Shown here: positions 1 through 64,000 of the stretch, piece after piece
How positions within the stretch are numbered: position 1 is the stretch's first letter
Layout: the number at the start of each line of letters is the position of its first letter
Source: a virus
Lineage: Duplodnaviria; Caudoviricetes
Strand: one strand, 5' to 3'
Length of the DNA stretch: 64,000 bases
Virus record (IMG/VR): IMGVR_UViG_2816332137_000001
Location: 3,602-67,601 of that record
Notes under the pieces: model-generated
What the model saw: only the letters and a program-made list of their open reading frames with translations
Told to the model about the DNA's origin: nothing
Databases searched by the model: none
Translations under genes and position numbers: made by a program

Positions 1-306
1 ATTGTCGTAGTTAGCATGGTCAAATTTTTCTATAATTTTTCTTTTATCAGTATATTGATTTGATAATAATTCTAAATTTTTAGGAACTTCAACTTTATTT
101 ATTGGTTTTAATTTAATGATTGTATCTATAAAATCTTGATTATAGTCGTTAATATCATCAGGATCAATATAGCCATAATTTGGATTTGTTTTGCGACTCA
201 TTAAAAAATCGCTACCAGCAACCGAAGAATGGTTGCCTGTCATCATCAAATCCAGAGCTGTATATAATTCATTTAAATTATTTTTTCTTGATGTTTTCTT
301 AGCCAT
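1..306 (-). CDS. Hypothetical protein, 3'-truncated by the window edge (MAKKTSRKNNL...)
   Basis: Hand-translated open frame from ATG at 306 to the window edge; GGAGG RBS upstream. Confidence 0.7.
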   Translation of the reverse strand, partial: MAKKTSRKNNLNELYTALDLMMTGNHSSVAGSDFLMSRKTNPNYGYIDPDDINDYNQDFIDTIIKLKPINKVEVPKNLELLSNQYTDKRKIIEKFDHANYDN

Positions 307-357
307 AAAAAAAGCCTCCCTATAAGAAAGGGAAACTTACATATATTTAAATTAATT

Positions 358-522
358 TCAATCTTTTCTCCTATCATATTTTTTACAATAATCCATAGCC
401 ATTTCAACATGCTCAAACATATTATTGTACAATTTTTTATCTATTTCCTCGTTTTTTATGCCTTCATTTAAGGTATCAAATACTACTTTATAGCCAGACT
501 TATATTCTTTTTTTGCTTCCAT
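358..522 (-). CDS. Small hypothetical protein, 54 aa (MEAKKEYKSG...), missing from the ORF track
   Basis: Hand translation; GAGGTG RBS upstream; co-oriented with the operon. Confidence 0.6.
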   Translation of the reverse strand: MEAKKEYKSGYKVVFDTLNEGIKNEEIDKKLYNNMFEHVEMAMDYCKKYDRRKD

Positions 523-539
523 AAAACACCTCATTTTAA

Positions 540-932
540 TTATCTGTCGCCATAATTTTCATAATATTCTATCATATCAAAATTTTCTATCTCTCTATTC
601 ATTAAATCAAGATCAATTAGATTGAGTTTATTGATTATATAATCACTAATTTGGTCTCTTGTTTGATATTTCATTTTAGTGTTTAATTTATCAAATATGA
701 TTTTATATTTATTAATTATTTTTTTAATAATTATGGCAATTTTGTCATCCCAAACAATATACCCTTTATCGTTGAATTTGCTTATTTGATAAGATTTATT
801 AGTTAATTCCCAATTTTTAGGCTCGCCTTTTAAATACCCTTCTTTATATAAAAATAAGTTTATTATAAAGCTTTCATATTTGATATTATTCTCATTCAAA
901 TGTTTGCTTAATGATTTCATTTTATACCCCAT
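540..932 (-). CDS. Hypothetical protein
   Basis: ORF in leftward early operon. Confidence 0.6.
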   Translation of the reverse strand: MGYKMKSLSKHLNENNIKYESFIINLFLYKEGYLKGEPKNWELTNKSYQISKFNDKGYIVWDDKIAIIIKKIINKYKIIFDKLNTKMKYQTRDQISDYIINKLNLIDLDLMNREIENFDMIEYYENYGDR

Positions 933-960
933 ATTAGCGCATATTAATGAGCATTTTTTA

Positions 961-1344
961 TTAGTCCTCAGATAAATCTTTTAAAATAAAAAAATTATAA
1001 CCATCAAATTTTAAAACTGCTGTTATCTCTTTTGCTTTCATTTCATCAACAACACAATAAAATACAAAATGTGAATAGCCATTTTTAACTGCTTTATTCA
1101 TCATAAACCCTGCCATGAAAAGAATATCCCAAGCTCTACCTTTTATATCATTTAACATTTTTTTTGCGCATTCAGTTAGATTTATGTAATTTTCATAAAC
1201 ATATTTTGAGCAATACACGGGGACACTAATTCCTAATTCGCATACTTCATTTTTAAATTCTCTTGATAAATTAAAAAGACATCCATCTTCAACGGCATTC
1301 TCAATTGTGTACTCAAAAATAACTTTAGCATTTTGATTTGACAT
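961..1344 (-). CDS. DUF6573-like phage/plasmid protein
   Basis: YT...A.EDG.L...PV.....GR.WD.L pattern recognised; AGGA RBS. Confidence 0.55.
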   Translation of the reverse strand: MSNQNAKVIFEYTIENAVEDGCLFNLSREFKNEVCELGISVPVYCSKYVYENYINLTECAKKMLNDIKGRAWDILFMAGFMMNKAVKNGYSHFVFYCVVDEMKAKEITAVLKFDGYNFFILKDLSED

Positions 1345-1397
1345 TATATTATTCCTTTAGTTTTAAACTTATTATTGTTAGCCGCAATTTATGCGGA

Positions 1398-1778
1398 TTA
1401 TAGGATATTCTTAGAATTTTCCCAATATTCTTTTTTTCTTAGAGCTTTATTATATAACGAATATAATGTTTTATAAATTCTTGGGTTTTCATCCGAGTTA
1501 TATTCAAACATACGTAATTCTTTTAAGAATCTATCAATTAAATCAGGTTTTAAATATTGTTTGTAACCATTCCCTGAATTTAATGAAATCAATTCTTTAT
1601 TAAGCTCTTCTATATGAATACTCATGTTTTCATTATATCTTTCTGAATAAGCGCTCCAGTTGCTTTCTGCTAATTGATTAACTAACTTAATGCAAGGCAA
1701 TCTAAATTCATCATCATCCTGAATTAGTAATGCTGTTGCAGTAAAGTAAAAACTCATATTAAATGCTATCACGCTCAT
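1398..1778 (-). CDS. Hypothetical protein
   Basis: ORF with AAGGA RBS in leftward operon. Confidence 0.6.
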   Translation of the reverse strand: MSVIAFNMSFYFTATALLIQDDDEFRLPCIKLVNQLAESNWSAYSERYNENMSIHIEELNKELISLNSGNGYKQYLKPDLIDRFLKELRMFEYNSDENPRIYKTLYSLYNKALRKKEYWENSKNIL

Positions 1779-1823
1779 GATGTATCCTTTTTATATTTTA
1801 GAAGTGTATTTATTTGCCGCTAT

Positions 1824-2225
1824 TTATGCGGCTTTTTGAGCGCCTTGAACTGAATTAAAAAGCTTTTCTCTTAATTCTAAATCAAACAAATCATCAATAT
1901 TATAAAAGTCAAAAACTTGATCGCCGCAGTGAAAATGTAGTTCATTTTCAAAATCGCTTGATTCGTCATAAACAACAACATCAATTTTAAATTTACCAAT
2001 GAAGTCTACAGCTACCTCGTCATTAGAATCATAAATCTCATTAAATAAATGAATATATTTTAGTTCTTTAGATAAAAAGATTAATTGTTCAAGACCATCA
2101 TTTTTATCAATGTAAGCAGCTTCTGAATATATATAGTCATTTGGTGAAATATTAATTTCTTTCGAGGATAATTTACAAGCTAAATCAAAAAAACTTGGGT
2201 AAGATAAATATCTTTGGTATTTCAT
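1824..2225 (-). CDS. Hypothetical acidic protein, first gene of leftward early operon
   Basis: ORF preceded by the conserved TTCCC-N3-GGGAG motif. Confidence 0.7.
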   Translation of the reverse strand: MKYQRYLSYPSFFDLACKLSSKEINISPNDYIYSEAAYIDKNDGLEQLIFLSKELKYIHLFNEIYDSNDEVAVDFIGKFKIDVVVYDESSDFENELHFHCGDQVFDFYNIDDLFDLELREKLFNSVQGAQKAA

Positions 2226-2227
2226 TT

Positions 2228-2437
2228 TCGATACTCCCTATGGGAATGAGTTAATTGTGAGTCGTTTTGTCTCACAATTAATTGTTTACACCTGTTAAAA
2301 AAATTTGTCAATTTAATTTTGAAATTTTTTTAACAATTAATTTTCTAATTTTATTTGACAAAATTTTAATTACATGTAAATATTTATTTGTGGAACGATA
2401 GGCGTCCATAAATAAACTTTCCCATAGGGAGAACCGA
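2228..2437. promoter_or_regulatory. Divergent early control region: back-to-back TTGACA elements and two copies of the 19-bp RBS motif
   Basis: TTGACA at 2355-2360 (+) and 2306-2311 (-); motif copies at 2228-2246 (-) and 2419-2437 (+); 11-bp inverted repeat at 2251-2281. Confidence 0.7.
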
Positions 2438-2438
2438 T

Positions 2439-2828
2439 ATGACAAAGTCATTAAATATTTTACCATTTCAAAAGATAAATTTATTAAAACTAAACCCAAA
2501 AGATGAAGTTTTGCTTTCTGACGGCCAAATAAGAAAAGTTAAAAAAGTTGAGTTTGATACAATTAAAAATAAAACATTTTTAGATATAACATTTGATAAA
2601 AAAGTAACTGGTTATATTAATTCTAAATTAAAATCTAATAATCAATTATACTATTCAAATGGCAATCATATTGAAGAAGAAAATGGTAGTTGTATAAATA
2701 TAATTGGTATAATCAAAAGAAAGAATCCAATCAAACTCACTGATAAATATTCAAACTACACTAGGGAAGATTTAATTTATCAATTAGATAATCTAATACA
2801 ATGCCAAAGAAAATTAGTAAATCAATAA
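2439..2828 (+). CDS. Hypothetical protein, first gene of rightward early operon
   Basis: ORF with GGGAG RBS. Confidence 0.7.
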   Translation: MTKSLNILPFQKINLLKLNPKDEVLLSDGQIRKVKKVEFDTIKNKTFLDITFDKKVTGYINSKLKSNNQLYYSNGNHIEEENGSCINIIGIIKRKNPIKLTDKYSNYTREDLIYQLDNLIQCQRKLVNQ

Positions 2829-2834
2829 TATATT

Positions 2835-3080
2835 TTGAGGTATTTTAATATGAAAATTTCCGAGATAATAGAGCTTTTAGAGATAATAAAAGAAGAGCAC
2901 GGGAATAAAGAATTTTGGATATTTAATGATACTTTTGGCGACCACAAAGTTTATTCTATTAAGGTTGGCCAAAACAAATTAAATAAAACTGTCGCATATT
3001 TTGACCACGATGATAAAGAAGATGCGAAAGATATTGAGTATACATTGACAGATTTAAACACAACAAAGAAAGCGAGTTAA
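2835..3080 (+). CDS. Hypothetical protein
   Basis: ORF in operon. Confidence 0.6.
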   Translation: MRYFNMKISEIIELLEIIKEEHGNKEFWIFNDTFGDHKVYSIKVGQNKLNKTVAYFDHDDKEDAKDIEYTLTDLNTTKKAS

Positions 3081-3083
3081 AAT

Positions 3084-3380
3084 ATGAATTGTTCAGAATG
3101 CAATAACTCAGGACATGTTGAAGTTTTTACTTGCTGCAAAGGTTTCGATGACTTGCTTAATAAAGAATGTTGTGGAATGCCTTATTTTGCTGAAGAATTT
3201 TGTAAATGCGGAATAATAAAACTGTATCAAATAACATATATCCATAACAATGATGAAGAAGAATCAGAAATTTATATCAATGCTAAGTCAGAAAAAGAAG
3301 CAAAGAAAATTTATTATTCAAAGGTTGAGAATGATGAATTGCCAGAGGATTCTAGTTTTTCAAGTATATCTGAAATTTAA
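3084..3380 (+). CDS. Cys-rich (putative Zn-binding) hypothetical protein
   Basis: CxxC plus several further Cys in the N-terminal half. Confidence 0.6.
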   Translation: MNCSECNNSGHVEVFTCCKGFDDLLNKECCGMPYFAEEFCKCGIIKLYQITYIHNNDEEESEIYINAKSEKEAKKIYYSKVENDELPEDSSFSSISEI

Positions 3381-3397
3381 TCAAAGAAAGCGATAAT

Positions 3398-4108
3398 ATG
3401 ACTAAAGAGCTTATAAATTTCAAAGAATATTTTAATGAACATATTCTAAAAATTGACACAGAAAATGAAATAATTAAATCATTTTTTTGCGCACGAAAAA
3501 ACAATTCTGCCTACTGGTTTAGGGTTATTTTTGCTCCATATCACATAACAATTTATGGAGATATCGGTAATTTAGCTTTTCATGTTTCCGACTATGACTC
3601 ATTAAAATGGTTATTATCTACCGATAAAAAGCATATTCAATATTTGATGAGTAAAGTTCCTTCTGAATTTAAATCAGCAGTGTTTGAGTTTTCGCATGAA
3701 AAAGCATTGTCTTTTCTTGATGAGCAAGAAAATGATTTAAAAAAATCTATACAAGACAAAAAAGAATCAGACGAGGATATGGATTTTTATGATGATAATT
3801 CTTTTTTTGTAAAGGAAAATATAGTCATAAAAGAATGTGAAGACAAAATTAATAAAATACTATCTCTAAAAGATGATTTACCAGATATTAGCGAAGAAGA
3901 ATTTTATCAAAGACTTGTTGTTGATTTAGATGAAAGTGATTTAGAAACTTCTAGTTTTAAAGACTATACAAGCCATTGTTATTTTATTGCTGCCGCTTTA
4001 TTTAAGTTTTGCAAATTATATAAAGAATATAAAGAAATAAATTTAGACCATGATAAAAATATTTATATGAATACTCAAGTAATAGTCAACTCTAATAACA
4101 ATTATTGA
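3398..4108 (+). CDS. Conserved phage hypothetical protein
   Basis: F..H.L...YWF....P..I.I.GD.G pattern typical of a phage early-gene family. Confidence 0.6.
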   Translation: MTKELINFKEYFNEHILKIDTENEIIKSFFCARKNNSAYWFRVIFAPYHITIYGDIGNLAFHVSDYDSLKWLLSTDKKHIQYLMSKVPSEFKSAVFEFSHEKALSFLDEQENDLKKSIQDKKESDEDMDFYDDNSFFVKENIVIKECEDKINKILSLKDDLPDISEEEFYQRLVVDLDESDLETSSFKDYTSHCYFIAAALFKFCKLYKEYKEINLDHDKNIYMNTQVIVNSNNNY

Positions 4109-4115
4109 GGTTTAA

Positions 4116-4493
4116 ATGAAAGCTTATATCAATAAAAATACTCATTACAAATGTGACTACGATTTAAAATATCCATGGCCTGATCATACGGTTTTAAAAC
4201 CTATGTATGATACTGATGAAAATAATAACAAAATAAATTTTTGTTTTGATCTTTATATTAAGAAACCTGAAACTATTATATTTACAGAAGGTGAAAGTTT
4301 TGAACAATGCGAAGATTTTGCTTGGAATAAATATAATGACTTTATAAATTGTTCTCTGCATGATTATGAATTAATAAATAAAAACCTCTTTCCAACTTCT
4401 TCTTGGGTTTTTGTATGCAACAAATGCGGACACATGAATTTAGGTGACAAAGCTTTATTAATCAAAAATAAATTAGCGGATACAGCTTTTTAA
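4116..4493 (+). CDS. Zn-ribbon hypothetical protein, distant paralog of 6522 and 7115
   Basis: Shared WP...F..Y.K.P...E..E..A..K...NC..H..E...C..C layout. Confidence 0.65.
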   Translation: MKAYINKNTHYKCDYDLKYPWPDHTVLKPMYDTDENNNKINFCFDLYIKKPETIIFTEGESFEQCEDFAWNKYNDFINCSLHDYELINKNLFPTSSWVFVCNKCGHMNLGDKALLIKNKLADTAF

Positions 4494-4505
4494 AGGTAAA
4501 TATTT

Positions 4506-5222
4506 ATGAATAAAATTTTAATTCTTGACACTGAGACAACTGGTTTAGATCCAAAAAAAGACTCCATAATTGAAGTAGCTGCAATTCTTGTTGATTTAAA
4601 TCATAAAAGAATTGAATGCCAAAGATCAGGGTTAATTTATGCGCTGACAAATGAGGACTCAGAAAAAATAACGGGAATTACTCAATTAATGTTAGATGGA
4701 GTTAAGAACGCTTTTGATGATCCATTTAATTCTATTAAAATAATGGCTGAACAAAGTATTTGCATTGTCGCTCACAATGCAGAATTTGATAAAGCTTTTG
4801 TGGAAGCTAAGGGGATTGTTTTGAGTGGCATAAATAATCTACCTTTAGCGTGGATTTGTTCATATCGCGACATAAATTATGACATTCAAACTGAAAATAA
4901 AAAACTAAGCACGCTTGCAGAGGCTTATAGCGTCGATTCTGGCGGCGCTCATCGTGCGTTATCAGATGTTACGATGCTCGCTCAAATATTATTTAAAGTA
5001 CCAAATATTGAATCGCAAATTATTAGTGCAATCGAAAACAAAAAAAAGCCAGAAGTTAAAATAATTTCATTAGCTCCGTTTGATATGAAAGAGGATGTAA
5101 AAAAAGCTGGTTTTCGTTGGAACCCTCAAGATAAAACTTGGTGGAAGAATATTCGAGCTGCTAATGAGAATGAAATAAATAATATAATTAGCTCATTTGG
5201 ATTTGATGTCAAAATAGCTTAA
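4506..5222 (+). CDS. DEDDh 3'-5' exonuclease (DnaQ-like) with C-terminal DUF5710-like domain
   Basis: DTETTG (ExoI), HNAEFD (ExoII), HRALSD (ExoIII); C-terminal K..GFRW.P..K.W. Confidence 0.9.
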   Translation: MNKILILDTETTGLDPKKDSIIEVAAILVDLNHKRIECQRSGLIYALTNEDSEKITGITQLMLDGVKNAFDDPFNSIKIMAEQSICIVAHNAEFDKAFVEAKGIVLSGINNLPLAWICSYRDINYDIQTENKKLSTLAEAYSVDSGGAHRALSDVTMLAQILFKVPNIESQIISAIENKKKPEVKIISLAPFDMKEDVKKAGFRWNPQDKTWWKNIRAANENEINNIISSFGFDVKIA

Positions 5223-5276
5223 TAAAATTAAGATGTTTTCATTTATAACTGAGACATGATTTTATTATAACTAGGA

Positions 5277-5714
5277 ATGAAAATGATTTTGAAGAAAAAA
5301 AACCGCAAAATAAAAGAACTAACGGAACATCAAATGCTTTCTATGAGTAGTGAAGAGTGGCGTGCGTATAAAAAAAGACAATACCGTGCCAACAGAACAC
5401 CAGAAGAAAGAGAAAAAGAGCTAGCTAAGCGTAGGGTTAATAGACCTAAATTAAAATCTGGCAAAAAAGCTCCTGCTTGGTTTGTAGAGTTATTAAAGCT
5501 TCCAAAGGGAAAATATTTAGCCAAAGATATTGCTGATAAATTAGGAATTTCAGATAGAAATTTAAAAATTGTTTTGCGTAAGAGAGGAATAGAACCAGCA
5601 GGAACGGAATTGATTGAGGGTTATTATTTTGCGTATTATTTAACTTCTCAATTTAAAGAACTTCCTAAAGAAGATATTGAGGAAGCAAAAAACAAATTAA
5701 AGGAAGAAAAATAA
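5277..5714 (+). CDS. Putative HTH DNA-binding protein
   Basis: Basic N-terminus; YLAKDIADKLGISDRNL HTH-like segment. Confidence 0.6.
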   Translation: MKMILKKKNRKIKELTEHQMLSMSSEEWRAYKKRQYRANRTPEEREKELAKRRVNRPKLKSGKKAPAWFVELLKLPKGKYLAKDIADKLGISDRNLKIVLRKRGIEPAGTELIEGYYFAYYLTSQFKELPKEDIEEAKNKLKEEK

Positions 5715-6280
5715 TGAAATTCAGGGCAATAAATTTAGAAGGTGATTATGATATAAAAACTGATTGTTCATCAGGGTTAGATGCAGTTAAATCATTAATA
5801 CAAAATATTGACGACAATTATAGTCATGATGATTTTTATGATGATGGTTATTTTTATTATTATGTTAAAAATATTGAATCCAAAAAAGTTAAAAAATATA
5901 ATCATATTAGAAAAATTGAAGTCACATCAGAAGCAGAAGAACAAGAATTAACAGAATCAGATATTAATTTTATGACTGAAAATTTTAAAAATCAAAATCC
6001 CATAAATAAATTCCTTATCATGTCGGATGATGATGCTAAATTTAATTTTGATAACGCATTTGAATCAGAAAACTTTGATACAGCAGCAAAAGATTTTGCG
6101 GATTCTTTTAATGAAAGAGATGTATTATCAGACGAAGAATTAGACTTTATGGTCATAAATTTGTTAACAAATGAATATAAATCTTATCATCTTTGGGTTA
6201 ATGTAAAAGTTGATGATATAATTAATGAAGTAGAAATAACTGAAAATGATAAAGAAGATATCAACAGGTATTTAAATTAG
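5714..6280 (+). CDS. Highly acidic two-repeat hypothetical protein
   Basis: D/E-rich; two similar halves visible. Confidence 0.6.
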   Translation: MKFRAINLEGDYDIKTDCSSGLDAVKSLIQNIDDNYSHDDFYDDGYFYYYVKNIESKKVKKYNHIRKIEVTSEAEEQELTESDINFMTENFKNQNPINKFLIMSDDDAKFNFDNAFESENFDTAAKDFADSFNERDVLSDEELDFMVINLLTNEYKSYHLWVNVKVDDIINEVEITENDKEDINRYLN

Positions 6281-6288
6281 GAGTATAT

Positions 6289-6525
6289 ATGACTAACTTA
6301 GTACAACTTGATTTATTTGGATTGTCTGCAATAGTAAAAAAAGTGATTGAGAAAGTTACTTATGAAACAAGATATTTTGTTGAACTTATAGATGGTATTT
6401 ACCACTGCTTTGTTCAGAGAAGAAAAGGCAGAGCTAAATGGTCAAAGAAAAACGTAATTGAAAAATCTAAAAAACAAATATTTTTGACTTACGCAGATAG
6501 TGATTTGGGTTTAAGGTTAATATGA
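6289..6525 (+). CDS. Hypothetical protein
   Basis: GGAG RBS; overlaps the next start. Confidence 0.6.
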   Translation: MTNLVQLDLFGLSAIVKKVIEKVTYETRYFVELIDGIYHCFVQRRKGRAKWSKKNVIEKSKKQIFLTYADSDLGLRLI

Positions 6526-7118
6526 AAGCAAAAATCGCTTATAATTATTATTTTGATTATGAATCAAAAATAGACACTTGGCCAGAAGGAACTTCTATTG
6601 TTCCACATGAAGATCATAAAACAAGTATTTATGATAAAGAAAAAGATGATTATATAATTAATGATTACTATTTTGAAATATATTCAAAAAATCCGGATTC
6701 TTATTTTTGCAGCCCTTCAGCTAAAACATTAGAAGAAGCGGAGAAACTTGGATACAAAAAATTTCAAGAATATGTTAACTGCATTGAGCATGAATTTGAA
6801 CGCAGAAATTATACAACTGGCGTAGGTTATTGCAAACATTGTAATCTATTTAAATCTGAAGCTTTTTTGCCTTCTACTTTATGCATTATTTGCAAACAAC
6901 CTACAAATTTTTGCTATGACAGCATTAAGAACTATTACTGTGAAGATCATGCATTTGAAAATAAAGATGAAAAGTATTTAAATGAAAAAAAAGAATTAGA
7001 GTTATTTAAAGAGAAAATGAAAAAAATAAAAGAAAGCAAATTTGAAAGGGAAAAATTTAAAGAAAGCTTAAAAAATGTAATGCATGCTATAGCTGATAGT
7101 GTGAGTATAGAAAAATGA
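6522..7118 (+). CDS. Multi-Cys/His Zn-binding hypothetical protein (tandem paralog 1)
   Basis: C..HEFER...G.G.C..C, C..C...T..C...YC..H; aligns with 7115. Confidence 0.75.
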   Translation: MKAKIAYNYYFDYESKIDTWPEGTSIVPHEDHKTSIYDKEKDDYIINDYYFEIYSKNPDSYFCSPSAKTLEEAEKLGYKKFQEYVNCIEHEFERRNYTTGVGYCKHCNLFKSEAFLPSTLCIICKQPTNFCYDSIKNYYCEDHAFENKDEKYLNEKKELELFKEKMKKIKESKFEREKFKESLKNVMHAIADSVSIEK

Positions 7119-7684
7119 GCGCATTCATTTTTGACAATCATTACCGCTATTCATCTAAAATTAGTTCATGGCCTAATGGAACATTTTTAATACCTCAAAG
7201 TACAGAAAAATACGACAAAGAATTAGATAAATACTCGTTCGATAAATATTATTTAGAAGTGTATTCCAAAAATCCTGATTCTTACTTTATAAGTCCCCAT
7301 GAAAAAACATTAGAAAAAGCAGAAAGAAAAGCTTATAAGATATTCTTAAATTATTTGAATTGTAAAAATCATGAATTTGAACGTCAAGATTATTTTAGAG
7401 GTACTGGAATTTGTCGTAAATGCAATTTATTTTCTTTTCATGCTTTCACTCCTCTTTTTAGATGTGAAATTTGTAATATTCCTACAGATTATTGCCATGA
7501 TGATTATTATAAATTTTATTGCGAGGAACATAAAGATCTTAATAAATCACAATACTTTGCAATCCTTCAAAACAATATTTTAAGATCGAAAAGATGTTAT
7601 GAGAGAATTGCTAAACTAAATAATGAAAATAATTTTGAACAAATTCGTTATATGGTTGAGAGAATATATTTCAACAAAAGATAA
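7115..7684 (+). CDS. Multi-Cys/His Zn-binding hypothetical protein (tandem paralog 2)
   Basis: Shares YSKNPDSYF, HEFER and YCE.H with 6522. Confidence 0.75.
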   Translation: MSAFIFDNHYRYSSKISSWPNGTFLIPQSTEKYDKELDKYSFDKYYLEVYSKNPDSYFISPHEKTLEKAERKAYKIFLNYLNCKNHEFERQDYFRGTGICRKCNLFSFHAFTPLFRCEICNIPTDYCHDDYYKFYCEEHKDLNKSQYFAILQNNILRSKRCYERIAKLNNENNFEQIRYMVERIYFNKR

Positions 7685-7708
7685 TTTTTTATAGAATGGT
7701 GAAACTGA

Positions 7709-7870
7709 TTAATAATTGTGTCGAGGAAAATAAGGCGGATCTTTAGGAAGATCATAAATCGTACAAAGATTTGGACTTATCCACCTCCATTTACAAGGAT
7801 TATTTTTAAAGAATACCGTAGTTGCAAACATGCCTGATAAAATCAAAATCATTTTTATTTGTTTCTTCAT
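7709..7870 (-). CDS. Small 53-aa peptide with a signal/TM-like N-terminus and a Cys pair, missing from the ORF track
   Basis: Hand translation MKKQIKMILILSGMFATTVFFKNNPCKWRWISPNLCTIYDLPKDPPYFPRHNY; GAGG RBS. Confidence 0.5.
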   Translation of the reverse strand: MKKQIKMILILSGMFATTVFFKNNPCKWRWISPNLCTIYDLPKDPPYFPRHNY

Positions 7871-8014
7871 TTAGACCTCTATTAAATTTTAGAAATTTAT
7901 TTTTATAAGTATGGACATGTATTTAATAATTTATTATAAATAGTATGTCAATCAGTTTTTCAAAAAGTCAATATATAGTTTTGTTTCTTTACCTTAATTT
8001 GAAAGGGTATTTTA

Positions 8015-8422
8015 ATGGTTGTAAAAAAAGCCAGAAAAGCTTCTACCAAGAAGACCAGTGCAAGAAAATCTACTAGAAAAATAACTACAAAAAAAGCAGG
8101 AGCAAAGAAAAAGAAAGTAGCTGCTAAAAAGACCGTTAAGAAGAAAGTAACTAAAAGAAAAACAGCTAAAAAAACAACAAAGAAAGCAGTGAAAAAGAAG
8201 GTAGCAAAAAAAGCCGGAGGAAAGAAAAAAACAGCAAAACGTGGTCGCCCAAAGAAAGTAGGAGCAAAAACCGTAAAGAAACGTGGTCGTTCTAATAAGT
8301 CAGATAAGTTAAAAAAAATAAGAAGTAGGATTAATTTAGGAACAGATTCTAATACTCAACAAAACGTTTCTAAAGGAACTGATCCAAATAATCCTCAAAA
8401 TGTAAAAAATAAAAGAAAGTAA
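8015..8422 (+). CDS. Histone H1-like Lys/Ala/Thr-rich basic protein with AT-hook-like motifs
   Basis: KKT/KKA/AKK repeats; KRGRPKK and KRGRS motifs. Confidence 0.8.
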   Translation: MVVKKARKASTKKTSARKSTRKITTKKAGAKKKKVAAKKTVKKKVTKRKTAKKTTKKAVKKKVAKKAGGKKKTAKRGRPKKVGAKTVKKRGRSNKSDKLKKIRSRINLGTDSNTQQNVSKGTDPNNPQNVKNKRK

Positions 8423-8423
8423 T

Positions 8424-8915
8424 ATGAAAAATTGGATTAATTATCAAGGAATACAAAACAGATATGGAGCACAATCATCAAATTTAACAGAAGCACTTCG
8501 TTATTTTAGTTACTCATTTATTGCATCAATAATTATAAGTAGTAAGGAAGAATTTAAAATTGGTAGCAATATTTTGCTTTCTAATACTCAGATAAAAATA
8601 CTATTAATATGTTGTATAACTTTTATATTAATTGATATTTTTCAATATACCGTATCTTCATTGCTTAATTTTATATTAGCTAATATTATTCATATTGATA
8701 AAAAACTATATAAAAAAGATAGCTCAAGTCAATATAAAATATTTGACTATAAAAAAGAAAATGATGATACTGAGAAAATATTTGAATTAGATTGTATATC
8801 TGTTTTTATTTATGAGATATTTCTGCCAATTTTGTTTTTTTTAAAATTCATTATTTCTCTTATTATGATAATTAGTGCTCTTATTTTTTTAATTACTACT
8901 ATTAAATCAATTTAA
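8424..8915 (+). CDS. Membrane protein (about 3 TM segments)
   Basis: Hydrophobic segments. Confidence 0.6.
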   Translation: MKNWINYQGIQNRYGAQSSNLTEALRYFSYSFIASIIISSKEEFKIGSNILLSNTQIKILLICCITFILIDIFQYTVSSLLNFILANIIHIDKKLYKKDSSSQYKIFDYKKENDDTEKIFELDCISVFIYEIFLPILFFLKFIISLIMIISALIFLITTIKSI

Positions 8916-8933
8916 AATACTTTATTAACTAAC

Positions 8934-9257
8934 TTATTTAATCCCCAAAGTCTTCATTATAATCTGAGCAACAACCTTACTTTTAGTTAGTCCCGTTTGT
9001 TCAACTAAATTTTCAAGAGCTTCATTAACATCAGGTCTTAAATGAGTCATTACAGGTTCTAGGCGTGCTTTTTTTTGTTTCTTTTTTAGTTCTCTTAGTT
9101 CGTCAACAAAAGAATTTACGCTAGCAGAATTATTTTTTGGCTCTTCTGTTACGGTAGCGGAAGCTCCTACTATTTGGGGTTGTGGCTCATCTGTTGGTGT
9201 TGCTTTAATTTTAAGTGATTCTTGTAACCTTTTATTTGTTGATGGCGCGATGCTCAT
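8934..9257 (-). CDS. Putative ParA partner / centromere-binding protein (RHH-like C-terminus)
   Basis: Directly downstream of parA; flexible N-terminus then strand-helix-helix (MTHLRPDVNEALENLVEQTGLTKSKVV). Confidence 0.6.
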   Translation of the reverse strand: MSIAPSTNKRLQESLKIKATPTDEPQPQIVGASATVTEEPKNNSASVNSFVDELRELKKKQKKARLEPVMTHLRPDVNEALENLVEQTGLTKSKVVAQIIMKTLGIK

Positions 9258-9258
9258 T

Positions 9259-10053
9259 TTAGACTCCTTCTACTATATTGGACAACTCTTTATATGCTAC
9301 CGCAACGTTAGAATCAGGAGCGAATAAACCTACGGGAGTTTTTTGGCGCTGACTTTCAATTACTTTTACAGAGTCCGGAACTTTCACGGTTAGAAATTTT
9401 TCTTTGTACTCTTCTTCTAATTCATCGAGTAGAGCGCGTACAGCATTGGACCCGCCCTTTTGAAATGAAGTAACAAACACGCCTAGAAGTTGTAAATCGG
9501 GATTGTTACCACTTTCTTTTATCATCTGAGCAACTTCATGAATCGTGCGCATCCCTTTTTGTGAGTACACGCTTAAATCTGTAGGAACCAAATAATAATC
9601 AGCCGCAACAAGAGCATTAATAGTTAGAACATTCATTAATGGAGATAAATCAATTAAAATATAATCAAAATTATCTTTTATTTTTGCAAGTATACTTTTT
9701 AAAATATGTTCTTTATTCAGTCGGCTGTGCAAGTGATCACTGATAGTTGCGAGTCTACAATCAGAAGGAAGTACAAGCGTATTTTGCCATGCTTCAATGG
9801 CTGGTTTAATTATTTCATCCAATTGAACCTTATTTTTAACATCTAAAAAAGCATCAAAAATAGTTTTAGTTTCCTCGTCTGTTACTTCACTCATACTCTT
9901 ACCTAAAAGCATTTTGCTTGCATTTTCCTGTGAGTCTAAATCAACAACGAGCACGCTTTTACCAGAATTTCCAAGTTGGTACGCGAGTTCAATTATAGTT
10001 GTAGTCTTTCCTACACCGCCCTTTTCGTTCACGATTGCAATTGTTCTTGTCAT
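9259..10053 (-). CDS. parA: ParA/Soj family partition ATPase
   Basis: Deviant Walker A NEKGGVGKTT, VVDLDSQ, ILIDLSP Walker B. Confidence 0.95.
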   Translation of the reverse strand: MTRTIAIVNEKGGVGKTTTIIELAYQLGNSGKSVLVVDLDSQENASKMLLGKSMSEVTDEETKTIFDAFLDVKNKVQLDEIIKPAIEAWQNTLVLPSDCRLATISDHLHSRLNKEHILKSILAKIKDNFDYILIDLSPLMNVLTINALVAADYYLVPTDLSVYSQKGMRTIHEVAQMIKESGNNPDLQLLGVFVTSFQKGGSNAVRALLDELEEEYKEKFLTVKVPDSVKVIESQRQKTPVGLFAPDSNVAVAYKELSNIVEGV

Positions 10054-10206
10054 GGTGTTTTACCTCCATAATTATATTACTCTCATAAAATATTTTGTTA
10101 ACTTAGTTTGATTAAATTTTTGGCAGTGAGATTTTTAGAATTGTAGAACGTTCGTTTTTATGAATGTTCGTGCGTACGAATTTGTGAAACACTTTTATAT
10201 TTGTTT

Positions 10207-11616
10207 TTACAAAAGAGCTTTTAATCTCTCTAATCCGTCATTACTTAATTGTATTACTGCTAAAGCGGTGCAATCAAACTGATCATCATATTTAGCTTTT
10301 GGAAATTTACTCATTTCACTCACATATTCAGGAACCCAAGGGAACAATTTAGGGTTCGGTAAATAAATATTTCCAGCTTGTTGCAAAGGTTGAACAACTA
10401 AACCTCTGTTGAATTTTTCGGTTTTAGGATTGAATGGAATTAAGCCTGAAATTTTATTTTTTAGCATTGAAATAACAGCACTACCATTTGCTTTATCTTC
10501 TATATATTTAGCATGTGCTAACGGATATTTATTTGATAATAATTTTACTTGTTCTATTTGTTGTGGGAAGTCCCAATGACCACGAACTTGATCCAATAAA
10601 TAAAGGTTAACACCTTTTTTGCCCCAAACTTGCCCGACTGTAAAATCATTATCCTCTGAGCCTTTGAAAGAAAAATCCCAAGTTTGAATAATGCGGTCGT
10701 AAAAAGTAAATGGTTGATCGTAGTAACGCCAATCTTCTCTTTTAAACAAAGTACCACTAGCAGGCAATGGGTCCTGTTGATATTGAGCGTTCCAATTATA
10801 ATCGCCAATTGTCTCTTTAATGTCCTGAAGCGCTTCTAAGTCATAAAGCTCAGGAAATAAAGCCTCTCCTCTTTTTCTGTTTATTTCGTTTTCTGTTGCT
10901 ATAGCTGGATAGCAAACAACTTGCCATTTATGAGGTTCTGTTCTTAATAAATAACCGCTCAAATCATCTTCATGCCAACGGGTTTGGATTATTAAAATTC
11001 CAGCACCTTTGTAGCGTCTAGTATAAACTGTGGATTTGTACCAGTTAATTACTTTATTACGCATTGTATCGGAGAGGGCTTCTTGTCCATTTTTATGAGG
11101 GTCATCAATAGAGATAATATGACCGCCTTTTCCAGTAATTCCAGAATCCACACTACCAGCAATGAATGAACCGCCGTAAGTTGTTTTCCATTTTTGCAAT
11201 GACTTACAATCTTTTTTTAAATCAAATTTTGGAAATATTTCTTTGATCCAATCTTCTTTGATTAAGTCCCTGCATTTTCCTGAAAATTCTTCTGAAAGTG
11301 TTTGACCATATGAAGTAGAAATATATTCGCCTTTAGGATACTTACCCAAAAACCATGCAGGAAATCTTTCACTAAAATGAAATGATTTTCCATGTCGTGG
11401 TGGCATGAACATCATTAATCGAGGGGATTTTTTATCAATAACATCTTGAGCAAATTTCTCTAATCTTCTGCATATATCAACATGTACCCAACCAGGAATA
11501 TAATCTGAAAAACTTTTTTGACAGAAGTTTAAAAAATCATCCTGTTCATTTTTACGTTTCTTTATTTGATTGAGTAATTCAAGAATTTTAATTTTTTCTT
11601 GAATACTACTTGTCAT
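10207..11616 (-). CDS. terL: Terminase large subunit
   Basis: Walker A MPPRHGKS, Walker B IISIDD, QTRWHEDD, YQQDP, RNase H-like nuclease with TWD..FK and DDQFD. Confidence 0.95.
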   Translation of the reverse strand: MTSSIQEKIKILELLNQIKKRKNEQDDFLNFCQKSFSDYIPGWVHVDICRRLEKFAQDVIDKKSPRLMMFMPPRHGKSFHFSERFPAWFLGKYPKGEYISTSYGQTLSEEFSGKCRDLIKEDWIKEIFPKFDLKKDCKSLQKWKTTYGGSFIAGSVDSGITGKGGHIISIDDPHKNGQEALSDTMRNKVINWYKSTVYTRRYKGAGILIIQTRWHEDDLSGYLLRTEPHKWQVVCYPAIATENEINRKRGEALFPELYDLEALQDIKETIGDYNWNAQYQQDPLPASGTLFKREDWRYYDQPFTFYDRIIQTWDFSFKGSEDNDFTVGQVWGKKGVNLYLLDQVRGHWDFPQQIEQVKLLSNKYPLAHAKYIEDKANGSAVISMLKNKISGLIPFNPKTEKFNRGLVVQPLQQAGNIYLPNPKLFPWVPEYVSEMSKFPKAKYDDQFDCTALAVIQLSNDGLERLKALL

Positions 11617-12097
11617 TTTTCTCTGCTTTTTGGTGTTCTTTTAAAAGTTTTTCATAATATATATCTAACTCTTCCCTTGTCATTTCTTCTATTGCTTTTG
11701 TATTATTTTGATTATTAGAATTGAATATGTTTATCTGAGAAGAATCACCATAATCATCACGAAACCTTTTACTCATTTGATATTGTATTTGATTACCATT
11801 TCCTTTTGCTGTTACAGCATTATTTAAGGCCAATGTTTCCCAAAATGCTTGGCATGCAGTTTGTGCTATTTCAAACGACTCTTTAAAGTTTTGAATTTCA
11901 TTAATCCAGTTATAAACAGTTTGTTTACTCACTCCGATTTTTGAAGCAAAAAAAGAAAGGCTTTGCCCTTTCTTCATTGAGTCAATTATTTCGTTGTGAT
12001 ATTTATCTTGGAATAATTTTTTTCGGCCTGCGCCCTTAGGATTTTTAATTTGTTTAGATTTATTTGAATTTTTGACAGACGGTATAATTTTCTTCAT
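11606..12097 (-). CDS. terS: Terminase small subunit
   Basis: GAGRK N-terminus, HTH (GVSKQTVYNW); overlaps the terL start. Confidence 0.85.
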   Translation of the reverse strand: MKKIIPSVKNSNKSKQIKNPKGAGRKKLFQDKYHNEIIDSMKKGQSLSFFASKIGVSKQTVYNWINEIQNFKESFEIAQTACQAFWETLALNNAVTAKGNGNQIQYQMSKRFRDDYGDSSQINIFNSNNQNNTKAIEEMTREELDIYYEKLLKEHQKAEKNDK

Positions 12098-12120
12098 TAC
12101 AACTAATCCCCCTTAAAATA

Positions 12121-12150
12121 TTATTAAAAAGAAGATAACGGACTGTCTAA
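12121..12150 (-). promoter_or_regulatory. Late-type promoter motif (TAGACA-GTCCGT...TAATAA) upstream of terS
   Basis: Reverse-complement TTAGACAGTCCGT at 12138-12150; 17-bp spacer. Confidence 0.65.
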
Positions 12151-12158
12151 ATTAAATA

Positions 12159-12593
12159 TTGGAGTTTATTTTTTTGAATCTCATAAAATTTTTTATAATT
12201 TTAATTCTTTTTATAAATAATACATGCTTTCCAAATGAATCAGCTTGCGAAAGATGTGAAAAAGGTTGTAGTACAGGTTTTAATAATAAAAATAATTCAT
12301 TCACCAAAAAAGAACTAATAAATATACTAAATAATAAAAATAAATATAAGATAGTTATTATAGATAAAATTAAAATTAATGAATTTATGATTCTTTCTGA
12401 GAATAGCGAATTAATTAACTGTAACTTAATTAACTGTGATGGACTAAAGCATAAATTTTTAGCTTTAGAAGAAGATTTAAATAATAAATTAAAAACAACT
12501 GATAAATACATAGTAATGGATAAAAATACTAAAAAATATTTTATACTAGGATGTGCATGTTGTGAAAAATGTCCGCAAAAAAAATGTGACTAA
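12159..12593 (+). CDS. Secreted Cys-rich hypothetical protein
   Basis: Signal-like N-terminus; Cys clusters at both ends. Confidence 0.55.
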   Translation: MEFIFLNLIKFFIILILFINNTCFPNESACERCEKGCSTGFNNKNNSFTKKELINILNNKNKYKIVIIDKIKINEFMILSENSELINCNLINCDGLKHKFLALEEDLNNKLKTTDKYIVMDKNTKKYFILGCACCEKCPQKKCD

Positions 12594-13101
12594 ATTATTC
12601 AAAAAACCAAGATATAATAAATATCATAGATGTATATGTAAATATATAAGGGAATATACACCAATTATAATATCTGTTTTATCTCTTTTTTTTGGAATAT
12701 ACTTTTCAATTATAACTAATAACTTTGATAGAACAAAAAAAGTAATTGAAATATCTCCAATTTTACAAAATAATATAGAATCATATAATAAAGAAATTAT
12801 GTATTCTATTATTGAAAATAAGAAAAATAATTGCGTGATTAGCGATACGCAATACGAAACAGTTTTAAAACTAAAATCTTTATTATGGGCATACATAGAA
12901 AGTGCAAAAGTGTTTTCAGCAAGTAAAGAATTATATAGTAAATGTAATGAATCATTTAATACGTCATGGAAATTATTTAATAAATACTATTCAGATTTAA
13001 AAGTAATAGATGAAAATGATTACAATATTTTTGATAAGCTAAATTTGAAAGATAATTGCACAAACTTCAACAAAGATATAATTGAAAATAATGTCAATTG
13101 A
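12553..13101 (+). CDS. Single-pass membrane hypothetical protein
   Basis: One TM segment near the N-terminus. Confidence 0.55.
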   Translation: MHVVKNVRKKNVTKLFKKPRYNKYHRCICKYIREYTPIIISVLSLFFGIYFSIITNNFDRTKKVIEISPILQNNIESYNKEIMYSIIENKKNNCVISDTQYETVLKLKSLLWAYIESAKVFSASKELYSKCNESFNTSWKLFNKYYSDLKVIDENDYNIFDKLNLKDNCTNFNKDIIENNVN

Positions 13102-13756
13102 ACATCTTCCCAGTTTCTTGAATATTTTTATCAATTTGTTTTCTTTGTTGAGCGAGTAGCTCTAAAGCTTTAGGTAAATCATCTATATTATCAACAACAA
13201 TTTGTTTACGCTCTGGAGTATCTGGTGGGTTTTGATGCAAAACAAATTCAGCAACTTTTTCAATTTTTCTATTTGTCTCTTTAAGAGCTATCTTTAATTC
13301 ATCAACTTCAGATTTTAATTTACCAACATCATCCATTGTTGCTACAGTTGATGATGATATTTTTTCTTTATTAATATATGTAGTCAATGACTCACTTGGA
13401 GCAAAATAATTTTTATTATTTATAAATTGATAGTCATTAGGTCTTACGCGCCAATTTAATATTCCACGTTTAATCATTAAATCTCGCCAATCTTCAAACT
13501 TTTCTTTTTTATCTAAAATTCCAGCTAGTTCTAAATCATGCTTAAATATCAAGACAAATTCACCGTCTCTTTTTTCAAGAGGTGAATTTACATAAGTGTC
13601 AAGTAAAAATGTTGCAACTTTTCCTGAGTTTTCAATCTTTTTTCTCTTTAGATACATCAATAAATTTTGATATGTTTTAAATTTTCTATCCTTTTTTTCT
13701 TTTTTGTTGCTATTTTTAGAACTCAACTCTTCAGATTCAAAAATTTGTTCATCCAT
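13094..13756 (-). CDS. Putative DNA-binding/replication protein next to the repeat array (wHTH-like N-terminus, coiled-coil C-terminus)
   Basis: Start chosen at MDEQIF; lies immediately beside the GTTAGCAC array; function inferred from position only. Confidence 0.5.
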   Translation of the reverse strand: MDEQIFESEELSSKNSNKKEKKDRKFKTYQNLLMYLKRKKIENSGKVATFLLDTYVNSPLEKRDGEFVLIFKHDLELAGILDKKEKFEDWRDLMIKRGILNWRVRPNDYQFINNKNYFAPSESLTTYINKEKISSSTVATMDDVGKLKSEVDELKIALKETNRKIEKVAEFVLHQNPPDTPERKQIVVDNIDDLPKALELLAQQRKQIDKNIQETGKMFN

Positions 13757-13868
13757 AAAATTCCAACCTTTCAATCCCTGTTAGTTGTTTATTTACTGTG
13801 TAATTATTGCATTATGACAATTTTATGTCAAATGTTAGCAGTATAGTCTCTGACTATCAACTAACTAC

Positions 13869-14044
13869 GTTAGCACTTTGTGCTAACGCTAAAAAAAGCG
13901 GTGCTAACGCGGTGCTAACTGTAAAGTAACAGTTTGTTAGCACCGCGTTAGCACTAAACAATATAACTTATTAAAATACCAAGAAATACTAGTTTATAAG
14001 TATGTTAGCACCGCGTTAGCACTGCGTTAGCACCGCGTTAGCAC
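13869..14044. repeat. Iteron/centromere-like array: 10 copies of GTTAGCAC, with an 11-bp period (GTTAGCACCGC) where tandem
   Basis: Forward copies at 13869, 13936, 13947, 14004, 14015, 14026, 14037; inverted at 13880, 13901, 13912; perfect 19-bp inverted repeat 13901-13919/13936-13954. Confidence 0.9.
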
Positions 14045-14351
14045 AAAGCAGAAGTTTTTCTCTCGTATGTATGAAATCTCAGCAATAGTATGTATGTATG
14101 TTATACTATGCTCGATCTTTCTTGCCAAAATAAAAAGCATACGATCTCGACGTTTTAAAACCAAAGGCAAAATCTGCGCAGCTTGTGACGGCTCTTTGAT
14201 TTTCTTAATATCTGTAAATTCATAGCCGCCACATAACTTGCATTTGCTTCGCAAATTGCAAGTTCATTGAAAAAAATAAAATTATTTCTTGTTGTTATTA
14301 AATAGAATAAAAGCTATTATTGTAGATATTAATTTGAAAATAAGGTTAAAA

Positions 14352-14702
14352 ATGTTTACATATCTCATTACAATATTTCTACTTTGTGCAAGCTCATCTA
14401 TCATGATTGTTGCATGGTATGGACATCTCAAATTTGTGAATAGTCCACTGTGGATTGTTATTTTAATCTCTTGGGGAATTGCATTTTTTGAGTATTTATT
14501 ACAAGTTCCAGCTAATAGAATTGGTCATAAAGTTATGTCTGCCGCACAATTAAGAATTATTGCTGAAATGTTCACATTATGTGCATTTTTCTTCTTTTCA
14601 ACTTTTTATTTAAAAGAAAAGTTTACATTAAATTATTTTTTAAGTTTCCTTTGTATTTTTGCCGCTGTCTATTTTGCTTTTTTTGGACCATTTAAAAATT
14701 GA
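14352..14702 (+). CDS. DMT family small membrane protein (DUF486/DMT_6-like)
   Basis: AWYGHLK and SWGIAFFEY.LQVPANRIG signature. Confidence 0.85.
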   Translation: MFTYLITIFLLCASSSIMIVAWYGHLKFVNSPLWIVILISWGIAFFEYLLQVPANRIGHKVMSAAQLRIIAEMFTLCAFFFFSTFYLKEKFTLNYFLSFLCIFAAVYFAFFGPFKN

Positions 14703-14850
14703 TGAGATTTTTAAATCTGGGTAAAACTTTCCCGTTACCTTTGAAGCCTATAAATTAATTTTAAAGCTATGAATTCAATTTTTAGATACTAACTGTCATG
14801 AGAAAATTTTTAGGTACCTTAAAACGCTTTAAAATGATTTTGTTTATTTA

Positions 14851-15297
14851 TTATGCAATTTTCTTTTTTTGGATATTTAAATGCCACTCAAAACCCATTG
14901 CATCAAGAATTTCAGAAAATTTTGTTAGCGAAGGTTCTCGCTTTCCTTCTTCGTATTGAGAATAAGAAGTTCTTTCGCAACAAAGATCAATCGCAACTTT
15001 AGCCTGTGATAGTCTTTCAGACTCACGAATATTTTTAAATATTAAAGAAGTAACATGTTTTGAATTGAAAAATTTAACTGTGAATTTATTATTAGAAATT
15101 ATTTCGATTTTAAAATCATCATCTGAAGCTTCACCTTTAGAAATTCCCTTTAAAAGCTGCAAAAGTCTTTTATTCAATCTTAAAAATAGATCTTCCTCTG
15201 TTTTTCCGAGCTCGATTAAATCAATAAGCTGAATCTTAGCGCTCCATACCTCGCTACCAAATCCAAAGCTTCCTTCTAAATTCATCTTTACCTCCAA
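14851..15297 (-). CDS. XRE-family HTH regulator (C-terminal HTH)
   Basis: IRESERLSQAKVA...SYSQYEEGKREPSL. Confidence 0.8.
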   Translation of the reverse strand: MEVKMNLEGSFGFGSEVWSAKIQLIDLIELGKTEEDLFLRLNKRLLQLLKGISKGEASDDDFKIEIISNNKFTVKFFNSKHVTSLIFKNIRESERLSQAKVAIDLCCERTSYSQYEEGKREPSLTKFSEILDAMGFEWHLNIQKKKIA

Positions 15298-15311
15298 TTC
15301 TAATTTTTTTA

Positions 15312-15327
15312 GCAGTCAATTGACGGC
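15312..15327. promoter_or_regulatory. Palindromic operator-like site GCAGTCAATTGACGGC
   Basis: Between divergent genes; recurs at 62749, 63492 and 63764. Confidence 0.6.
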
Positions 15328-15398
15328 AAAGCAAATTAAAATTTTTTAAAATGGAAATTGATTTAAATTTTTGCAATTATGATTTCACGAGGTGAAAA

Positions 15399-15677
15399 AT
15401 GGATGATCAAATTTTAGTAACAGAATCAGAAATTGAAAATGTAAAAAAAGAATTTGAAGGATATGTAAATAAAATAGCAGAGGTAAGTAATTATTTAAAT
15501 AACGAATTGGAAGCCTCTTTTGTTTTACTCTCAGCAGCAAGAAAAAATATTGATTTAATTAAAGCAAAATATGAACTTGATTTTCCTATAGCATCAGAAG
15601 TATATAGGAATTTGTCATTACAGGTAATTGATTTTGAAAATGAGATTGCAGCCCATCTAAGCGTAGGAAAAAAATAA
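15399..15677 (+). CDS. Helical hypothetical protein
   Basis: GAGGTG RBS. Confidence 0.6.
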   Translation: MDDQILVTESEIENVKKEFEGYVNKIAEVSNYLNNELEASFVLLSAARKNIDLIKAKYELDFPIASEVYRNLSLQVIDFENEIAAHLSVGKK

Positions 15678-15720
15678 AGTATTTTTTAAATTATTACCGT
15701 GCATATTTGGAGTTATTCGT

Positions 15721-16311
15721 ATGTGTAATAATTTTGATAATATAGAGAATCAAGCAAGGATAAATTTAAAAGGAAGAATTGATATAACAAAAAGGGCTAG
15801 AATGATTGCTGAAAAGAGATTGAAATTTTATTCTTTTTGGTTAAATTTTGGAGTTGGTTTTATTTCTATAATGAATATATTTATAACTATATTTATGTTA
15901 ATTTATAAGAAAGACGTTCATTCTAATGATGTTTTAAATTTAGCTGTTATTTTTTATTCTTTATTATTAATTATTGTATCTTTAATAATATGGAATAGTA
16001 ATTTTGAAGTTAGATCAGAGAATTTTAGAAAATGCTATTTAAAATTAGATAAATTGATGAGAATTGATTTTGAAGAAAAAAGTTTAAATGATATTGAAAA
16101 AAAATATCATTTAATTTTAGAAAATTTTGATAATCATCATGATTTAGATAATATAAAAGCAAGAATTTTATTTAATAGAAATTCAAATAATATTCCATTT
16201 AGCCTTAATATATATGATAAAATATATTACTACTCTTTAAAAATAATAACATATTTATTATATGTTTTTATATTAATAAGCCCTTTAATAATAATTTATA
16301 TATTCAGATAA
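15721..16311 (+). CDS. SLATT-domain two-TM protein (SLATT_5-like)
   Basis: ITKRARMIAEKRL, two TM helices, R.E.FR.CY..L..L, NH...D. Confidence 0.75.
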   Translation: MCNNFDNIENQARINLKGRIDITKRARMIAEKRLKFYSFWLNFGVGFISIMNIFITIFMLIYKKDVHSNDVLNLAVIFYSLLLIIVSLIIWNSNFEVRSENFRKCYLKLDKLMRIDFEEKSLNDIEKKYHLILENFDNHHDLDNIKARILFNRNSNNIPFSLNIYDKIYYYSLKIITYLLYVFILISPLIIIYIFR

Positions 16312-16316
16312 TACTT

Positions 16317-16346
16317 TTAGACAGTCCGTATCTATCCTCTTAACTT
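16317..16346 (+). promoter_or_regulatory. Late-type promoter motif upstream of the portal gene
   Basis: TAGACA-gtccgt...-17bp-TAACTT. Confidence 0.7.
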
Positions 16347-16363
16347 ATCTCTAGGGGGGATTT

Positions 16364-17734
16364 ATGAAAAAAGCTCTAGTTAAAGCTCAAACAAAAAATA
16401 AACAAACAATTACAAATTTAGATGGCTGGCAAGATGTTAAAAGAGGTTTAAATTCTTTTAAAGATAAAAGAACTTCAATTATGTTAACTGATTTCTCAGT
16501 TAGTAAATCTTATTCTGATATACTTTATAAAACAGATAGCCTTGCAAAAAAAATAGTGAACGAACCAGTTGAGGATTCTTTAAGAGAAGGCTTTAATTTT
16601 GTTTTAAAAAGAAAAAAAGAATCTGAAAAACTAAACCATGAATTTAAACGCTTGCTTTTAAGAAATAAAATTGAGACCGCTTGGAAAGATGCAAGAAAAT
16701 ATGGTGGATCAGTTCTCTTGTTTGGATTTGAAGATGGGCTTACATTAGTTGATGAATTAGAAATAGATAGAATAAAAGGTATAAAGTGGATACTTCCTTT
16801 TAATAAACATCAAATACAGGCAGAAGGAATTGATGAGAATTTAGAGTCATCAAACTTTGGTAGACCTTTGTTTTATAAATTTAATTATTCAAATAATTTT
16901 AAAGAAAAAAACAACACAGTTGAAAAATTTCACGCCTCAAGATGTATTGTTTTTGATGGAGATATTTTAGATTATGAGAGTTTTAAAAGTAAAGGGTTTT
17001 TTCATGAAAGCATTCTAACTTCAATTTATCCAGCTCTAAAAAACTATAATATTGCGCATGAAAGTATTGCGGCCGCTTTTCCTGAAATATGGCAAGGGAT
17101 TTATAAAATTCCGTCATTTATGGACGCAATAGCTTCTAGTAATGAAGAATTAGTTAAAAAAAGAATTGAAGTCATGGATGATATGCGTTCAAATTTTCGG
17201 GCATTAGTTTTAGGAGAAGGTGAAGATTTTGATAGGAAAGCTTTATCATTCGCTGGAATTCCTGAACTATTAAATAAAGTGACAGAAAGACTTGTTGCTG
17301 TAGCAAAAATGCCTCACACAAAATTATTAGGTGAAGGCAGCCAAGGAAACACTAGCGGACGCACAGAACAAACAGAATGGTACGATATTGTATCTCACAT
17401 TCAAGAACAATATCTACAACCTAAATTGGAAACTATTGGCGAATTCTTAAAACAGTATTTATGCCAAGATAAAGAGCAGGAAATCCAGATTGAATTCAAT
17501 TCTCTTTATCAGCAAGACCCACTTAAAGAAGCAGATGTTTATCTTAAATATGCGCAAGCTGACAATCTTTATATTACTAATCAGACTATAGATCCCCATG
17601 AAGTAGCACAATCTAGGTTTAGTGGACTTAAATTTGGAAATAGAATTATTCTTGATAAGAAGATAAGAAAAGCAAATAAATTAACTTCTGAGATTCCAGA
17701 AGACAAAGAAAACAACGAGTCAGAAAATGAATAG
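16364..17734 (+). CDS. Portal protein (DUF1073 type)
   Basis: LAKKIV..P.ED..REG, ARKYGG, FH.SR...FDG, P.TKLLG; heads the head module. Confidence 0.9.
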   Translation: MKKALVKAQTKNKQTITNLDGWQDVKRGLNSFKDKRTSIMLTDFSVSKSYSDILYKTDSLAKKIVNEPVEDSLREGFNFVLKRKKESEKLNHEFKRLLLRNKIETAWKDARKYGGSVLLFGFEDGLTLVDELEIDRIKGIKWILPFNKHQIQAEGIDENLESSNFGRPLFYKFNYSNNFKEKNNTVEKFHASRCIVFDGDILDYESFKSKGFFHESILTSIYPALKNYNIAHESIAAAFPEIWQGIYKIPSFMDAIASSNEELVKKRIEVMDDMRSNFRALVLGEGEDFDRKALSFAGIPELLNKVTERLVAVAKMPHTKLLGEGSQGNTSGRTEQTEWYDIVSHIQEQYLQPKLETIGEFLKQYLCQDKEQEIQIEFNSLYQQDPLKEADVYLKYAQADNLYITNQTIDPHEVAQSRFSGLKFGNRIILDKKIRKANKLTSEIPEDKENNESENE

Positions 17735-18572
17735 CATTCAATTTATTGAATATGCTCTTTTAAATTCAAAACCAAATTTAAAAGTCAGAATTCAAGCTGA
17801 GCCACCAATATCTTTAGAACGTCAATTTCAAAATGAAATTTTAAATTTAGCAAAGCCGTTTTTTAAAAAATTTAGAAGTGATTTACTTTTAAAATATGAC
17901 ATTTGGAATGATAAATATTCTTTAAATTTAGATTCAGAAGATAATGAAGAAGATAAGAGTGATATAGAGATTTTTTTTAATAATATTTTGAAAGGTATCG
18001 GAATTTATTTCAGTTATAAAATCTTAAAATCTTTAATTAGTAAATTTTCTCAAAAAATATTAATTTATTCTAAAACTAAGTTATCAAATCAAATGGAAAA
18101 AATATTTAAATTAAAACCATTTTATAGTCAAGAAAATTTAAAAATATCAATTAATTTATGGGTTGAGAAAAACATCACAAAATTGAATAGTAATTTAATT
18201 CAATGTGTTCAAAACAGTAAAATATCTATTTATTCAATGTTTGAAAAGGAAGAAAAAGGAAAAGAATTTTTTAAAAAACAAGTGATTGAAAATCAATTAA
18301 AATTTGAATCTTCAATTGCTTTTTTTGCCCGTGATCAAGTTTCAGGTCTTGATGGGCTTTTAACAAAAATTTTGCATGCAGAAATTGGGATGGATAATTT
18401 TATTTGGTCTACATGCAGAGACGATAAGGTAAGACCTACTCACAGAGCATTAGAAGGTAAGCTATGTTCTTGGTCTAACCTTCCGAAATTAAACGGTATT
18501 TCTGTCTTTCCAGGCTCTGAAAATTGTTGTAGATGTGTAGCTCGCCCAATAGTAAGTCATAAATTAATTTAG
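17727..18572 (+). CDS. Head morphogenesis protein (Mu gpF/SPP1 gp7-like)
   Basis: FARDQ, W.T.RDDKVRP.H..L.GK, PG....CRC. Confidence 0.9.
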   Translation: MNSIQFIEYALLNSKPNLKVRIQAEPPISLERQFQNEILNLAKPFFKKFRSDLLLKYDIWNDKYSLNLDSEDNEEDKSDIEIFFNNILKGIGIYFSYKILKSLISKFSQKILIYSKTKLSNQMEKIFKLKPFYSQENLKISINLWVEKNITKLNSNLIQCVQNSKISIYSMFEKEEKGKEFFKKQVIENQLKFESSIAFFARDQVSGLDGLLTKILHAEIGMDNFIWSTCRDDKVRPTHRALEGKLCSWSNLPKLNGISVFPGSENCCRCVARPIVSHKLI

Positions 18573-18598
18573 ACAGTCCGTTCTCCTCTGAATAATTT
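18569..18598 (+). promoter_or_regulatory. Late-type promoter motif overlapping the stop codon of the head morphogenesis gene
   Basis: TAGACA-gtccgt...-17bp-TAATTT. Confidence 0.7.
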
Positions 18599-18648
18599 TT
18601 AAATGATCTGAAGAAATTATTCTTTGATCATTTGGAGAATTTTATTTA

Positions 18649-19719
18649 ATGGGTGCTAATGTTTTTCCTAGCTATTCAAGGCAGGTCACTAATTATACTT
18701 TACAAAGCGAAGAGAGTGAATCTATTAATTTGCAAGGTCTGCAATTTAATTATAACGAGTCACAATTTATAGCTACAGTTAATAATAAATATGAAAAAAT
18801 TATAAATTTTAAAAAAGAAGGGAGTAATATATTTTTTGAAACTGATTCTTTGTTAATCACGCCAGATATTAGTAAACCCACTACTAATATTATTGTAAAA
18901 AACAAAACTAAATCAGTCTTTTCCTATACATTATATGTTGTTCCATGGCTAGATATTTACCAAGATGAGATTAATGAAATTAAAAAATCTTTATCTAATA
19001 ATTCATTTAATTTCTCTAAAACATTTCCTTCAATTGAGTTTGTTCCATCAAATATAGTTTCAACATTAACACACAATTTGGATAAAAGTGTTTCAGAATT
19101 AACGGTAAATGTTTTTGATTTTTCGGAAAATCCTACTATAAAAAGGCCTGTTTACGGAAAATTTGTTGGCGGTATTTTTCAAATTGGTGACATTGTTATT
19201 TCTCAAAATCAAGCAAATCCAAACAATGCAATTGACGTTAAATTTAATTCTGAAGTAAAGCCAAGTTATTGTTTGTTAAAATTAGAAGGTCGAAGCTTAA
19301 CTCTTGAATTATTGGATAGTCAAAATAAAAATTATAACTATTCAAATAGAAATTTAGATCAAGGAACTTCTGAATTAATTAAACACAATTTAAATATTGA
19401 TGTTTCAACTTTACCTATACACGTAAAGATTGAGTATTTAGTAAATGGAAAAGCTGTTTTCGTTCCTGCAAACAGACCAAGAACATTAAAATTTGGTAAA
19501 ATTGGAAATAGCACATTAGTTAATTTATTAAATCAAGATATTCTTTCTGATAATGGTAACATTAGTTTAATTATTTCATCCGAAAATCCAAATAAAGAAC
19601 TTAAAATTGAAAACAATGTAAATTTAGTTTCAAATAATTTTAAATCAATTGGATACACAATTGATGTTAGTGAAGTTTTTATAGGTTTAACTTTGCATAT
19701 AGAGCTTGAACATCTTTAA
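18649..19719 (+). CDS. Hypothetical, probably structural beta-rich protein
   Basis: Long ORF behind the late motif; upstream of a fibre-like gene. Confidence 0.55.
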   Translation: MGANVFPSYSRQVTNYTLQSEESESINLQGLQFNYNESQFIATVNNKYEKIINFKKEGSNIFFETDSLLITPDISKPTTNIIVKNKTKSVFSYTLYVVPWLDIYQDEINEIKKSLSNNSFNFSKTFPSIEFVPSNIVSTLTHNLDKSVSELTVNVFDFSENPTIKRPVYGKFVGGIFQIGDIVISQNQANPNNAIDVKFNSEVKPSYCLLKLEGRSLTLELLDSQNKNYNYSNRNLDQGTSELIKHNLNIDVSTLPIHVKIEYLVNGKAVFVPANRPRTLKFGKIGNSTLVNLLNQDILSDNGNISLIISSENPNKELKIENNVNLVSNNFKSIGYTIDVSEVFIGLTLHIELEHL

Positions 19720-19738
19720 GAAAGTAAAAAGATAAAAT

Positions 19739-20395
19739 ATGAAATCAATTGAATTATCAAATATAAATGATGTTAATAAATTAGAAGAAACGGTTAAGAA
19801 AATTATTGGAGTTCCTTTAGGGGCTGCAATTTCTACTTTTCCTAGTCTTGGTGGCTATAAATGCGAGGCATTAGAAATAGCTGATAGCTACGGATTTGTT
19901 CTTTGTAATGGACAAGAAATAAAAGACAAAGATTCAATTTTTTTTGGAAAAAAAATTCCAAATTTAAATAACAATTTATTTTTAAAAGGTTCTTTACAAG
20001 ATAATACAACGCAAGGAAATAAAGATCACAAAGCTGATTTTGATCATACGCATATTTATTCACATACGCATAAATATTGTGAATATCAAATAAAAATAAA
20101 TGAATCACAAAAAGTATTAGAACAATATTTTTATACTACTGCCGATAAAAATGAACAACCAAATCAGAACATTGTTTTCCAGTACTCAGGTATAGCAAGC
20201 AGTGGAGGAAGTGGCGATGCTATGAGGCTTTTAAATTCACCTTCCTCATTAACAGAGATGTTCACATCTGGCGTATTCGGAGACGCTATAAATGGTGTGC
20301 TAGAAAATGCTCAAACATCAAAAGTAACAGATTATAATAAATTAAATGTCGAGCCAGAAAATATTACAACAGTATATATTATGAGGGTTAAATAA
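19739..20395 (+). CDS. Tail-collar / short-fibre-like protein
   Basis: P.G.....GF.LCNGQ...P.L...FL.G, HxHxH run, N..P.N....YI.RVK C-terminus. Confidence 0.75.
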   Translation: MKSIELSNINDVNKLEETVKKIIGVPLGAAISTFPSLGGYKCEALEIADSYGFVLCNGQEIKDKDSIFFGKKIPNLNNNLFLKGSLQDNTTQGNKDHKADFDHTHIYSHTHKYCEYQIKINESQKVLEQYFYTTADKNEQPNQNIVFQYSGIASSGGSGDAMRLLNSPSSLTEMFTSGVFGDAINGVLENAQTSKVTDYNKLNVEPENITTVYIMRVK

Positions 20396-20397
20396 AA

Positions 20398-21249
20398 ATG
20401 AGAAAAATTATTTTAAGTTGTTTAAGTTTATTAGTAATATCTTGTGGTGGAAAGGCTTATGCAGATTGTGCTACTGCGCCAAATGGTGGAACAGTTTGCA
20501 CGGATTCTAGATCTAAAAGTTTAACTATGACGGCATATGAAATTGCAAGCAGCGGTAATGCTTGTCTTGGAACATCTCCAGATTGGTATAATGCTTATAA
20601 GAGCGGATCAAAATGGCACAAATATTGTGGCTACAATTCGGGAGTTTATGGCGATTCGTGGACATATTCGGGGGTTTGGTCAAACTCTCCTTATGGAATT
20701 ATTGCAAAAACAAACCTACTGAACTATAAAACAAATGCCTCAACAGTGAAAGTATTTGGCCAAGCTAAAGTAATATTTAGAGCTCGGAATAACGGTTATA
20801 TGGGTGAATGGAATGGACATGTTGGTTCTCATCCAAATAATGGGAATTTTTTTATTGTAGAATTAATCAGTACTGATGGCACTGTTTTAGCAAGAAATTC
20901 TTACGGTCCTCAAACTATTGTTTGGGATTCTCCTATGTTGATATCTTTAACAGCTGATATAAATAAAGATGATTTAAAACAATTTTATTTTAAAGCGTAT
21001 ACTTCTGTTCCGAATAATACTTGGACCGCACCAATTCCATTAATTGAAATTGAAAGAATTTTTTTACAAGCCCAAGATATTGGTGAAGTGTACAAAACTC
21101 AGGTTAGCTTTTCCGAAATTAAACATACTGCAAAACCAATTGCTAAAGGAAATTTTAAAAATAGATTAGCAGAATTAGCGAAAAATGACACATCACCGGA
21201 CCAATATTTTAGAAATAAATACATCACAATGTATGGAGAATTACCATGA
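20398..21249 (+). CDS. Predicted lipoprotein/secreted protein (cargo)
   Basis: Signal peptide with lipobox-like VISC. Confidence 0.6.
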   Translation: MRKIILSCLSLLVISCGGKAYADCATAPNGGTVCTDSRSKSLTMTAYEIASSGNACLGTSPDWYNAYKSGSKWHKYCGYNSGVYGDSWTYSGVWSNSPYGIIAKTNLLNYKTNASTVKVFGQAKVIFRARNNGYMGEWNGHVGSHPNNGNFFIVELISTDGTVLARNSYGPQTIVWDSPMLISLTADINKDDLKQFYFKAYTSVPNNTWTAPIPLIEIERIFLQAQDIGEVYKTQVSFSEIKHTAKPIAKGNFKNRLAELAKNDTSPDQYFRNKYITMYGELP

Positions 21250-22205
21250 AGAAATCTATTGCTTTATTATTTAGTTTAATATCATTTCAAAACTTATACG
21301 CTTTAAACATCGGTGATAAGCTCATGAATTGTGAATATAACTCAGATGGAACTTACGATTTTTGTAAAGCTGTAACTGGAGAACTGGAAAATATCCCTTC
21401 ACTCAAAAATAGAAGTGATATTAATTTAAACTATGATATAACATATAATTATAGTTGTAGCGATAATATTAGCCAATATATTGGTGTTAGATCAACTTCT
21501 GGAAACTTTGCACAATTCAAATATGACGAAACAAAGTTAAGAATTACTTCAGCAGGTAAACTATCAATTGTGGATATTAATCCTTACAAAACAAAATCAG
21601 CTCAATTTGTTCGAGACTGTAATTTGCATATTAAGGAAATAAAAGCAGATTTAACCCAAGAAACAGTTAGCAGCTTAATAAAAGATGCTTGTTATATGGG
21701 AGTTTTAAATACGCAAATTTCTCAGTCTCAAATTATTATTTATTTAGCGCAGAGCATGATGAATAATTACGGAACATTACCTATTAACCAATTAAAAATG
21801 CAGTTAAGAAATTTGCAATTTGGCTTACAAAGTATATCTGTACAAAATAACAAGAAACTTTCTCAGCAAATACAAAATATAATTGGAAATTCATCTACTA
21901 ATGATCAAGTAGGTACTTTAAATTATATATTAAAAAATAGTTCATCTTGGGGTGTCGGGTCTGCCTCTTTGAAAAACAGTCTGACCATTTTATACAGTAA
22001 TTTATCGACAATTATGGCTGATATTTCTGATACAAGTCGAGATAGTATAAATAAGCTGTATGCAAATGGTGAGAGTATTACAAATTCTTATAATGATTTT
22101 AAATCTGCTAAACTACCTCTTGAGTACTTAAAATATCAATACTCATTATCAAGAGGAGAAGATTCTAGTAAATATAAAGCTCCATCTTGCTTTAATTCTC
22201 CTTAA
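21246..22205 (+). CDS. Predicted secreted protein (Cys-containing beta domain plus helical C-terminus)
   Basis: MKK...LYA signal peptide. Confidence 0.6.
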   Translation: MKKSIALLFSLISFQNLYALNIGDKLMNCEYNSDGTYDFCKAVTGELENIPSLKNRSDINLNYDITYNYSCSDNISQYIGVRSTSGNFAQFKYDETKLRITSAGKLSIVDINPYKTKSAQFVRDCNLHIKEIKADLTQETVSSLIKDACYMGVLNTQISQSQIIIYLAQSMMNNYGTLPINQLKMQLRNLQFGLQSISVQNNKKLSQQIQNIIGNSSTNDQVGTLNYILKNSSSWGVGSASLKNSLTILYSNLSTIMADISDTSRDSINKLYANGESITNSYNDFKSAKLPLEYLKYQYSLSRGEDSSKYKAPSCFNSP

Positions 22206-22836
22206 AGTCAAAATAACAGCCTTCGCTTTCTCTAACGTTAGGATTGGTAGAAACGCCAATCCTTGTAAAAAAGTCACTCTGCTCGAACCATCCAATTTTT
22301 TTAGTAAATTGAGGGAATAATATTAGACCTGTTACTTTGCAGCCATTTTTAATTAATTTTGCATTTATAGGTGAATAGCTACTACCAAAAAATTCTGCTT
22401 CATATTCTGTTGTTTCTGTGCAATCTATAGTTGCTTTTATATCATCGCCATTTTGTAAATGAGCTATACCTGAGTAAGTAATTTTGACTAAATTATAATC
22501 TAATTTTTTTACGTTAATATTAAAATTTCCAGAAATATTTGAATAATAAACACTTATGGGTCTAATATTTTCTCTTAAAAATGTCCTGTGATCTGTATAA
22601 TCAACCTCAGAAATAGTATAATTTTTTCCTTGTCCTACTAAACTAACAGCATCTACATCTTGTTTTATTTCTGGAACAATAGGAGGTTTTGGGGGTAAAT
22701 TAATGGCTGGCATTTCTTTACTAGGATCATAACTTTCTAATGAATTTTCATTATTAATATTATTTTTTTTGCCGTTTTTAACACCACAACCTACTATCAT
22801 CAATGATGCTGCAATAAAAAATCCCTTTTTTATCAT
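22192..22836 (-). CDS. Predicted lipoprotein
   Basis: Lipobox IVGC. Confidence 0.65.
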   Translation of the reverse strand: MIKKGFFIAASLMIVGCGVKNGKKNNINNENSLESYDPSKEMPAINLPPKPPIVPEIKQDVDAVSLVGQGKNYTISEVDYTDHRTFLRENIRPISVYYSNISGNFNINVKKLDYNLVKITYSGIAHLQNGDDIKATIDCTETTEYEAEFFGSSYSPINAKLIKNGCKVTGLILFPQFTKKIGWFEQSDFFTRIGVSTNPNVRESEGCYFDFKEN

Positions 22837-22950
22837 TTTAAAAATCTCCTAAACAGATTCTATAATAAATTATATTTACAATATAGTCTTTTAAAACAGT
22901 TAATTAGTAGCATAGATATTTTTAGCGCGCAAGATTATTAGGGAAAACAT

Positions 22951-23265
22951 TTAAGAGTATTTTTCAAAAAGTTTAAGCTTCATTTTGAGAATTTTTTTAG
23001 AATGTATGTTAAAATCTTTTCCATTTTTTTTGATTTCAGAATACTTTTCTTTAAGATAATTTGAGTTATACAATGAAAAAATAGTTCTTCCTATCTTTTT
23101 TGAAGAAGTCGATTTGATTTTCCATAATTTAAAAAACATAAAAAGATTAGATGTAGATGTATTCATTAAAATTGATAACTCTTTTATTGTATAATCTTTA
23201 TCGTTTTCAGATAACAAAACTAACTCAAACCACTTTGCCCTAGGTTTTTGTCTTGTAAATCTCAT
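22951..23265 (-). CDS. Putative HTH DNA-binding protein
   Basis: YTIKELSILMNTSTSNL; resembles 5277 and 23240. Confidence 0.55.
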   Translation of the reverse strand: MRFTRQKPRAKWFELVLLSENDKDYTIKELSILMNTSTSNLFMFFKLWKIKSTSSKKIGRTIFSLYNSNYLKEKYSEIKKNGKDFNIHSKKILKMKLKLFEKYS

Positions 23266-23686
23266 TTATATTTTTATTAACCTCATACTCAATTTGATCG
23301 ATAATATCTAATTCAGTTTTTAGTTCTGGATTTATTTTTGATTCAGTTATTAAAAATAAATCAAGTTTTTTTTCTAAACTATGCTCGCCTTTATTAAGGG
23401 TTTTTTTGCAAGAAAATATTTCACTTTTGTAATAATTTTTTTCAAGATATACTCTTTTTTTATAATGAGAAATAATATCTTTGCCGAGAAAAAAAGCTCT
23501 TCTAGTTGTTTTTTTGATTTGTAAATAATAAATTGGCTTAATGTTTAATCTTCTGACCTGACCTTCGATTTCATACTTTTTTTTTGATAACACAACTTCT
23601 AAATCTTCAAATGAATATTCAAAATCTTCTTTTAAATTCAAAAATTCTTTAGTCCAAGGTGCTAGTTTTCTGCCTCGTTTAGTCAT
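23240..23686 (-). CDS. Putative HTH DNA-binding protein (start at MTKRGRK)
   Basis: GGGAG motif directly before ATG 23686; YSFEDLEVVLSKK HTH-like segment. Confidence 0.55.
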   Translation of the reverse strand: MTKRGRKLAPWTKEFLNLKEDFEYSFEDLEVVLSKKKYEIEGQVRRLNIKPIYYLQIKKTTRRAFFLGKDIISHYKKRVYLEKNYYKSEIFSCKKTLNKGEHSLEKKLDLFLITESKINPELKTELDIIDQIEYEVNKNINEIYKTKT

Positions 23687-23714
23687 TCGGTTCTCCCTGA
23701 GGGAATGTTTAGAG

Positions 23715-23772
23715 GAGCGGACTGACACAATTCATCTTTTAATTCGTCAGTCCGCTCTGCTGCTTTTATATT
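23715..23772. promoter_or_regulatory. 12-bp inverted repeat of a late-motif variant plus a promoter for the protease/capsid operon
   Basis: GAGCGGACTGAC (23715-23726) / GTCAGTCCGCTC (23746-23757); TCGTCA-17bp-TATATT. Confidence 0.6.
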
Positions 23773-23789
23773 GCGCATAGGAGGGCTAA

Positions 23790-24959
23790 ATGTCAACTGG
23801 GTACAATTTTGTAAAATTAAATACCGACAAACCAGAAATAACATCACAAGGATTTTTAAGATGCAAAGTTGCAGCAAGTAAAACAGGAGTCTTCACTTAC
23901 TACGATAAAAAAGGGAATATTAGAAGAGAACTAAGATTACCAGAAGAAGTCTTTAATAAAGATAGCATGGCTTCTTTAGCAAATATTCCTTTTACTAATG
24001 AACATCCACTAGAAGCTGTAAATGCTTTTAATTCGAATAAATATACAAAAGGTTTTACAGATTCTGCAGTTCAACAAAATAAAGATTTACTAGAAACTTT
24101 TGTAACCATTACTGATGCAAAAGTAATTCAAGATGTTTTAAATGGAAAAAGAGAAGCATCAGGAGGGTATTCTAGAGATCTCGAATATAAAAGCGGAGAA
24201 TACAACGGAAAGCCTTACGACTGTATACAAAGAAATATCCGCTACAACCATTTAGCTCTCGTAAAAAAAGGAAGAGCTAATAAAGATGAAGAATTAGCTA
24301 GAGTAAAATTAATATTAGATTCAGCAGATTTTGATGATGATTTCTCAATAGAAACACAAGATGAAAATTTAAATAGTTTAGATAAAAAAGGAGAAAAAAT
24401 TTCTATGAAATTAAATTTAGATGGCAGTGAATATGAAGTTGCAGATATAAGTTTAGGAATTGCTATGCAAAATAAAATAAGCAGCGATTCTATTAAACTA
24501 AATGATTTAAAAAATGCAAATGAAGATTTTAAGAAAAAGTTTGATGCTGTTAGTGCAGAAAAAGATGCTCTTAAGCTTAATTTAGATTCATTAAGCAATG
24601 AAATTAATGAATTAAAAAATGTTCCAAAAATTGATGATAAATTGATATTAGAAAAAGCAAATGAATTAATTGAAGTTAAATCTTTTGTGTCTAAAGCTTT
24701 ACCAAAACTAAATCTTGATGGACTTAGTGCTGAAGAAATAAGAAAACAATTTGTTACTGAAAAATTTGGAAAAGAACATGTTAGCGACAAATCAATTGAT
24801 TACATTAGAGCTTCATTTGATGCATTTAAGAAATTAAATAACGTTACTAATAATGATGCAGAAGCAAAAGCAGTAGCAGGTCATTTCCAAAATAGCACTA
24901 ATGATTCAAAATCTTCGGCAAGAGATAGTTATATGAAAAAATTTACAGAAAATTATTAA
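23790..24959 (+). CDS. Prohead protease/scaffold (DUF2213 type)
   Basis: R.PEEVF...S..S....P.T.EHP, S.GY, NHLA.V..GRA; coiled-coil scaffold C-terminus. Confidence 0.9.
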   Translation: MSTGYNFVKLNTDKPEITSQGFLRCKVAASKTGVFTYYDKKGNIRRELRLPEEVFNKDSMASLANIPFTNEHPLEAVNAFNSNKYTKGFTDSAVQQNKDLLETFVTITDAKVIQDVLNGKREASGGYSRDLEYKSGEYNGKPYDCIQRNIRYNHLALVKKGRANKDEELARVKLILDSADFDDDFSIETQDENLNSLDKKGEKISMKLNLDGSEYEVADISLGIAMQNKISSDSIKLNDLKNANEDFKKKFDAVSAEKDALKLNLDSLSNEINELKNVPKIDDKLILEKANELIEVKSFVSKALPKLNLDGLSAEEIRKQFVTEKFGKEHVSDKSIDYIRASFDAFKKLNNVTNNDAEAKAVAGHFQNSTNDSKSSARDSYMKKFTENY

Positions 24960-24975
24960 ATTTAAGGAGAATATT

Positions 24976-25464
24976 ATGGGTTATAGCATGTATATGGATG
25001 TTGCTTATGCTGGTCAATTAGCAGATATAAATACATATATATCAAGAACATATTCAGCAAGTGAAGTTATTCCTGCAGGTACTTTAATAGCAAGGACAGA
25101 ACAAGGAAAAGAAATAGCAAAAAAAGCAACTAAAAAAGAAGATGAAATATTAGGAATATGCTTGAGAGATACTTCAGGAATTAATGATGGAATAGAAGGA
25201 TTTAAAGCAAAATCAGCGATTGCTGCAATAAGCTTCGGATGTGTTTATGTTGTAGTTGAATCTGATGTAAAGTCTGGACAATCTGTTTATGTAAGAGTTG
25301 TAGATGATGCAAGCCTAAAAATTGGTGGATTTTCTGGAAAAGAAGATGCAACAAAAGCAAACACATTAAAAGTAAAAAATGCAAAATTTGTTACTTCAGC
25401 CCAAGCTGGAAAAGTTGCACAAATAGAATTACTTGGTGGACTTGAATTACTTGCAGTTGTATAA
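24976..25464 (+). CDS. Head decoration/cement protein
   Basis: Position between protease and capsid; AG..AD, G.V.V pattern. Confidence 0.75.
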   Translation: MGYSMYMDVAYAGQLADINTYISRTYSASEVIPAGTLIARTEQGKEIAKKATKKEDEILGICLRDTSGINDGIEGFKAKSAIAAISFGCVYVVVESDVKSGQSVYVRVVDDASLKIGGFSGKEDATKANTLKVKNAKFVTSAQAGKVAQIELLGGLELLAVV

Positions 25465-25483
25465 ATAAGGAGAAAGTAAATAA

Positions 25484-26383
25484 ATGAATGATACGATTTA
25501 TGTTGAAGAACAATTAACAAATATTCTTCCAAAAACTTATGAAGCAAAATTTCCAAATTTAAAAGCAAAAGAAATATTTCCTGTTGATTACTCAGATGGC
25601 GACGGTGTCGATATCATAGAATGGATTTCATATGATGCTAGAGGCATAGCAAAAATTTTAGCTAGTTATGCTGCTAAGGATATTCCACGAGTAGATATCA
25701 GTGGAAAAAAGAATTTTACTCGTGTTTTTACAGGAGGAGCTTCTTTTGGATATTCTGTTGATGATATAAGAAAGTCTCAAAAAACAGGAAAATCAATTGA
25801 TGCCAAAAAAGCCTCCACTGCACTGAGAGCTAATGAAGAATTAATTGAAAAAATTTCATTTAATGGAGATGATAAGCATGGTATCGTTGGAATCTTAGCA
25901 CATCCAAATATTCCAAGATTTTCTACTTTAAAAAATGCTGCTACAAAATATTTATGGAAAGATAAAAATCCTAAAGAAAAATTAGACGATTTGTATTCAA
26001 TGTTTAATTCTATGACTAAAACAACTAATGAATTGGAAACACCTGATTCAATAGCTTTGTCTCCAGATATTTATAATTTATTACATGAAACGCCTTATTC
26101 CGATAGAGATTCTACTCCAATTGTTGAAACATTTAAAAAAGCTAAACCTGAAATTAAAAATTATTATAAAGTACCATATTTTGCTAAAGCTGGAGCAAAC
26201 GAGACAGATATAGTCATGATGTTTAAAAAAGATTCTGAAAAAATATCATTAAAAATTCCTCACGAAACAGAATTCATGCCTCCTCAAGTAGATGGATTAG
26301 AGCAAGTTGTATTTACAAGATTAAGAATAGCAGGAGTTGTTGTTTTTATGCCTTTTTCTTGTCTAATTGGTGAGGGATTTTAA
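25484..26383 (+). CDS. Major capsid protein (DUF2184 type)
   Basis: D..G.A....DIP.VD, F.GD...G..G...HPN. Confidence 0.9.
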   Translation: MNDTIYVEEQLTNILPKTYEAKFPNLKAKEIFPVDYSDGDGVDIIEWISYDARGIAKILASYAAKDIPRVDISGKKNFTRVFTGGASFGYSVDDIRKSQKTGKSIDAKKASTALRANEELIEKISFNGDDKHGIVGILAHPNIPRFSTLKNAATKYLWKDKNPKEKLDDLYSMFNSMTKTTNELETPDSIALSPDIYNLLHETPYSDRDSTPIVETFKKAKPEIKNYYKVPYFAKAGANETDIVMMFKKDSEKISLKIPHETEFMPPQVDGLEQVVFTRLRIAGVVVFMPFSCLIGEGF

Positions 26384-26706
26384 TGAAAATTAAATCAAAT
26401 TTTAATTGCGTTCATTACTTTGAAGATGTGGCGATATTGCCAAATGTAAATGATATTAGTGATGAAGATTATAATAAAATTAAAGATAATCCTGTTTTTA
26501 AATGTAAGCTTGATGAAGGTTTATTTGAAACTAAATATGAATTTAATCTTCAAATTTTGACTCAAGCAAAAGCTATTAAATCTGTTAACGATTGTATTGA
26601 TATAAATTTACTAAATAGTGAGCTTGAAAAAGAGACAAGAGAAGCGGTTAGAAAAGCGATCTTAAATAGAATAAAAGATATTTCAACACCAGAAGAAGTG
26701 AAATAA
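26383..26706 (+). CDS. Head-associated hypothetical protein
   Basis: Coupled to the capsid gene. Confidence 0.6.
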   Translation: MKIKSNFNCVHYFEDVAILPNVNDISDEDYNKIKDNPVFKCKLDEGLFETKYEFNLQILTQAKAIKSVNDCIDINLLNSELEKETREAVRKAILNRIKDISTPEEVK

Positions 26707-27057
26707 ATGGAACTTAATGCTGATTTTTTTAAATCAATATTTCCTGAATTTAAAGATTATGAAAATAAAATAATTCAATATTTTATTGATTCAAATTCTA
26801 AGAAATTAAATAAAGATTTTTATAACAATGATTGGGAAATAGCTGTATTAAATTTATCAGCACATCAAGCTTTATTATCTAAAAAAGGTTCAAACAAAAA
26901 AGGTGAAATAGTTTCTGAAACCATTGCTGGAGTGGACAGAACCTATAAAACAAGTCACACAAATCCAAATGATTCTTATTTTTTATCAACTATCTATGGT
27001 TCTGAGTATCTGAGGATTAAAAAGGAAAATTCATATTTTAGAGGTTTCACTACATGA
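26707..27057 (+). CDS. Head-tail adaptor (DUF4054 type)
   Basis: F...FPEF, L.AH, ST.YG.EY. Confidence 0.8.
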   Translation: MELNADFFKSIFPEFKDYENKIIQYFIDSNSKKLNKDFYNNDWEIAVLNLSAHQALLSKKGSNKKGEIVSETIAGVDRTYKTSHTNPNDSYFLSTIYGSEYLRIKKENSYFRGFTT

Positions 27058-27572
27058 AAGTTTCTATTAAAGAAAAAATAAATATTAATTTAAAAAAGAA
27101 ACTTGGTGAAATTTGCTCATATGAAGCTAAAGTTGGAATAAATGAAAGAGATGCTCAAAGAAAAAAAACATATTTTAGTTATTCTGAGAAAAATGGAAAG
27201 CAATTAAAAGTTTCAAAAGAAGTTACACTTGGAGAAGTAGCTGCAATTCATGAATTTGGAGACCCTTTAAATAATATTCCTGAGCGTTCATTTTTAAGAG
27301 ACACATTAGAAATAAAAAAAGATGAAATTATAAATAACATTAAAGAACAAATAGAAACGGCAATAAAAAGTAAATCAAGTGCAAAAATGGCTGTTAAAGT
27401 GATTTCTAATGATTTTCTGAACAAGGTTCAAGAAAGAATTTTAGATGGAATCGAGCCACAGCTAAGCTCTGAGACAGTTGAAAGAAAAGGTCATGATTTA
27501 TCATTAATTGATACTGAACAGCTATTTGACTCTATAAAAAGCAGGGTAAATAAAAAAGGATCTTCTACATGA
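27054..27572 (+). CDS. Neck/tail completion protein
   Basis: A.IHEFG....IPERSFLR, LIDT.QL..SI. Confidence 0.8.
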   Translation: MKVSIKEKININLKKKLGEICSYEAKVGINERDAQRKKTYFSYSEKNGKQLKVSKEVTLGEVAAIHEFGDPLNNIPERSFLRDTLEIKKDEIINNIKEQIETAIKSKSSAKMAVKVISNDFLNKVQERILDGIEPQLSSETVERKGHDLSLIDTEQLFDSIKSRVNKKGSST

Positions 27573-27904
27573 ATATTTTAGAAATGATGGAGGATAAGCA
27601 AATAAATATTAAAATTTTAAGACAAAATCCTGCTAGATTTGAAAGAGGGAGAGAAATAAAAGGCTCTGCTAATCAATTTGAATTAATTGGTTTTGCTTCT
27701 CCTACAAAAAATAATTCCTCCACTCAAAGTCAAGGGGCTTATTCTTTTACCTCATTAGATATTTATACTAATGAAGAATTATTAACTGATGATAATGAAA
27801 ATACAATTGCAGATAGGGTCATTATAAATAATAAAAAATACAAGATTTTAGGATGTAATTTTTGTCATGATTTTTATATCTCACATGGAGAGTTAGAAAA
27901 ATGA
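27569..27904 (+). CDS. Head closure protein (putative)
   Basis: Synteny; AD.VI.N...YKI. Confidence 0.6.
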   Translation: MNILEMMEDKQINIKILRQNPARFERGREIKGSANQFELIGFASPTKNNSSTQSQGAYSFTSLDIYTNEELLTDDNENTIADRVIINNKKYKILGCNFCHDFYISHGELEK

Positions 27905-28389
27905 TCAGTTACATCGAAACTTTTAAAGATTACTTATATGACTGGCTCATTGATTTTGGTGAAGTGCGCTTTGCAAATCAATCTGTAGGAATTCCAAAAT
28001 ATCCTTTTATTATTTGCAATATTAAATCAATTAATAAAAAAGGATTAGATCAAGAAATTCTGAATTTAAAAGATGATGAAGTTTTAAGATATGGTTCTAG
28101 AGATTTTAATATCTCAATTGATATTTATGATAATGAAAATGGAAATGCTAATGAAATTGCACAAAATATAGCGGATTCTATAGATTCAAGAACTACAAGT
28201 TTATTTTTTAGAAAAATAAATTTTGTTTTAAATAGTGATGTTAAAATTATTGACTTAACAACTTTAATTAAAACAAAATTTGAACAAAGGTTTCATATTG
28301 ATTTACTAGCTAAATATACTTCAAATATTAAAGAAAAAATTGAAACAATTGATTTAAACAAAATTAAAATAAAAGGAGAATTTAACTAA
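27901..28389 (+). CDS. Neck/tail terminator protein
   Basis: Synteny directly before the sheath gene. Confidence 0.65.
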   Translation: MISYIETFKDYLYDWLIDFGEVRFANQSVGIPKYPFIICNIKSINKKGLDQEILNLKDDEVLRYGSRDFNISIDIYDNENGNANEIAQNIADSIDSRTTSLFFRKINFVLNSDVKIIDLTTLIKTKFEQRFHIDLLAKYTSNIKEKIETIDLNKIKIKGEFN

Positions 28390-29480
28390 TGGTATCAGTT
28401 AGCAATGTAGTTGAGGTTAATTTATCTCGACAAACCGCTGTTCCTAAACAAGAAACGTTTAACGTTCCTCTTATATTAGGTTTTAATAATTTACCTGCTT
28501 TTAACGATAAACTCGCATTAGAATTTTATGACCCAAGTGAGTTACTTGATCCTAGTATTGGATTTATTTCAGCAAGTAAAGAATATTTGATGGCACAACA
28601 GATTTTCATGCAAGAGCCATCAATTAAAAAATTTGTCGTTGGGAAAAGAAAAGTAAGCGTTGTAAATTCAACAGATGCTTCAAAATCTGTTTATAAAATT
28701 ACAGATGATATAGAAGAAATTATTAGAGCTAATAACAATTGGTATGCACTTTTTTTATCTGATTTTTCAGAAAAAGACGACTTGATGCCAGCTTGCAGAT
28801 GGATTGAAGCGAGTAAAAATAAAATTGCTTCTTTTAGATCTACTGATAAAACAATTTTAGATATTTCAAAAAATTCTGACATAGCAAATACTTTAGCAGC
28901 GGTTGGATTTAATCGATCAATATTGACTTATCACGCTACAAATAATGAATTTGTTGATGCTGCAATTTTAGGGAAGTTTTTATCAAAAGAAGCAGGAACG
29001 TATTGTCTTGCGCATAAGAATCTAAATGGGATAACAAGTCAAAATATTTTGGATAGAGAATTTAAAGCAATTCAAGGAGCTTCTTGTAATGTTTATACGG
29101 ATATTTTAAATACTCCCACATTTCAAGACGGTCGTGTATTAAATAAAGTCACTAATTTTATAGATAACACAATTGCAGAAGATTCTCTTAGAGCAAAGTT
29201 GCAGTCAAGAATTTTTGGGACACTTTCATTGGTAGACAAAGTTTCTTATGACAGTGACGGAATTTTAATAATTGAAAATCAAATAAGATCAGTATTAGAA
29301 GATTTTGAAAAGAAAAAAGCTATTCTTAAAGGTTGGGAAGTTCGGGTTCCGAAATTAGAAGAAATAATTAGAAAATATAAAGAAGACAGACAAAAAAGAG
29401 AATTAAATAACATTTGGTTTAATGCAACTATAAATGGAGCAATTCAAAAGGTTTCAGTAAATGGATTTATTTCTTACTAA
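28389..29480 (+). CDS. Tail sheath protein (DUF3383 type)
   Basis: VS.VV.V...R, K.L.G, G......FID.....D.L, GAI..V...G. Confidence 0.85.
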   Translation: MVSVSNVVEVNLSRQTAVPKQETFNVPLILGFNNLPAFNDKLALEFYDPSELLDPSIGFISASKEYLMAQQIFMQEPSIKKFVVGKRKVSVVNSTDASKSVYKITDDIEEIIRANNNWYALFLSDFSEKDDLMPACRWIEASKNKIASFRSTDKTILDISKNSDIANTLAAVGFNRSILTYHATNNEFVDAAILGKFLSKEAGTYCLAHKNLNGITSQNILDREFKAIQGASCNVYTDILNTPTFQDGRVLNKVTNFIDNTIAEDSLRAKLQSRIFGTLSLVDKVSYDSDGILIIENQIRSVLEDFEKKKAILKGWEVRVPKLEEIIRKYKEDRQKRELNNIWFNATINGAIQKVSVNGFISY

Positions 29481-29501
29481 TTAATATAGAAAGGTTTATT
29501 A

Positions 29502-29960
29502 ATGGCAATAGCAACGTACTCTCCAAAAGATGTAAAAGTCATCATAGGTATTGCGCCTATGATTGGTTTTGCAGATGGTAGCTTTGTAGATATTGAATTT
29601 AATGAAGAGGCTTTTAAACCATTTACGGGTGCAGATGGTAATCATGCACGCACAAAAAATGCAAATGAAAGTGGTAAAATCACCATAAAATTAAGTCAAA
29701 CATCTCCATGCAATGATATTTTATCCGTAATTCACAACGTGGATAGAGAAACAGGAAATGGCATTGTTCCAATTATTATCAAAGATAATTATGGGACAAC
29801 TTTAGTTGTTGGAGCAGAATGTTATATCGAAAAATCTCCCAAAATTGGTTACGGAAAAGAAATTGAAGCAAGAGAATGGGTTTTTTATGTAGCTAAATTA
29901 AAAATGCATCTTGGTGGAAATAATGTTTATGGGCAACTTTATGATGGGGGTAATAAATAA
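29502..29960 (+). CDS. Tail tube protein (DUF3277 type)
   Basis: TYSPKDV, GFADG, GADG, G.ITI.L.QTSP.N..L. Confidence 0.85.
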   Translation: MAIATYSPKDVKVIIGIAPMIGFADGSFVDIEFNEEAFKPFTGADGNHARTKNANESGKITIKLSQTSPCNDILSVIHNVDRETGNGIVPIIIKDNYGTTLVVGAECYIEKSPKIGYGKEIEAREWVFYVAKLKMHLGGNNVYGQLYDGGNK

Positions 29961-30493
29961 TGAGTAAAGATTTAGGAAAAGACTTGTTTACAGTAATTGA
30001 CTTAGATGGGTACGAATATGTTTGTTACTTATGGAACTCTGACAAAGCTGCAAGATGGGTAAGGAGATGTCAAGAAATATTTTTTAAACCCATTGCTGCT
30101 ACGATTGGAAAAAATATTTCAATTGAACAATTTTCTCCTGATGAGTTTGAATTAAAAAATATGCATTTAGATATCGAAAATGGTTTTAATTCATTTTTAA
30201 ACTCTGTTGATGAAGTAAAATATGTTCAATATTTAAAAGAATTATTTGCTGGAGTTGCTTACAAAAATAATTCAATAAATTTTGAAATGCATTTTAGAGG
30301 GAAAATGCTCCATATGCACAAACTCGCATACAAAATTATGGAGTTTCAATTGGCGGATTTTTTCGACGCCGTGAGAGGCGGCGCATCCAAATTCCTCTCT
30401 CAGACATCGAACAAAAAATCCAAGGACTCGACGGAGGAGAAATTGAATGGGGAGTCTGGCGACTGGTCGCAGGAAGACTTGGAAACCCAGTAG
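29960..30493 (+). CDS. Tail assembly chaperone (gpG-like)
   Basis: Between tube and tape measure genes. Confidence 0.8.
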   Translation: MSKDLGKDLFTVIDLDGYEYVCYLWNSDKAARWVRRCQEIFFKPIAATIGKNISIEQFSPDEFELKNMHLDIENGFNSFLNSVDEVKYVQYLKELFAGVAYKNNSINFEMHFRGKMLHMHKLAYKIMEFQLADFFDAVRGGASKFLSQTSNKKSKDSTEEKLNGESGDWSQEDLETQ

Positions 30494-30603
30494 AAATTAA
30501 AAATCAATGGTCCCTATATGATGTTGCAAACGCCCATGATTATCTGGATTTAGAACAAGAGCGACAATATCTAATGAATGAATACATGAAGAGTAAAAAA
30601 TGA
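30358..30603 (+). other. Programmed -1 frameshift extension (gpGT-like) starting at slippery site T_TTT_TTC
   Basis: The -1 frame is open from 30358 to TGA at 30601-30603 (FRRRERRRIQIP...WGVWRLV...WSLYDVANAHDYLD...); a GC hairpin follows the slip site. Confidence 0.75.
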
Positions 30604-33600
30604 CTATAATTCAAGATTTGCAGATTAAAATTGATTTTGTTTTAAACGAAAAGCAATTAGAAAATCTTGAAAAAATACTCCACAATATTAAAGCAGACTC
30701 TTTAAGCTTAGGAAAAAGCCATGAAGAGATAAATAAAAAGCTAAAAGAAACTGCTAATATTTATGCTAAGGAAATCTTTAGTAAAAGAGAAAATCTAAGC
30801 TTAAATAAAAAACTAAGCGACTCGCAGCATAAATTTAATGAGACAATCAAACAAACAAATAAGCTTATATCGTCTAGTAAAGATTTAACCAAAGACCAAT
30901 TAAAGCAATTTCAATTTAAAGCTCCAGTAGCTCCAAGAGCTTCTCGACAAAAAAAAGAAGTTATAGTTGAAGAAGTTAAAAAGGTAATAGAAGAGAAAGT
31001 TCAGCCTAAAGTTGAAAAAAAAAGAAGAACTTTACCTGATGCTAAACTAAGGATTCAGGAGCTTGAAAATAATCTTTACAGCGGATTTTTGAATAAAAGC
31101 TATGGCGTAACTCCAGCTTTTCTAAAAAATATTGAAAACCAAAAACCTAAAGATAATTCATTAAAACTCAATTTAGGAAGCAATTTAAACAAAAATATTA
31201 ATTCAGCCAATAATAGTGCAATGAATTTAAAATCAAATTTAAATTCATTGAATTCTGTTTTTTTAAATGCAACTAAAATTAAAGCTCCTCCGTCACAAAT
31301 TCCAATTCAAAATCCTGTACAAAATATTCCTATTGCTCCAAAAGTTCCCAATTTTGTATTAGAAAAAAATTCAGGAATTGTAAAAGATTTAAATTTAAAA
31401 ATAAATTTTGATTTAAATGACCAGCAATTAAAAGCGTTAGAAAATACTATTCACAATATTAAATCTGAATCATTAGGCTTAGGGCACAGTCATGAAGCTA
31501 TTAATAAAAGTATTCAAAAAAATGCGAATTTATATGCAATAGCAACTTTAGAAGCTGACAATAAGTTAAATCAATTAAGTAATTCAGATTATGAGTTTGC
31601 AGAAGCTTTAAAACAATCCAATTTAGGAATGTACGAAGATATTAAATTAAAAAGCATACAAGCTAAAGAAGGAAGTAAAGTTTATCAAATAAATAACAAG
31701 CTCATCGAGTCACAAAAAAGATATAATGACTTGAAAAGACAAGGAGCAAATTTTACTTCATTTTCTGACTTCTTAAAAAAAGAGGCTCTTGTTGAAAAAC
31801 AAATTCAAGATCAGAATAATAAAAATTTATTGAAAAAAATTATTCTATATAAAGATTTATCTACTCAGGTTGCAACCACTGGAAATAGAATAGCTCAATC
31901 TAATCAAACAATAAATAAGAGTTTATCTAGCGCAAATTATAGAATAAATAATTTTTCAGACAATCTAAGAAATTTTACTTCTCAATTAATGTTTGTAAAT
32001 CCTGCCACAATGTCTTTTGCATTTGCTTTGCAAGGCTTTGGGCAAATGTTTAAATCTCTTTCTGTTATTGCTCAAAATTCAACAGATATCGTTAAAAAAT
32101 CAATTGCAAGTTTGCAGCAAATTATTTTTGGATTGGGAGTTGCGGCTGCTGGAGCTGCTGGAAGTGTAGCTTATATTTCTCTATCAACCGCTAAATATGC
32201 TGAAGATATTAAAAAGAATTCTGAAATTATTGGTATGAGCGCAGACGAGTATCAGAGAATTTCATATGCTGCAAAAATTAGTGGAATAAATCAGCAAGAA
32301 ATGGCGAGTTCTATGTCTGGCTTATTTCAAGCTCTAAAATCAAATAAAGATGGAACTCTTTCTGAAGTTCAAGAGAGATTTATAAATCTTGGCGTTGCAT
32401 TAAAAAAGTCCAACGGCGAAGCAAGAAATGTTTCAGAAATTCTTAGTGATGTAGCAGATAAATTTTCAAAAATAGATTCACCAGTAAAACGAGCTACTCT
32501 TGCGGCGGAATTATTTGGTGAAGGCGGTAGAAAAATGCTGCCATTTTTAAGCGAAGGTTCAGAAAAATTAAGACAACTAGGAATTGAAGCTGAATTGACT
32601 GGAAATGTTTTGTCAGATGAGCAAGTAAGTAAATTAGTTATTTTGCAAAATAGTTATCGACGTTTAACTTCAATGTTGCATGGATTAAAACTTTCAATAG
32701 GCATGAGTTTAATTCCATTCATGAGCAATGTTATTCGTAGACTTTCGGATTGGTACGAAGCAAATGGCATGATTATTCGTCAAAATTTATCTGCATTTTT
32801 TAAAAATGTAGCTGATGGGCTTGGCCGATTCGCTCAATTAATAAGAAACACATATAACGTAATTACAGGGTTTGCAGAAAGCTTAAATAAGATAGGTATT
32901 TCACTTTCATTTATTGCAAAAATATTACTGCTTTTTGGAAGCTGGAAATTATTCGGAATTATTGGAAATATTTTATTAGGTAAATCAGCTACGGGATTTT
33001 TTGGTTTTTTAGCTTCCAAATTTAAATGGCTTTATGCAGTTATTTCAGGGCTTTTCACAAGCATAGCAACTTTTGCAACAACTTTAATAACTGTTTTTGG
33101 TTCAAGTGGTTTAACTGGTGTTTTAATATTTTTAGGTGATGTAATTCTAGGAATATTGGCAGCAATATTTACTGTACCTGTTTTAGTTGGACTTGCTGTG
33201 GCTGGAATATTTTTATTAATTCAAGATTTTTTAACATGGATGGAAGGTGGAGATTCTTTATTTAAAAGAATATTTGGAGATTGGGAACCTGCAAAAAAGA
33301 AGATCGAAGAATTTACAGATAAAGTTAAATTATTTTTTAAAAATATGTGGCTCGATATTAAAAATTTTTTCATTGACAAATTTATTAATCCAATAAAAGA
33401 ACATGGATTAGTTGGAATAGCAGAAGGATTTGTAAATCTTTTTCTAAAAATCTGTGAGATAGTATCAAAATTTACTTTATATTTATTAGATAAATTAATT
33501 GACTTGGGTTCCTATTTATTTGATTTTATAGCGAATAGTGCACCAAAATTATTCAGTTACATTTGCGATAAAATAAAAGAAATATGGAACTTTTTAAAGC

Positions 33601-34118
33601 CATATCTAAAAACTTTTTTTAATTGGCTAATATATTCTACTCTTGATGGATTTAAATTTGTTGGCGATAAAATATTTAATGCATTTTCAAAAATTGTTGA
33701 TGATATTAAGAAAATATTTTTAGGCTTATTTGATTGGCTTGGTAGTAAATTAAATAAAGGTTGGGATGCTTTTAATAATTTTTTGGGACTAAGTAATCCT
33801 TTTGGATTATCAAAAGGGAATTCTTATGTGATTAAAGCAATTAGAGATGAGAATGCTAAACTAAAAATAATTGAAGAAAAAGAACCTAGTAATAAAAACC
33901 TAGATAATTCTTTAGGGTTTTCTTCGGGAATACCAAGATTAAATAACAATATAAACAACACTAATAAAAATGTTAATTTTAATATTCAATCTCCTTTGAA
34001 TTTAAATGTATCTTCTAATTCAGATCCTCAAGAAATCGCTAGCATGGTTCAAAAAACATGGACTGAAAATTGGGAATATCAAATGCGAATTGCAAATGAT
34101 AATATTTATAGAGGTTAA
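30600..34118 (+). CDS. Tape measure protein
   Basis: 1172 aa, helical, A/G-rich core with hydrophobic segments; follows the chaperone. Confidence 0.9.
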   Translation: MTIIQDLQIKIDFVLNEKQLENLEKILHNIKADSLSLGKSHEEINKKLKETANIYAKEIFSKRENLSLNKKLSDSQHKFNETIKQTNKLISSSKDLTKDQLKQFQFKAPVAPRASRQKKEVIVEEVKKVIEEKVQPKVEKKRRTLPDAKLRIQELENNLYSGFLNKSYGVTPAFLKNIENQKPKDNSLKLNLGSNLNKNINSANNSAMNLKSNLNSLNSVFLNATKIKAPPSQIPIQNPVQNIPIAPKVPNFVLEKNSGIVKDLNLKINFDLNDQQLKALENTIHNIKSESLGLGHSHEAINKSIQKNANLYAIATLEADNKLNQLSNSDYEFAEALKQSNLGMYEDIKLKSIQAKEGSKVYQINNKLIESQKRYNDLKRQGANFTSFSDFLKKEALVEKQIQDQNNKNLLKKIILYKDLSTQVATTGNRIAQSNQTINKSLSSANYRINNFSDNLRNFTSQLMFVNPATMSFAFALQGFGQMFKSLSVIAQNSTDIVKKSIASLQQIIFGLGVAAAGAAGSVAYISLSTAKYAEDIKKNSEIIGMSADEYQRISYAAKISGINQQEMASSMSGLFQALKSNKDGTLSEVQERFINLGVALKKSNGEARNVSEILSDVADKFSKIDSPVKRATLAAELFGEGGRKMLPFLSEGSEKLRQLGIEAELTGNVLSDEQVSKLVILQNSYRRLTSMLHGLKLSIGMSLIPFMSNVIRRLSDWYEANGMIIRQNLSAFFKNVADGLGRFAQLIRNTYNVITGFAESLNKIGISLSFIAKILLLFGSWKLFGIIGNILLGKSATGFFGFLASKFKWLYAVISGLFTSIATFATTLITVFGSSGLTGVLIFLGDVILGILAAIFTVPVLVGLAVAGIFLLIQDFLTWMEGGDSLFKRIFGDWEPAKKKIEEFTDKVKLFFKNMWLDIKNFFIDKFINPIKEHGLVGIAEGFVNLFLKICEIVSKFTLYLLDKLIDLGSYLFDFIANSAPKLFSYICDKIKEIWNFLKPYLKTFFNWLIYSTLDGFKFVGDKIFNAFSKIVDDIKKIFLGLFDWLGSKLNKGWDAFNNFLGLSNPFGLSKGNSYVIKAIRDENAKLKIIEEKEPSNKNLDNSLGFSSGIPRLNNNINNTNKNVNFNIQSPLNLNVSSNSDPQEIASMVQKTWTENWEYQMRIANDNIYRG

Positions 34119-34123
34119 TTAAT

Positions 34124-34699
34124 ATGGGATTATTAAGCTTTTTCCAAAATGGTAAATCATGTTTGGCTTTTGATGATTTAGAAATTGATGTTTCTTTGTC
34201 AGAAACGCATACTTATGAATCAGATATTACTAAAAACCCTGTAGAAAAAGGCTCTCCGATATGCGATAATATTGTGCACAAACAACCAAAGGTTTCTATA
34301 AAAGGTTTATGTAGCCCATTAAAAATTGAATATTTAGGTGGAATAAAAGCTATGTCTGCTCAGTCTTTCGTTCAAAATAAATGGCAACAATTATTAAAAT
34401 TAAAACTTTCAGGTGAGAAAATTACATTATTTACAGGTCTTGACATTTATCCAGACATGATCATGACGACATTAAATAAAACAAGAGACTCATCTAATGT
34501 TAATCATCTTGAGTTTACTGCAAATTTTGAAAGAATAAAAATTGTTCCAGTTGAATATACATCTATGAAAATAAATATACCAAAATCCGCAAGCAAGACA
34601 AAAGTAAATTCTGCAAATAAAACTAATGCTGGATTACAAGATAAAAAGCCAGTGGATAACTCTTATTTAGATGCAGGACTAAAGTGGTTTGGTTTTTAA
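34124..34699 (+). CDS. Baseplate/tail-tube initiator protein
   Basis: D....E.H...S.IT.NPVE.G..I.D. Confidence 0.8.
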   Translation: MGLLSFFQNGKSCLAFDDLEIDVSLSETHTYESDITKNPVEKGSPICDNIVHKQPKVSIKGLCSPLKIEYLGGIKAMSAQSFVQNKWQQLLKLKLSGEKITLFTGLDIYPDMIMTTLNKTRDSSNVNHLEFTANFERIKIVPVEYTSMKINIPKSASKTKVNSANKTNAGLQDKKPVDNSYLDAGLKWFGF

Positions 34700-34742
34700 A
34701 TTATAATTATCATAATTATTAAAATTATATAAAAAAAATAAT

Positions 34743-34784
34743 TTAGACAGTCCGTTCTTTCCCTCCTATTAAAAATTTAGGAGG
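34743..34784 (+). promoter_or_regulatory. Late-type promoter motif with an RBS-sequestering hairpin
   Basis: TAGACA-17bp-TATTAA; CCTCCTA (34762-34768) pairs with TAGGAGG (34778-34784). Confidence 0.75.
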
Positions 34785-34794
34785 TTTTTTATTT

Positions 34795-35643
34795 ATGCAA
34801 CCAGCATTTAGTTATTATGGCGGCAAGTGCCGTATGGCAAAAGAGATTTTAAAATTGATACCCAATCACGTTACTTATGTAGAGCCGTTTTGTGGTTCTG
34901 CTGCGGTTCTATTTAAAAAAAATTACATAGAACCATCAAGTAAATATCAGGAGGTTATTAATGATAGAAATGGCTATTTAATTAATTTTTATCGTCAATT
35001 AAGAAATAACGGTGAACAGTTAATTGAGAAACTTGAACAAACTCTTTATTCAAAAGCCGAACATGAGCTTGCTATTAAAATTGCTAAGAATATTGATCAG
35101 TATTCTGAACTTGAAAGAGCATGGAGTTTTTATGTAAATATCCAACAGTCATTTTCTAGTTCTTTAAATAAAGTTTGGAATATTTCCAGATGTTCAAAAA
35201 ATATGTCATTCACTTGGGCAAATAAGTTAAAAAATTTAAGAGAAATTCATTCAAGGCTTTTAGAACTCACTATTGAAAATGAAGATGCAATTAAATGCAT
35301 TCAGAAATGGGATGATCATGGAGTCTTTTTTTATGTAGATCCTCCTTATATCAATACTGATTGCGGGCATTATAAAGGTTACACTGTAGAACAGTATAAA
35401 GAACTCATTTATACTTTAGATCACTGCAAAGGTTCTTTTATTTTGTCATCATATGAGAATGAATACTTGCCTAAAAAATGGAAAAAAGAATTTCATGAAT
35501 TGAAAGTCACATTTAATTCAAAAATAAAAGATAAGTCTCGGACAGAAGTTTTAAGCTTTGTAGATCGTTCTCGCTATATAAAAGATGAAAAAATCAAGGA
35601 AAGTTCTAAAAAATTTGGAGAGATATTAAGAGCTGCAAGTTAA
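34795..35643 (+). CDS. Orphan Dam-family N6-adenine DNA methyltransferase
   Basis: YYGGK, EPFCGSA (motif I), DPPY (motif IV). Confidence 0.92.
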   Translation: MQPAFSYYGGKCRMAKEILKLIPNHVTYVEPFCGSAAVLFKKNYIEPSSKYQEVINDRNGYLINFYRQLRNNGEQLIEKLEQTLYSKAEHELAIKIAKNIDQYSELERAWSFYVNIQQSFSSSLNKVWNISRCSKNMSFTWANKLKNLREIHSRLLELTIENEDAIKCIQKWDDHGVFFYVDPPYINTDCGHYKGYTVEQYKELIYTLDHCKGSFILSSYENEYLPKKWKKEFHELKVTFNSKIKDKSRTEVLSFVDRSRYIKDEKIKESSKKFGEILRAAS

Positions 35644-35646
35644 AAT

Positions 35647-35688
35647 TTAGACAGTCCGTTCTTCTCTTTTTAAAATAAAAAGAGGAGG
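35647..35688 (+). promoter_or_regulatory. Late-type promoter motif with an RBS-sequestering hairpin
   Basis: TAGACA-17bp-TAAAAT; CTCTTTTT pairs with AAAAAGAG next to GAGG. Confidence 0.75.
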
Positions 35689-35692
35689 TTTT

Positions 35693-36010
35693 ATGGCTTT
35701 ATTTGAAATCCCATTACTAAAATCTAAATATTATGAATTTTCGATACCTCTTGATGGAACTGTATTCAATTTTGAATTCTGCTGGAATGAAAGATCAGAA
35801 AGATTTTTTATCAGTCTTTATGACTCAGAAAAGAACTTAATTATTTCTAGCGTTCCTGCAGTTATAAAAATTCCACTTTTCTATGGAATAAAAGAGAAAA
35901 AACTACCAAATGGAAAACTATTTTTCATAGATACAACTAATTCATTAAAAAAATATATTTTCCAAGATTTTGGAACAAAAATAAAGCTTTTCTATGAAGG
36001 AAAAGGTTAA
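35693..36010 (+). CDS. Baseplate protein
   Basis: F.I.LDG..F.F.F.WN.R pattern; synteny. Confidence 0.75.
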   Translation: MALFEIPLLKSKYYEFSIPLDGTVFNFEFCWNERSERFFISLYDSEKNLIISSVPAVIKIPLFYGIKEKKLPNGKLFFIDTTNSLKKYIFQDFGTKIKLFYEGKG

Positions 36011-36840
36011 TGGAAAAGGAAATGCAATTTGAAAGGAATATTTCCATTATTGTCACTCCTTCTATTGGAGGAGAAGGTTTAATTTTTGAAAACTTTAGAA
36101 TTAATTTTGAAGTGCAAAAGAGTATTGAAAAAAAAGTACAAAACACAGCAAAAATTCAAATATACAACTTAGGAGATAATTCGTTTAATTTTATTAAACA
36201 AAATAATATGGCAGTAACAATTAAAGTCAGTCGGAAAGAACAAGCTTATAAGTTATTATTTTTTGGAAAAATCAATAGAGCTTCAAAAGAAAAAAAAGAT
36301 ACAGATTGGATTATAAAAATTGAATCAGGAGATTCTGGTAATGCATATAATTCAGCAAAATTAAGCAAATCATATCCAGAAAAAACTACTCATAATAATG
36401 TTTTTGATGATTTAAAAAATGAGTTATTAAAGGGAAATATTATAAAAGGAGTTAAGGGAGTTTTTGCTAGTGATAATTTATTTAATAATGGCTTTGCAGC
36501 GCATGGGAATGTTGGAAATATAATGGATAATATTTTAACTGCTAATAACTATGAATGGCAAATAAATAATGGAATTTTAGAAATACAGAAAAAGGGTAAT
36601 TCTTATCAAGTTATTAAATTAAGCTCAGAAAGCGGCTTAGTGGATTCTCCTGAAGTCACTGAAAATGGAATTAAGGTCACTTGTTTATTGCAACCTGAAA
36701 TTGCTCCGTTAAGGCAAGTTTATGTGGAAAGTCTTTACATTAAAAGCGTTTATATTCCTTCAAAAGTTACACATACAGGAGATAATTTAGAAGGTAAATT
36801 TCTAACAACATTCGAAACTGGTGAGAAGAAAAAGAAATGA
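36010..36840 (+). CDS. Baseplate hub protein
   Basis: A.IQIYNL, F.G.I, SGL..SPE, CLL.P. Confidence 0.8.
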   Translation: MEKEMQFERNISIIVTPSIGGEGLIFENFRINFEVQKSIEKKVQNTAKIQIYNLGDNSFNFIKQNNMAVTIKVSRKEQAYKLLFFGKINRASKEKKDTDWIIKIESGDSGNAYNSAKLSKSYPEKTTHNNVFDDLKNELLKGNIIKGVKGVFASDNLFNNGFAAHGNVGNIMDNILTANNYEWQINNGILEIQKKGNSYQVIKLSSESGLVDSPEVTENGIKVTCLLQPEIAPLRQVYVESLYIKSVYIPSKVTHTGDNLEGKFLTTFETGEKKKK

Positions 36841-37610
36841 GTACCCCATCATTTTACCAAATTATTTATGATGCAATTGATTCTAATATTAAAAAAATCC
36901 ACACTGCAATGCCTGCTATAGTAAAATCCTATGATGAAAAACTTCAAAAAATATCTGTACAACCATGTTTTATGGATAAAGAAATTGATGTAATTACAGG
37001 TTTAGAAATTCCTAGACCGTTGCCAGTTATTCAATCTGTCCCTGTTTTGTTTCCAAGAACAAAATTGTCTTACATTCACTTTCCAATTGATATAGGTGAT
37101 TATGTTTTATTAATTTTTTTAGAAAGAAGTATTGATAATTACACACAAACAGGAGGTCTTGTTGAATCTGATAGTAACTATAAACATGAATTATCCGATT
37201 GTGTAGCATTAGCTGGATTTTATCCATTTTCTCAGCCAATGCTTGGAGTTAATAAAAAAGCTTTGCAAATAGTAAATAGTTTATCAGAAATTAAGCTAAC
37301 TGACGATGGCAAAATATATTTATCAAATCGTGGAGCTGTTTCTACAGAAGCGAAACTTCCAGATGAACCTTTGGTTTTAGGAAATATTTTAGTTGAATTT
37401 GCAAATAAATTAATAGAATCAATTGATAAAATTGCAGATGCTTTACAAAAAAATATAGGGGTTGGAAATCTAGGAGCCCCTGTTACTGCCTCTCCATCAT
37501 TAATTACTGAATTAAAAAAAATACAAATTGACTTAAAAGAGAACAAAATTATTTATCTAGATAATAATGAGACAAATATAAATTCTAATCATTTTTTTGG
37601 AGAAAAATAA
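36837..37610 (+). CDS. Baseplate spike/puncturing protein (Gp138-like)
   Basis: T.MPA.V..YD, VPV.FP, GD..LLIF.ERSID, H.LSD. Confidence 0.85.
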   Translation: MSTPSFYQIIYDAIDSNIKKIHTAMPAIVKSYDEKLQKISVQPCFMDKEIDVITGLEIPRPLPVIQSVPVLFPRTKLSYIHFPIDIGDYVLLIFLERSIDNYTQTGGLVESDSNYKHELSDCVALAGFYPFSQPMLGVNKKALQIVNSLSEIKLTDDGKIYLSNRGAVSTEAKLPDEPLVLGNILVEFANKLIESIDKIADALQKNIGVGNLGAPVTASPSLITELKKIQIDLKENKIIYLDNNETNINSNHFFGEK

Positions 37611-37837
37611 TGTCTTATACAATTGATGCAGGAAAAGCAATTTATTTAAAAAACTTAAAAAATTCACTAAATATGACTGACTCGGATGCAAATCAAGAAA
37701 TTTTAAATAAACAAGCTGAAGCTTTTGCTAAATCAATAGAAGAAATTTTGCCTTTAATTTTAGTTACAATTAATGGCACTGGTTTGGCAAATCCAGCTGG
37801 CGATGTAAAAGGCATTGCTATGGGTAAATTGTCATGA
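37610..37837 (+). CDS. Small baseplate/spike-tip-associated protein
   Basis: Coupled to the spike gene. Confidence 0.55.
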   Translation: MSYTIDAGKAIYLKNLKNSLNMTDSDANQEILNKQAEAFAKSIEEILPLILVTINGTGLANPAGDVKGIAMGKLS

Positions 37838-38211
37838 TCGATTTAAAATTAGATGAAGAAAATGATTTGATAATTAATCATACAGGTGATTTTGAGCTAA
37901 TAAATAATGAAAAAGAATATTACAAGCAAAAAATAAAATTAGAATTAAATACATTTTATAGCGAGTGGTTTTTAGATTCTGAAGTAGGTCTTGCTTGGCA
38001 TGAGATGTTAGGAAATAAAGATTTTGATGAAGCAAAACTAAATCTATATTTAAAGAAAAAAATTGAGGAAATCGATGGTGTGAAAGAAGTTGAAATAATT
38101 AGTTCAGATTTAAATAGAGAAAAAAGACAATGTAATTTAAGTTTAAAAATAAAATCAAAAAATGAGATTATTAAATTAAACAATATTAAATCAGGTAATA
38201 AAAATGGATAA
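37834..38211 (+). CDS. Baseplate wedge protein (gp25/W-like)
   Basis: EWFLD...G..W. Confidence 0.75.
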   Translation: MIDLKLDEENDLIINHTGDFELINNEKEYYKQKIKLELNTFYSEWFLDSEVGLAWHEMLGNKDFDEAKLNLYLKKKIEEIDGVKEVEIISSDLNREKRQCNLSLKIKSKNEIIKLNNIKSGNKNG

Positions 38212-39376
38212 AAAGTATGGCCTAACTAAAGCTGGATTTGTAAAAAAAGATTTTCTTACTTGTTACTCCGAGATTAGCGAATCATTTAAAAACAAAATAA
38301 ATCAAAATATTGATTTAAGTCCTACATCTGTTTTTGGAAATATCATTGGTATTTATGCAGAAAGAGAATCCTTATTATGGGATGGTTTGCAAGAATTGAG
38401 TACAACAATGAACCCAAATAACGCCACAGGAATTCCATTGCAAAATGCTATTTCGATTAATGGAATTTCAAAACAAGAAGCTACAGCTTCAAAAGTTATT
38501 CTTACATTTTATGGTAAAACAGGAATAAAAATACCTTCTGGTACTGGCGTTGCAATCCCTGAAACATCTTATCAATTTAATACAAAAATAGATGCAGTAG
38601 TTGCGCAAAATGGAATTGTTGAAATTGAAGCCGAATGTTCAATTTTAGGGGAAGTGAAAGCTTTAGCAGGAACTATAAATAAGATTTTAAACCCTATTTA
38701 TAACATTGAGTCATGCACAAATAAAAAAGATGCGGTTGTGGGTCAATTTGAAGAAACAGAAGAAGATTTAAAAATCAGAAGACTTCAACTTTTACAAAGA
38801 GCTGGATCAGCTACAGAAAAAGGAATTCGTGCAGCAATACAAAAAATTGAGGGTGTAAAAACATCGATTCTATTAAATGCAGAAATTGCGAATTATATTC
38901 CTTCAGGCTCCATTCATCTTTATGTTGAAGGAGGAGAGCCTTTAGCAATTGCTAATGCTATTAATAGTTCGAGAGGTGGTGGCTGCCTTTTATATTTAGA
39001 TGAAAGTTCAATTAAAAATACCATAAAAGATTCTCAAGGAATCGACAGAATAATTTCATTTTCTCGACCAAAAGAAAAAATAATCTATCTCTCAATTGCA
39101 TTAAAAACAAATTCTGATTTTCCTTCAAATGGATATGAACAAGTTAAAAATGCAATTATAGATTATGCAAATAAAAATTTAACGATTGGAAAATCTCTTA
39201 TAAATTCTTCATTATATGTCCCTATAAATTCTGTCAGTGGGATAATAGGAATTCAAATTTATCAAGACTTATTACCTAATCCTTCAAATACATTAAATAT
39301 ATCTGTAGAGCCAATTGAATATGCAAAATTAGATACATCAAGAATAAATTTTATAGATTGGAAAGGTAAATTTTAA
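38204..39376 (+). CDS. Baseplate J/gp47 family protein
   Basis: YG.T..GF, A.G..L, G..EE.E..L..R. Confidence 0.9.
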   Translation: MDKKYGLTKAGFVKKDFLTCYSEISESFKNKINQNIDLSPTSVFGNIIGIYAERESLLWDGLQELSTTMNPNNATGIPLQNAISINGISKQEATASKVILTFYGKTGIKIPSGTGVAIPETSYQFNTKIDAVVAQNGIVEIEAECSILGEVKALAGTINKILNPIYNIESCTNKKDAVVGQFEETEEDLKIRRLQLLQRAGSATEKGIRAAIQKIEGVKTSILLNAEIANYIPSGSIHLYVEGGEPLAIANAINSSRGGGCLLYLDESSIKNTIKDSQGIDRIISFSRPKEKIIYLSIALKTNSDFPSNGYEQVKNAIIDYANKNLTIGKSLINSSLYVPINSVSGIIGIQIYQDLLPNPSNTLNISVEPIEYAKLDTSRINFIDWKGKF

Positions 39377-39949
39377 TTGGAAAAAATAGAAAATCATGCT
39401 GATGAAGCTAAAAAAAGATTATTAAAACAATTCCAAAATAGCAAAATATTAAACGCTTTTGTTGAAGCAATTGGAGAAAGATTTCAAGAATTAGAAGATG
39501 AGCTTTTTAATTTATATTTACTGAATTATTTGAATGCAGAAGGAAATAAACTAGATGATTTTGGAGATATTATTGGCTCTTTGAGAGCTGGCCTTGACGA
39601 TGAGAAATTTAAAAACTTATTAACTGCAGCGATTTGTGAAAATAATTCAGAAGGAACTATTGAGGATCTGATTCAAATATGTAGGCTCCTAACCCGTCCA
39701 AAAAAGGTTCAACTTTTTGAGCCAGCCCCTAATCAGGTTGCTCTAGCTGTTATTAATCCACAACCATTAACTGATTTAAAAACAATTTCCAAAGCACTAA
39801 AAAGTTCTAAATTAGCAAATACTGAGCTTTCTACATTTTTAATTAATTTAGACAGTCCGTTCTTATTCAATGAATCTAATTTTCAGGAGACAAGAGGATT
39901 CGGTGATGAATCGATTCTTGGAGGAAGATTTGCAATAGAATTGGAGTAA
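39377..39949 (+). CDS. Baseplate protein (DUF2612-like; TTG start)
   Basis: A.G..LD..G.I.G, N.S.GT. Confidence 0.8.
   Translation: MEKIENHADEAKKRLLKQFQNSKILNAFVEAIGERFQELEDELFNLYLLNYLNAEGNKLDDFGDIIGSLRAGLDDEKFKNLLTAAICENNSEGTIEDLIQICRLLTRPKKVQLFEPAPNQVALAVINPQPLTDLKTISKALKSSKLANTELSTFLINLDSPFLFNESNFQETRGFGDESILGGRFAIELE
39848..39860 (+). promoter_or_regulatory. Late motif copy inside the DUF2612-like gene, upstream of the fibre and lysis genes
   Basis: Exact TTAGACAGTCCGT; the -10 position (GAATCT) is a poor match. Confidence 0.5.
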
Positions 39950-39951
39950 AA

Positions 39952-40638
39952 ATGGCCGAAGAAAGACCTGAAGAATTACCTGAATGGGGAACAAAAATTG
40001 AATCGTTAATAAAAGCACCTTCACTTGAGAAAAGAAAACTAGGTTATTCTATAGATCCTACCACTGGATTAGCGGATATTCCTTCTCTTAAAGGAGAAAA
40101 CTGGTTTCGTAATTTAGTATATAAATGGATTAAATATTTTGATGAAAAAATTTCAAATTTAAACATTTCAATTAATTCATTATCTATCTCTGATAAAGAA
40201 AAACAAATAGATCTAAATAAATGGCATGATTTAATATCTTTTGTCCTTCCAAAAGGAAAATGGATTTTTATAATTTCATTCAAGCATTCTATAGCTAGAG
40301 ATCAGCAATTAAATAATTTAGAGCAATCTCCTATTTTTGTTTGTGGAATTTCAAAAACAAGTGGTCCATTATCAGAAATAAATTCAGGCAATAATATTGA
40401 AATAGTAAAAAGAATTCTTAGTTTAAGTGAGGTAGGGAATACTCTTTATAGTTCATATTTAGCAAAAGAATATGAGCAAGGTCATTTAGGTTCGGCTGTA
40501 GAAAATATTGGCTTTTCATGCATCATTGATAACCAAATTGATACAACTTATTACGTTAAAGATTTATGTTTTTCTTACCCTAATGGCTTAGATGTATTTA
40601 AAATTTTTTATCAAATCAATGCAATTAAAATAGGATAA
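39952..40638 (+). CDS. Short tail-fibre-like protein
   Basis: N-terminal P...K..GY...P....NW.....WI.Y baseplate anchor pattern. Confidence 0.6.
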   Translation: MAEERPEELPEWGTKIESLIKAPSLEKRKLGYSIDPTTGLADIPSLKGENWFRNLVYKWIKYFDEKISNLNISINSLSISDKEKQIDLNKWHDLISFVLPKGKWIFIISFKHSIARDQQLNNLEQSPIFVCGISKTSGPLSEINSGNNIEIVKRILSLSEVGNTLYSSYLAKEYEQGHLGSAVENIGFSCIIDNQIDTTYYVKDLCFSYPNGLDVFKIFYQINAIKIG

Positions 40639-40648
40639 AGGAGAATTA

Positions 40649-41020
40649 ATGTCAGAATCAAAAGAAGATATTGCTGCTGCTGTTAGAGAATTCTTTGTTG
40701 CAATCAAGTCATCTCCAAATGCGATGATTTTATTATTGGTATTTGTTTGTGTTGGATCTTCTTCGTTGGTTACATATTTTGGCTTTCAATTGACAGGACA
40801 GAATAATAAATATTATTCAGAATCATTAACAAATCAACTTCAAGTTGCAAATCAACAAGTAAAGCAATTTAACGAGAATATTTCAGTAACAAATATTGCT
40901 TTGTCTCAATTAAAAGAGCAATTCTCTGATTTTAAACTAATGCAAAGCGAAATACAGAATTCAATTAAAGATCATGAAAAAAGGCTTATTAAAATTGAAG
41001 TAAAAGAAGGTATTAGATGA
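40649..41020 (+). CDS. Holin candidate (one TM plus coiled coil)
   Basis: Directly upstream of and overlapping the endolysin. Confidence 0.5.
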   Translation: MSESKEDIAAAVREFFVAIKSSPNAMILLLVFVCVGSSSLVTYFGFQLTGQNNKYYSESLTNQLQVANQQVKQFNENISVTNIALSQLKEQFSDFKLMQSEIQNSIKDHEKRLIKIEVKEGIR

Positions 41021-41439
41021 AATTATCCAATAACTTTTCTCTCGAAGAATTTGAACATTCCTACGTTGCGATTGCAAGAGGAATAAATAATAAAGCACCA
41101 GAAGAAGTTATTAATAATTTAAAAAAATTATGTGAAAATGCTCTTGAACCATTGAGGCAGTATTTAAATAAACCAATTAAAATATTGTCTGGATATAGAT
41201 GTGAGGAATTAAACAATGCGGTAAATGGGGTTAAAAACTCACAACACTTGTTGGGTTGTGCAGCAGATATAACAGTTGAAAATATTCCTCATCCAGAATT
41301 ATTTGAAATAATAAAAAATCATTTTGAATTTGATCAATTAATTCTCGAATACGTAAAACCAAATAATTCTTTTAGCGGCTGGGTTCATGTTAGCTGGAAT
41401 GAAAATAAAAATAGAAATAAATATTTTAAACTAGGGTGA
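41017..41439 (+). CDS. Endolysin, peptidase M15 family
   Basis: SGYRC..LN.AV.G..NSQH..G.AADI...WVHVS Zn-binding motifs. Confidence 0.92.
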   Translation: MKLSNNFSLEEFEHSYVAIARGINNKAPEEVINNLKKLCENALEPLRQYLNKPIKILSGYRCEELNNAVNGVKNSQHLLGCAADITVENIPHPELFEIIKNHFEFDQLILEYVKPNNSFSGWVHVSWNENKNRNKYFKLG

Positions 41440-41445
41440 TTAATA

Positions 41446-42126
41446 ATGGATACTTTTAATGATTTTATGAAAAAAACTTTTGAAAATTTAGAATGTGATT
41501 CTTATTTAGAAGATTTATTTAGTAACATAGAATTATTTACAAATGATTTTATTGAAAGGAAATCACCTAGATTAATTGTAAACATGCCACCAAGAAGCTT
41601 AAAAAGTGAATCAATATCAATAAGACTTCCGGCATATTTACATTCAAAAAATCCAAAATTAAATATTGGCGTATTTGTTGCGAATCAAGATCTTGCAAAT
41701 CATTTTTCATGCAAGAATAGTTGTATTTATAATAAACCAAATAATATAAAATATATAGGAATAAGTAATGAAAGCATAGATGATTTAAAATTTGATATTA
41801 TTATAATAGATGACACTATAAGAAGTTCTAAAGAATCAGAATCTTTAAAATTTAAATTCAAGACACATACTTTTATAAAAAAACTTTTAGAGAAACATTT
41901 AAATCCTTATGGTGGTTTTATAAATGTTCAATCTCGCTGGTGTAAAGACGATACAACTGGATTTTTGATAGATGTATGTAATAATCATGATTGGAAAGTT
42001 TTAAAATATCCCGCGTTAAATAGTAATGACGAACCTTTAACAAATCTATTCAAATACAAAAAAATAAAGAAAAATATTAACTATAAATATTTTCAAGCCT
42101 TATATCAGCAAGATCCTATTTTATGA
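41446..42126 (+). CDS. Stand-alone terminase large-subunit ATPase-domain paralog (no nuclease domain)
   Basis: KSPRL...MPPR..KS, IIIDD, Q.RW..DD..G.L, W.V..YPA, ends YQQDPIL; colinear with the TerL N-domain. Confidence 0.85.
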   Translation: MDTFNDFMKKTFENLECDSYLEDLFSNIELFTNDFIERKSPRLIVNMPPRSLKSESISIRLPAYLHSKNPKLNIGVFVANQDLANHFSCKNSCIYNKPNNIKYIGISNESIDDLKFDIIIIDDTIRSSKESESLKFKFKTHTFIKKLLEKHLNPYGGFINVQSRWCKDDTTGFLIDVCNNHDWKVLKYPALNSNDEPLTNLFKYKKIKKNINYKYFQALYQQDPIL

Positions 42127-42701
42127 TTTTAAGGTATAAAAAAATGACTTTAAAATATAAAATAATAATCTGCTTTGTTACTTTAATTGCTGTTTTTTTT
42201 GCTGGCCGTTTATCTCGACCAGAGGCTCAACCTACGGTGGTAAAAACTCAAAAAGAAGAAAAGCAATCGGTAAATTTAGTTGATACAAAACAAGAGGAAA
42301 AAAAATCAAAAACAATAAAGCATAAAAACAAAATCAAATTGTCAGAAAAAAAACCTGATGGTTCTGAAAAAACGCTGGAAATTGTATCAAATGATACAAA
42401 TGAAATTACAAGCGACCAAATTTTAAATTTATCAACTTTAAATAGTGAGACTAGGACCACCGAAAAAATCGAGCTTAAAACGCCTAAAAACAATTTAGCG
42501 ATAGAAACTCAACTAGCAATTGAAAATAAATTTAAAAGCTTTTCGGAGTTACCAAACACATTTAAATTTTCGCCTAATGTTTCGGCAAAACTTGATTACA
42601 GGCTAACAGGCGACTTGTGGGCTTTTGCAAGAATTAAACACGAAATTTTTAACAACAATAACTCTTGCGAGATCGGGATCTCGCACAGACTCGAATTTTA
42701 A
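42123..42701 (+). CDS. N-terminally anchored membrane protein (spanin/Rz-like position)
   Basis: One N-terminal TM; last gene of the lysis cassette. Confidence 0.5.
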   Translation: MILRYKKMTLKYKIIICFVTLIAVFFAGRLSRPEAQPTVVKTQKEEKQSVNLVDTKQEEKKSKTIKHKNKIKLSEKKPDGSEKTLEIVSNDTNEITSDQILNLSTLNSETRTTEKIELKTPKNNLAIETQLAIENKFKSFSELPNTFKFSPNVSAKLDYRLTGDLWAFARIKHEIFNNNNSCEIGISHRLEF

Positions 42702-42717
42702 TAAGGAAATAATTATT

Positions 42718-43323
42718 ATGAAACAAATTTTAAATTATCAAGTGCAAGAAGTAAATCAAGATCAATATTGGGACACCTACTATAAAGAGTTTATGCAGGA
42801 TTTTCCAGAAGAGCTAACCTTTATTCGTGAAGGACTTCTAACAAAAGAGCAAATGGATAAAAGAAAAAACCTATTAAAAATGACTTCAAATATCTCACAT
42901 CATTTTATTTTAAAAGATGGTGATAAAGCTATTGCATTATTTCGTGGAGAACAAAAAGATATAGATGTTTATTATTTACGCCACGGAGTTGTAAAAAATG
43001 AGTACAGAAAGCAAGGGATTTTGTCCGAATGTTTAAACAAGGCAATTGAGTTTTGTAAAGAATTAGGATTTGTCCAAATTACATGCTGTTTTGTTCTTTC
43101 AAATAATAACATTCTATCGCAAATGATCAAAAAAGATTTTTATTTAACTTCAATTGAGTGTCACGCTGAGTATGGTCAAATTGGGTGGCTTAGTCATTAC
43201 CTAAATGAAGATTTAAAAAGGGCTTTCTTTTTCCGTTGTGGAATGGTTGAATTTTCAAAAAAGCTTTTAGATAATTCTGAGGGAAATGTTAAAAAATTTA
43301 ATAAAATATTAAATGGATTTTAA
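42718..43323 (+). CDS. GNAT-family acetyltransferase
   Basis: Acetyl-CoA motif V..EYRKQGI; N..I...IK..F; start at MKQILNY after AAGGA. Confidence 0.75.
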   Translation: MKQILNYQVQEVNQDQYWDTYYKEFMQDFPEELTFIREGLLTKEQMDKRKNLLKMTSNISHHFILKDGDKAIALFRGEQKDIDVYYLRHGVVKNEYRKQGILSECLNKAIEFCKELGFVQITCCFVLSNNNILSQMIKKDFYLTSIECHAEYGQIGWLSHYLNEDLKRAFFFRCGMVEFSKKLLDNSEGNVKKFNKILNGF

Positions 43324-43394
43324 TTCAATTTAAAATTGACGGATTTAATTATTTTTGTTTTCATTCATACCGTCATTAATAATTCGAGGTGTAA

Positions 43395-43919
43395 ATGAAA
43401 TTTCTTATTTTCTTTGTAATGCCATTTATAATTTTTATAATTTATCTATTTTCTGGCGATGATAAAACACTTCTTTCCGATAAAGAAGCTTCTGAAAAAT
43501 TAGATAAAGCAATTGAATTATGTTTAGGAAGAATTGGAGTCATGAAAACAATTTTATCCAATATGTTAAATGATGATTATTCTTTTAAAACTGACAATAA
43601 TGGGTATGTTTTAAGTGTTTTATCAAGAGAATTCGGAATATCTAAAGATAGATGTGAAATGGCAAAAAGTAATATCAATAAAAATTTAAGTGAGTTTAAA
43701 TTTTCAAACGAAATGGAAAGTATTTATAATAATAAACTCGAAAAAATTAATTTATACTATGAATATAATTATAAATTTTCATCGGAATTATCTAAATTTA
43801 ATAATACAAGAATTTTAAGCTCTAAAGAGTTTAATAACTTTTTTTATAATAATAGTCATCAAGAATTAGCTGAATTATTGAGTAAATATTTAAAATTTGA
43901 AAGTCAGAACAATACTTAA
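43395..43919 (+). CDS. Membrane-anchored hypothetical protein
   Basis: N-terminal TM; GAGGTG RBS. Confidence 0.6.
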   Translation: MKFLIFFVMPFIIFIIYLFSGDDKTLLSDKEASEKLDKAIELCLGRIGVMKTILSNMLNDDYSFKTDNNGYVLSVLSREFGISKDRCEMAKSNINKNLSEFKFSNEMESIYNNKLEKINLYYEYNYKFSSELSKFNNTRILSSKEFNNFFYNNSHQELAELLSKYLKFESQNNT

Positions 43920-43932
43920 ATTAGGAGATTTT

Positions 43933-44343
43933 ATGAAAAAAATTTTTATTATTCCCTTGTTATTAAGTCCATCTCTTTTGTTTGCGTCAAATAAGATAGA
44001 TTTTAATTTATTTCCAACAGATCGAGGCGGTAACTCTGACGCAGCTACTTTTTCAAATGAAAAAATTAGAAATAATCCTAGTAATTTTATAGGAAAAACA
44101 GCTACAACGGCATTATTGAATTGTATTTCCAGTGAATTAGTTGGCAAAGATTTAAAAAACGTAAATATAAGCTATGATGGAGTAATATGTAGATATAATG
44201 ATGTTTCTTTTGGTGTAATAATGGATTTAAAGCAAAGAGAATTAGTAAAACACAATAAAATAAAAATTGTTACTGGAACGATTGTTGGTGTTAACCTAAG
44301 TGGTAACAATACTATAATTATACAACCAGAAAAAATTAATTAA
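43933..44343 (+). CDS. Secreted hypothetical protein, possibly OB-fold
   Basis: MKK...LFA signal peptide; AGGAG RBS. Confidence 0.55.
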   Translation: MKKIFIIPLLLSPSLLFASNKIDFNLFPTDRGGNSDAATFSNEKIRNNPSNFIGKTATTALLNCISSELVGKDLKNVNISYDGVICRYNDVSFGVIMDLKQRELVKHNKIKIVTGTIVGVNLSGNNTIIIQPEKIN

Positions 44344-44394
44344 AGGGGTCATGGACGCTTAAAGCATTTTGTCATAAAAATTAGGAGTTTAAAT

Positions 44395-44595
44395 ATGCCA
44401 ATTATTCTTGATAGACATAAAGGATATATTTGTACAAATTGTAGTAATACTATTTGTAATAGTTCAAAAGGTATTTACACTTGTCCTAAATGCAAAGAAG
44501 TCTTTGACTCTATTAAAAATACTTTGCATAGTGGAAATGAAAATGATTATGCTAAAATATCAAGAGAAAAAATTCTTGAACCAAATTTGGATTGA
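44395..44595 (+). CDS. Zn-ribbon small protein
   Basis: CTNC...CPKC; AGGAG RBS. Confidence 0.6.
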   Translation: MPIILDRHKGYICTNCSNTICNSSKGIYTCPKCKEVFDSIKNTLHSGNENDYAKISREKILEPNLD

Positions 44596-44611
44596 TATTT
44601 ATTTTTATTTT

Positions 44612-44896
44612 TTATTTCAGTAAAGATAGAAGATTATTTTTATCTTGTATTATATCTTTCTCTACAATAGAGATATCAACCGCACTTGCTCCTTCAATTC
44701 TATTCTCTTTCGCAAGCATATCCAATGCATAATTCATAAGCCAAATAGCTCGATCCGCCTGAGACTTTTGACCTCTAGGAAAGTTAATTTTTGAGCTATT
44801 AAAAGAAGTTTTAGCATTCTTAATAAAGTTTAAAACATCTGTATTCTCTTCCGAGTCAGGCAACCGCATTTGATAAAACTTTTTTTCGTCACTCAT
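44612..44896 (-). CDS. ParR-like adaptor/DNA-binding partner of the actin-like ATPase
   Basis: ATGA overlap with the upstream actin gene; N-terminal strand-helix (KFYQMRLP). Confidence 0.6.
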   Translation of the reverse strand: MSDEKKFYQMRLPDSEENTDVLNFIKNAKTSFNSSKINFPRGQKSQADRAIWLMNYALDMLAKENRIEGASAVDISIVEKDIIQDKNNLLSLLK

Positions 44897-45891
44897 ACTA
44901 TGGACACCTTTACGCTAGAGTTTCCAATATCTATTGATACATGTTTGTATGATGATTTTAACTTAGACAAACCAGCAACAACGCTAAAAGTTGGATCTAA
45001 GTCTTCAACAAGTTCGGTCATTAGAATAATGTTATAACCGTTACCTTTAGCGATTTCCTTAAGTACAGACATAAATACATGATCTTTTGCTGCACCACCA
45101 CTGACAACAATATTTTTTGCTCTATCTTTATAACGGGCATTTTTATTTAAAAGTTCTCCAATAACTGAACGGATAAATTGTCTGGCAGCAGTTTCTTTTT
45201 CCTTCAAACAATCAATTCTTTTTCCATTCATACCGGATTTTTCTGGCATGTTACCTAATTGCCATGAGTTTATTGCTTCACTTGATGATAAATTTTGTTG
45301 GTCAGAAAAAACCTGAATTGCTCCTGCTAAACCTTCAACGCGTGCGTAAGAATCTGGTAAATTCTTTCCATCAACTCTACTTGCTTGTTGCCAGTCACCG
45401 TGCCCGATGTGCCAATATAAAAAAGTTTTTGCGTCAAGTGGAATGTTGAGCATAGAAGCTAGGAATTCATATGCAATAGTTGGTTCTTCCTGAATAATGA
45501 TTTCGCAATTTTTCCAATTTGAATCAGTGGATTTATCCTTGAACCTAATATTTGCTACTGTTTCCTTAAGCAAAGCAAGTTTATTTCTTGCAAGGGTATT
45601 ATCACCTACCTGATCACGAAACTGATCCATAAACTGAAAAGGGACGCTCATGGCTAATGAAATTACGTGTGTCCCTTCTCCCAAAGCTCTTGCAAGTCCT
45701 GCTTTTAATAATGTTTGGTAATGATCTGACTCTAAAGTTCCACCAAATATTCTTGGGCTATGAGGATTTAAAGTTTGCGCCAGATCGCCTACAACCGTTT
45801 CAATTCCCTTATCATCAATTAAAATTGATTGTTTATTTAGCAACTCTTTTTCTTTGGGGGCAGAACAAATAAAACTTGGTAGAAATTCCAT
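44893..45891 (-). CDS. ParM/StbA-like actin-fold ATPase, circularly permuted
   Basis: Starts at MEFLPS (GAGG RBS); P2-like HIGHGD, adenosine VVSGGAA, connect-2 F.VV.GL; P1 motif SIDIGNSSVK at the C-terminus. Confidence 0.85.
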   Translation of the reverse strand: MEFLPSFICSAPKEKELLNKQSILIDDKGIETVVGDLAQTLNPHSPRIFGGTLESDHYQTLLKAGLARALGEGTHVISLAMSVPFQFMDQFRDQVGDNTLARNKLALLKETVANIRFKDKSTDSNWKNCEIIIQEEPTIAYEFLASMLNIPLDAKTFLYWHIGHGDWQQASRVDGKNLPDSYARVEGLAGAIQVFSDQQNLSSSEAINSWQLGNMPEKSGMNGKRIDCLKEKETAARQFIRSVIGELLNKNARYKDRAKNIVVSGGAAKDHVFMSVLKEIAKGNGYNIILMTELVEDLDPTFSVVAGLSKLKSSYKHVSIDIGNSSVKVSIV

Positions 45892-45944
45892 TAGATAGTT
45901 CCTCATATTTTAAAGCATAAATATTTTAGCTTTAAAGGGTGAAT

Positions 45945-46060
45945 TCTGTTTATTGCATAATTAAAATACATATAAAACATAAAATTCACTTCCTTATCAC
46001 ACAAATAAAATTTATTGCATAAATAACATTTGTTTATTTATGCAAATGCAATGTAACGGA
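45945..46060. repeat. parC-like repeats upstream of the actin operon
   Basis: TTTATTGCATAA twice (about 45949 and 46010) plus an inverted TTATGCAAAT. Confidence 0.4.
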
Positions 46061-46262
46061 AATTTTTAGAGAGGGGAAGTGAACTAATATAAAAATTTTA
46101 ATTTTTATAACATATTAATTTGACAAATTAGAAAACAAGATGAGTATATCTAATGATTTAAATAATTTTTATAATTGGAGGATTTATATTATATGATGAA
46201 ATACTAGAAGAGAAATAAATTTAATCTTTTTAATTAAATAATATTAAAATAGGAAATATATA

Positions 46263-46703
46263 ATGAATATTGATCAGAATTTACTTAAAGAAGTTTTGTT
46301 AAATGCTAAAAATGGATTAATAAAAACAAAATATGACTCAATGGAAATTCCATGTGATGGCTTAGGCGAATACTCATTCATACTATGCCCAAATAAAAAT
46401 ATTGATCCATTTGAAGAGGAAAATAAATATAATGAAGAAATTGAGTATATTAAAACTCTTGCATATCATTTGAAAATATTAATTGATAATAACTATTTAT
46501 ATGGAGAAATTCGAAAAACACATCCTTTTTACATGGTTTCAATAAATGGATTAACTCTTAGCGGACATCAATTTCTGGAAACTTTATCCAATGATAATAT
46601 TTTAAAAAAAGTTATCGAAAAAATTGGAAATATATCTTTAGATACTGTTTCAAAAGTCCCTGCTTTAGCTATCGGAGCTATAATAAATTCTTCACTAAAG
46701 TAA
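46263..46703 (+). CDS. DUF2513-like protein
   Basis: L..L..NNYL.G...LT..GH.FL..L....I.KKV. Confidence 0.65.
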   Translation: MNIDQNLLKEVLLNAKNGLIKTKYDSMEIPCDGLGEYSFILCPNKNIDPFEEENKYNEEIEYIKTLAYHLKILIDNNYLYGEIRKTHPFYMVSINGLTLSGHQFLETLSNDNILKKVIEKIGNISLDTVSKVPALAIGAIINSSLK

Positions 46704-46766
46704 CTTTATAATTATTATTTTGATTTGATAGATTATTTAGGCATTATATATTATAAAAAATACTTA

Positions 46767-47696
46767 TTAAATATAGGATTCTAAAGATTTAAAATTCTTC
46801 AAAAATTCTTCGCTTTTTTTATTTTCTAATCCATAAATTTTCATGCAATTATCAATTTGATTTACAACAAGAAATAAACTAATTAATGCAGTTTTAAAAA
46901 TGGTGTTTATACTGAACGAAGGTAATTTATGTGTATTTACCAAATTATTCATGAAACACAAGTATGACTCATTTCTGTGATAAGTTTTTGAAGACATTTC
47001 AAAAAGTGTTATTATTTCATTATCTTTTATAAAATGGTTATTAAAATCTTTTTGAATATTAAAACATAAATTTTTAACGACCATTGTATCGTTTAGAGGT
47101 TTAGAACTTTCATTTAATCCTTTTGAATTAATCTCTTGAATAATTTGTCTTTCATAAGTTGTAATTAAACTTTTACTTGTTTTATTAAAGTTGTAAATTT
47201 TTTTATTATCGTTGAAAATATCTATATAATTATATCTATCTAATTCATCATTTGAGAAGATATTTTTTATTATTTCCTTAAATTTATCATCAAACAATTC
47301 ATCATCTTTTTGATTAAAATATTTATTGAATTCATAATATAAGTTAACATATGCAGAATTTAATATAATGCTTCTAGCTAATATAAAAAGGCTAAATATA
47401 TTACTTCTCGTTAAATAGGAAACTACAGATGAGGATTTGCCTTGATAATAGCATTTAGTAGTAGAAGAGTAATAGTCTCTTAATAGGTCATTTCTAATAG
47501 TATCAAAATATGATATTGATGAAGATAAATCTGAACTCATAAAAATTAGATGCCATTTATTGGCAATCATTTGCTTTTTATTATCATTTACTGAATTAAT
47601 AATATTATCATACTTTATAATATATTCGTTCAAAAATATTTCAGATAATTTAATGAAACGCATTGCATTAATATCTGAATTTACAAATTCCATCAA
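46767..47696 (-). CDS. Helical hypothetical protein, possibly HEPN-like (DUF5677 style)
   Basis: L.RSI...Y and S..YH segments; weak match. Confidence 0.4.
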   Translation of the reverse strand: MMEFVNSDINAMRFIKLSEIFLNEYIIKYDNIINSVNDNKKQMIANKWHLIFMSSDLSSSISYFDTIRNDLLRDYYSSTTKCYYQGKSSSVVSYLTRSNIFSLFILARSIILNSAYVNLYYEFNKYFNQKDDELFDDKFKEIIKNIFSNDELDRYNYIDIFNDNKKIYNFNKTSKSLITTYERQIIQEINSKGLNESSKPLNDTMVVKNLCFNIQKDFNNHFIKDNEIITLFEMSSKTYHRNESYLCFMNNLVNTHKLPSFSINTIFKTALISLFLVVNQIDNCMKIYGLENKKSEEFLKNFKSLESYI

Positions 47697-47724
47697 GAAT
47701 CACCTTTATTTTAATTCATTATTA

Positions 47725-48351
47725 TTAAGTATTTTTATTTAATCTTTTTTCTCTAATCAACCTTCTTTGCTCATTCCCTATAGCCTGCATTCTAATATAG
47801 TAAGAACGATGTCTATACCCAGCCTCATAATATTGAGGTTCATGAATTAATTTAAAAAGTTCATCTGGAGATTTTGCTAATGCTTCTTCAGCTTTTTCTT
47901 TGCCTATGGCTTTAATTGCACCACAAGCATGTGCGATAAAAGCAGGTCTTGCGATTGATGGATTTTTTAAGCATTTTGCTAGTAATCTTCTAGTCCAGTT
48001 ACCAATGCGTTTATCTATATGATAAAGCAAAAAATTAGGCGCGCATTTTAAAGTTGTATCCTTACCTCGCCTATCAACGCTAACTTTTCCACGATTTAAG
48101 ATATGTTGGATCTCTTTTTCAGCAAATTCTGCGTCTTGAATTTTATCAGCTTTAATAAGCATAATAGAAAGACCTTTTTTCTGGCTTTCAGAAAGTTTTT
48201 CCCCATCTTTAAATGAGCAAATAATAGCGGCCACAGCTTCGACAAATTGAGGATCAATTTGCTTCACAGTCTGAGGAATCCGAATTTTACGAAGCTCTTC
48301 TTTAAATTCATTTTTTTGATTTCTGAGATAAAGAGACCTATTTTTGCTCAT
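47725..48351 (-). CDS. Hypothetical basic protein
   Basis: ORF in leftward operon. Confidence 0.6.
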   Translation of the reverse strand: MSKNRSLYLRNQKNEFKEELRKIRIPQTVKQIDPQFVEAVAAIICSFKDGEKLSESQKKGLSIMLIKADKIQDAEFAEKEIQHILNRGKVSVDRRGKDTTLKCAPNFLLYHIDKRIGNWTRRLLAKCLKNPSIARPAFIAHACGAIKAIGKEKAEEALAKSPDELFKLIHEPQYYEAGYRHRSYYIRMQAIGNEQRRLIREKRLNKNT

Positions 48352-48373
48352 TTTAATGCCATTTCTTTAAATT

Positions 48374-48820
48374 TTAAAATTGACCTTCGTCGCATTGAAG
48401 ACAGATAAGCCCCATGCGTCGCCACATGTCGACTACCTGTTTACGATCATCAACGCAAAAGGTCACGTCAAATCTTGGCTGAATGTGCAAATTATAAATC
48501 TCCTCCTTAATCACTGCATCCTGACGATAATCTTGGTCTTTTCTCATTAGTAATAAATCGTAGAATTGATCATGGGTAGCTAGCCATTCCTCGGTTATTG
48601 CCCTTGTAAACTCATTACGACCAGTAACTAATATTATTTTGTGAGAGCCTTTAAAGTTTGTAATAATTGAAGCGCACCATGTATTTAACTTGTCTTGAAT
48701 TATATTTTCATCTTTTAAAAAAGACTTCCAATCCTTTTTTGAGCCTTCAATAAATTTTTTTCTATGTTCGCAATCTGCTAAAGTACCATCCAAATCAACA
48801 ATAATTGCTTTTTGTTTCAT
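48374..48820 (-). CDS. HAD 3'-phosphatase, T4 polynucleotide kinase-phosphatase C-domain type
   Basis: DLDGT, VTGR, LLMR...D.R.D..IKEE, DDR.QVV.MWRR.G..C.Q. Confidence 0.9.
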   Translation of the reverse strand: MKQKAIIVDLDGTLADCEHRKKFIEGSKKDWKSFLKDENIIQDKLNTWCASIITNFKGSHKIILVTGRNEFTRAITEEWLATHDQFYDLLLMRKDQDYRQDAVIKEEIYNLHIQPRFDVTFCVDDRKQVVDMWRRMGLICLQCDEGQF

Positions 48821-48867
48821 TTTATTTTTCCTTGAAAATCAAAATAATCTTTTAATATTTGCATTAC

Positions 48868-49293
48868 TCAAAAGGGAATATCATCTGTAATTGGACTAGA
48901 ATTTGAACAAAATTCCGGCTCCTGATTATTATAATATTCATTATCATTTTGATTTGTACTTTGCGAGTTGCTTTCTAGAAATTGAATCGAGTTACTCAAA
49001 ATTTCTGTTGTATAGCGTTTCTGTCCCTGTTGGTCTTGCCATGAACGAGTTTGAAGTTTTCCTTCAATATAAACGAGACGACCTTTTTTTAAGAACTTGT
49101 GTGCTATTTCTGCCAATTTTCCCCAAAGTATAACTCTGTGCCATTCTGTTTTTTCTTGCTTGATACCCTCTTTGATAAAACTTTCACTTGTAGCAATGCT
49201 AAGAGTGCAAACATTTTGTCCGCTTGTTGTGCTTCTAATTTCTGGATCTTGTCCTAATCTACCAACTAAAATAACTTTGTTCACGCTTGACAT
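48868..49293 (-). CDS. ssb: Single-stranded DNA-binding protein
   Basis: [15 protein letters not shown]...TEWHRV...DDIPF tail. Confidence 0.96.
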
Positions 49294-49321
49294 AAATTTT
49301 CCTTTTGTTTATTTTTTTATA

Positions 49322-49663
49322 TTAATTTTTTAAAGCCCAATTTTTACACATTAATATATGTCCATTTTGTGCATCTTTCGGATGATTATAAGCGCTAAAA
49401 TCTAATTCGATATATTCATCAACCTTAGGGCATCCGCATTTTTTAAATTCACCATTAGTTTTAAAGACCTTTGTCTCATAAAATCTTTCATCACCAATTT
49501 CTAAAAATATTTTATTATTTCTATCATACAGCTCTCCGATAGTAGAGATTAAAAATCCATTTGGGAGAAGTGTTGCTAAATTAAAGTCACAGTCATTTGC
49601 GCAAATATGATGTTGATGATGAGCAAGCCAAACCCATTTATCAAATTGATAATTATCGTTCAT
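49322..49663 (-). CDS. Hypothetical protein
   Basis: AAGGA RBS. Confidence 0.6.
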   Translation of the reverse strand: MNDNYQFDKWVWLAHHQHHICANDCDFNLATLLPNGFLISTIGELYDRNNKIFLEIGDERFYETKVFKTNGEFKKCGCPKVDEYIELDFSAYNHPKDAQNGHILMCKNWALKN

Positions 49664-49696
49664 TATATATTCCTTTATTTTTTATTAAATTTTATT

Positions 49697-50272
49697 TTAA
49701 ACTATTGCTAATACTTCTTCTCGGCCCGCTTTTGTTCCGCAAAGCATATCATCGCCTTTTCTGATTGCCTCTGATAAAGCTTTTTTATTAATTATTTTGA
49801 TTGTTTTTTCTTCTATGAATTCTTTAGGAATTAATGTTTCTTCATTTTCGGAAACGACATTTTTTACTTCATTAAAATCAACAAGCCAATTAATCGCTTC
49901 AACTCCGCCTTTATTTCTAATTTTAAATGATTTAATTGAGCCATGAATTTCTCGAATATTATTTTCACGCATTATATCTAATGTTTTTTTATAAATATTA
50001 TCTTGAGCTTTAATAAGTTTTGTTTGTCTCAGTTTGATATCTTTTATCATTTCATCAAAATGATTTATTTGAACATCTAAAGCATCAATTAAAAAAATTC
50101 TTCTATCAGCAGCGGCCCGTGAATTTATTTCAACAGCATCTAGCGAGGGTATTAAATCGTCCGGAATTTCTCCTGCTGTTATCTCAAGGTATTCCATAAA
50201 TTCAGCTAGTTTTTTTTGAGTTTCAGCGAAAGGAATTTTTACAGGAATAATAGCAGTATCTTTTTTTGCCAT
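49697..50272 (-). CDS. Gp157-like coiled-coil protein
   Basis: Coiled coil, IP.EF.....INKKAL.EA...G C-terminus; divergent from bet. Confidence 0.7.
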   Translation of the reverse strand: MAKKDTAIIPVKIPFAETQKKLAEFMEYLEITAGEIPDDLIPSLDAVEINSRAAADRRIFLIDALDVQINHFDEMIKDIKLRQTKLIKAQDNIYKKTLDIMRENNIREIHGSIKSFKIRNKGGVEAINWLVDFNEVKNVVSENEETLIPKEFIEEKTIKIINKKALSEAIRKGDDMLCGTKAGREEVLAIV

Positions 50273-50273
50273 G

Positions 50274-50469
50274 TCGGTTCTCCCTTTGGGAAAGTTTTTT
50301 CATCGTCACTGTGACGATAAAATTATTTTATACTAGATGTAAATTTTTGTCAACGGGTCGATATTATAAAAAATTTCCTAAATTTAATTTGACAAATATT
50401 TTAAATAAATATATTTTAAATTTGTTCCTTAGTCCGTTACATTAACTCAAATCCCAAAGGGAGAATCGA
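50274..50469. promoter_or_regulatory. Second divergent early control region, same layout as 2228-2437
   Basis: Motif copies at 50274-50292 (-) and 50451-50469 (+); TTGACA-17bp-TATTTT at 50389-50417; palindrome ATCGTCACTGTGACGAT at 50302-50318. Confidence 0.7.
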
Positions 50470-50471
50470 AA

Positions 50472-51548
50472 ATGACACTACCAGTTAAAAAAAATGATAT
50501 TCAAAAATCCGCCTCTTCAATCGCAAATTTTTCTCCAGAACAGATAAATGTTCTAAAAAACTCAATAGCCAAAGGCGCAACCGATGAAGAATTAGAGTTG
50601 TTCCTCTATACCTGTAAGAGAACAGGATTAGATCCATTCTCTCGTCAAATTTATTTAATCCAAAGAAAAACAAAAGATGATGATTCAAAAGAGAAAAAAA
50701 GTAATGGAGTTATACAAGTTTCAATTGATGGTTTTAGATCTATTGCTTCGAGAAATCCTGAATACGCAGGACAGACTACAACATTATTTTGTGGAAAAGA
50801 TGGGAAGTGGACAGAAATTTGGACTCAAGAAGAATATCCATTTGCTGCAAAGGTTGGAATTTACAGAAAAGGATATCAAGAAGCAACTTATGCAATAGCA
50901 AAATGGGATTCTTATGTACAATGCTATTGGGTGAAAAATAATCATGGAAAAAACAGCCAAGAGGTTTCTTCTATGTGGAAAAAATTCCCAGAATTAATGC
51001 TAGGAAAATGTGCTGAAGCTTTAGCCTTAAGAAAAGCTTTTCCGAGTGATTTATCTGGGCTTTATACCGCTGATGAAATGGCCCAATCTAATAATGAAGT
51101 TATTGAAGCGCAAGAAGTAAAAGATGAGGCTCAGAAGCCTAAATTACCAAGCACAAAAGAATGGACAGAACAAAATAAAAAAATTACCGAGGTTCAACAA
51201 AAACAAATTGAAGAAGAAGTAAATACTCAGTCAGTCAAAAAAGTTCCTGCACAAGTCGCTCAAGCTCAAAAGGTTCTCGACAGAAAAGAAAAAGCACTTG
51301 AAGCGGAAGTGATTGATAACGAAATTGTTTATAATGGCTCAGAAGATCATAAAAGTAAGTTCAAGGAAATATTCAGATGCTTAAAAATATTTTCTGAGAT
51401 AAAAAATGACATGGAAAAAACAGTAGAGCTAGCTACATATTTTAGCGAGCGGTGCCTTGGTGTTCCGTTGAAACATTTAAAAGAACATCTTATAAATATT
51501 GAAAATGATTACAAAATTAATCATTCCAAAGATATTTCAGCAGCTTAA
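50472..51548 (+). CDS. bet: Phage single-strand annealing protein Bet/RecT family
   Basis: GLDPF.RQIY, SIDGFR.IA, WKK.P..ML.KCAEA.ALRKAFP. Confidence 0.92.
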   Translation: MTLPVKKNDIQKSASSIANFSPEQINVLKNSIAKGATDEELELFLYTCKRTGLDPFSRQIYLIQRKTKDDDSKEKKSNGVIQVSIDGFRSIASRNPEYAGQTTTLFCGKDGKWTEIWTQEEYPFAAKVGIYRKGYQEATYAIAKWDSYVQCYWVKNNHGKNSQEVSSMWKKFPELMLGKCAEALALRKAFPSDLSGLYTADEMAQSNNEVIEAQEVKDEAQKPKLPSTKEWTEQNKKITEVQQKQIEEEVNTQSVKKVPAQVAQAQKVLDRKEKALEAEVIDNEIVYNGSEDHKSKFKEIFRCLKIFSEIKNDMEKTVELATYFSERCLGVPLKHLKEHLINIENDYKINHSKDISAA

Positions 51549-51858
51549 TGCTGCAACCTAGTATTTGAGAGTAATACTCTGATAAAAATAATCGACTATT
51601 TAAGATAAATAAAATGGATATTTTTTCTTATACTTAAGTTTTATAGAAAATGCTTGGTTTTGGAATTTATAATTATTTATTTTAATTAATTTTATAATTA
51701 TAAATTACATACCATTAATAAATATAAATATCTTTATTGATTTATCAAAAAATATGTATATCAATAAACTCAATACAGAAACCTTCTGTATTAAATAAAC
51801 TAAATTATTATTTATTTATATTTTACAAATATAAATTATAATTTTATTTGGAGAAGCA

Positions 51859-52512
51859 ATGTTAAACGAATCGCTAGAAAGATTAAAATTTCTCAGGGAA
51901 GAAATATTAAATTTAAGCCTCAAAGATTTTTGCAGCAAATTCTCACTATCTTATAGCTATATGAGAAATATAGAGTGTGGAGAAAAAGTATTACCAAAGA
52001 GTAAGTCACTAGAAATAACTAAAAAAATTCAAAATTATGGATTTAATATTTCAGATGAATGGATCGAAACGGGCTACGGTTCTTGCCCCATAAGCTCTTT
52101 TTCAATTCTAAAAACTAATAAGTATATTAATTTTGACGATACAAATACAGAACAAAGGCATTGGTTAAAAACCATTTTAACAAGAATATTTCCATACAAA
52201 TATGCATGTATTTCAACAAATGAAATGATGCCATTTTTAAAAAATGGAGACATTGTTTTTGGAGTTAATGGAGACCCTTCAAAGAATTTAGAACGATTGA
52301 ATAATGAAATTGTAATTGCGCGGGTTGAAGATAATTTCACTTATGTAAGAAGACTTCGAATTGTTGAAAATAATGTTTTTTTAGTAGCAGATAATCTTGA
52401 TAAAACAGATGATCCTGTTGTTAAAGTAAATAAAATTAATTGGATATCACCTATAATAATTCATAAAAAGCATGTTGGAAAAATCGAAATATTGGAGAAT
52501 CAAAATGATTAA
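51859..52512 (+). CDS. XRE HTH plus S24-like C-domain repressor (CI-like); catalytic dyad degenerate
   Basis: N-terminal HTH, WI..G.G hinge, NEMMP...GD.V and YVRRL in place of SM.P and KRL. Confidence 0.8.
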   Translation: MLNESLERLKFLREEILNLSLKDFCSKFSLSYSYMRNIECGEKVLPKSKSLEITKKIQNYGFNISDEWIETGYGSCPISSFSILKTNKYINFDDTNTEQRHWLKTILTRIFPYKYACISTNEMMPFLKNGDIVFGVNGDPSKNLERLNNEIVIARVEDNFTYVRRLRIVENNVFLVADNLDKTDDPVVKVNKINWISPIIIHKKHVGKIEILENQND

Positions 52513-53527
52513 AATTAGATATATATATATGGGTGCATTTATCGAAGCATTTGACTTTTGTGTTTATTTAGTGTTTTCTCATGAGCTTTCAAAATTTCTA
52601 CTTGGAAAAGAAAATTTATTTTTATCAATATTGATTTTTTCAATTTCATATATTGCAAGGCCATTTGGTTCTCTTTTTTTTGGAATTTTTGCTAAAAATC
52701 AAAAGAATGGAATCACAACATTTTTAAGAAATTCACCTCTCTGGATTGCAATTCCAACATTTATAATTGCATTTTGTCCAAGAAATGACTTTGGAATATA
52801 TTTACTTTTAATTTGCCGCTTTATGCAAGGATTTATTTTTGGAGGAGAGAGCGGTTTAAGTTTTGTTTTTGCATATTTAAACGTGACTAAATACAAAAAT
52901 ACTGCGATTGCAGCGTTTCTAACAAGTGGTGCCGTTGCTATGGCTGCCTGCTTTATTTTAATTCCTCTAATTCCTTCATTATTTAATTTAGAATCTTGGA
53001 GATTAGCATTTATTATATCAGGAATTTTGAGTTTATTATTTGTTATTATTAGATCCAAGATTCCAAAAGTAAGTAACGAAAAATTTGAAACAAGTTCAAA
53101 AAATGTGAGCGCATTTAAAGCAATTTCATATATAATTATTTATGCTGCTATGTTCAATACAGTCCTAGCCTTTTTAACATCAGGTCAAAAATATATTAGC
53201 TTACCTCTAGCTATGTTAAGCATTTCTTTTTTATCAATTATATTTGGATATATATTTGATAAAATAAATATTCTAAGATTTTTAAAATTAATAAATGCTT
53301 TGGCTATTTTTCTATTGCTTATTTTAATGTACTTTAATTTAAATTTGTTAGCTTTTTTTACAGCATTTATAATGTGCTGTGCGCTAGGCGGCATTTCGAT
53401 TTCTTCAGCTATAAAATATTTGTCAAATAGTAAAAGTTTATATCCAAAATTCGGATTAGTTTATAACACAGTCATGGGAAGCATGGGGGCGTTAGTCCCA
53501 ATAATCAGGGAGGTATTTAAATCATGA
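52505..53527 (+). CDS. MFS transporter (MHS/ProP-like)
   Basis: E.FDF..Y, Y.ARP.G...FG, R..QG...GGE..; start overlaps the repressor stop. Confidence 0.85.
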   Translation: MIKIRYIYMGAFIEAFDFCVYLVFSHELSKFLLGKENLFLSILIFSISYIARPFGSLFFGIFAKNQKNGITTFLRNSPLWIAIPTFIIAFCPRNDFGIYLLLICRFMQGFIFGGESGLSFVFAYLNVTKYKNTAIAAFLTSGAVAMAACFILIPLIPSLFNLESWRLAFIISGILSLLFVIIRSKIPKVSNEKFETSSKNVSAFKAISYIIIYAAMFNTVLAFLTSGQKYISLPLAMLSISFLSIIFGYIFDKINILRFLKLINALAIFLLLILMYFNLNLLAFFTAFIMCCALGGISISSAIKYLSNSKSLYPKFGLVYNTVMGSMGALVPIIREVFKS

Positions 53528-54096
53528 AAGCTGTACCAAGGAAGGCGATATTAAACCCGAAAGAGAAAATGAAAGAATTCACAAAATTTTTCAATTCAAA
53601 AATTGATAAAGAAAAAAAGCTTGGGCTTAACGTTAATATGTTTACAGTCGCTATCAACGATGGCGAAAATAACATAATTTTAACAAATGCTGAACAATTG
53701 GTAAGCATATTTACAGAAAAAGAAATGCACCTATATTGTCCTAAATATAAAAAATTTGATCAGGATAATAAATCATCACTTTTATTGAGTTTAGAAGAGA
53801 TTACAGTATCAAATAAAAGAGAAGTTGAAGCCGTTTATTCAAGGCAAAATTTCGACCAAATTATTAAACCACGCACAACTATTTTTGCAATGTATAATCA
53901 ATATAGCAAAATTTTAAAAAGAAATATTCAAGCTTCGTTCACTATTGGGGTATCAAAAGAAAATTTAGACAAGAATGAATTTTTTTATAAGAATATAATT
54001 AACATTCATGAGATTTTTAATAACAGCTTAAACATAGCTTTAAATATAGATAAGTGTAAAAGAAAAAACATATTAAATACGCTGGAAATTATTTAA
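53524..54096 (+). CDS. Hypothetical protein, possible stand-alone LuxR-type ligand-binding (PAS/GAF-like) domain
   Basis: ATGA-coupled to the MFS gene; alpha-beta pattern reminiscent of autoinducer-binding domains; weak. Confidence 0.4.
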   Translation: MKAVPRKAILNPKEKMKEFTKFFNSKIDKEKKLGLNVNMFTVAINDGENNIILTNAEQLVSIFTEKEMHLYCPKYKKFDQDNKSSLLLSLEEITVSNKREVEAVYSRQNFDQIIKPRTTIFAMYNQYSKILKRNIQASFTIGVSKENLDKNEFFYKNIINIHEIFNNSLNIALNIDKCKRKNILNTLEII

Positions 54097-54149
54097 AAAG
54101 GTGACACGTGTCACCTTCGTTTGATTGCCCTTTGCTATTGATAGTATTA

Positions 54150-54278
54150 AAAAAAAAGAGACACTCTTTAGAGTGTCTCAATTGATTGCTTTAAATTCTC
54201 CGCTAGTTCCTGCCAGAAGTTGATGGAGAATTTCATAACAAATATAGATCTTACGATTTTTAGTTCGAAAGCGCTATA
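54150..54278 (-). ncRNA. Putative antisense (countertranscript) RNA in the rep leader
   Basis: Minus-strand TTGTAC-17bp-TG.TATCAT promoter (54285-54313); terminator GAGACACTC-TTTA-GAGTGTCTC (54158-54179) followed by a T-run on the minus strand. Confidence 0.55.
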
Positions 54279-54338
54279 AATGCAATGATAGCATAGAACT
54301 AAAAGTCGTACAAGATCGTTAATTCAAGGACGATTTAT

Positions 54339-55673
54339 ATGACTACTCAAAATTGTTGTGATCTTTCAAAATCCAAAACCAGAAAAACATATAAAAATAA
54401 ACTAATTTTAAAACCAATGCGGGAAGGTTACACTCACAATCACGCAAAAAATGAAGCTTACAATGGTGGTAGATCTTTAAGGGCAATTTGGACAAATCCA
54501 AATATCACTTCAACTCAAAGTTTAGTTTTATTATGTATTTCTTCACATTTGGATTTTAAAAAAGATTTTAAATCTTGGATAAAAATTTCAATCTCTCAAA
54601 TTGCTTCCGAAACTAAATTAGGCGTAAGAACAGTCCATAAAATCATTTCCGAATTAATAAAATTGGAATATTTAAATAAGCAAAGAAATTTTTCCCAAAA
54701 AACTTTTTTACAAGAGGAAAGTAGTTTTTGCTTAACTAATAAGCTTTTTGATGAGCATGTAAATTATTTACAAAAAAGTTTAGTTCCTACCTCGAATCAC
54801 AATGAGCATGTAAAAGAGTACAAATTTCAAAAATCTCTAAAAAGTAGCAATAAAAAAATTTTACAGTCCGCAACTCCTGCAAAGCAAGTCCGCACACCTT
54901 ACACATCTAATATGCACGACATGCAAAGTAAGGTTGTACGAGATGCAGACATTTTCCCCTTAGATCTTTCCTCTTTAAAACTTTCCCCTCAAAATTCTCC
55001 AATGTGTGAAGAAAAAATTTCACACACAATTGAAAATCCTATTGCTTATAAAAGTAACAACTCAGAATTAAAGCAAGTGGGAATTATAATTTGCGAATTA
55101 CTTAAGCAAAAGCAAAAAAGGAAGTTTATCCCAAATATGGAATGCGAAAGCTTAATAGCTAAAGCTAAGCTTCACCTAGATCTTAACAACTGTGATCAAT
55201 TTTTATCTTTCGCTAAAGCTGCCATAGCTAATGAGCATTACAACAATTTAAATAACTCTAAGAATATCGAAAGTATTTTCATTAATGAAGTAAAAAGTTT
55301 TATTGATAACAAAGAATATATTGCTTCTTTTAAAGCTAAAGAGATTACCGAATGCAAAAAAGAATCAATCGAGCAAATAGCAAATCGTTTTAAAGCACCT
55401 GTGGAGCAATTTTTAGGACAGGCCTTAACCAGTGTTCATGCAAAACAAAATGAGCCTTTAAAAGCTAAAGAAACACGTCAATCAAGTTTAACTGATGGCT
55501 TAAGCGATTCTGCTTTAGCTTGGTACAAAAATTTAGATAGAGCAAATAAAATCATTGTTCAAAAAGAAATCAAAAAGCATGGTCCCGCAAAATTTTCATC
55601 TTTAATTCTTCCAAGCATCAAATCTTATAAAAATTTCGTTACAAGCTTTAAATTTGAAGCGAGGGCAGCATGA
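54339..55673 (+). CDS. wHTH replication initiator-like protein
   Basis: T.T..LVLL.I..H...S.SQIA.ETKLG.RTV.K.I.ELI..EYL (HTH_36-like). Confidence 0.7.
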   Translation: MTTQNCCDLSKSKTRKTYKNKLILKPMREGYTHNHAKNEAYNGGRSLRAIWTNPNITSTQSLVLLCISSHLDFKKDFKSWIKISISQIASETKLGVRTVHKIISELIKLEYLNKQRNFSQKTFLQEESSFCLTNKLFDEHVNYLQKSLVPTSNHNEHVKEYKFQKSLKSSNKKILQSATPAKQVRTPYTSNMHDMQSKVVRDADIFPLDLSSLKLSPQNSPMCEEKISHTIENPIAYKSNNSELKQVGIIICELLKQKQKRKFIPNMECESLIAKAKLHLDLNNCDQFLSFAKAAIANEHYNNLNNSKNIESIFINEVKSFIDNKEYIASFKAKEITECKKESIEQIANRFKAPVEQFLGQALTSVHAKQNEPLKAKETRQSSLTDGLSDSALAWYKNLDRANKIIVQKEIKKHGPAKFSSLILPSIKSYKNFVTSFKFEARAA

Positions 55674-55963
55674 CTATAAATAAAAATTGTTACGTTTGCG
55701 ATTTTCCTGTCCCTTATTCGAAAACTAGAAGTGGAAAGTATTATTGTGAAAAACATCATGTGTGCGCTGTAGAAAAAACAAGAATTCTTAAAAAAAGAGG
55801 ACGCAAAAAATTAGATGAAGAACAAAAGCAATTAAGCATACAAAATAAAAAAGAAAATCAGAGAATATATAACCGTTCTTATTACATTGAAAGGGTCTTA
55901 CCGGAAAGAAACAAAATCGTTAAAAATATTCAAGACAAAAAATCGACACATGGAACTTTTTAA
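55670..55963 (+). CDS. Zn-finger basic protein
   Basis: CYVC...YCEKH; KKRGRKK. Confidence 0.65.
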   Translation: MTINKNCYVCDFPVPYSKTRSGKYYCEKHHVCAVEKTRILKKRGRKKLDEEQKQLSIQNKKENQRIYNRSYYIERVLPERNKIVKNIQDKKSTHGTF

Positions 55964-56065
55964 TTTACTTTTGCAATAGAACTCTTTTATAAAATCGTTC
56001 CTTTAGGAATAACCGAATTAAAAGAGTTCTTAATAAAAAAACATTCCCTAAGGGAGTACCGATTA

Positions 56066-56656
56066 ATGCAAAGTATTAAAATAATTAATACTTCAAATAA
56101 TGAAGTATTTTATGCTACAGAAAAATCAGCAGGCTTTGATATTGCAGCGAATGAAAATGTTTTACTTTTGCCGCTGCAAGTTAAAAAAATAAAAACAGGA
56201 TTATTTTGGAAAATAGAAGATGATTCTGATTTATTAAGCACAACAGCAGCCGCTAAATTAGCACGATGCAGTCCTACAACTATCCGAAGAATGTGTGCCA
56301 AGGGCGATCTTAAATATGAAAATGTAAATAAGAAAATTTTAATAAATAAAGAACATCTTTTATCTTATCTTGATAGCGATGAAATAATTGATTTATCAGA
56401 TAAGTTTGAGCTTCAAATAAGACCTCGTAGCTCATCCCTCCTTAAAGAAAAACTTCATATCCAACTTGGCACTATCGATCCTGATTATACAGGAGAGATT
56501 TGCATTATAGTTCAAAATCTTTCCTTTAAACCTAAACTAATTTTTAAAGGCGAGCGCATAGCTCAAGGCGTTATTTCAAATATCCACACCGCAAATAATT
56601 TAATCAATAAAAAAATAATACGCAAAAATAATGGCTTTGGGAGCACTGGAAAATGA
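56066..56656 (+). CDS. dut: Trimeric dUTPase with an inserted HTH domain
   Basis: AGFDI (I), RPRSS (II), GTIDPDYTGE (III), RIAQ (IV), R..NGFGSTG (V); HTH insert at about aa 56-103. Confidence 0.92.
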   Translation: MQSIKIINTSNNEVFYATEKSAGFDIAANENVLLLPLQVKKIKTGLFWKIEDDSDLLSTTAAAKLARCSPTTIRRMCAKGDLKYENVNKKILINKEHLLSYLDSDEIIDLSDKFELQIRPRSSSLLKEKLHIQLGTIDPDYTGEICIIVQNLSFKPKLIFKGERIAQGVISNIHTANNLINKKIIRKNNGFGSTGK

Positions 56657-56847
56657 GCAATTTACATAGAGAATATATTGAAAAAATTGATGATATAACA
56701 AAGTCATACGCAAAGATGAAAAAGTTAGTACGTGAAAATAATGTTCAAAAAAATATCGCAAAAAATCAAAATATTTATGTTTCATTATTAAACTTAAAAA
56801 AATCCATTGAAAACTTAATGTTTATTTATCAGAGAGATAGAGCATGA
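56653..56847 (+). CDS. Hypothetical protein
   Basis: ATGA-coupled in operon. Confidence 0.6.
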   Translation: MSNLHREYIEKIDDITKSYAKMKKLVRENNVQKNIAKNQNIYVSLLNLKKSIENLMFIYQRDRA

Positions 56848-57077
56848 ATAATGAAGATAATAAAAAAATATTATCTATTAAGCCATACAATAAAAGCGAA
56901 ACTAAACTAAATGCAAGAATGATAAAAGAAATTAATAAGTCTAGAAGGATTCTTGGTTTAAAAGATTTAGTCCAAAAAAATAGAAATTGTATAAGTTGCA
57001 AGAAATTAATTAAAGAAACAACTTCAGAGCGATTGTGCGAAAGATGTAGATTTATAGCTAACAATATTTATGAATAA
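56844..57077 (+). CDS. Zn-ribbon small protein
   Basis: CISC...LCERC. Confidence 0.65.
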   Translation: MNNEDNKKILSIKPYNKSETKLNARMIKEINKSRRILGLKDLVQKNRNCISCKKLIKETTSERLCERCRFIANNIYE

Positions 57078-57089
57078 AGAGATAATAAA

Positions 57090-57362
57090 ATGAATAATAC
57101 TGAATCAATCGAGAACTTAAAAGATGAAAATAATCAATTAAAAATTGAGATAGATAACTTAAAGAGAGATAAAAAATTATTAATTAACACCATAGAAAAA
57201 ATGGCAAGTCAAGCAAGATCTCAACTTCACAGTTTAGAAAAAACTTTAGATTTATTTAGAGTTTTTAATCAAAAAATTAAATGCGCACCACCTTCAGGAG
57301 TTGAGCGCCCAAAAGGTTCTCTTGATGAATCAAATATCATTAAAAAATCATGGAGAAAATAA
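57090..57362 (+). CDS. Coiled-coil hypothetical protein
   Basis: Heptad pattern. Confidence 0.6.
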   Translation: MNNTESIENLKDENNQLKIEIDNLKRDKKLLINTIEKMASQARSQLHSLEKTLDLFRVFNQKIKCAPPSGVERPKGSLDESNIIKKSWRK

Positions 57363-57363
57363 A

Positions 57364-57627
57364 ATGGAAGATATTCATCTAAAAATTAATGATAAAAATT
57401 CAAAATATAGAGCTAAAATTTATATGAAAAATAAATCATCTGATTTTACTAATTTTAATGAAATTGAAAAAGAATTAAAAAATAAAAATATAAAAAAAGG
57501 ATTGATATTTTTTGATTTATCCAAAAGAAACTTTCCAGAAAAGAATTGCTTTTTTGAAATCTATTACAATGGAGAACGATTCATAGATGGAACATGGAAA
57601 CAAGTAAATCAAGAGGAAAGAATATGA
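57364..57627 (+). CDS. Hypothetical protein
   Basis: GGAG RBS before MEDIHLK. Confidence 0.55.
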   Translation: MEDIHLKINDKNSKYRAKIYMKNKSSDFTNFNEIEKELKNKNIKKGLIFFDLSKRNFPEKNCFFEIYYNGERFIDGTWKQVNQEERI

Positions 57628-58076
57628 AAAAAAATAATTCAAATACTGAACATAAAACATTTAAGACAAGAATTCCTAGAAATATTCGGAGTTTTGCAAT
57701 TAATAATTTCGGTGTTGAATTTAGAGTAGCTGAGACTTTAGAGAAAGCTAATATAATAGGATTACCTGAAGAAGCAAATAAACATGATGCTTTATATATA
57801 GAAAAATCAGCAGTTGTTTTTGTAAAAAAATTTACAGAATTTGATCCTACAGACTTAAATTTTATTTTACTTCATGAACTTGGACACGCAATTTTAGATT
57901 TTTATAAAAACGAAGCAGGACTTAAAATTGAAGAAAGAGATGAAGAAATCAAAGCGAATGGAATTGCGTTTGCTATTGCAGCACTTTTAAAAATTCCAGT
58001 TTCAGAAACGATGATTAAAAATTTAAATAGATTTTTGTGTTTGAGTGAAGGCGAACAAATTCAGTGGGAATTTTAA
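57624..58076 (+). CDS. ImmA/IrrE-like zinc metallopeptidase
   Basis: LLHELGH (HExxH) and downstream EE..AN..A. Confidence 0.7.
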   Translation: MKKNNSNTEHKTFKTRIPRNIRSFAINNFGVEFRVAETLEKANIIGLPEEANKHDALYIEKSAVVFVKKFTEFDPTDLNFILLHELGHAILDFYKNEAGLKIEERDEEIKANGIAFAIAALLKIPVSETMIKNLNRFLCLSEGEQIQWEF

Positions 58077-58085
58077 GGAGATATT

Positions 58086-58415
58086 ATGACTATAAATATA
58101 ATTGAAGGAAATAAAGCATCAGATATATATTTAAAACTAAACTTAAAAAGTCGTCAAAAAGTTGAAGAAATAGCTTCTGCAAGTAGAATAAATATTAATT
58201 ATCAACTGGTATTTAAAGCATATATAGAAGAAAGATTTTCTGAAAATGAGATAACAAAAGAGAGCCAAGATAAATGCTCATTAATCAGAAATAAATGCAA
58301 AGAATTAGCTTGTTTTTTAGTTGATACAATTCCTGATAGTCGTGAATTATCAACGGCATTAACAAGTTTAGAAACTACAATGTTTTTTGCGGAAGCAGGA
58401 ATTCAAAGAAGTTAA
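58086..58415 (+). CDS. Acb2/Tad1-like helical hairpin protein
   Basis: IR.K.KELA......P.SRE.S.ALT.LE...F.A.A.I.R. Confidence 0.65.
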   Translation: MTINIIEGNKASDIYLKLNLKSRQKVEEIASASRININYQLVFKAYIEERFSENEITKESQDKCSLIRNKCKELACFLVDTIPDSRELSTALTSLETTMFFAEAGIQRS

Positions 58416-58431
58416 TGGGAGTATATACAAT

Positions 58432-58635
58432 ATGAACTATAATAGGATTGATAAAAGAAAAAACAAAATATTATTAGATTATTATGTAATTGCGGTTGAA
58501 AAATTAGGCAATGTAACAACTGTATCAAAAAAATCAAAAATCGCTGTAAATACATTAGAAAAAATAGCAAAAGGCGAATCAATAACAACAAGAACATTTC
58601 AAAAATTAGAGTCTTTTGTTTTAAATTTAACTTAA
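58432..58635 (+). CDS. Small Cro-like HTH protein
   Basis: VSKKSKIAVNTLEKIAKGE; GGGAG RBS. Confidence 0.6.
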   Translation: MNYNRIDKRKNKILLDYYVIAVEKLGNVTTVSKKSKIAVNTLEKIAKGESITTRTFQKLESFVLNLT

Positions 58636-58650
58636 ATAAGGAATTATAAA

Positions 58651-58938
58651 ATGATTGAATATTTAGCAATTGTAAATATAACGGCCACAGTTTTATTGAT
58701 TATCAGATTTGTATGTTTTTTTGTAATTAAATACGTAATTAAAACCAAATTTAAAATAACTGATATAATTAATTATTTTATTTCTCCAGAATATGGAGCT
58801 TTGAAGCTAGCAATTGAAAATAAAGAATTAGAATCAGAAATTAATTTCTTAAATATTAAAATCAAGTCCCTCGAAATTAAAGTTAAAGATTATAAATTAG
58901 TTATTATGGAAAAATCAAATAACGAGCTAGCACAATAA
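58651..58938 (+). CDS. Membrane-anchored coiled-coil protein
   Basis: N-terminal TM. Confidence 0.6.
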   Translation: MIEYLAIVNITATVLLIIRFVCFFVIKYVIKTKFKITDIINYFISPEYGALKLAIENKELESEINFLNIKIKSLEIKVKDYKLVIMEKSNNELAQ

Positions 58939-58971
58939 GATAAAAATTATATTTAGATAAAAGGAAATTAA

Positions 58972-59601
58972 ATGAATACTTTATCAGCAAAAAATGAAAA
59001 CGAAGCTCTTGAAATTTTAATGACTAATTTAGATGACTCGAAAACAATCACAGATGAATTTTTAGCCGAATTTGCAGGAATCGAAAAACATCATTTCAAC
59101 CGCAAGGCAGATCAACTTTTTAAAATGGATATTATTGGCAATTACAATAAAGTAACAATAGGTAAGAGTATTTCCGTAAAACAACCTACTCAAAAAATAA
59201 TCAGAAAATATTCTCTTACTGATGTTATTATTATTTTGAGCCAATATGAGAACAGACACCAAAGAAGGGCTTTAAAAATATGTAGGCTAGCTCTACAAAA
59301 GTTTGTTAATGAATCGATACAAGTAAACAAACCAGTATTGCATAAAAATAGTACAATCTCAGTCCCTTTGTACATTGAAGACATGTTTGGGGGATTAGTG
59401 AAAATCGGCTCTACGGTTCGGAATATTATTGATTTAAATTATGAAGAATTCATAGAAGCAAAATTAATTCATATTCAAAAAACAATCGCGGGATTACAAA
59501 AGAAGCAAGAAAAGTTTACAGAAGAATTAATGCAAATAAAAAACTCAAAATTAAATAAAGTTGCTAGGGCTGTTCAAGAATTAAATGCGTGTGGGCTGTA
59601 A
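58972..59601 (+). CDS. Rha/antirepressor-like regulatory protein
   Basis: IT...LAE..G..KH.F.R N-terminus; tentative. Confidence 0.45.
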   Translation: MNTLSAKNENEALEILMTNLDDSKTITDEFLAEFAGIEKHHFNRKADQLFKMDIIGNYNKVTIGKSISVKQPTQKIIRKYSLTDVIIILSQYENRHQRRALKICRLALQKFVNESIQVNKPVLHKNSTISVPLYIEDMFGGLVKIGSTVRNIIDLNYEEFIEAKLIHIQKTIAGLQKKQEKFTEELMQIKNSKLNKVARAVQELNACGL

Positions 59602-59732
59602 AAAATAGGCTTAAAACTAGAGCGGCCAGTACCTAAGTACTGACCCCTACTCGATTACCGATATGCTGTAATGTGCATACAGACCCATAGAATAACACTT
59701 ATTAAATAAAAAGCAAGAAGAAAGAATTAACT

Positions 59733-60698
59733 ATGTCTTCAGGTTCATTTATTAGATTGTCTTATCCATTAAGCGCAAAATTAGGGATATCAAAATCATT
59801 GGTATTACAAAAGATTATTGATTGGGTTTCAATGAATAAAAGCAACCCCAATATGAAAAAGGGTAATGCTATTTGGGTTAAAAGATCGGCACAAGAACTA
59901 TCACAAGATTTAGATGGTAATTTATCAGCTAGAAGCATCGAGCGACATTTGTCAGAGCTAGTTAATGATGGATGGGTTATTAAAGAAAATTTTAATATAA
60001 ATAATTTTGATAGAACTTGCTGGTACACACCAAACGGCCGCATGATCAACCAAGCAACCAAAGAATGGAATTCTGAACAAACCGACATTAGATCGGAATC
60101 AGAGACCGACAATTTGAGTAAGAGCTGCACACAAAATGAGTATTCAGATATACGCAACGATATCAATTCTCCCAACACTATAATAACAGATAAAGAATAT
60201 AAAAAGATAATAGAAGAAGAACAGATAAATATTGAAAAAAATATTTCTGATCTAAAAAAGACTAAAATCAGAGTCGTAAAAACGAATGAAAAAAAACTTG
60301 ATGATCGAACCTCTCAAATGCTCAAGTCAGGGATAGATGCATTCGTAAAATCTTACGAACATCGTTACAAAGCAAAATTCCTAGACTTCGCAACTCTAAG
60401 CAGGTCCATTCAATCTATTATAAAAAAAATGGGCGCTACATTTTCAGAGCAAAATTTAATTGATTGCGTGAATTGTTATTTGCGATCTCAAAATTCATGG
60501 CATGTCACCAAAGGTCACTCACCGATTTACCTCGCTGGTGACATTCAAAATATTTTTGCAGCGGCTCAGAATAATAGGAATGTAGCAACATCTTTACAGG
60601 CAAAAAAAGGCGATGTTTCTCAAACAATCGACTCAAACATCATGAACGCTTTAAATTCTCTTAAAAAAGAAATGAATAGCGAAATTTTGGATATTTAA
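59733..60698 (+). CDS. Phage replication initiator / replisome organizer (wHTH)
   Basis: LA.KLG...L.LQ.I..W, W..RS..EL...S.R.I.R.L..L...G.V...N.N..DRT.WY. Confidence 0.8.
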   Translation: MSSGSFIRLSYPLSAKLGISKSLVLQKIIDWVSMNKSNPNMKKGNAIWVKRSAQELSQDLDGNLSARSIERHLSELVNDGWVIKENFNINNFDRTCWYTPNGRMINQATKEWNSEQTDIRSESETDNLSKSCTQNEYSDIRNDINSPNTIITDKEYKKIIEEEQINIEKNISDLKKTKIRVVKTNEKKLDDRTSQMLKSGIDAFVKSYEHRYKAKFLDFATLSRSIQSIIKKMGATFSEQNLIDCVNCYLRSQNSWHVTKGHSPIYLAGDIQNIFAAAQNNRNVATSLQAKKGDVSQTIDSNIMNALNSLKKEMNSEILDI

Positions 60699-60712
60699 AA
60701 AAGAGGTGACAA

Positions 60713-61546
60713 ATGAAACCAAGTGAAGATTTTAAAAAATTTAATAAAATAAATGCACTTTATAAAGCAAAAATGACTATCACTCAAAAGTTACACGGGA
60801 CAAACGCTTTAATTTATATCTATTTTGATGGGATGACAGGAAATTTAGATTTAATTTGTGGATCTAGAACTCGCTGGATAACTCCTCAAGATGATAATTA
60901 TGGATTTGCTAAATTTATTCATGAAAATAAAGAAGAATTTATAGATAAATTAGGGGAAGGATATCATTACGGTGAATGGGTAGGATTTGGGATAAATTCA
61001 GGAGAAGGTTTAGATAATCGAAATCTAATTTTATTTGATTGGCAAAAATTTCATAATAAGCCTCTTCCAGAGAGAACAAATACTATTCCAGTTTTATATC
61101 ATGGAGAAATAAACTTTAATATAATTAATGAAAAAATGGAATATTTAAAAAATAATGGTTCAGAATTAGTTAAAGGTTTTATGAATGTTGAGGGAATCGT
61201 TATTGATATTAACGGAGTAAAGTATAAAAAAGTTTTTAACCCAGAGGAAACAAAATGGATTTCATCAAAGTCTGATAAGAAAATGAAACAAGACAATTTA
61301 GTTTTTGATTACTTATTACAGCATAACAGATTAGAAAATTTGCTATCTAAAGATGAACGATATTTAAAAGAATTTCCAAAATCTATAGGTTTAATAATTA
61401 ATGATTACACCTCTGATTTGCTAAGTGAAGAACAAATTGATGAAAATATCTACAATCAGAACTTAAAAAAAATAAAAAGAGAAGTTGGGTATTTTGTAGT
61501 GGATTTAATAAAAAGTAAATTATTAAAACAAAGCAAAGCAAGCTAA
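60713..61546 (+). CDS. RNA ligase, Rnl2 family
   Basis: Nucleotidyltransferase motifs I KLHGTN, Ia GSR, III YGEW, IIIa LFD, IV EGIV, V KKVF. Confidence 0.88.
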   Translation: MKPSEDFKKFNKINALYKAKMTITQKLHGTNALIYIYFDGMTGNLDLICGSRTRWITPQDDNYGFAKFIHENKEEFIDKLGEGYHYGEWVGFGINSGEGLDNRNLILFDWQKFHNKPLPERTNTIPVLYHGEINFNIINEKMEYLKNNGSELVKGFMNVEGIVIDINGVKYKKVFNPEETKWISSKSDKKMKQDNLVFDYLLQHNRLENLLSKDERYLKEFPKSIGLIINDYTSDLLSEEQIDENIYNQNLKKIKREVGYFVVDLIKSKLLKQSKAS

Positions 61547-61573
61547 AATATATAACATAAAGAACTTTTAAAA

Positions 61574-61846
61574 ATGATTTTTATTATTGATACAGACAAA
61601 GAAAAGATGTTTAAAAAATATAAAGAATTAACATATCACTCTAAGAATTGTCCTGCATGTAAAAAAGAATTATGGGAAAATGGTACATTTGAATTCTTTG
61701 TCTCAAAAGAACATCGCGGATTTATTAGAACATGTAATGCTTGCATGAAAAGTCAGACCTTATTAACTCCAAAAAAATTAATTGATCAAATAAAACTCAG
61801 AAATACAATAAATAATTTAAAAAATAGATTAGGACTAACAAAATGA
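61574..61846 (+). CDS. Zn-ribbon protein
   Basis: CPAC...CNAC. Confidence 0.65.
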   Translation: MIFIIDTDKEKMFKKYKELTYHSKNCPACKKELWENGTFEFFVSKEHRGFIRTCNACMKSQTLLTPKKLIDQIKLRNTINNLKNRLGLTK

Positions 61847-62169
61847 ATGAAAAAGAATTTAGTGCAGAATATATTAGAGAACTCAGAGCCTCAGAGCTTC
61901 AAAAAGAAAAAGAAGAATTTGATATTAAATATGATAAATTAATTAATAAAATAAAAAATTTAATATTAAAAAATTCTTCAGAAGATAAAAAATATCTTCT
62001 AATCACAAATGATGATTGTTCTGAATTTAATAAGATTATTAAAAATAAAAATGGAGGCGAAAATCTTGTTAATTATTTTAATTCATTGGGGTTTAAAACG
62101 GAATTTACACATACAAGAGAAAGACGCATTAATGGTAAAGAAATAGCTGAACTTAAAATTAAATGGTAA
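61843..62169 (+). CDS. Hypothetical protein
   Basis: ATGA-coupled. Confidence 0.6.
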   Translation: MNEKEFSAEYIRELRASELQKEKEEFDIKYDKLINKIKNLILKNSSEDKKYLLITNDDCSEFNKIIKNKNGGENLVNYFNSLGFKTEFTHTRERRINGKEIAELKIKW

Positions 62170-62175
62170 TAAATT

Positions 62176-62640
62176 ATGGACAACTTTGAAAAAAAATGTG
62201 CGACAATTATTCGTGAAATTTGTCAGCGGTGTGAAAGAAGCCTTTCAGAAAATTATATAAAGTCATGGCTCAAAAGTTGTATTAAACTCGGAGAAAAGAA
62301 AGCTCTTTTTGCGCTTGGAGAAATTTATAAGAAAGCAAAACAAGGTTACATGATTCCCTCGATATTTGAATTTGAACAGCTTGCAGAATCAGAAACAGAA
62401 CCAAGTTTGCAAATTGCTGAACGAATTGTAAGAGGCATGCAATTGTATGGCGCATATAATCACGATAAAGCTAAAGATTATGTGGGTGAACTTGGATGGA
62501 AAATTGTACAAAACAACGGAGGATGGCAAGAGATGTGTTACACTACGAATATGAATCATATTTATTATGTTAAGAAAGATTTACAGAAGCAGATTAAAAT
62601 ATTTAAAAAAGAAGAAAAAAATTTAAAATTAATTACATAA
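62176..62640 (+). CDS. G39P/DUF6475-like helicase loader/inhibitor-associated protein
   Basis: P.I.E...AE.I.....YG......V...GGW..MC. Confidence 0.6.
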   Translation: MDNFEKKCATIIREICQRCERSLSENYIKSWLKSCIKLGEKKALFALGEIYKKAKQGYMIPSIFEFEQLAESETEPSLQIAERIVRGMQLYGAYNHDKAKDYVGELGWKIVQNNGGWQEMCYTTNMNHIYYVKKDLQKQIKIFKKEEKNLKLIT

Positions 62641-62748
62641 AAAAAAGAAAGCCTCAGGCTGGCCGCTAGAAGCTTTAATTAACTTTTGCATAGGATGAAA
62701 AGCTATTTTATTTTTAATTCAGATCTGATTTTCTTGCAAGAAACCAAT

Positions 62749-62764
62749 GCAGTCAATTGACGGC
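62749..62764. promoter_or_regulatory. Palindromic operator-like site GCAGTCAATTGACGGC
   Basis: Identical to the 15312 copy. Confidence 0.6.
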
Positions 62765-62840
62765 AATACGAATTTCTTCTTAATCTATTTTTTCTAAAAT
62801 CCTTATTTTATATGAATAACTTTTTTCTAGTAGGATAAGT

Positions 62841-63173
62841 TTAGGGTTTTTGGGTGGAAGCCTTAATTATTAAAATTAGATCTTCAATAGAATGAAGATG
62901 ATTGTAGAATTCTGGATCTGTTACAGGGACCCGACGATTTCTATACATATTTTTGCTATGAATAGGCTCATAACCTCTTAGCGCTAGTAATCGATGTAAT
63001 TCATGGCTAAAAATTGTTAATTTTTCAAATTCTATATTTATTTCAACTTTTTCTATTGGTTCGAGTGCATCATAATGAATACCTGTTTCTCTTCTTTTTT
63101 TTGATTTTTCATGAAGCAGAACTATGTAATTAAATATTTTAGTTTCGTTATCTGTGAGCTTATATTTTATCAT
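62841..63173 (-). CDS. Hypothetical protein (start at MIKYKL)
   Basis: AAGGA RBS. Confidence 0.55.
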   Translation of the reverse strand: MIKYKLTDNETKIFNYIVLLHEKSKKRRETGIHYDALEPIEKVEINIEFEKLTIFSHELHRLLALRGYEPIHSKNMYRNRRVPVTDPEFYNHLHSIEDLILIIKASTQKP

Positions 63174-63488
63174 ATTATTATCCTTTCTTAAAATTAAACA
63201 AAACTTGGACAATTTTGAATATAATTTTGGAATTTTGAAATTGAAAGCTTGGTTTTTTCAAGGGGGAAAATATTTTTAAAGTTTATCAAAAACAGACTTA
63301 AGTATATGATTTTGTTTTTATAAATTGAGTTTAATTTTTTTACTTTATAAGAGGGGGTTAAAATAGGAACTCTCTTTGAGTCTGACGCTGCAACTAAACG
63401 TCATTTATCAATTACAGAAATTTCTGGGTTTAGCGCTTACAAATCTTTTTAGGTTGGTAAATTCTATTTTGGTTTAATTTAAAAAACC

Positions 63489-63510
63489 TTAGCAGTCAAT
63501 TGACTGCTAA
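63489..63510. promoter_or_regulatory. 22-bp perfect palindrome TTAGCAGTCAATTGACTGCTAA
   Basis: Read directly from the sequence. Confidence 0.65.
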
Positions 63511-63583
63511 AAAAAATTTGATTTTTGGTCTCGCATGAAATATTTTAAAGATCTTCTGAATGCGCCTTTGTTATGATTTAATT

Positions 63584-63733
63584 TCATAATTCTACCGTTG
63601 CAGGTTTAAATGGGTACGTTTTATAAACCTTGAAGGGCGTCGGAAACTCATTCAAGGTTTTATTCAGTGATAATTTAGCTCATCTGCCAAGAGCAGAAAG
63701 AGATAGCCCCGCGCTCTGCCTGGGGCTTTTTTA
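63584..63733 (+). ncRNA. Candidate small structured RNA
   Basis: TG.TATGAT extended -10 at 63569-63577; hairpin AAACCTTGAA/TTCAAGGTTT; TCTGC/GCAGA hairpin; GCCCC...GGGGC-T-run terminator; no ORF of meaningful length. Confidence 0.45.
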
Positions 63734-63763
63734 TTTTGTTATGTAATTTTTTTAAAATATTTG

Positions 63764-63779
63764 GCAGTCAATTGACTGC
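63764..63779. promoter_or_regulatory. Palindromic operator-like site GCAGTCAATTGACTGC
   Basis: Perfect 16-bp palindrome. Confidence 0.6.
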
Positions 63780-63848
63780 AATTGAATTTGTATTTTTAAC
63801 TTTTTTAAGTTAATGTAAAATTTCCTTTCATTGTATAATTATAGCTTT

Positions 63849-63879
63849 AAAGCCCCAAATTCCGATTGGGGCTTTTTTT
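63849..63879. terminator. Rho-independent terminator
   Basis: AAGCCCCAA-loop-TTGGGGCTT followed by a T-run. Confidence 0.7.
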
Positions 63880-64000
63880 AATCAGTAAAAACAATATGGG
63901 CTTTTTTTCCGTTACAAAACGCAATATGAGCAATGGTTTCTAATGTTAAGTTGCCTTCGCCTTTAATAATTTTTGAAGCCATGGATAAGCTTAAATCATG
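63878..64000 (-). CDS. C-terminal part of an XRE-type HTH protein (5' end lies outside the window)
   Basis: Hand translation ...SMASKIIKGEGNLTLETIAHIAFCNGKKAHIVFTD*. Confidence 0.7.
   Translation of the reverse strand, partial: HDLSLSMASKIIKGEGNLTLETIAHIAFCNGKKAHIVFTD

Follow-up and report, generated by a model that had tools for sequence, protein, structure and literature searches.

A probably functional, mobile paralog of the terminase ATPase domain in phages of Silvanigrella

The mini-TerL locus and its surroundings

The window, by which we mean the whole analysed stretch of 64,000 nucleotides, represents element C30 (67.6 kb) of a 29% GC genome. This element is a contractile-tailed phage-plasmid of Silvanigrella which, besides its terminase and partition genes, carries a Mu-like portal, a head-morphogenesis gene, a protease, the major capsid protein, sheath, tape measure and baseplate J. 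The genes following baseplate J encode, in this order, a 123-aa protein, an M15 endolysin, a paralog of the ATPase domain of the terminase protein TerL (hereafter referred to as mini-TerL), a 192-aa membrane protein and a GNAT acetyltransferase. The genes relevant to the analysis are:

8934-10053, ParA and ParB-like partition genes, directly beside TerL/TerS (minus strand)
10207..11616, minus strand, resident full-length TerL, Terminase_6N plus Terminase_6C (Pfam)
11606..12097, minus strand, resident TerS
40649..41020, plus strand, 123-aa protein with N-terminal TM segment and coiled coil, holin or i-spanin-like; opens a block near-identical to element G009:C69
41017..41439, plus strand, endolysin (Peptidase_M15_3, PHROG 894)
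41446..42126, plus strand, mini-TerL, 226 aa, ATG start, TerL ATPase-domain paralog without nuclease domain
42123..42701, plus strand, 192-aa protein with N-terminal TM segment and the C-terminus ...GISHRLEF
42715..43323, plus strand, GNAT acetyltransferase, as a rule the final gene of the cassette

The terminase operon lies apart from the portal gene (16364) and has the opposite orientation. As cargo of the phage-plasmid we noted an MFS transporter (window 52472-53527; Pfam MFS_1, E 3e-10) and an RNA ligase-domain protein (window 60713-61546). A homolog of the 192-aa gene follows the endolysin in every related cassette, irrespective of the presence or absence of mini-TerL, with identities of 33-90%. 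The 192-aa protein has no family match and, judging from its sequence features, could be a single-chain, spanin-like envelope-disruption protein. Its last residue is aromatic, as in the signals of outer-membrane beta-barrel proteins.

Mini-TerL is tightly embedded in its operon. Its ATG, which lies 6 nt behind the stop codon of the endolysin gene, is preceded by the Shine-Dalgarno-like AGGGTGA at a distance of 6 nt, and its stop codon overlaps the ATG of the downstream gene by 4 nt (ATGA), so that the tight placement between endolysin and following gene described in an earlier, sequence-only reading of this DNA is borne out. A scan for promoters and terminators around the gene yielded nothing better than chance. 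In BLASTP, mini-TerL aligns with residues 25-284 of the resident TerL at 28% identity (E 1e-24), which agrees with the earlier description of an intact 226-aa ORF colinear with the N-domain of TerL. The motif pairs listed in its support (KSPRL, MPPRSLKS/MPPRHGKS, IIIDD/ISIDD, QSRWCKDD/QTRWHEDD, YPA and YQQDP) are all present. The PHROG TerL profiles 4758 (E 8e-22) and 38 (E 4e-20) match the protein. It stays below the threshold of every family in Pfam and NCBIfam, and the defence and anti-defence profiles of PADLOC match none of three mini-TerL proteins or their neighbours; hence, routine annotation would label it "hypothetical". The hallmarks of ASCE ATPases, namely Walker A, Walker B and the coupling motif, are found in mini-TerL at the following positions, together with the hinge at its C-terminus:

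41584..41607, plus strand, Walker A / P-loop M47-PPRSLKS-54, with R50 and K53 invariant across the family
41791..41814, plus strand, Walker B F116-DIIIIDD-123, with D122 and D123 invariant in 57/57 aligned mini-TerLs and TerLs and the basic K115 just before it
41932..41952, plus strand, coupling (C) motif S163-R164-W165 through D169
42103..42117, plus strand, hinge Y220-QQDP-224, followed by the nuclease domain in full TerLs

The stop codon is located two residues past the YQQDP hinge; the earlier statement that the ORF stops at the ATPase-nuclease boundary therefore holds. Consequently, the C-terminal RNaseH-like nuclease domain (Terminase_6C) is absent. The sequence alignment with TerLs shows three further losses in mini-TerL: roughly 24 residues at the N-terminus, roughly 25 that in TerLs connect the helix behind Walker A to the strand ahead of Walker B, and an 8-residue lid segment which corresponds to the conserved R..GEAL.PER (GEALxPER) motif. 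The internal deletion noticed previously is thus confirmed and joined by losses in the lid and at the N-terminus. The gene downstream of mini-TerL bears no nuclease similarity. When the 3.94-Mb genome was searched with the full TerL, only TerL itself and mini-TerL were matched, and no orphan nuclease half was present.

Predicted fold, conservation and selection

An AlphaFold2 model of mini-TerL calculated from a 57-sequence alignment reaches a pLDDT of 95.6 and a pTM of 0.92; it supersedes a mediocre model (pLDDT 68.6) obtained earlier from an alignment of five sequences. The best matches among solved structures are all TerL ATPase domains and span residues 1-226:

PhiV-1 TerL (8dgc_E), match 21.1, rmsd 1.9 Å over 212 residues
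HK97 TerL, match 17.6
P74-26 ATPase domain, match 17.4
T4 gp17, match 15.4
D6E, T7 and Sf6 TerLs, match 14-15

According to this model, mini-TerL is a complete, compact TerL ATPase domain, lid included. Sequence searches of the PDB with the mini-TerL alignment or with the resident TerL found nothing, while a deeper family profile reaches the TerLs of PhiV-1 (E 9e-15) and T7 (E 9e-12) by sequence.

We searched for relatives in 5.8 and 1.8 billion proteins as well as in genomes of the same genus. The resulting family is small and monophyletic, with members of 211-235 aa which share 32-96% identity with the window protein. Its range is narrow, as it is confined to Silvanigrella phages and freshwater metagenomes, and it falls into about five clusters at 50% identity. 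Its members, all of them intact, are listed with their identity to the window mini-TerL:

P0001 / G009:C69, 95-96%, 226 aa
P0002 (17 contigs), 64-67%, 230 aa
P0003, 61-63%, 221 aa
G009:C316 / P0006, 44-49%, 230-231 aa
G008:C8 / P0007, 39-42%, 218 aa
P0010, 32%, 235 aa

A scan of JGI metagenomes with the family alignment revealed no relative, IMG/VR contains only full TerLs of at most 30% identity, among INPHARED phages only three weak TerL matches were obtained, and in the ESM Atlas only viral hypothetical and TerL-like clusters.

The N-terminal, internal and C-terminal boundaries of the truncation are common to all members of the family, and neither frameshifts nor internal stops are found in any of them. 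Within five mini-TerLs of 39-67% identity, M47, P48, P49, R50, L52 and K53 of Walker A and F116, D117, I119, I120, D122 and D123 of Walker B are invariant, as are R164, D169, Q222 and P224; the S/T-R-W motif is kept by all members. In the 57-sequence alignment of mini-TerLs and full TerLs, P49, K53, D122 and D123 are invariant and R50, R164, W165, D169 and P224 nearly so. The picture differs for the remainder of the domain. Of the 90 TerL-conserved columns (60% or more of full TerLs), only 36 persist in six or more of the eight mini-TerLs, while 54 have changed. Among the losses are the TGxG loop ahead of Walker B, whose G113 is 98% conserved in TerLs, and R151, also conserved there at 98%. 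A basic residue persists just before Walker B, either as K115 or as an arginine one or two positions earlier. The alignment hence indicates that the nucleotide-binding residues are conserved in mini-TerLs but several near-universal elements of full TerLs are not.

The codon differences between the window gene and its G009:C69 counterpart comprise 14 synonymous and 10 non-synonymous ones, compared with 19% synonymous expected by chance (p 2.6e-5), and correspond to a dN/dS of 0.14. The endolysin gene next door, compared between the same two genomes, has a similar value (0.18). For pairs of mini-TerLs at 63-67% identity dN/dS amounts to 0.24-0.37; the overall range of 0.14-0.37 covers pairs with unsaturated dS. 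These values show mini-TerL to be under purifying selection. The proposal of a retained, precisely trimmed domain instead of a decaying remnant has thus withstood the comparison with homologs and the dN/dS analysis, in which homologs are intact and of the same length down to 39% identity, with invariant catalytic motifs and dN/dS lies well below 1.

One might nevertheless suspect a non-functional terminase remnant or one half of a split TerL, since truncated TerL fragments are common and short TerL-N proteins with the same hinge end occur elsewhere, some of them directly after TerS (P0020, P0012). The existence of eight intact members with identical truncation boundaries, dN/dS below 1 and invariant active-site residues renders this explanation highly improbable, and we rejected the remnant on the grounds of the intact homologs and of the dN/dS and p values given above. 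A split TerL was rejected because the whole-genome search detected no orphan nuclease gene; in addition, mini-TerL never lies beside TerS.

Origin and mobility

To the maximum-likelihood tree of the TerL ATPase region, 62 sequences contributed. The eight mini-TerLs form one clade (SH-aLRT 100) which is attached by a long stem branch and groups with four full-length TerLs (G009:C223, G009:C30, P0008 and P0035; SH-aLRT 99), at least two of which originate from contigs of other Silvanigrella phages. The resident TerL, together with its ortholog in G008, belongs to a clade distant from the mini-TerLs. It is likewise encoded by an AT-rich element of Silvanigrella, so the grouping cannot be put down to base composition alone. 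Mini-TerLs and sister TerLs have the signatures PPRHLKSE..IRLP, in which L replaces the usual Walker A glycine, and ANQDL.N.FS in common, and mini-TerL is 33-38% identical to the sister TerLs versus 27-28% to the resident TerL. The tree and these signatures indicate that mini-TerL has a single origin, namely in the type of TerL used by other Silvanigrella phages, and does not descend from the resident TerL.

This origin bears on the idea that mini-TerL modulates the packaging of its own phage, acting as a non-cutting ATPase subunit which joins or regulates the resident terminase and, for instance, tunes headful cutting or initiation. The presence of a full TerL on the same replicon both in the window and in G008, and the location among late genes in the window, would fit such a function. 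Element G008:C8, however, shows synteny with the window and 92% identity in TerL, yet the mini-TerLs of both elements are only about 40% identical, so there is no sign of co-evolution. Together with the descent from another TerL clade, the lack of mini-TerL in the cassettes of close relatives and its varying position and probable timing, this makes a role in the phage's own packaging unlikely. For the same discrepancy between TerL and mini-TerL divergence we disfavour the earlier suggestion of a dominant negative acting on the phage's own terminase.

The gene contexts of the family differ substantially. In loci L001-L006 and in G009:C316, mini-TerL is situated between an M15 endolysin and a 185-aa gene, while in L007 a Phage_lysozyme endolysin takes the place of M15 beside it; the type of endolysin is hence not tied to mini-TerL. 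In L001-L007 and G009:C316 the gene belongs to a co-directional string which also contains exonuclease, recombinase and SSB genes. The cassettes of G008:C8 and G009:C30 consist of the TM/coiled-coil gene, the endolysin and a 185-190-aa gene without mini-TerL in between. In G008:C8 the gene is instead found in the early/replication region, between homologs of window ORFs 61574-61846 and 61843-62169. The corresponding site of the window is empty:

61819..61846, plus strand, junction of ORFs 61574-61846 and 61843-62169, matching the site of the mini-TerL insertion in G008:C8

Inserted along with mini-TerL in G008:C8 (L019 7421-9068) are a 159-aa and a 79-aa gene. Two paralogous Zn-ribbon genes (89 aa and 79 aa) flank the insertion, which suggests recombination between repeats. 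Two statements of the sequence-only reading must accordingly be given up. Mini-TerL is not part of the lysis cassette as such, since the G008:C8 and G009:C30 cassettes do without it and the G008 copy resides elsewhere, nor is it necessarily a late gene, given the early/replication location of that copy. A role as obligatory lysis protein was likewise rejected, as the model displays a soluble alpha/beta ATPase fold and cassettes exist without the gene.

Traces of exchange are visible as well. Between window 40649-42126 and G009:C69 (L021 5954-7431), the 123-aa proteins are 100%, the endolysins 90% and the mini-TerLs 96% identical, with dS values of 0.03-0.30 across this block. Outside of it, identity amounts to 46-66% for the upstream tail/baseplate genes and to 37% for the downstream 192-aa gene. 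This mosaic indicates that the block has recently been exchanged with G009:C69. The reverse mosaic is encountered in G009:C316, where the 185-aa gene is 90% identical but mini-TerL only 46-49%; its GNAT, judged from ORF translations, is closely similar to that of the window. In the P0002 phage (L002 4932-7246), a Mu-type transposase (rve + Mu-transpos_C_2) and an IstB/MuB-like ATPase are encoded right after GNAT, so that the family also extends to transposable phages. In none of six contexts does mini-TerL adjoin TerS or the portal gene, and its neighbours include no conserved partner gene. Gene order and identity patterns show mini-TerL to be a mobile accessory gene which has moved horizontally among phage-plasmids and Mu-like transposable phages of this host genus and into different operons.

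Such a gene may have acquired a new function as an ATPase whose target lies outside packaging, e.g. a host factor, replication, recombination or transposition, with the P-loop core serving as a nucleotide-dependent switch. We give this a low probability, equal to that of the interference with rivals proposed below. The change of 54 of the 90 TerL-conserved columns, including G113 and R151, the long stem of the clade, the G008 copy in the early/replication region and the exonuclease, recombinase and SSB genes within the same string (L001-L007, G009:C316) are in line with it, and the T4 protein vs.8 discussed below is likewise encoded among non-essential early genes. Such a reading has to contend with the absence of a partner gene conserved next to mini-TerL across contexts, with a fold which is still that of a complete TerL ATPase domain including the lid, and with the fact that no family or defence profile points to another activity.

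Possible function and relation to known systems

The combined evidence makes it very likely (probability about 0.9) that mini-TerL is a functional, mobile TerL-ATPase paralog. It has kept the residues for nucleotide binding and hydrolysis (R50/K53, D122/D123, S/T-R-W and D169). Due to the loss of the nuclease, about 24 N-terminal and about 25 internal residues, GEALxPER, TGxG and R151 it cannot package DNA by itself; the C-terminal end missing here presumably docks on the portal in other TerLs.

We tentatively propose that mini-TerL acts in trans, as an ATP-bound mimic of terminase, in conflicts between phages. It would titrate or poison packaging components of rivals, i.e. TerS, the TerL ring or DNA ends, its targets being co-resident or superinfecting phages whose TerL is of the type ancestral to mini-TerL, while the unrelated resident terminase would be left alone. 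This proposal is based on the ancestry of mini-TerL in the TerL type of co-resident rivals, on its independence from the resident terminase and on the co-residence of multiple phages in G009: this MAG holds at least four related phage elements, which makes packaging competition a realistic scenario. Several considerations speak against interference with rivals. Given the identity of only 33-38% to the sister TerLs and the long stem, mimicry of present-day terminases is not evident from sequence. The window copy, located in a late operon, would stay silent in a quiescent prophage; it is not obvious why a poison subunit should require invariant catalytic residues; and along with the N-terminal extension a binding site for TerS may have been lost.

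No enzyme of tailed phages is more conserved than terminase, which pattern-recognition immunity of bacteria has as one of its main targets. Mini-TerL might be an immune decoy which binds TerL-sensing receptors (Avs1-3, Upx-like) without triggering them and in this way shields the real TerL. The published behaviour of comparable proteins, however, points in the opposite direction, as the TerL ATPase domain in isolation is a strong activator of EcAvs2 and sufficient for activating Upx (PMC13601566), and the stand-alone proteins vs.8 (PMC13601566) and Ksap2 (PMC11564622) are activators of Avs2, not blockers. Moreover, no anti-defence profile matches mini-TerL, and in a limited check with PADLOC none of seven large host P-loop ORFs matched Avs. 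We thus consider a decoy improbable. The PADLOC check of these seven ORFs returned a type I restriction enzyme, a Mokosh MkoC-like protein and a weak mad3 match; the former two are encoded on the host chromosome (G000:C4:146827-150207 and G000:C18:361510-365889; REase_I E 2e-186, MkoC E 7e-179).

Mini-TerL is so far the cleanest case in nature in which a phage has retained just the ATPase half of terminase as an accessory gene: its descent from TerL is clear, its fold is compact and modelled with confidence, its active-site residues are intact, and the gene evolves under purifying selection and moves independently. For biochemical work, it is a naturally minimal TerL ATPase. It also permits a simple experiment on whether such a protein triggers, blocks or is ignored by TerL sensors and whether or not it interferes with the packaging of rivals.

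The closest solved TerLs belong to the T7/PhiV-1-like branch of Terminase_6N (8DGC chain E, 4BIJ). Mini-TerL shares their ATPase domain but is devoid of the RNaseH-like nuclease domain, the N-terminal extension and about 33 internal residues as well as of the TGxG loop and R151. Unlike a TerL it is not encoded beside TerS and portal and is present as a second copy next to a complete TerL. Split TerL genes (PHROG 4758 N-halves; P0020, P0012) resemble mini-TerL in being ATPase-only and in ending at the same hinge. They occupy, however, the canonical terminase position and are placed elsewhere in the tree, while for the mini-TerL family, never found beside TerS, no nuclease half was detected. ATPase-only TerL-like proteins of 235-284 aa with a YQQxP-type hinge end were observed in unrelated TerL lineages (P0012, P0020 with L119 and L120, P0056, P0081 and P0039). 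The P0020 gene follows a TerS gene and that of P0012 probably does so as well, so that both resemble primary terminases that are split or lack a nuclease, not accessory copies.

SaPI Ppi and PICI Rpp are packaging-interfering satellite/phage proteins which bind TerS and are unrelated to TerL. The logic proposed here for mini-TerL, a small trans-acting protein which redirects or blocks the terminase of a rival, would be the same.

A literature search for terminase paralogs that are truncated or present as a second copy brought up no relevant work. Two stand-alone phage proteins of TerL-ATPase-like character are already on record. The protein vs.8 of T4 is reported to activate EcAvs2 (Evans et al. 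2026, PMC13601566), and Ksap2 (Bas60_220), a small protein with weak TerL-ATPase-like structure, triggers KpAvs2 (Bechon et al. 2024, PMC11564622). T4 vs.8 (NP_049732; 219 aa; L143 10254-10913) has its Walker A motif, GGRQSGKS, at about residue 95 and its Walker B motif, LYIIDE, at about residue 175, and is located among non-essential early genes. Both mini-TerL and vs.8 are stand-alone proteins with a length of about 220 aa, a TerL-ATPase fold and Walker A/B motifs, and both are encoded apart from terminase. The two proteins are trimmed differently, however, and derive from different TerL types (T4 gp17-like versus T7-like). Homology between vs.8 and mini-TerLs is not detectable (hhalign probability 0.65%), from which we conclude that the same architecture has been invented independently. 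With Ksap2, mini-TerL has in common that it is a small accessory phage protein of narrow taxonomic range and TerL-ATPase-like fold.

Alongside vs.8 and Ksap2, mini-TerL points to a recurrent, unexplained class of phage proteins. More speculatively, mini-TerLs might be an inter-phage weapon, i.e. horizontally traded, ATP-loaded mimics of a rival's terminase which sabotage packaging upon co-induction or superinfection, and the three groups might have evolved repeatedly for one common purpose that is detected by Avs2-type sensors. Within this class the mini-TerL family is of independent origin, and it adds to vs.8 and Ksap2 a far clearer homology to TerL as well as evidence for selection and mobility.

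Follow-up and report, generated by a model that had tools for sequence, protein, structure and literature searches.

A gene on the minus strand of the window (the whole stretch of DNA analysed, 64,000 nucleotides of the viral record IMGVR_UViG_2816332137_000001) is predicted to encode a ParM-type actin which is circularly permuted, the phosphate-1 (P1) hairpin having moved to the C-terminus. The permutation had been proposed in an earlier note made from the sequence, and is supported by four independent lines of sequence and model evidence: a C-terminal P1 motif conserved throughout the family, an AlphaFold (AF2) structure model, alignments of doubled and re-permuted profiles, and a split among the structure clusters of the ESM Atlas.

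The permuted gene and its motifs

The gene for the ParM-like actin-fold ATPase occupies positions 44893..45891 (minus strand; 332 amino acids plus stop). The longest mechanically called open reading frame runs from 44893 to 45906 and comprises 337 amino acids; residue numbers throughout follow the count of this longer frame. The ATG at 45891, which begins MEFLPS, was taken to be the true start, as in the earlier note, because the aligned relatives of 97% and 95% identity have ATA / ACA in place of the ATG at 45906, and an AGGAA ribosome-binding site lies 5' of the ATG at 45891. The motifs that had been quoted (MEFLPS, ISLAMSVP, LYWHIGHGDWQ, IVVSGGAA and PTFSVVAGLSKL) were all present in the 337-residue frame, whose C-terminal end reads KSSYKHVSIDIGNSSVKVSIV followed by the stop codon, and the Asp of D-I-G-N was located at 44929-44931. 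The 332-residue actin-like protein (ALP) has no N-terminal P1 hairpin and terminates in VSIDIGNSSVKVSIV. An upstream in-frame stop, also previously claimed, was identified as a TAA two codons ahead of the first ATG; the 356 bp upstream of the gene are AT-rich, and no minus-strand open reading frame of at least 40 amino acids was found within 45907-46766. A missing N-terminal exon or a frameshift was ruled out by this stop and by the lack of an upstream exon. At its other end the gene overlaps the start of the next one in an ATGA (TGA at 44893-44895, ATG at 44894-44896), as had been observed from the sequence.

Conservation was assessed in an alignment of 26 full-length family members sharing 20-89% identity, in which only 15 columns are invariant. 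Three of these are D326, G328 and K333 of the P1 motif D326-I-G328-N329-S-S-V-K333 (44908..44931, minus strand). This motif lies within a C-terminal beta-hairpin (residues 321-337; 44896..44946, minus strand) which, according to the model and the profile alignments, would substitute for strands 1-2 of canonical actins. Further invariant columns include E147, G168, G170, D171, Q173, G270, G271 and G312, while N329 and S269 are each at least 90% conserved. The order of the actin motifs (phosphate-1, connect-1, phosphate-2, adenosine, connect-2) is not kept, phosphate-1 being the last. The pattern D-x-G-[N/H]-x-x-x-K was found within the last 45 residues of every family member that reaches a C-terminus (34/34) and within the first 40 residues of none (0/42). 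Canonical ALPs, 31 of which were gathered with the ordinary ParM-like protein of the same genome as query, showed the reverse, with the motif N-terminal in 26 and C-terminal in none. A chance C-terminal motif was ruled out by these counts.

The adenosine motif S269-G270-G271-A272 (45091..45102, minus strand) was assigned from conservation and from alignment to the canonical LTGGGA. The invariant Glu147 (45466..45468, minus strand) presumably occupies a position comparable to that of the catalytic Glu of ParM. The phosphate-2 (P2) loop G168-H-G170-D171-W-Q173 (45388..45405, minus strand), with H166 before it, sits between model strands 162-167 and 171-178, and conservation as well as the model mark it as altered. 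The earlier note had read a His in place of the usual first Asp, and the family alignment agrees: the present protein has His at this position, which in the family as a whole is His or Gln or varies; no variation is seen at G168, G170, D171 or Q173, the last two coming two to four residues after the position of the replaced Asp. Because the first P2 Asp is absent (His or Gln here; Ser in a second permuted family described below), nucleotide handling may differ, and the nucleotide chemistry may be different or weak.

Structure model and profile alignments

An AF2 model built from 26 sequences was confident (pLDDT 93.4, pTM 0.88), including the C-terminal strands 321-327 and 331-336 (pLDDT 93-95); a model from 8 sequences was poor (pLDDT 67.8), with wrong helices in subdomain IIA, and was discarded. 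The final model has the actin/ASKHA fold with subdomains IA, IB, IIA and IIB present. When it was compared with solved structures (Foldseek with VIA-align re-alignment), ParM-type actins ranked top, before MreB and actin: Dh-cParM1 (8x1i) scored 22.0 (rmsd 2.8, 285 aligned), pCBH ParM (6izr) 21.8, Ta0583 20.5, CorM 20.2, Alp7A 19.1, MreB about 18 and actin about 17. Hsp70 or sugar-kinase entries were absent from the 50 VIA re-alignment rows, and where Hsp70/DnaK did occur, in a few entries of the Foldseek list, it ranked far under the ParM-type actins.

In all 50 VIA rows the alignment ran from model residue 1-4 to 317-322, against chain residues starting at 18-28 (later where the target has an N-terminal extension). 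The first two strands of the targets and the last 16 residues of the model were unaligned in every row; to leave out both hairpins in this way is what a sequential aligner is bound to do with a circular permutant. AlphaFold modelling followed by Foldseek, for which the earlier note had proposed a non-sequential mode, returned, with sequential alignment, a confident ParM-type core that aligns to solved actins only from the third strand on. On this indirect evidence, the C-terminal hairpin would be placed in the nucleotide cleft. In the ESM Atlas, the ParM/StbA, PRTRC-D and phage ParM clusters aligned from residue 1 and ended at residue 314-322. Two Bacteroidota clusters aligned to residues 3-337 (TM 0.80-0.82), and these were the only clusters to align structurally through the C-terminal hairpin.

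The family was tested by sequence against a ParM/Alp-type profile set consisting of Pfam ALP_N (PF17989), Pfam MreB-like_C (PF21522) and PHROG 691. PHROG 691 ('partition protein') matched with an E value of 8e-10, covering only positions 40-322 of its 329, and ALP_N gave a weak match that begins at its position 33 (17.1 bits, the cut-off being 26.3), reaching E<0.01 in 10 of the 26 family members. The permuted ALP had no match among NCBIfam profiles or in the phage collection searched, and neither the protein nor its profile matched a PDB chain by sequence.

An alignment of 23 canonical ALPs was then used as the hhalign template. In native order, the family alignment matched with query columns 7-276 over template columns 21-290 (score 55, E 8e-7). 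When the hairpin columns were put first, columns 5-292 matched template columns 5-290 (score 76, E 7.5e-10), and when the alignment was doubled, with its junction at 343, columns 325-612 matched the same template range (score 76, E 5.9e-9). Re-permuting the profile, the second check that had been suggested, restored a full alignment to canonical ALPs and raised the score from 55 to 76. The doubled alignment places lalDiGNs-lK over vSIDSGSSylK and, past the junction, the conserved P-S-x-I (PSFI here) over epslV and eylVG over wyvaG; the doubled query aligns over its own junction to an unpermuted family, as a circular permutant does. A single canonical sequence matched the hairpin only (columns 325-339 of the family alignment against residues 3-17). 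Single family sequences scored 0-13 bits against the canonical ALP HMM, too low for significance, and when these were doubled the best domain spanned the junction in 15 of 26, at those sub-significant scores.

Relatives, host element and a second permuted family

Relatives were drawn from NCBI, ENA, JGI, Logan, PLSDB and IMG/VR. A word-indexed search returned 7, one of them on a 66-kb Pigmentibacter ruber record labelled as a plasmid, and a profile search of 1.84 billion representatives at E <= 0.001 returned 36 clusters, nearly all of 330-360 amino acids and matching end to end. The homologues at 89-97% identity comprise the P. ruber 'plasmid' protein (89%), one from a 63-kb IMG/VR viral genome (95%) and one from a Lake Mendota Silvanigrella MAG. 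Among distant members, some lie on Aeromonas plasmids of 190-370 kb, adjoining MobH, MobI and TraF, and others adjoin TrfA with iterons, a resolvase, a TraG/TrwB coupling protein, TraI_2 or AcaB; across plasmids and conjugative elements, the gene pair repeatedly has genes for TrfA, a relaxase or a coupling protein nearby. The family was found in 10 of 131 genomes of the phylum, where its distribution is patchy, sometimes with several copies. Database labels for its members read hypothetical, 'ALP N-terminal domain-containing' or 'ParM/StbA family'.

The element itself is a 67.6-kb contig (C30) of a 3.94-Mb Silvanigrellaceae genome with 29% GC. It encodes a large terminase, portal, prohead protease, major capsid protein, tail sheath and tape measure; a replication initiator, RecT, SSB and Gam are encoded as well. 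On C30 neither a tyrosine integrase nor an rve transposase nor a serine recombinase (resolvase) was found, and the contig ends showed no overlap. The gene content fits a phage-plasmid, that is, a non-integrating plasmid-like prophage, rather than a plain plasmid.

The same genome encodes two further ALPs. One, on contig C3, is an ordinary ParM-like protein (MIISIDSGSSNLK...). The other, on the 44-kb contig C1 (L005:1486-2496), is a second permuted ALP which ends ...ALDLGNHTTIGF..., with relatives in Silvanigrella aquatica (P0043) and other Bdellovibrionota genomes, where some copies are chromosomal. This second family shares the cut point of the first, and there too a small open reading frame follows the ALP gene, but pairwise identity between the two families is about 18-22%. 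Its P1 motif, D-[LFI]-G-N-x-[ST]-T, lacks the Lys, and in its P2 loop, S-I-G-[FY]-G-T-[IV]-E, Ser stands for the first Asp. When doubled, the second family likewise crosses its junction (324-621 against 3-288). By profile, the two permuted families align with one another over their whole length (score 107, E 2.5e-14), with a higher score than either obtains against canonical ALPs (76 for the first, 89 for the second). Because the mutual match beats the canonical ones, a common permuted ancestor of both families is favoured; a single canonical family was compared, so that this does not amount to proof.

The earlier note had known of no described example of such a protein. No natural case of circular permutation among actin-like, ASKHA or bacterial actin proteins came up in the literature search, the only match being an engineered sensor. 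The permutation is nevertheless found beyond this gene, as the mark of a whole family and of another, distant one with a member in the same genome, and the search for homologues sharing it, which had also been recommended, found it in 34/34.

Partner gene, upstream boxes and proposed function

The gene that overlaps the ALP stop (44612..44896, minus strand) encodes a 94-amino-acid candidate adaptor which is ParR-like by position only. Alignment suggests for this protein an N-terminal strand, then helices that include the invariant Arg49 and Leu53, and after them a linker that varies and a short tail that is hydrophobic. A small downstream open reading frame was present at all 14 loci examined, overlapping the ALP gene or separated from it by a few bases, and encodes 87-133 amino acids (198 in one). 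These small proteins align weakly (15-28% identical); they share a strand-like N-terminus, a helix, a P-x-G...[SA][ED]RA..L[ML] helix in which Arg49 and Leu53 are invariant, a low-complexity linker and a short tail that is hydrophobic or aromatic, a layout such as would be expected of a ParR-type adaptor. The 94-residue protein gave no ParR, ribbon-helix-helix or other match in a profile search of Pfam, NCBIfam, PHROG and PDB, and no usable match in the ESM Atlas, whose model of it is poor. The earlier note had described an intact parM-parR-type operon: the coupled small gene (14/14 loci) and the plasmid and ICE neighbours bear out the operon layout, while the assignment to ParR found no family match.

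Upstream of the ALP gene, a candidate centromere/operator was delimited by repeat analysis and conservation (45909..46047, minus strand). It contains four TTTATGC(A/T)-type boxes, three as direct copies and one inverted, which makes a perfect 12-bp inverted repeat with another box (46015-46026 and 46034-46045), and also a palindrome (45909-45936) that abuts the ALP start. Three of the window's 9 exact copies of TTGCATAA lie in this region, in a span of 93 bp. The boxes are kept in the 97% and 95% relatives and partly in the 89% relative, while the distal sequence is not; distant loci have different repeats at the same place. With ten iterons in R1 parC, the low number of boxes here (four) speaks against a partition reading.

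On sequence and model evidence, the gene pair and its boxes probably constitute a partition cassette of the ParMRC kind whose motor is permuted and which would keep the non-integrating prophage in the lineage. The partition role is supported by the conserved small downstream open reading frame, the mobile-element neighbours and the conserved upstream boxes. In such a motor the chain would begin at the equivalent of strand 3, continue through IA, IB, IIA and IIB, and pass by way of the last IA helix and a linker of about 7 residues into the terminal hairpin, which would bend back to join the sheet of IA in cis, completing the nucleotide site. The protein would bind and hydrolyse ATP or GTP and polymerise, the coupled 94-residue protein would be bound at the upstream TTTATGC boxes, and the two together would partition prophage copies when the cell divides, in the manner of ParMRC on plasmid R1.

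A considerably less probable role is one in the lytic or replicative cycle of the phage (DNA positioning or transport of the AlpC/AlpA kind) or another cytoskeletal role. The surroundings are indeed those of a phage, with the lysis/accessory region on one side of the gene and SSB, Gam and RecT on the other, and a prophage ALP has been described as acting in viral DNA replication (PMC4446434, PMC5539076). However, plasmids or conjugative elements without phage genes, with T4SS and relaxase genes among the neighbours, carry most of the members that were examined, and C30 has no integrase and so needs a maintenance function.

It is improbable that the permuted fold belongs to a non-polymerising or inert ASKHA-type protein, for example a regulator or chaperone-like ATPase, in which the hairpin is structural only. 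The absence of the canonical first P2 Asp and the Pfam and NCBIfam scores under cut-offs would suit such a protein, but the invariant residues are those of the nucleotide site (P1 D/G/K, E147, G-x-G-D-x-Q and SGG), the nearest folds are all filament-forming ParM-type actins, and the pairing of the genes and their setting on mobile elements correspond to type II partition. Similarly doubtful is the idea that the permutation alters the motor itself, such that the tethered P1 hairpin would serve as a detachable lid or insert in a neighbouring subunit, with the ATP site completed on polymerisation and the lost P2 Asp and Asp171/Gln173 forming part of an altered nucleotide cycle.

That the gene is an artefact (a misassembly, a frameshift or a decaying tandem duplicate, with a second parM fragment on a 5'-truncated gene) is very improbable: circular permutants classically arise when a gene is duplicated and then truncated, and a recent intermediate could resemble this gene, but the architecture is intact in all 34 relatives with a C-terminus, down to 20% identity and in many independent assemblies, an in-frame stop lies upstream, where no exon was found, the P1 motif is invariant and the model is confident. 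Misassembly in particular was ruled out by the architecture shared among independent assemblies together with the invariant motif, and the conservation of the arrangement across those relatives indicates that it is not an artefact.

Comparison with known actin-like systems

To our knowledge, all described actin-fold filament formers (actin, MreB, FtsA, MamK, ParM, AlfA, Alp7A and crenactin) have the P1 hairpin first. A natural lineage with the hairpin last would indicate that functional genes of mobile elements can carry an actin fold, nucleotide site included, that is rewired in this way, and would provide natural material for the effects of chain connectivity on nucleotide gating, filament polarity and adaptor docking. 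Such genes are called 'hypothetical' on plasmids, including the multi-resistance Aeromonas plasmid pMCR5_045096, because profiles anchored on an N-terminal hairpin score below threshold. What is new here is a form of partition cassette that would be found on a phage-plasmid as well as on true plasmids, with two permuted families in one genome, and the cassette is likely to explain how a tailed phage is able to persist in Silvanigrellaceae in the plasmid state.

As far as is known, AlpC, the prophage ALP of Corynebacterium glutamicum, has the normal chain order. The AlpC/AlpA pair of prophage CGP3 (PMC4446434, PMC5539076) likewise combines an ALP with a DNA-binding adaptor, and the reported role of AlpC is in the replication and transport of phage DNA, not in plasmid-type maintenance. 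CGP3 is integrated, whereas C30 has no integrase.

Among solved structures, Dh-cParM1 of Desulfitobacterium hafniense (8x1i; PMC12270681) and pCBH ParM of Clostridium botulinum (6izr, 6ixw; PMC6599009) both align to the model from their residue 20-23 on. Their N-terminal hairpins have no sequential counterpart in the model, and residues 321-337 of the model have none in them.

The R1 ParM/ParR/parC system (1mwm, 4a61, 4a62) has the four-subdomain actin fold in common with the permuted ALP (Foldseek E 2e-11) and a similar layout of upstream repeats (candidate sites here), ALP gene and small coupled gene on what is presumably a low-copy mobile element. The present cassette differs from it in that the chain order is rotated and the first P2 Asp replaced, with identity to R1 ParM of about 12%; the small partner is without detectable similarity to ParR, and four candidate boxes take the place of the ten-iteron array of R1 parC.

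Phage and replication genes of the window

The entire window (1-64000, on contig C30) looks like a contractile-tail tailed phage with replication and recombination genes, among them those encoding a single-stranded DNA-binding protein (SSB; 48868-49293), a Gam-like protein (49697-50272), RecT (50472-51548) and a replication initiator (54339-55673). No integrase, transposase or resolvase was found on contig C30, which is likely a phage-plasmid of Silvanigrellaceae. The permuted actin-like protein (ALP) gene shares the intergenic region containing the candidate centromere boxes with a divergently transcribed gene (46263-46703, plus strand); the 146 amino acid product of this neighbour matches PHROG 585 (function unknown), and Pfam DUF2513 is present in the corresponding P. 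ruber protein.

Further actin-like proteins in the same genome and phylum

A second circularly permuted ALP, a distant relative ending in ALDLGNHTTIGF and with the phosphate-2 loop SIGFGTIE, is encoded on C1, a 44 kb plasmid-like contig of the same genome (L005:1486-2499, plus strand), where it is preceded by a relaxase-like gene and followed on its 3' side by a small ORF of 99 amino acids (L005:2512-2811). The genome also encodes an ordinary, unpermuted ParM-like ALP (MIISIDSGSSNLK...) on the large, chromosomal contig C3 (C3:620572-621534; L004:1501-2463); this ALP may belong to an integrated element, as a tyrosine integrase match lies approximately 3 kb downstream (C3:624277-624855).

Permuted ALPs of the second family, ending LIADFGNSNTV..., were also observed at L026 (G074:C1:1152014-1155397) and L020-L022, in genomes of 6-10 Mb from a different family of the same phylum. 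One of these copies is apparently chromosomal, because its genome is a single contig.

Permuted ALP genes on plasmids

On a metagenomic plasmid contig (L013), a long, partly N-masked tandem array of GGGCGTTATCACCCACC-type iterons (L013:3440-3860) lies between the TrfA gene and the permuted ALP gene; AAATTGATT-type repeats, separate from this array, are found directly upstream of the latter. On large Aeromonas plasmids (L002 and records H2-H9) the permuted ALP and small-ORF pair adjoins mobI/mobH, as at 123032-124424 of Aeromonas hydrophila pMCR5_045096 (L002), the plasmid among these that is named for mcr-5; both genes of the pair are annotated as hypothetical proteins.

Follow-up and report, generated by a model that had tools for sequence, protein, structure and literature searches.

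Trimeric dUTPases represent a textbook housekeeping fold that has acquired signalling roles in staphylococcal phages. The enzymes of these phages derepress SaPIbov1 through Stl and thereby provide a precedent for moonlighting (PMC6770826). A direct connection to nucleic acids is described for the betaretroviral nucleocapsid-dUTPase of Mason-Pfizer monkey virus, a trimer which binds oligonucleotides and whose three binding domains then adopt the symmetry of the trimer (PMC1802613). Beyond this protein, we found no other precedent for a dUTPase joined to a nucleic-acid-binding domain, and our literature search yielded neither a paper naming both dUTPase and HTH_17 nor a description of the architecture reported here.

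We describe a phage dUTPase (P0001) that carries an HTH_17 domain nested between motifs I and II. The analysis confirmed that this HTH-dUTPase is real, rare, conserved within one phage-plasmid lineage and unstudied. The public names of such proteins, 'hypothetical protein' and 'helix-turn-helix domain-containing protein (plasmid)', do not cite a dUTPase, which means that the enzyme half has gone unrecognised.

A winged helix nested within a phage dUTPase

The open reading frame begins with an ATG that is preceded, 9 nt upstream, by the Shine-Dalgarno sequence AAGGGAG. Its stop codon overlaps the ATG of the next ORF (ATGA), an arrangement typical of a coupled operon. The gene and its parts are organised as follows.

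56066..56656, + strand: whole CDS, dUTPase with nested HTH_17 domain, 196 aa, P0001 (Pfam; PHROG 135)
56066..56221, + strand: N-terminal part of the dUTPase fold, residues 1-52 (alignments; model strands E2-8, E23-27 and E39-52)
56126-56143, + strand: motif I, SAGFDI, residues 21-26 (alignment)
56222..56230, + strand: short acidic entry linker, residues 53-55, DSD (net charge of residues 49-55, -3; charge count)
56231..56377, + strand: HTH_17 or Xis-BldC-type winged helix, residues 56-104 (Pfam; AF2; Foldseek and VIA-align; charge)
56378..56401, + strand: acidic return linker, residues 105-112 (AF2, charge)
56402..56653, + strand: C-terminal part of the dUTPase fold, residues 113-196 (Pfam, alignments, Foldseek dUTPase matches with probability 1.0)
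56420-56440, + strand: motif II, RPRSSS, residues 119-124 (alignment)
56468-56500, + strand: motif III, GTIDPDYTGEI, residues 135-145 (alignment)
56555-56569, + strand: motif IV, RIAQG, residues 164-168 (alignment)
56621-56650, + strand: motif V, RKNNGFGSTG, residues 186-195 (alignment)

Both halves of the protein were recognised by profile searches. The dUTPase family PF00692 matched in two stretches (E 1.6e-14, 54.2 bits against a cut-off of 22) and PHROG 135, a dUTPase family, matched with E 6e-26. The original prediction had proposed that all five motifs of trimeric dUTPases are intact; we located each of them in P0001, which conserves all invariant columns of an alignment of 60 dUTPase sequences. 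Specifically, D25, R121, S122, D138, D140, Y141, R164, Q167, R186, F191 and G192-T194 are present at columns that are invariant or near-invariant.

The prediction of approximately 50 extra residues between motifs I and II was equally accurate. The peptide in question comprises residues 56-102, encoded by exactly nt 56231-56371, and P0001 exceeds its nearest insert-less relative (P0008, 143 aa) by 53 aa in length. The excisionase/MerR-like HTH_17 pattern noticed in this segment corresponds to a Pfam match to PF12728 (E 9.9e-10, 39 bits against a cut-off of 27) that spans residues 56-104 and profile positions 1-49 of 51, and the predicted winged-helix fold agrees with it. No other protein of the genome matched HTH_17 above the cut-off in a Pfam scan.

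The full-length AF2 model of P0001 (mean pLDDT 85) displays the jelly-roll beta fold of trimeric dUTPases. A Foldseek search with this model gave 234 PDB matches at E<=0.001 and, among the matches listed, all were dUTPases. The core aligned to solved dUTPases with a Foldseek probability of 1.0 and target-normalised TM-scores of 0.75-0.85, leaving the insert as a gap. In the model, a long strand (residues 39-52) exits the core and leads to the insert (residues 56-101), from which a linker returns to a strand at residues 113-119 and to motif II. The insert itself consists of a strand, two helices (residues 59-66 and a recognition helix at about 70-79), a beta-hairpin wing (84-94) and a third helix (95-104). 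Residues 101-110, a block that reaches into the acidic linker, were modelled with low confidence (mean pLDDT 61). The HTH domain is thus predicted to sit at the tip of the beta-hairpin leading into motif II.

A PDB sequence search with the insert returned nothing meaningful, so that a fold search was needed. The insert was modelled alone together with the sequences of its relatives. The resulting model (pLDDT 82) displayed a beta-alpha-alpha-beta-beta-alpha topology identical to that in the full-length model. Foldseek ranked Pukovnik Xis first (rmsd 1.0 over 48 columns), followed by BldC, RdfS, TraN and P2 Cox, with query-normalised TM-scores of 0.72-0.75 for Pukovnik Xis, BldC and RdfS. A second, independent fold search against representatives again gave Pukovnik Xis (Z 8.8, rmsd 1.6 over 52/54 residues), then BldC (Z 8.0), RdfS (Z 7.5) and Tn916 Xis (Z 6.3) and a run of DNA-binding domains of the MerR family. 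The best 30 rows of the insert fold search were mostly DNA-binding domains of the same winged-helix type. On the basis of these models, the insert is a folded excisionase/BldC/MerR-type winged helix.

The phage-plasmid and its early region

The window, the whole stretch of 64,000 nucleotides that was analysed, covers nearly all of a 67.6-kb contig (C30) with 28% GC. The contig carries structural genes for terminase, portal, head protease, tail sheath, tape measure and baseplate as well as replication and recombination genes encoding RecT, SSB, a Gam-like protein and two replication initiators. In addition, two partition genes are present.

9259-10053, - strand: ParA
44893-45906, - strand: second partition gene

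We found no match to the tyrosine and serine recombinase families (PF00589, PF00239) on the contig. The circular plasmid pGTC16762-2 of Pigmentibacter ruber (AP029161) is related to the window, with 64% identity in TerL, 92% in the tail sheath and 73% in the HTH-dUTPase. This plasmid, from strain GTC16762, comprises 67,953 bp with 27.75% GC, and the genome paper describing it never mentions a phage (PMC11385108). Phage genes next to ParA and partition genes, the lack of a recombinase and the circular plasmid relative together identify the element, as judged from its sequence, as a ~68-kb myovirus-type phage-plasmid.

We infer that the host is a freshwater member of the Silvanigrellaceae belonging to the genus Fluviispira, since the insert-less relative Fluviispira vulneris was placed in the same genus as the genome of the window. 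The host genome encodes its own canonical dut (154 aa, contig C15), which makes the phage copy an accessory enzyme.

The phage dut is a real early gene and always lies in the early/replication module. Insert-bearing loci are all syntenic and display RecT, an S24 repressor-like gene, an HTH_36 replication initiator, a small ORF, dut and further small ORFs in this order. Around dut we observed a set of counter-defence-like genes (57301-58415, 60713-61546 and 48374-48820). The set includes an RnlB-like antitoxin (26.7 bits, just below the cut-off of 27), an M78/ImmA-like peptidase and an Acb2/Tad1 hairpin protein (E 5.6e-10). It also includes an RNA ligase and a polynucleotide kinase, which suggest tRNA repair. 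Another gene of the early region (52472-53527) resembles MFS transporters (PF07690, E 3e-10), an unusual phage cargo whose position is kept in the relatives L004, L008, L010 and L105. Inside a replication-initiator gene (54339-55673), three 19-nt direct repeats spaced by 14-15 nt (54953-55000) represent candidate origin iterons.

Searching for a DNA target of the HTH domain, we considered a structured leader upstream of dut and a repeated palindrome, neither of which could be linked to the domain, and no target was found.

55978..56057, + strand: structured dut leader, composed of a nested hairpin with outer arms 55978-55989 / 56019-56030 and a second hairpin (56043-56057) that overlaps the dut Shine-Dalgarno sequence

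Across eight loci, the leader hairpins show compensatory changes in 5 of 22 pairs, and the leader is kept upstream of dut in L004, L005, L006, L008, L011, L012 and L105. No Rfam family matches it. The element could be an RNA leader, a processing element or an operator. The hairpin also occurs in the locus with only a partial insert (L008), and a link to the HTH could not be made. The 16-bp palindrome GCAGTCAATTGACTGC is found in four intergenic copies (15312-15327, 62749-62764, 63492-63507 and 63764-63779), two of them perfect and two with one mismatch, where 0.16 would be expected by chance. One copy lies directly upstream of the structural module and further copies are located on the chromosome contigs C3 and C15. 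The palindrome is probably an operator for a dimeric regulator; it would suit a dimeric binder, is present on the chromosome as well and could not be tied to the HTH-dUTPase.

Distribution and evolution of the insert

An insertion without counterpart in any homolog had been named as an outcome that would refute the original inference. We searched 5.8 billion proteins with a word-indexed method. The combination of PF12728 and PF00692 was found in six other 90%-identity clusters with 54-94% identity to P0001, showing that the insert is not a one-off. The nearest relatives without an HTH_17 match are P0008 from F. vulneris and P0009 (173 aa). When 1.84 billion representative proteins were scanned exhaustively by HMMER for the insert alone, 13 matches were obtained, one of which was a dUTPase cluster (P0005). 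Ten other matches were scanned with Pfam: eight were ordinary HTH_17 proteins (28-47% identity) and two were repeat proteins without HTH_17. The latter two, the metagenomic proteins P0122 (1325 aa) and P0123 (357 aa), ranked at the top and match the insert through 18 and 5 short stretches, respectively; P0122 has no Pfam match whatever and P0123 has unrelated weak ones only. Owing to the many short stretches and the lack of an HTH_17 match, we treated both as repeat-driven.

Elsewhere, the IMG/VR search yielded insert-less forms only, the ESM Atlas yielded plain dUTPase clusters only (scores 0.82), and among 34 species genomes of the order the insert was present solely in the window's own genome. 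The architecture is very rare. On one metagenomic contig of 2814 nt, the HTH-dUTPase copy is apparently split into two ORFs of cluster 1, P0136 (54 aa) and P0137 (121 aa), which reflects either a frameshift or an assembly error.

Selection was assessed with the Nei-Gojobori method on six colinear genes, in which the insert comprises about 54 codons. At dS near 1, the core gave dN/dS values of 0.04-0.10 and the insert values of 0.09-0.47. The insert is thus under purifying selection, although its rate of evolution is 2-5 times that of the core. Neither the hydrophobic core of the HTH nor R75, K79 or G80 varies among the six closest homologs, and changes cluster in the recognition helix and the wing. 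The net charge of the HTH ranges from +3 to +6 among these homologs (+6 for residues 56-101 of P0001) and is +2 in the more distant P0007. The flanking linkers are acidic (net charge -2 to -5), and residues 106-110 of the return linker (EIIDL) are invariant among the six homologs.

In a maximum likelihood tree of the core, the family forms a well-supported clade (99/98) with three branches: P0008, P0007 together with P0009 (91/86), and the six close homologs (87/96). Compared with its insert-bearing sister, P0009 has a 21-residue gap, in two segments, over the recognition helix and the first wing strand, and still keeps every dUTPase motif. The alignment and the tree indicate that the HTH was eroded at least once and that P0008 either lost it or never had it. 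Since the insert is eroded in P0009 and absent from P0008, it appears to be useful but dispensable in nature.

The origin of the insert was addressed by comparison with free-standing HTH_17 proteins. The nearest ones are metagenomic (34-47% identity), and no donor was found among those compared. A free-standing HTH_17 gene beside RecT in an insert-less relative (L010:1054-1461) was discarded as a donor (BLASTP E 0.92 to the insert). An intein or mobile ORF was discarded as well, given an in-frame insert of about 50 aa under purifying selection that lacks splicing motifs. Fusion of two genes by a frameshift does not apply because both flanks belong to one dUTPase domain.

Functional readings and comparison with known systems

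We favour, with slightly better than even confidence, an active dUTPase trimer with three DNA-binding heads that acts within the early/replication module as a regulator or a DNA-tethered factor. A dUTPase of the homotrimer type, predicted to be catalytically competent, has acquired a complete excisionase/BldC/MerR-type winged helix. Given strong purifying selection on the motifs that form the active sites between subunits, the enzyme would still trimerise and hydrolyse dUTP, keeping uracil out of the replicon DNA. Each trimer would expose three basic HTH heads flanked by acidic linkers. Should these heads bind DNA, either sequence-specifically as in a regulator or as a simple tether, the enzyme would gain a second role as a tethered or regulatory factor on DNA. 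DNA binding by the heads has indirect support from their basic charge and from the conservation of R75, K79 and G80.

This reading draws on the Pfam domains, the kept catalytic residues, the models of core and insert, the recurrence of the architecture, the selection and charge patterns, the host dut, the plasmid-type replicon and the precedent of the oligonucleotide-binding nucleocapsid-dUTPase trimer (PMC1802613). Counting against it are the dispensability of the insert (P0008 lacks it and P0009 lacks the recognition helix) and its faster evolution relative to the core. Moreover, Xis, BldC and MerR domains bind head-to-tail or as dimers, unlike what a threefold scaffold would present.

As a further point against DNA binding, HTH_17 domains can also act as protein-binding modules, as exemplified by TorI. 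The insert might be a protein-interaction or decoy module and not a DNA binder, contacting a repressor, the replication initiator, the sensor of a satellite or a host defence protein. A parallel is offered by the dUTPases of staphylococcal phages, whose moonlighting consists in binding the SaPI repressor Stl, and trimeric phage dUTPases are documented protein-binding derepressors (PMC6770826). The early operon is rich in genes of counter-defence type (the RnlB-like antitoxin, M78 peptidase, Acb2/Tad1, RNA ligase and polynucleotide kinase), and the HTH surface residues evolve fast, as an arms race predicts. Nevertheless, the closest relatives in sequence and fold are DNA-binding domains, and a contact with DNA would agree with the basic charge and with the conservation of R75, K79 and G80. 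We consider such a module unlikely, if a serious contender.

A catalytic core and an HTH within one polypeptide would also suit a nucleotide-gated switch, in line with the nucleotide sensing proposed in the original prediction. Here occupancy of the active site by dUTP, via ordering of motif V, would alter how the HTH binds DNA and thereby link transcription to dUTP pools. A dUTP-gated, three-headed protein of this kind might govern whether the heads engage the DNA of the phage-plasmid, for instance at early promoters or the origin. The return linker enters its strand seven residues before motif II, and staphylococcal phage dUTPases are unable to bind dUTP and Stl at once (PMC6770826). The model, in contrast, positions the HTH at the end of the hairpin, far from the active site, and the pLDDT of 61 in the linker suggests loose coupling. 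Gating by dUTP is therefore doubtful in our view, both as a general mechanism and in its three-headed form.

Could the insert simply be a functionless passenger tolerated in a permissive loop? The length of this loop varies, the host Dut and other Silvanigrellales Duts having 10-20 extra residues there, and two lineages have lost the insert or retain only an eroded form. Such a domain would hardly be expected to show dN/dS well below 1 over about 54 codons at dS near 1, an invariant hydrophobic fold core among the six closest homologs and persistence down to 54% overall identity, which makes this explanation very unlikely.

The earlier interpretation is partly supported: sequence and fold bear out the architecture, and the recombination arm of its functional inference is unlikely. 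A dUTPase-borne excisionase or recombination directionality factor would agree with the best fold matches (Pukovnik Xis, RdfS and Tn916 Xis) and with the many Xis proteins in the HTH_17 family, but it is highly improbable because the contig has no PF00589 or PF00239 match, hence no integrase to direct, and because the element, with its ParA and additional partition gene, is a phage-plasmid whose relative AP029161 is a free circular plasmid (PMC11385108).

If the DNA-binding trimer proves true, the nested domain would represent a second, independent route by which a dUTPase came to moonlight, and a natural domain insertion into a trimeric enzyme that places three HTH heads on a threefold scaffold. 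If the switch were true, replication, or the choice of lysogeny over lysis, would depend on the quality of the nucleotide pool, and the protein would transpose to DNA binding the G-protein-like mechanism put forward for the dUTPases of staphylococcal phages. Members of the family with a full insert, a deleted recognition helix or no insert can serve as natural controls, and P. ruber GTC16762 is cultured and carries a related element as a circular plasmid, making these ideas directly testable.

With the homotrimeric all-beta dUTPases of H. pylori (8hrv/8k6w), E. coli (1dup) and a chlorella virus (3c2t), P0001 has in common the five motifs, the jelly-roll core and the C-terminal motif V arm. Where the canonical enzymes have a turn of 3-5 residues between motifs I and II, P0001 has a folded winged helix of 50-60 residues. 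The analogy to staphylococcal phage dUTPases drawn in the original prediction stands in principle, as a precedent for moonlighting. The enzymes of phi11 and 80alpha are likewise phage proteins with a fast-evolving extra segment on a conserved core. The analogy does not extend to homology, because the phi11 insert lies between motifs III and IV (alignment with L104:2420-2926), whereas that of P0001 lies between I and II, and because the phi11 insert does not belong to a Pfam HTH family and serves to bind protein, whereas that of P0001 is a bona fide HTH_17. The resemblance to the betaretroviral nucleocapsid-dUTPase is functional only, since there the nucleocapsid part is fused N-terminally, in contrast to the internal HTH_17 winged helix of P0001 (PMC1802613). 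Pukovnik Xis (4j2n), BldC (6amk), RdfS (8dgl) and Tn916 Xis (1y6u) have the fold in common with the insert over 51-55 residues, and the sequence family is HTH_17 (39 bits). Xis, BldC and MerR-N domains are free-standing or N-terminal and act as monomer arrays or dimers, whereas the HTH of P0001 is nested, has no partner recombinase and would come in threes.
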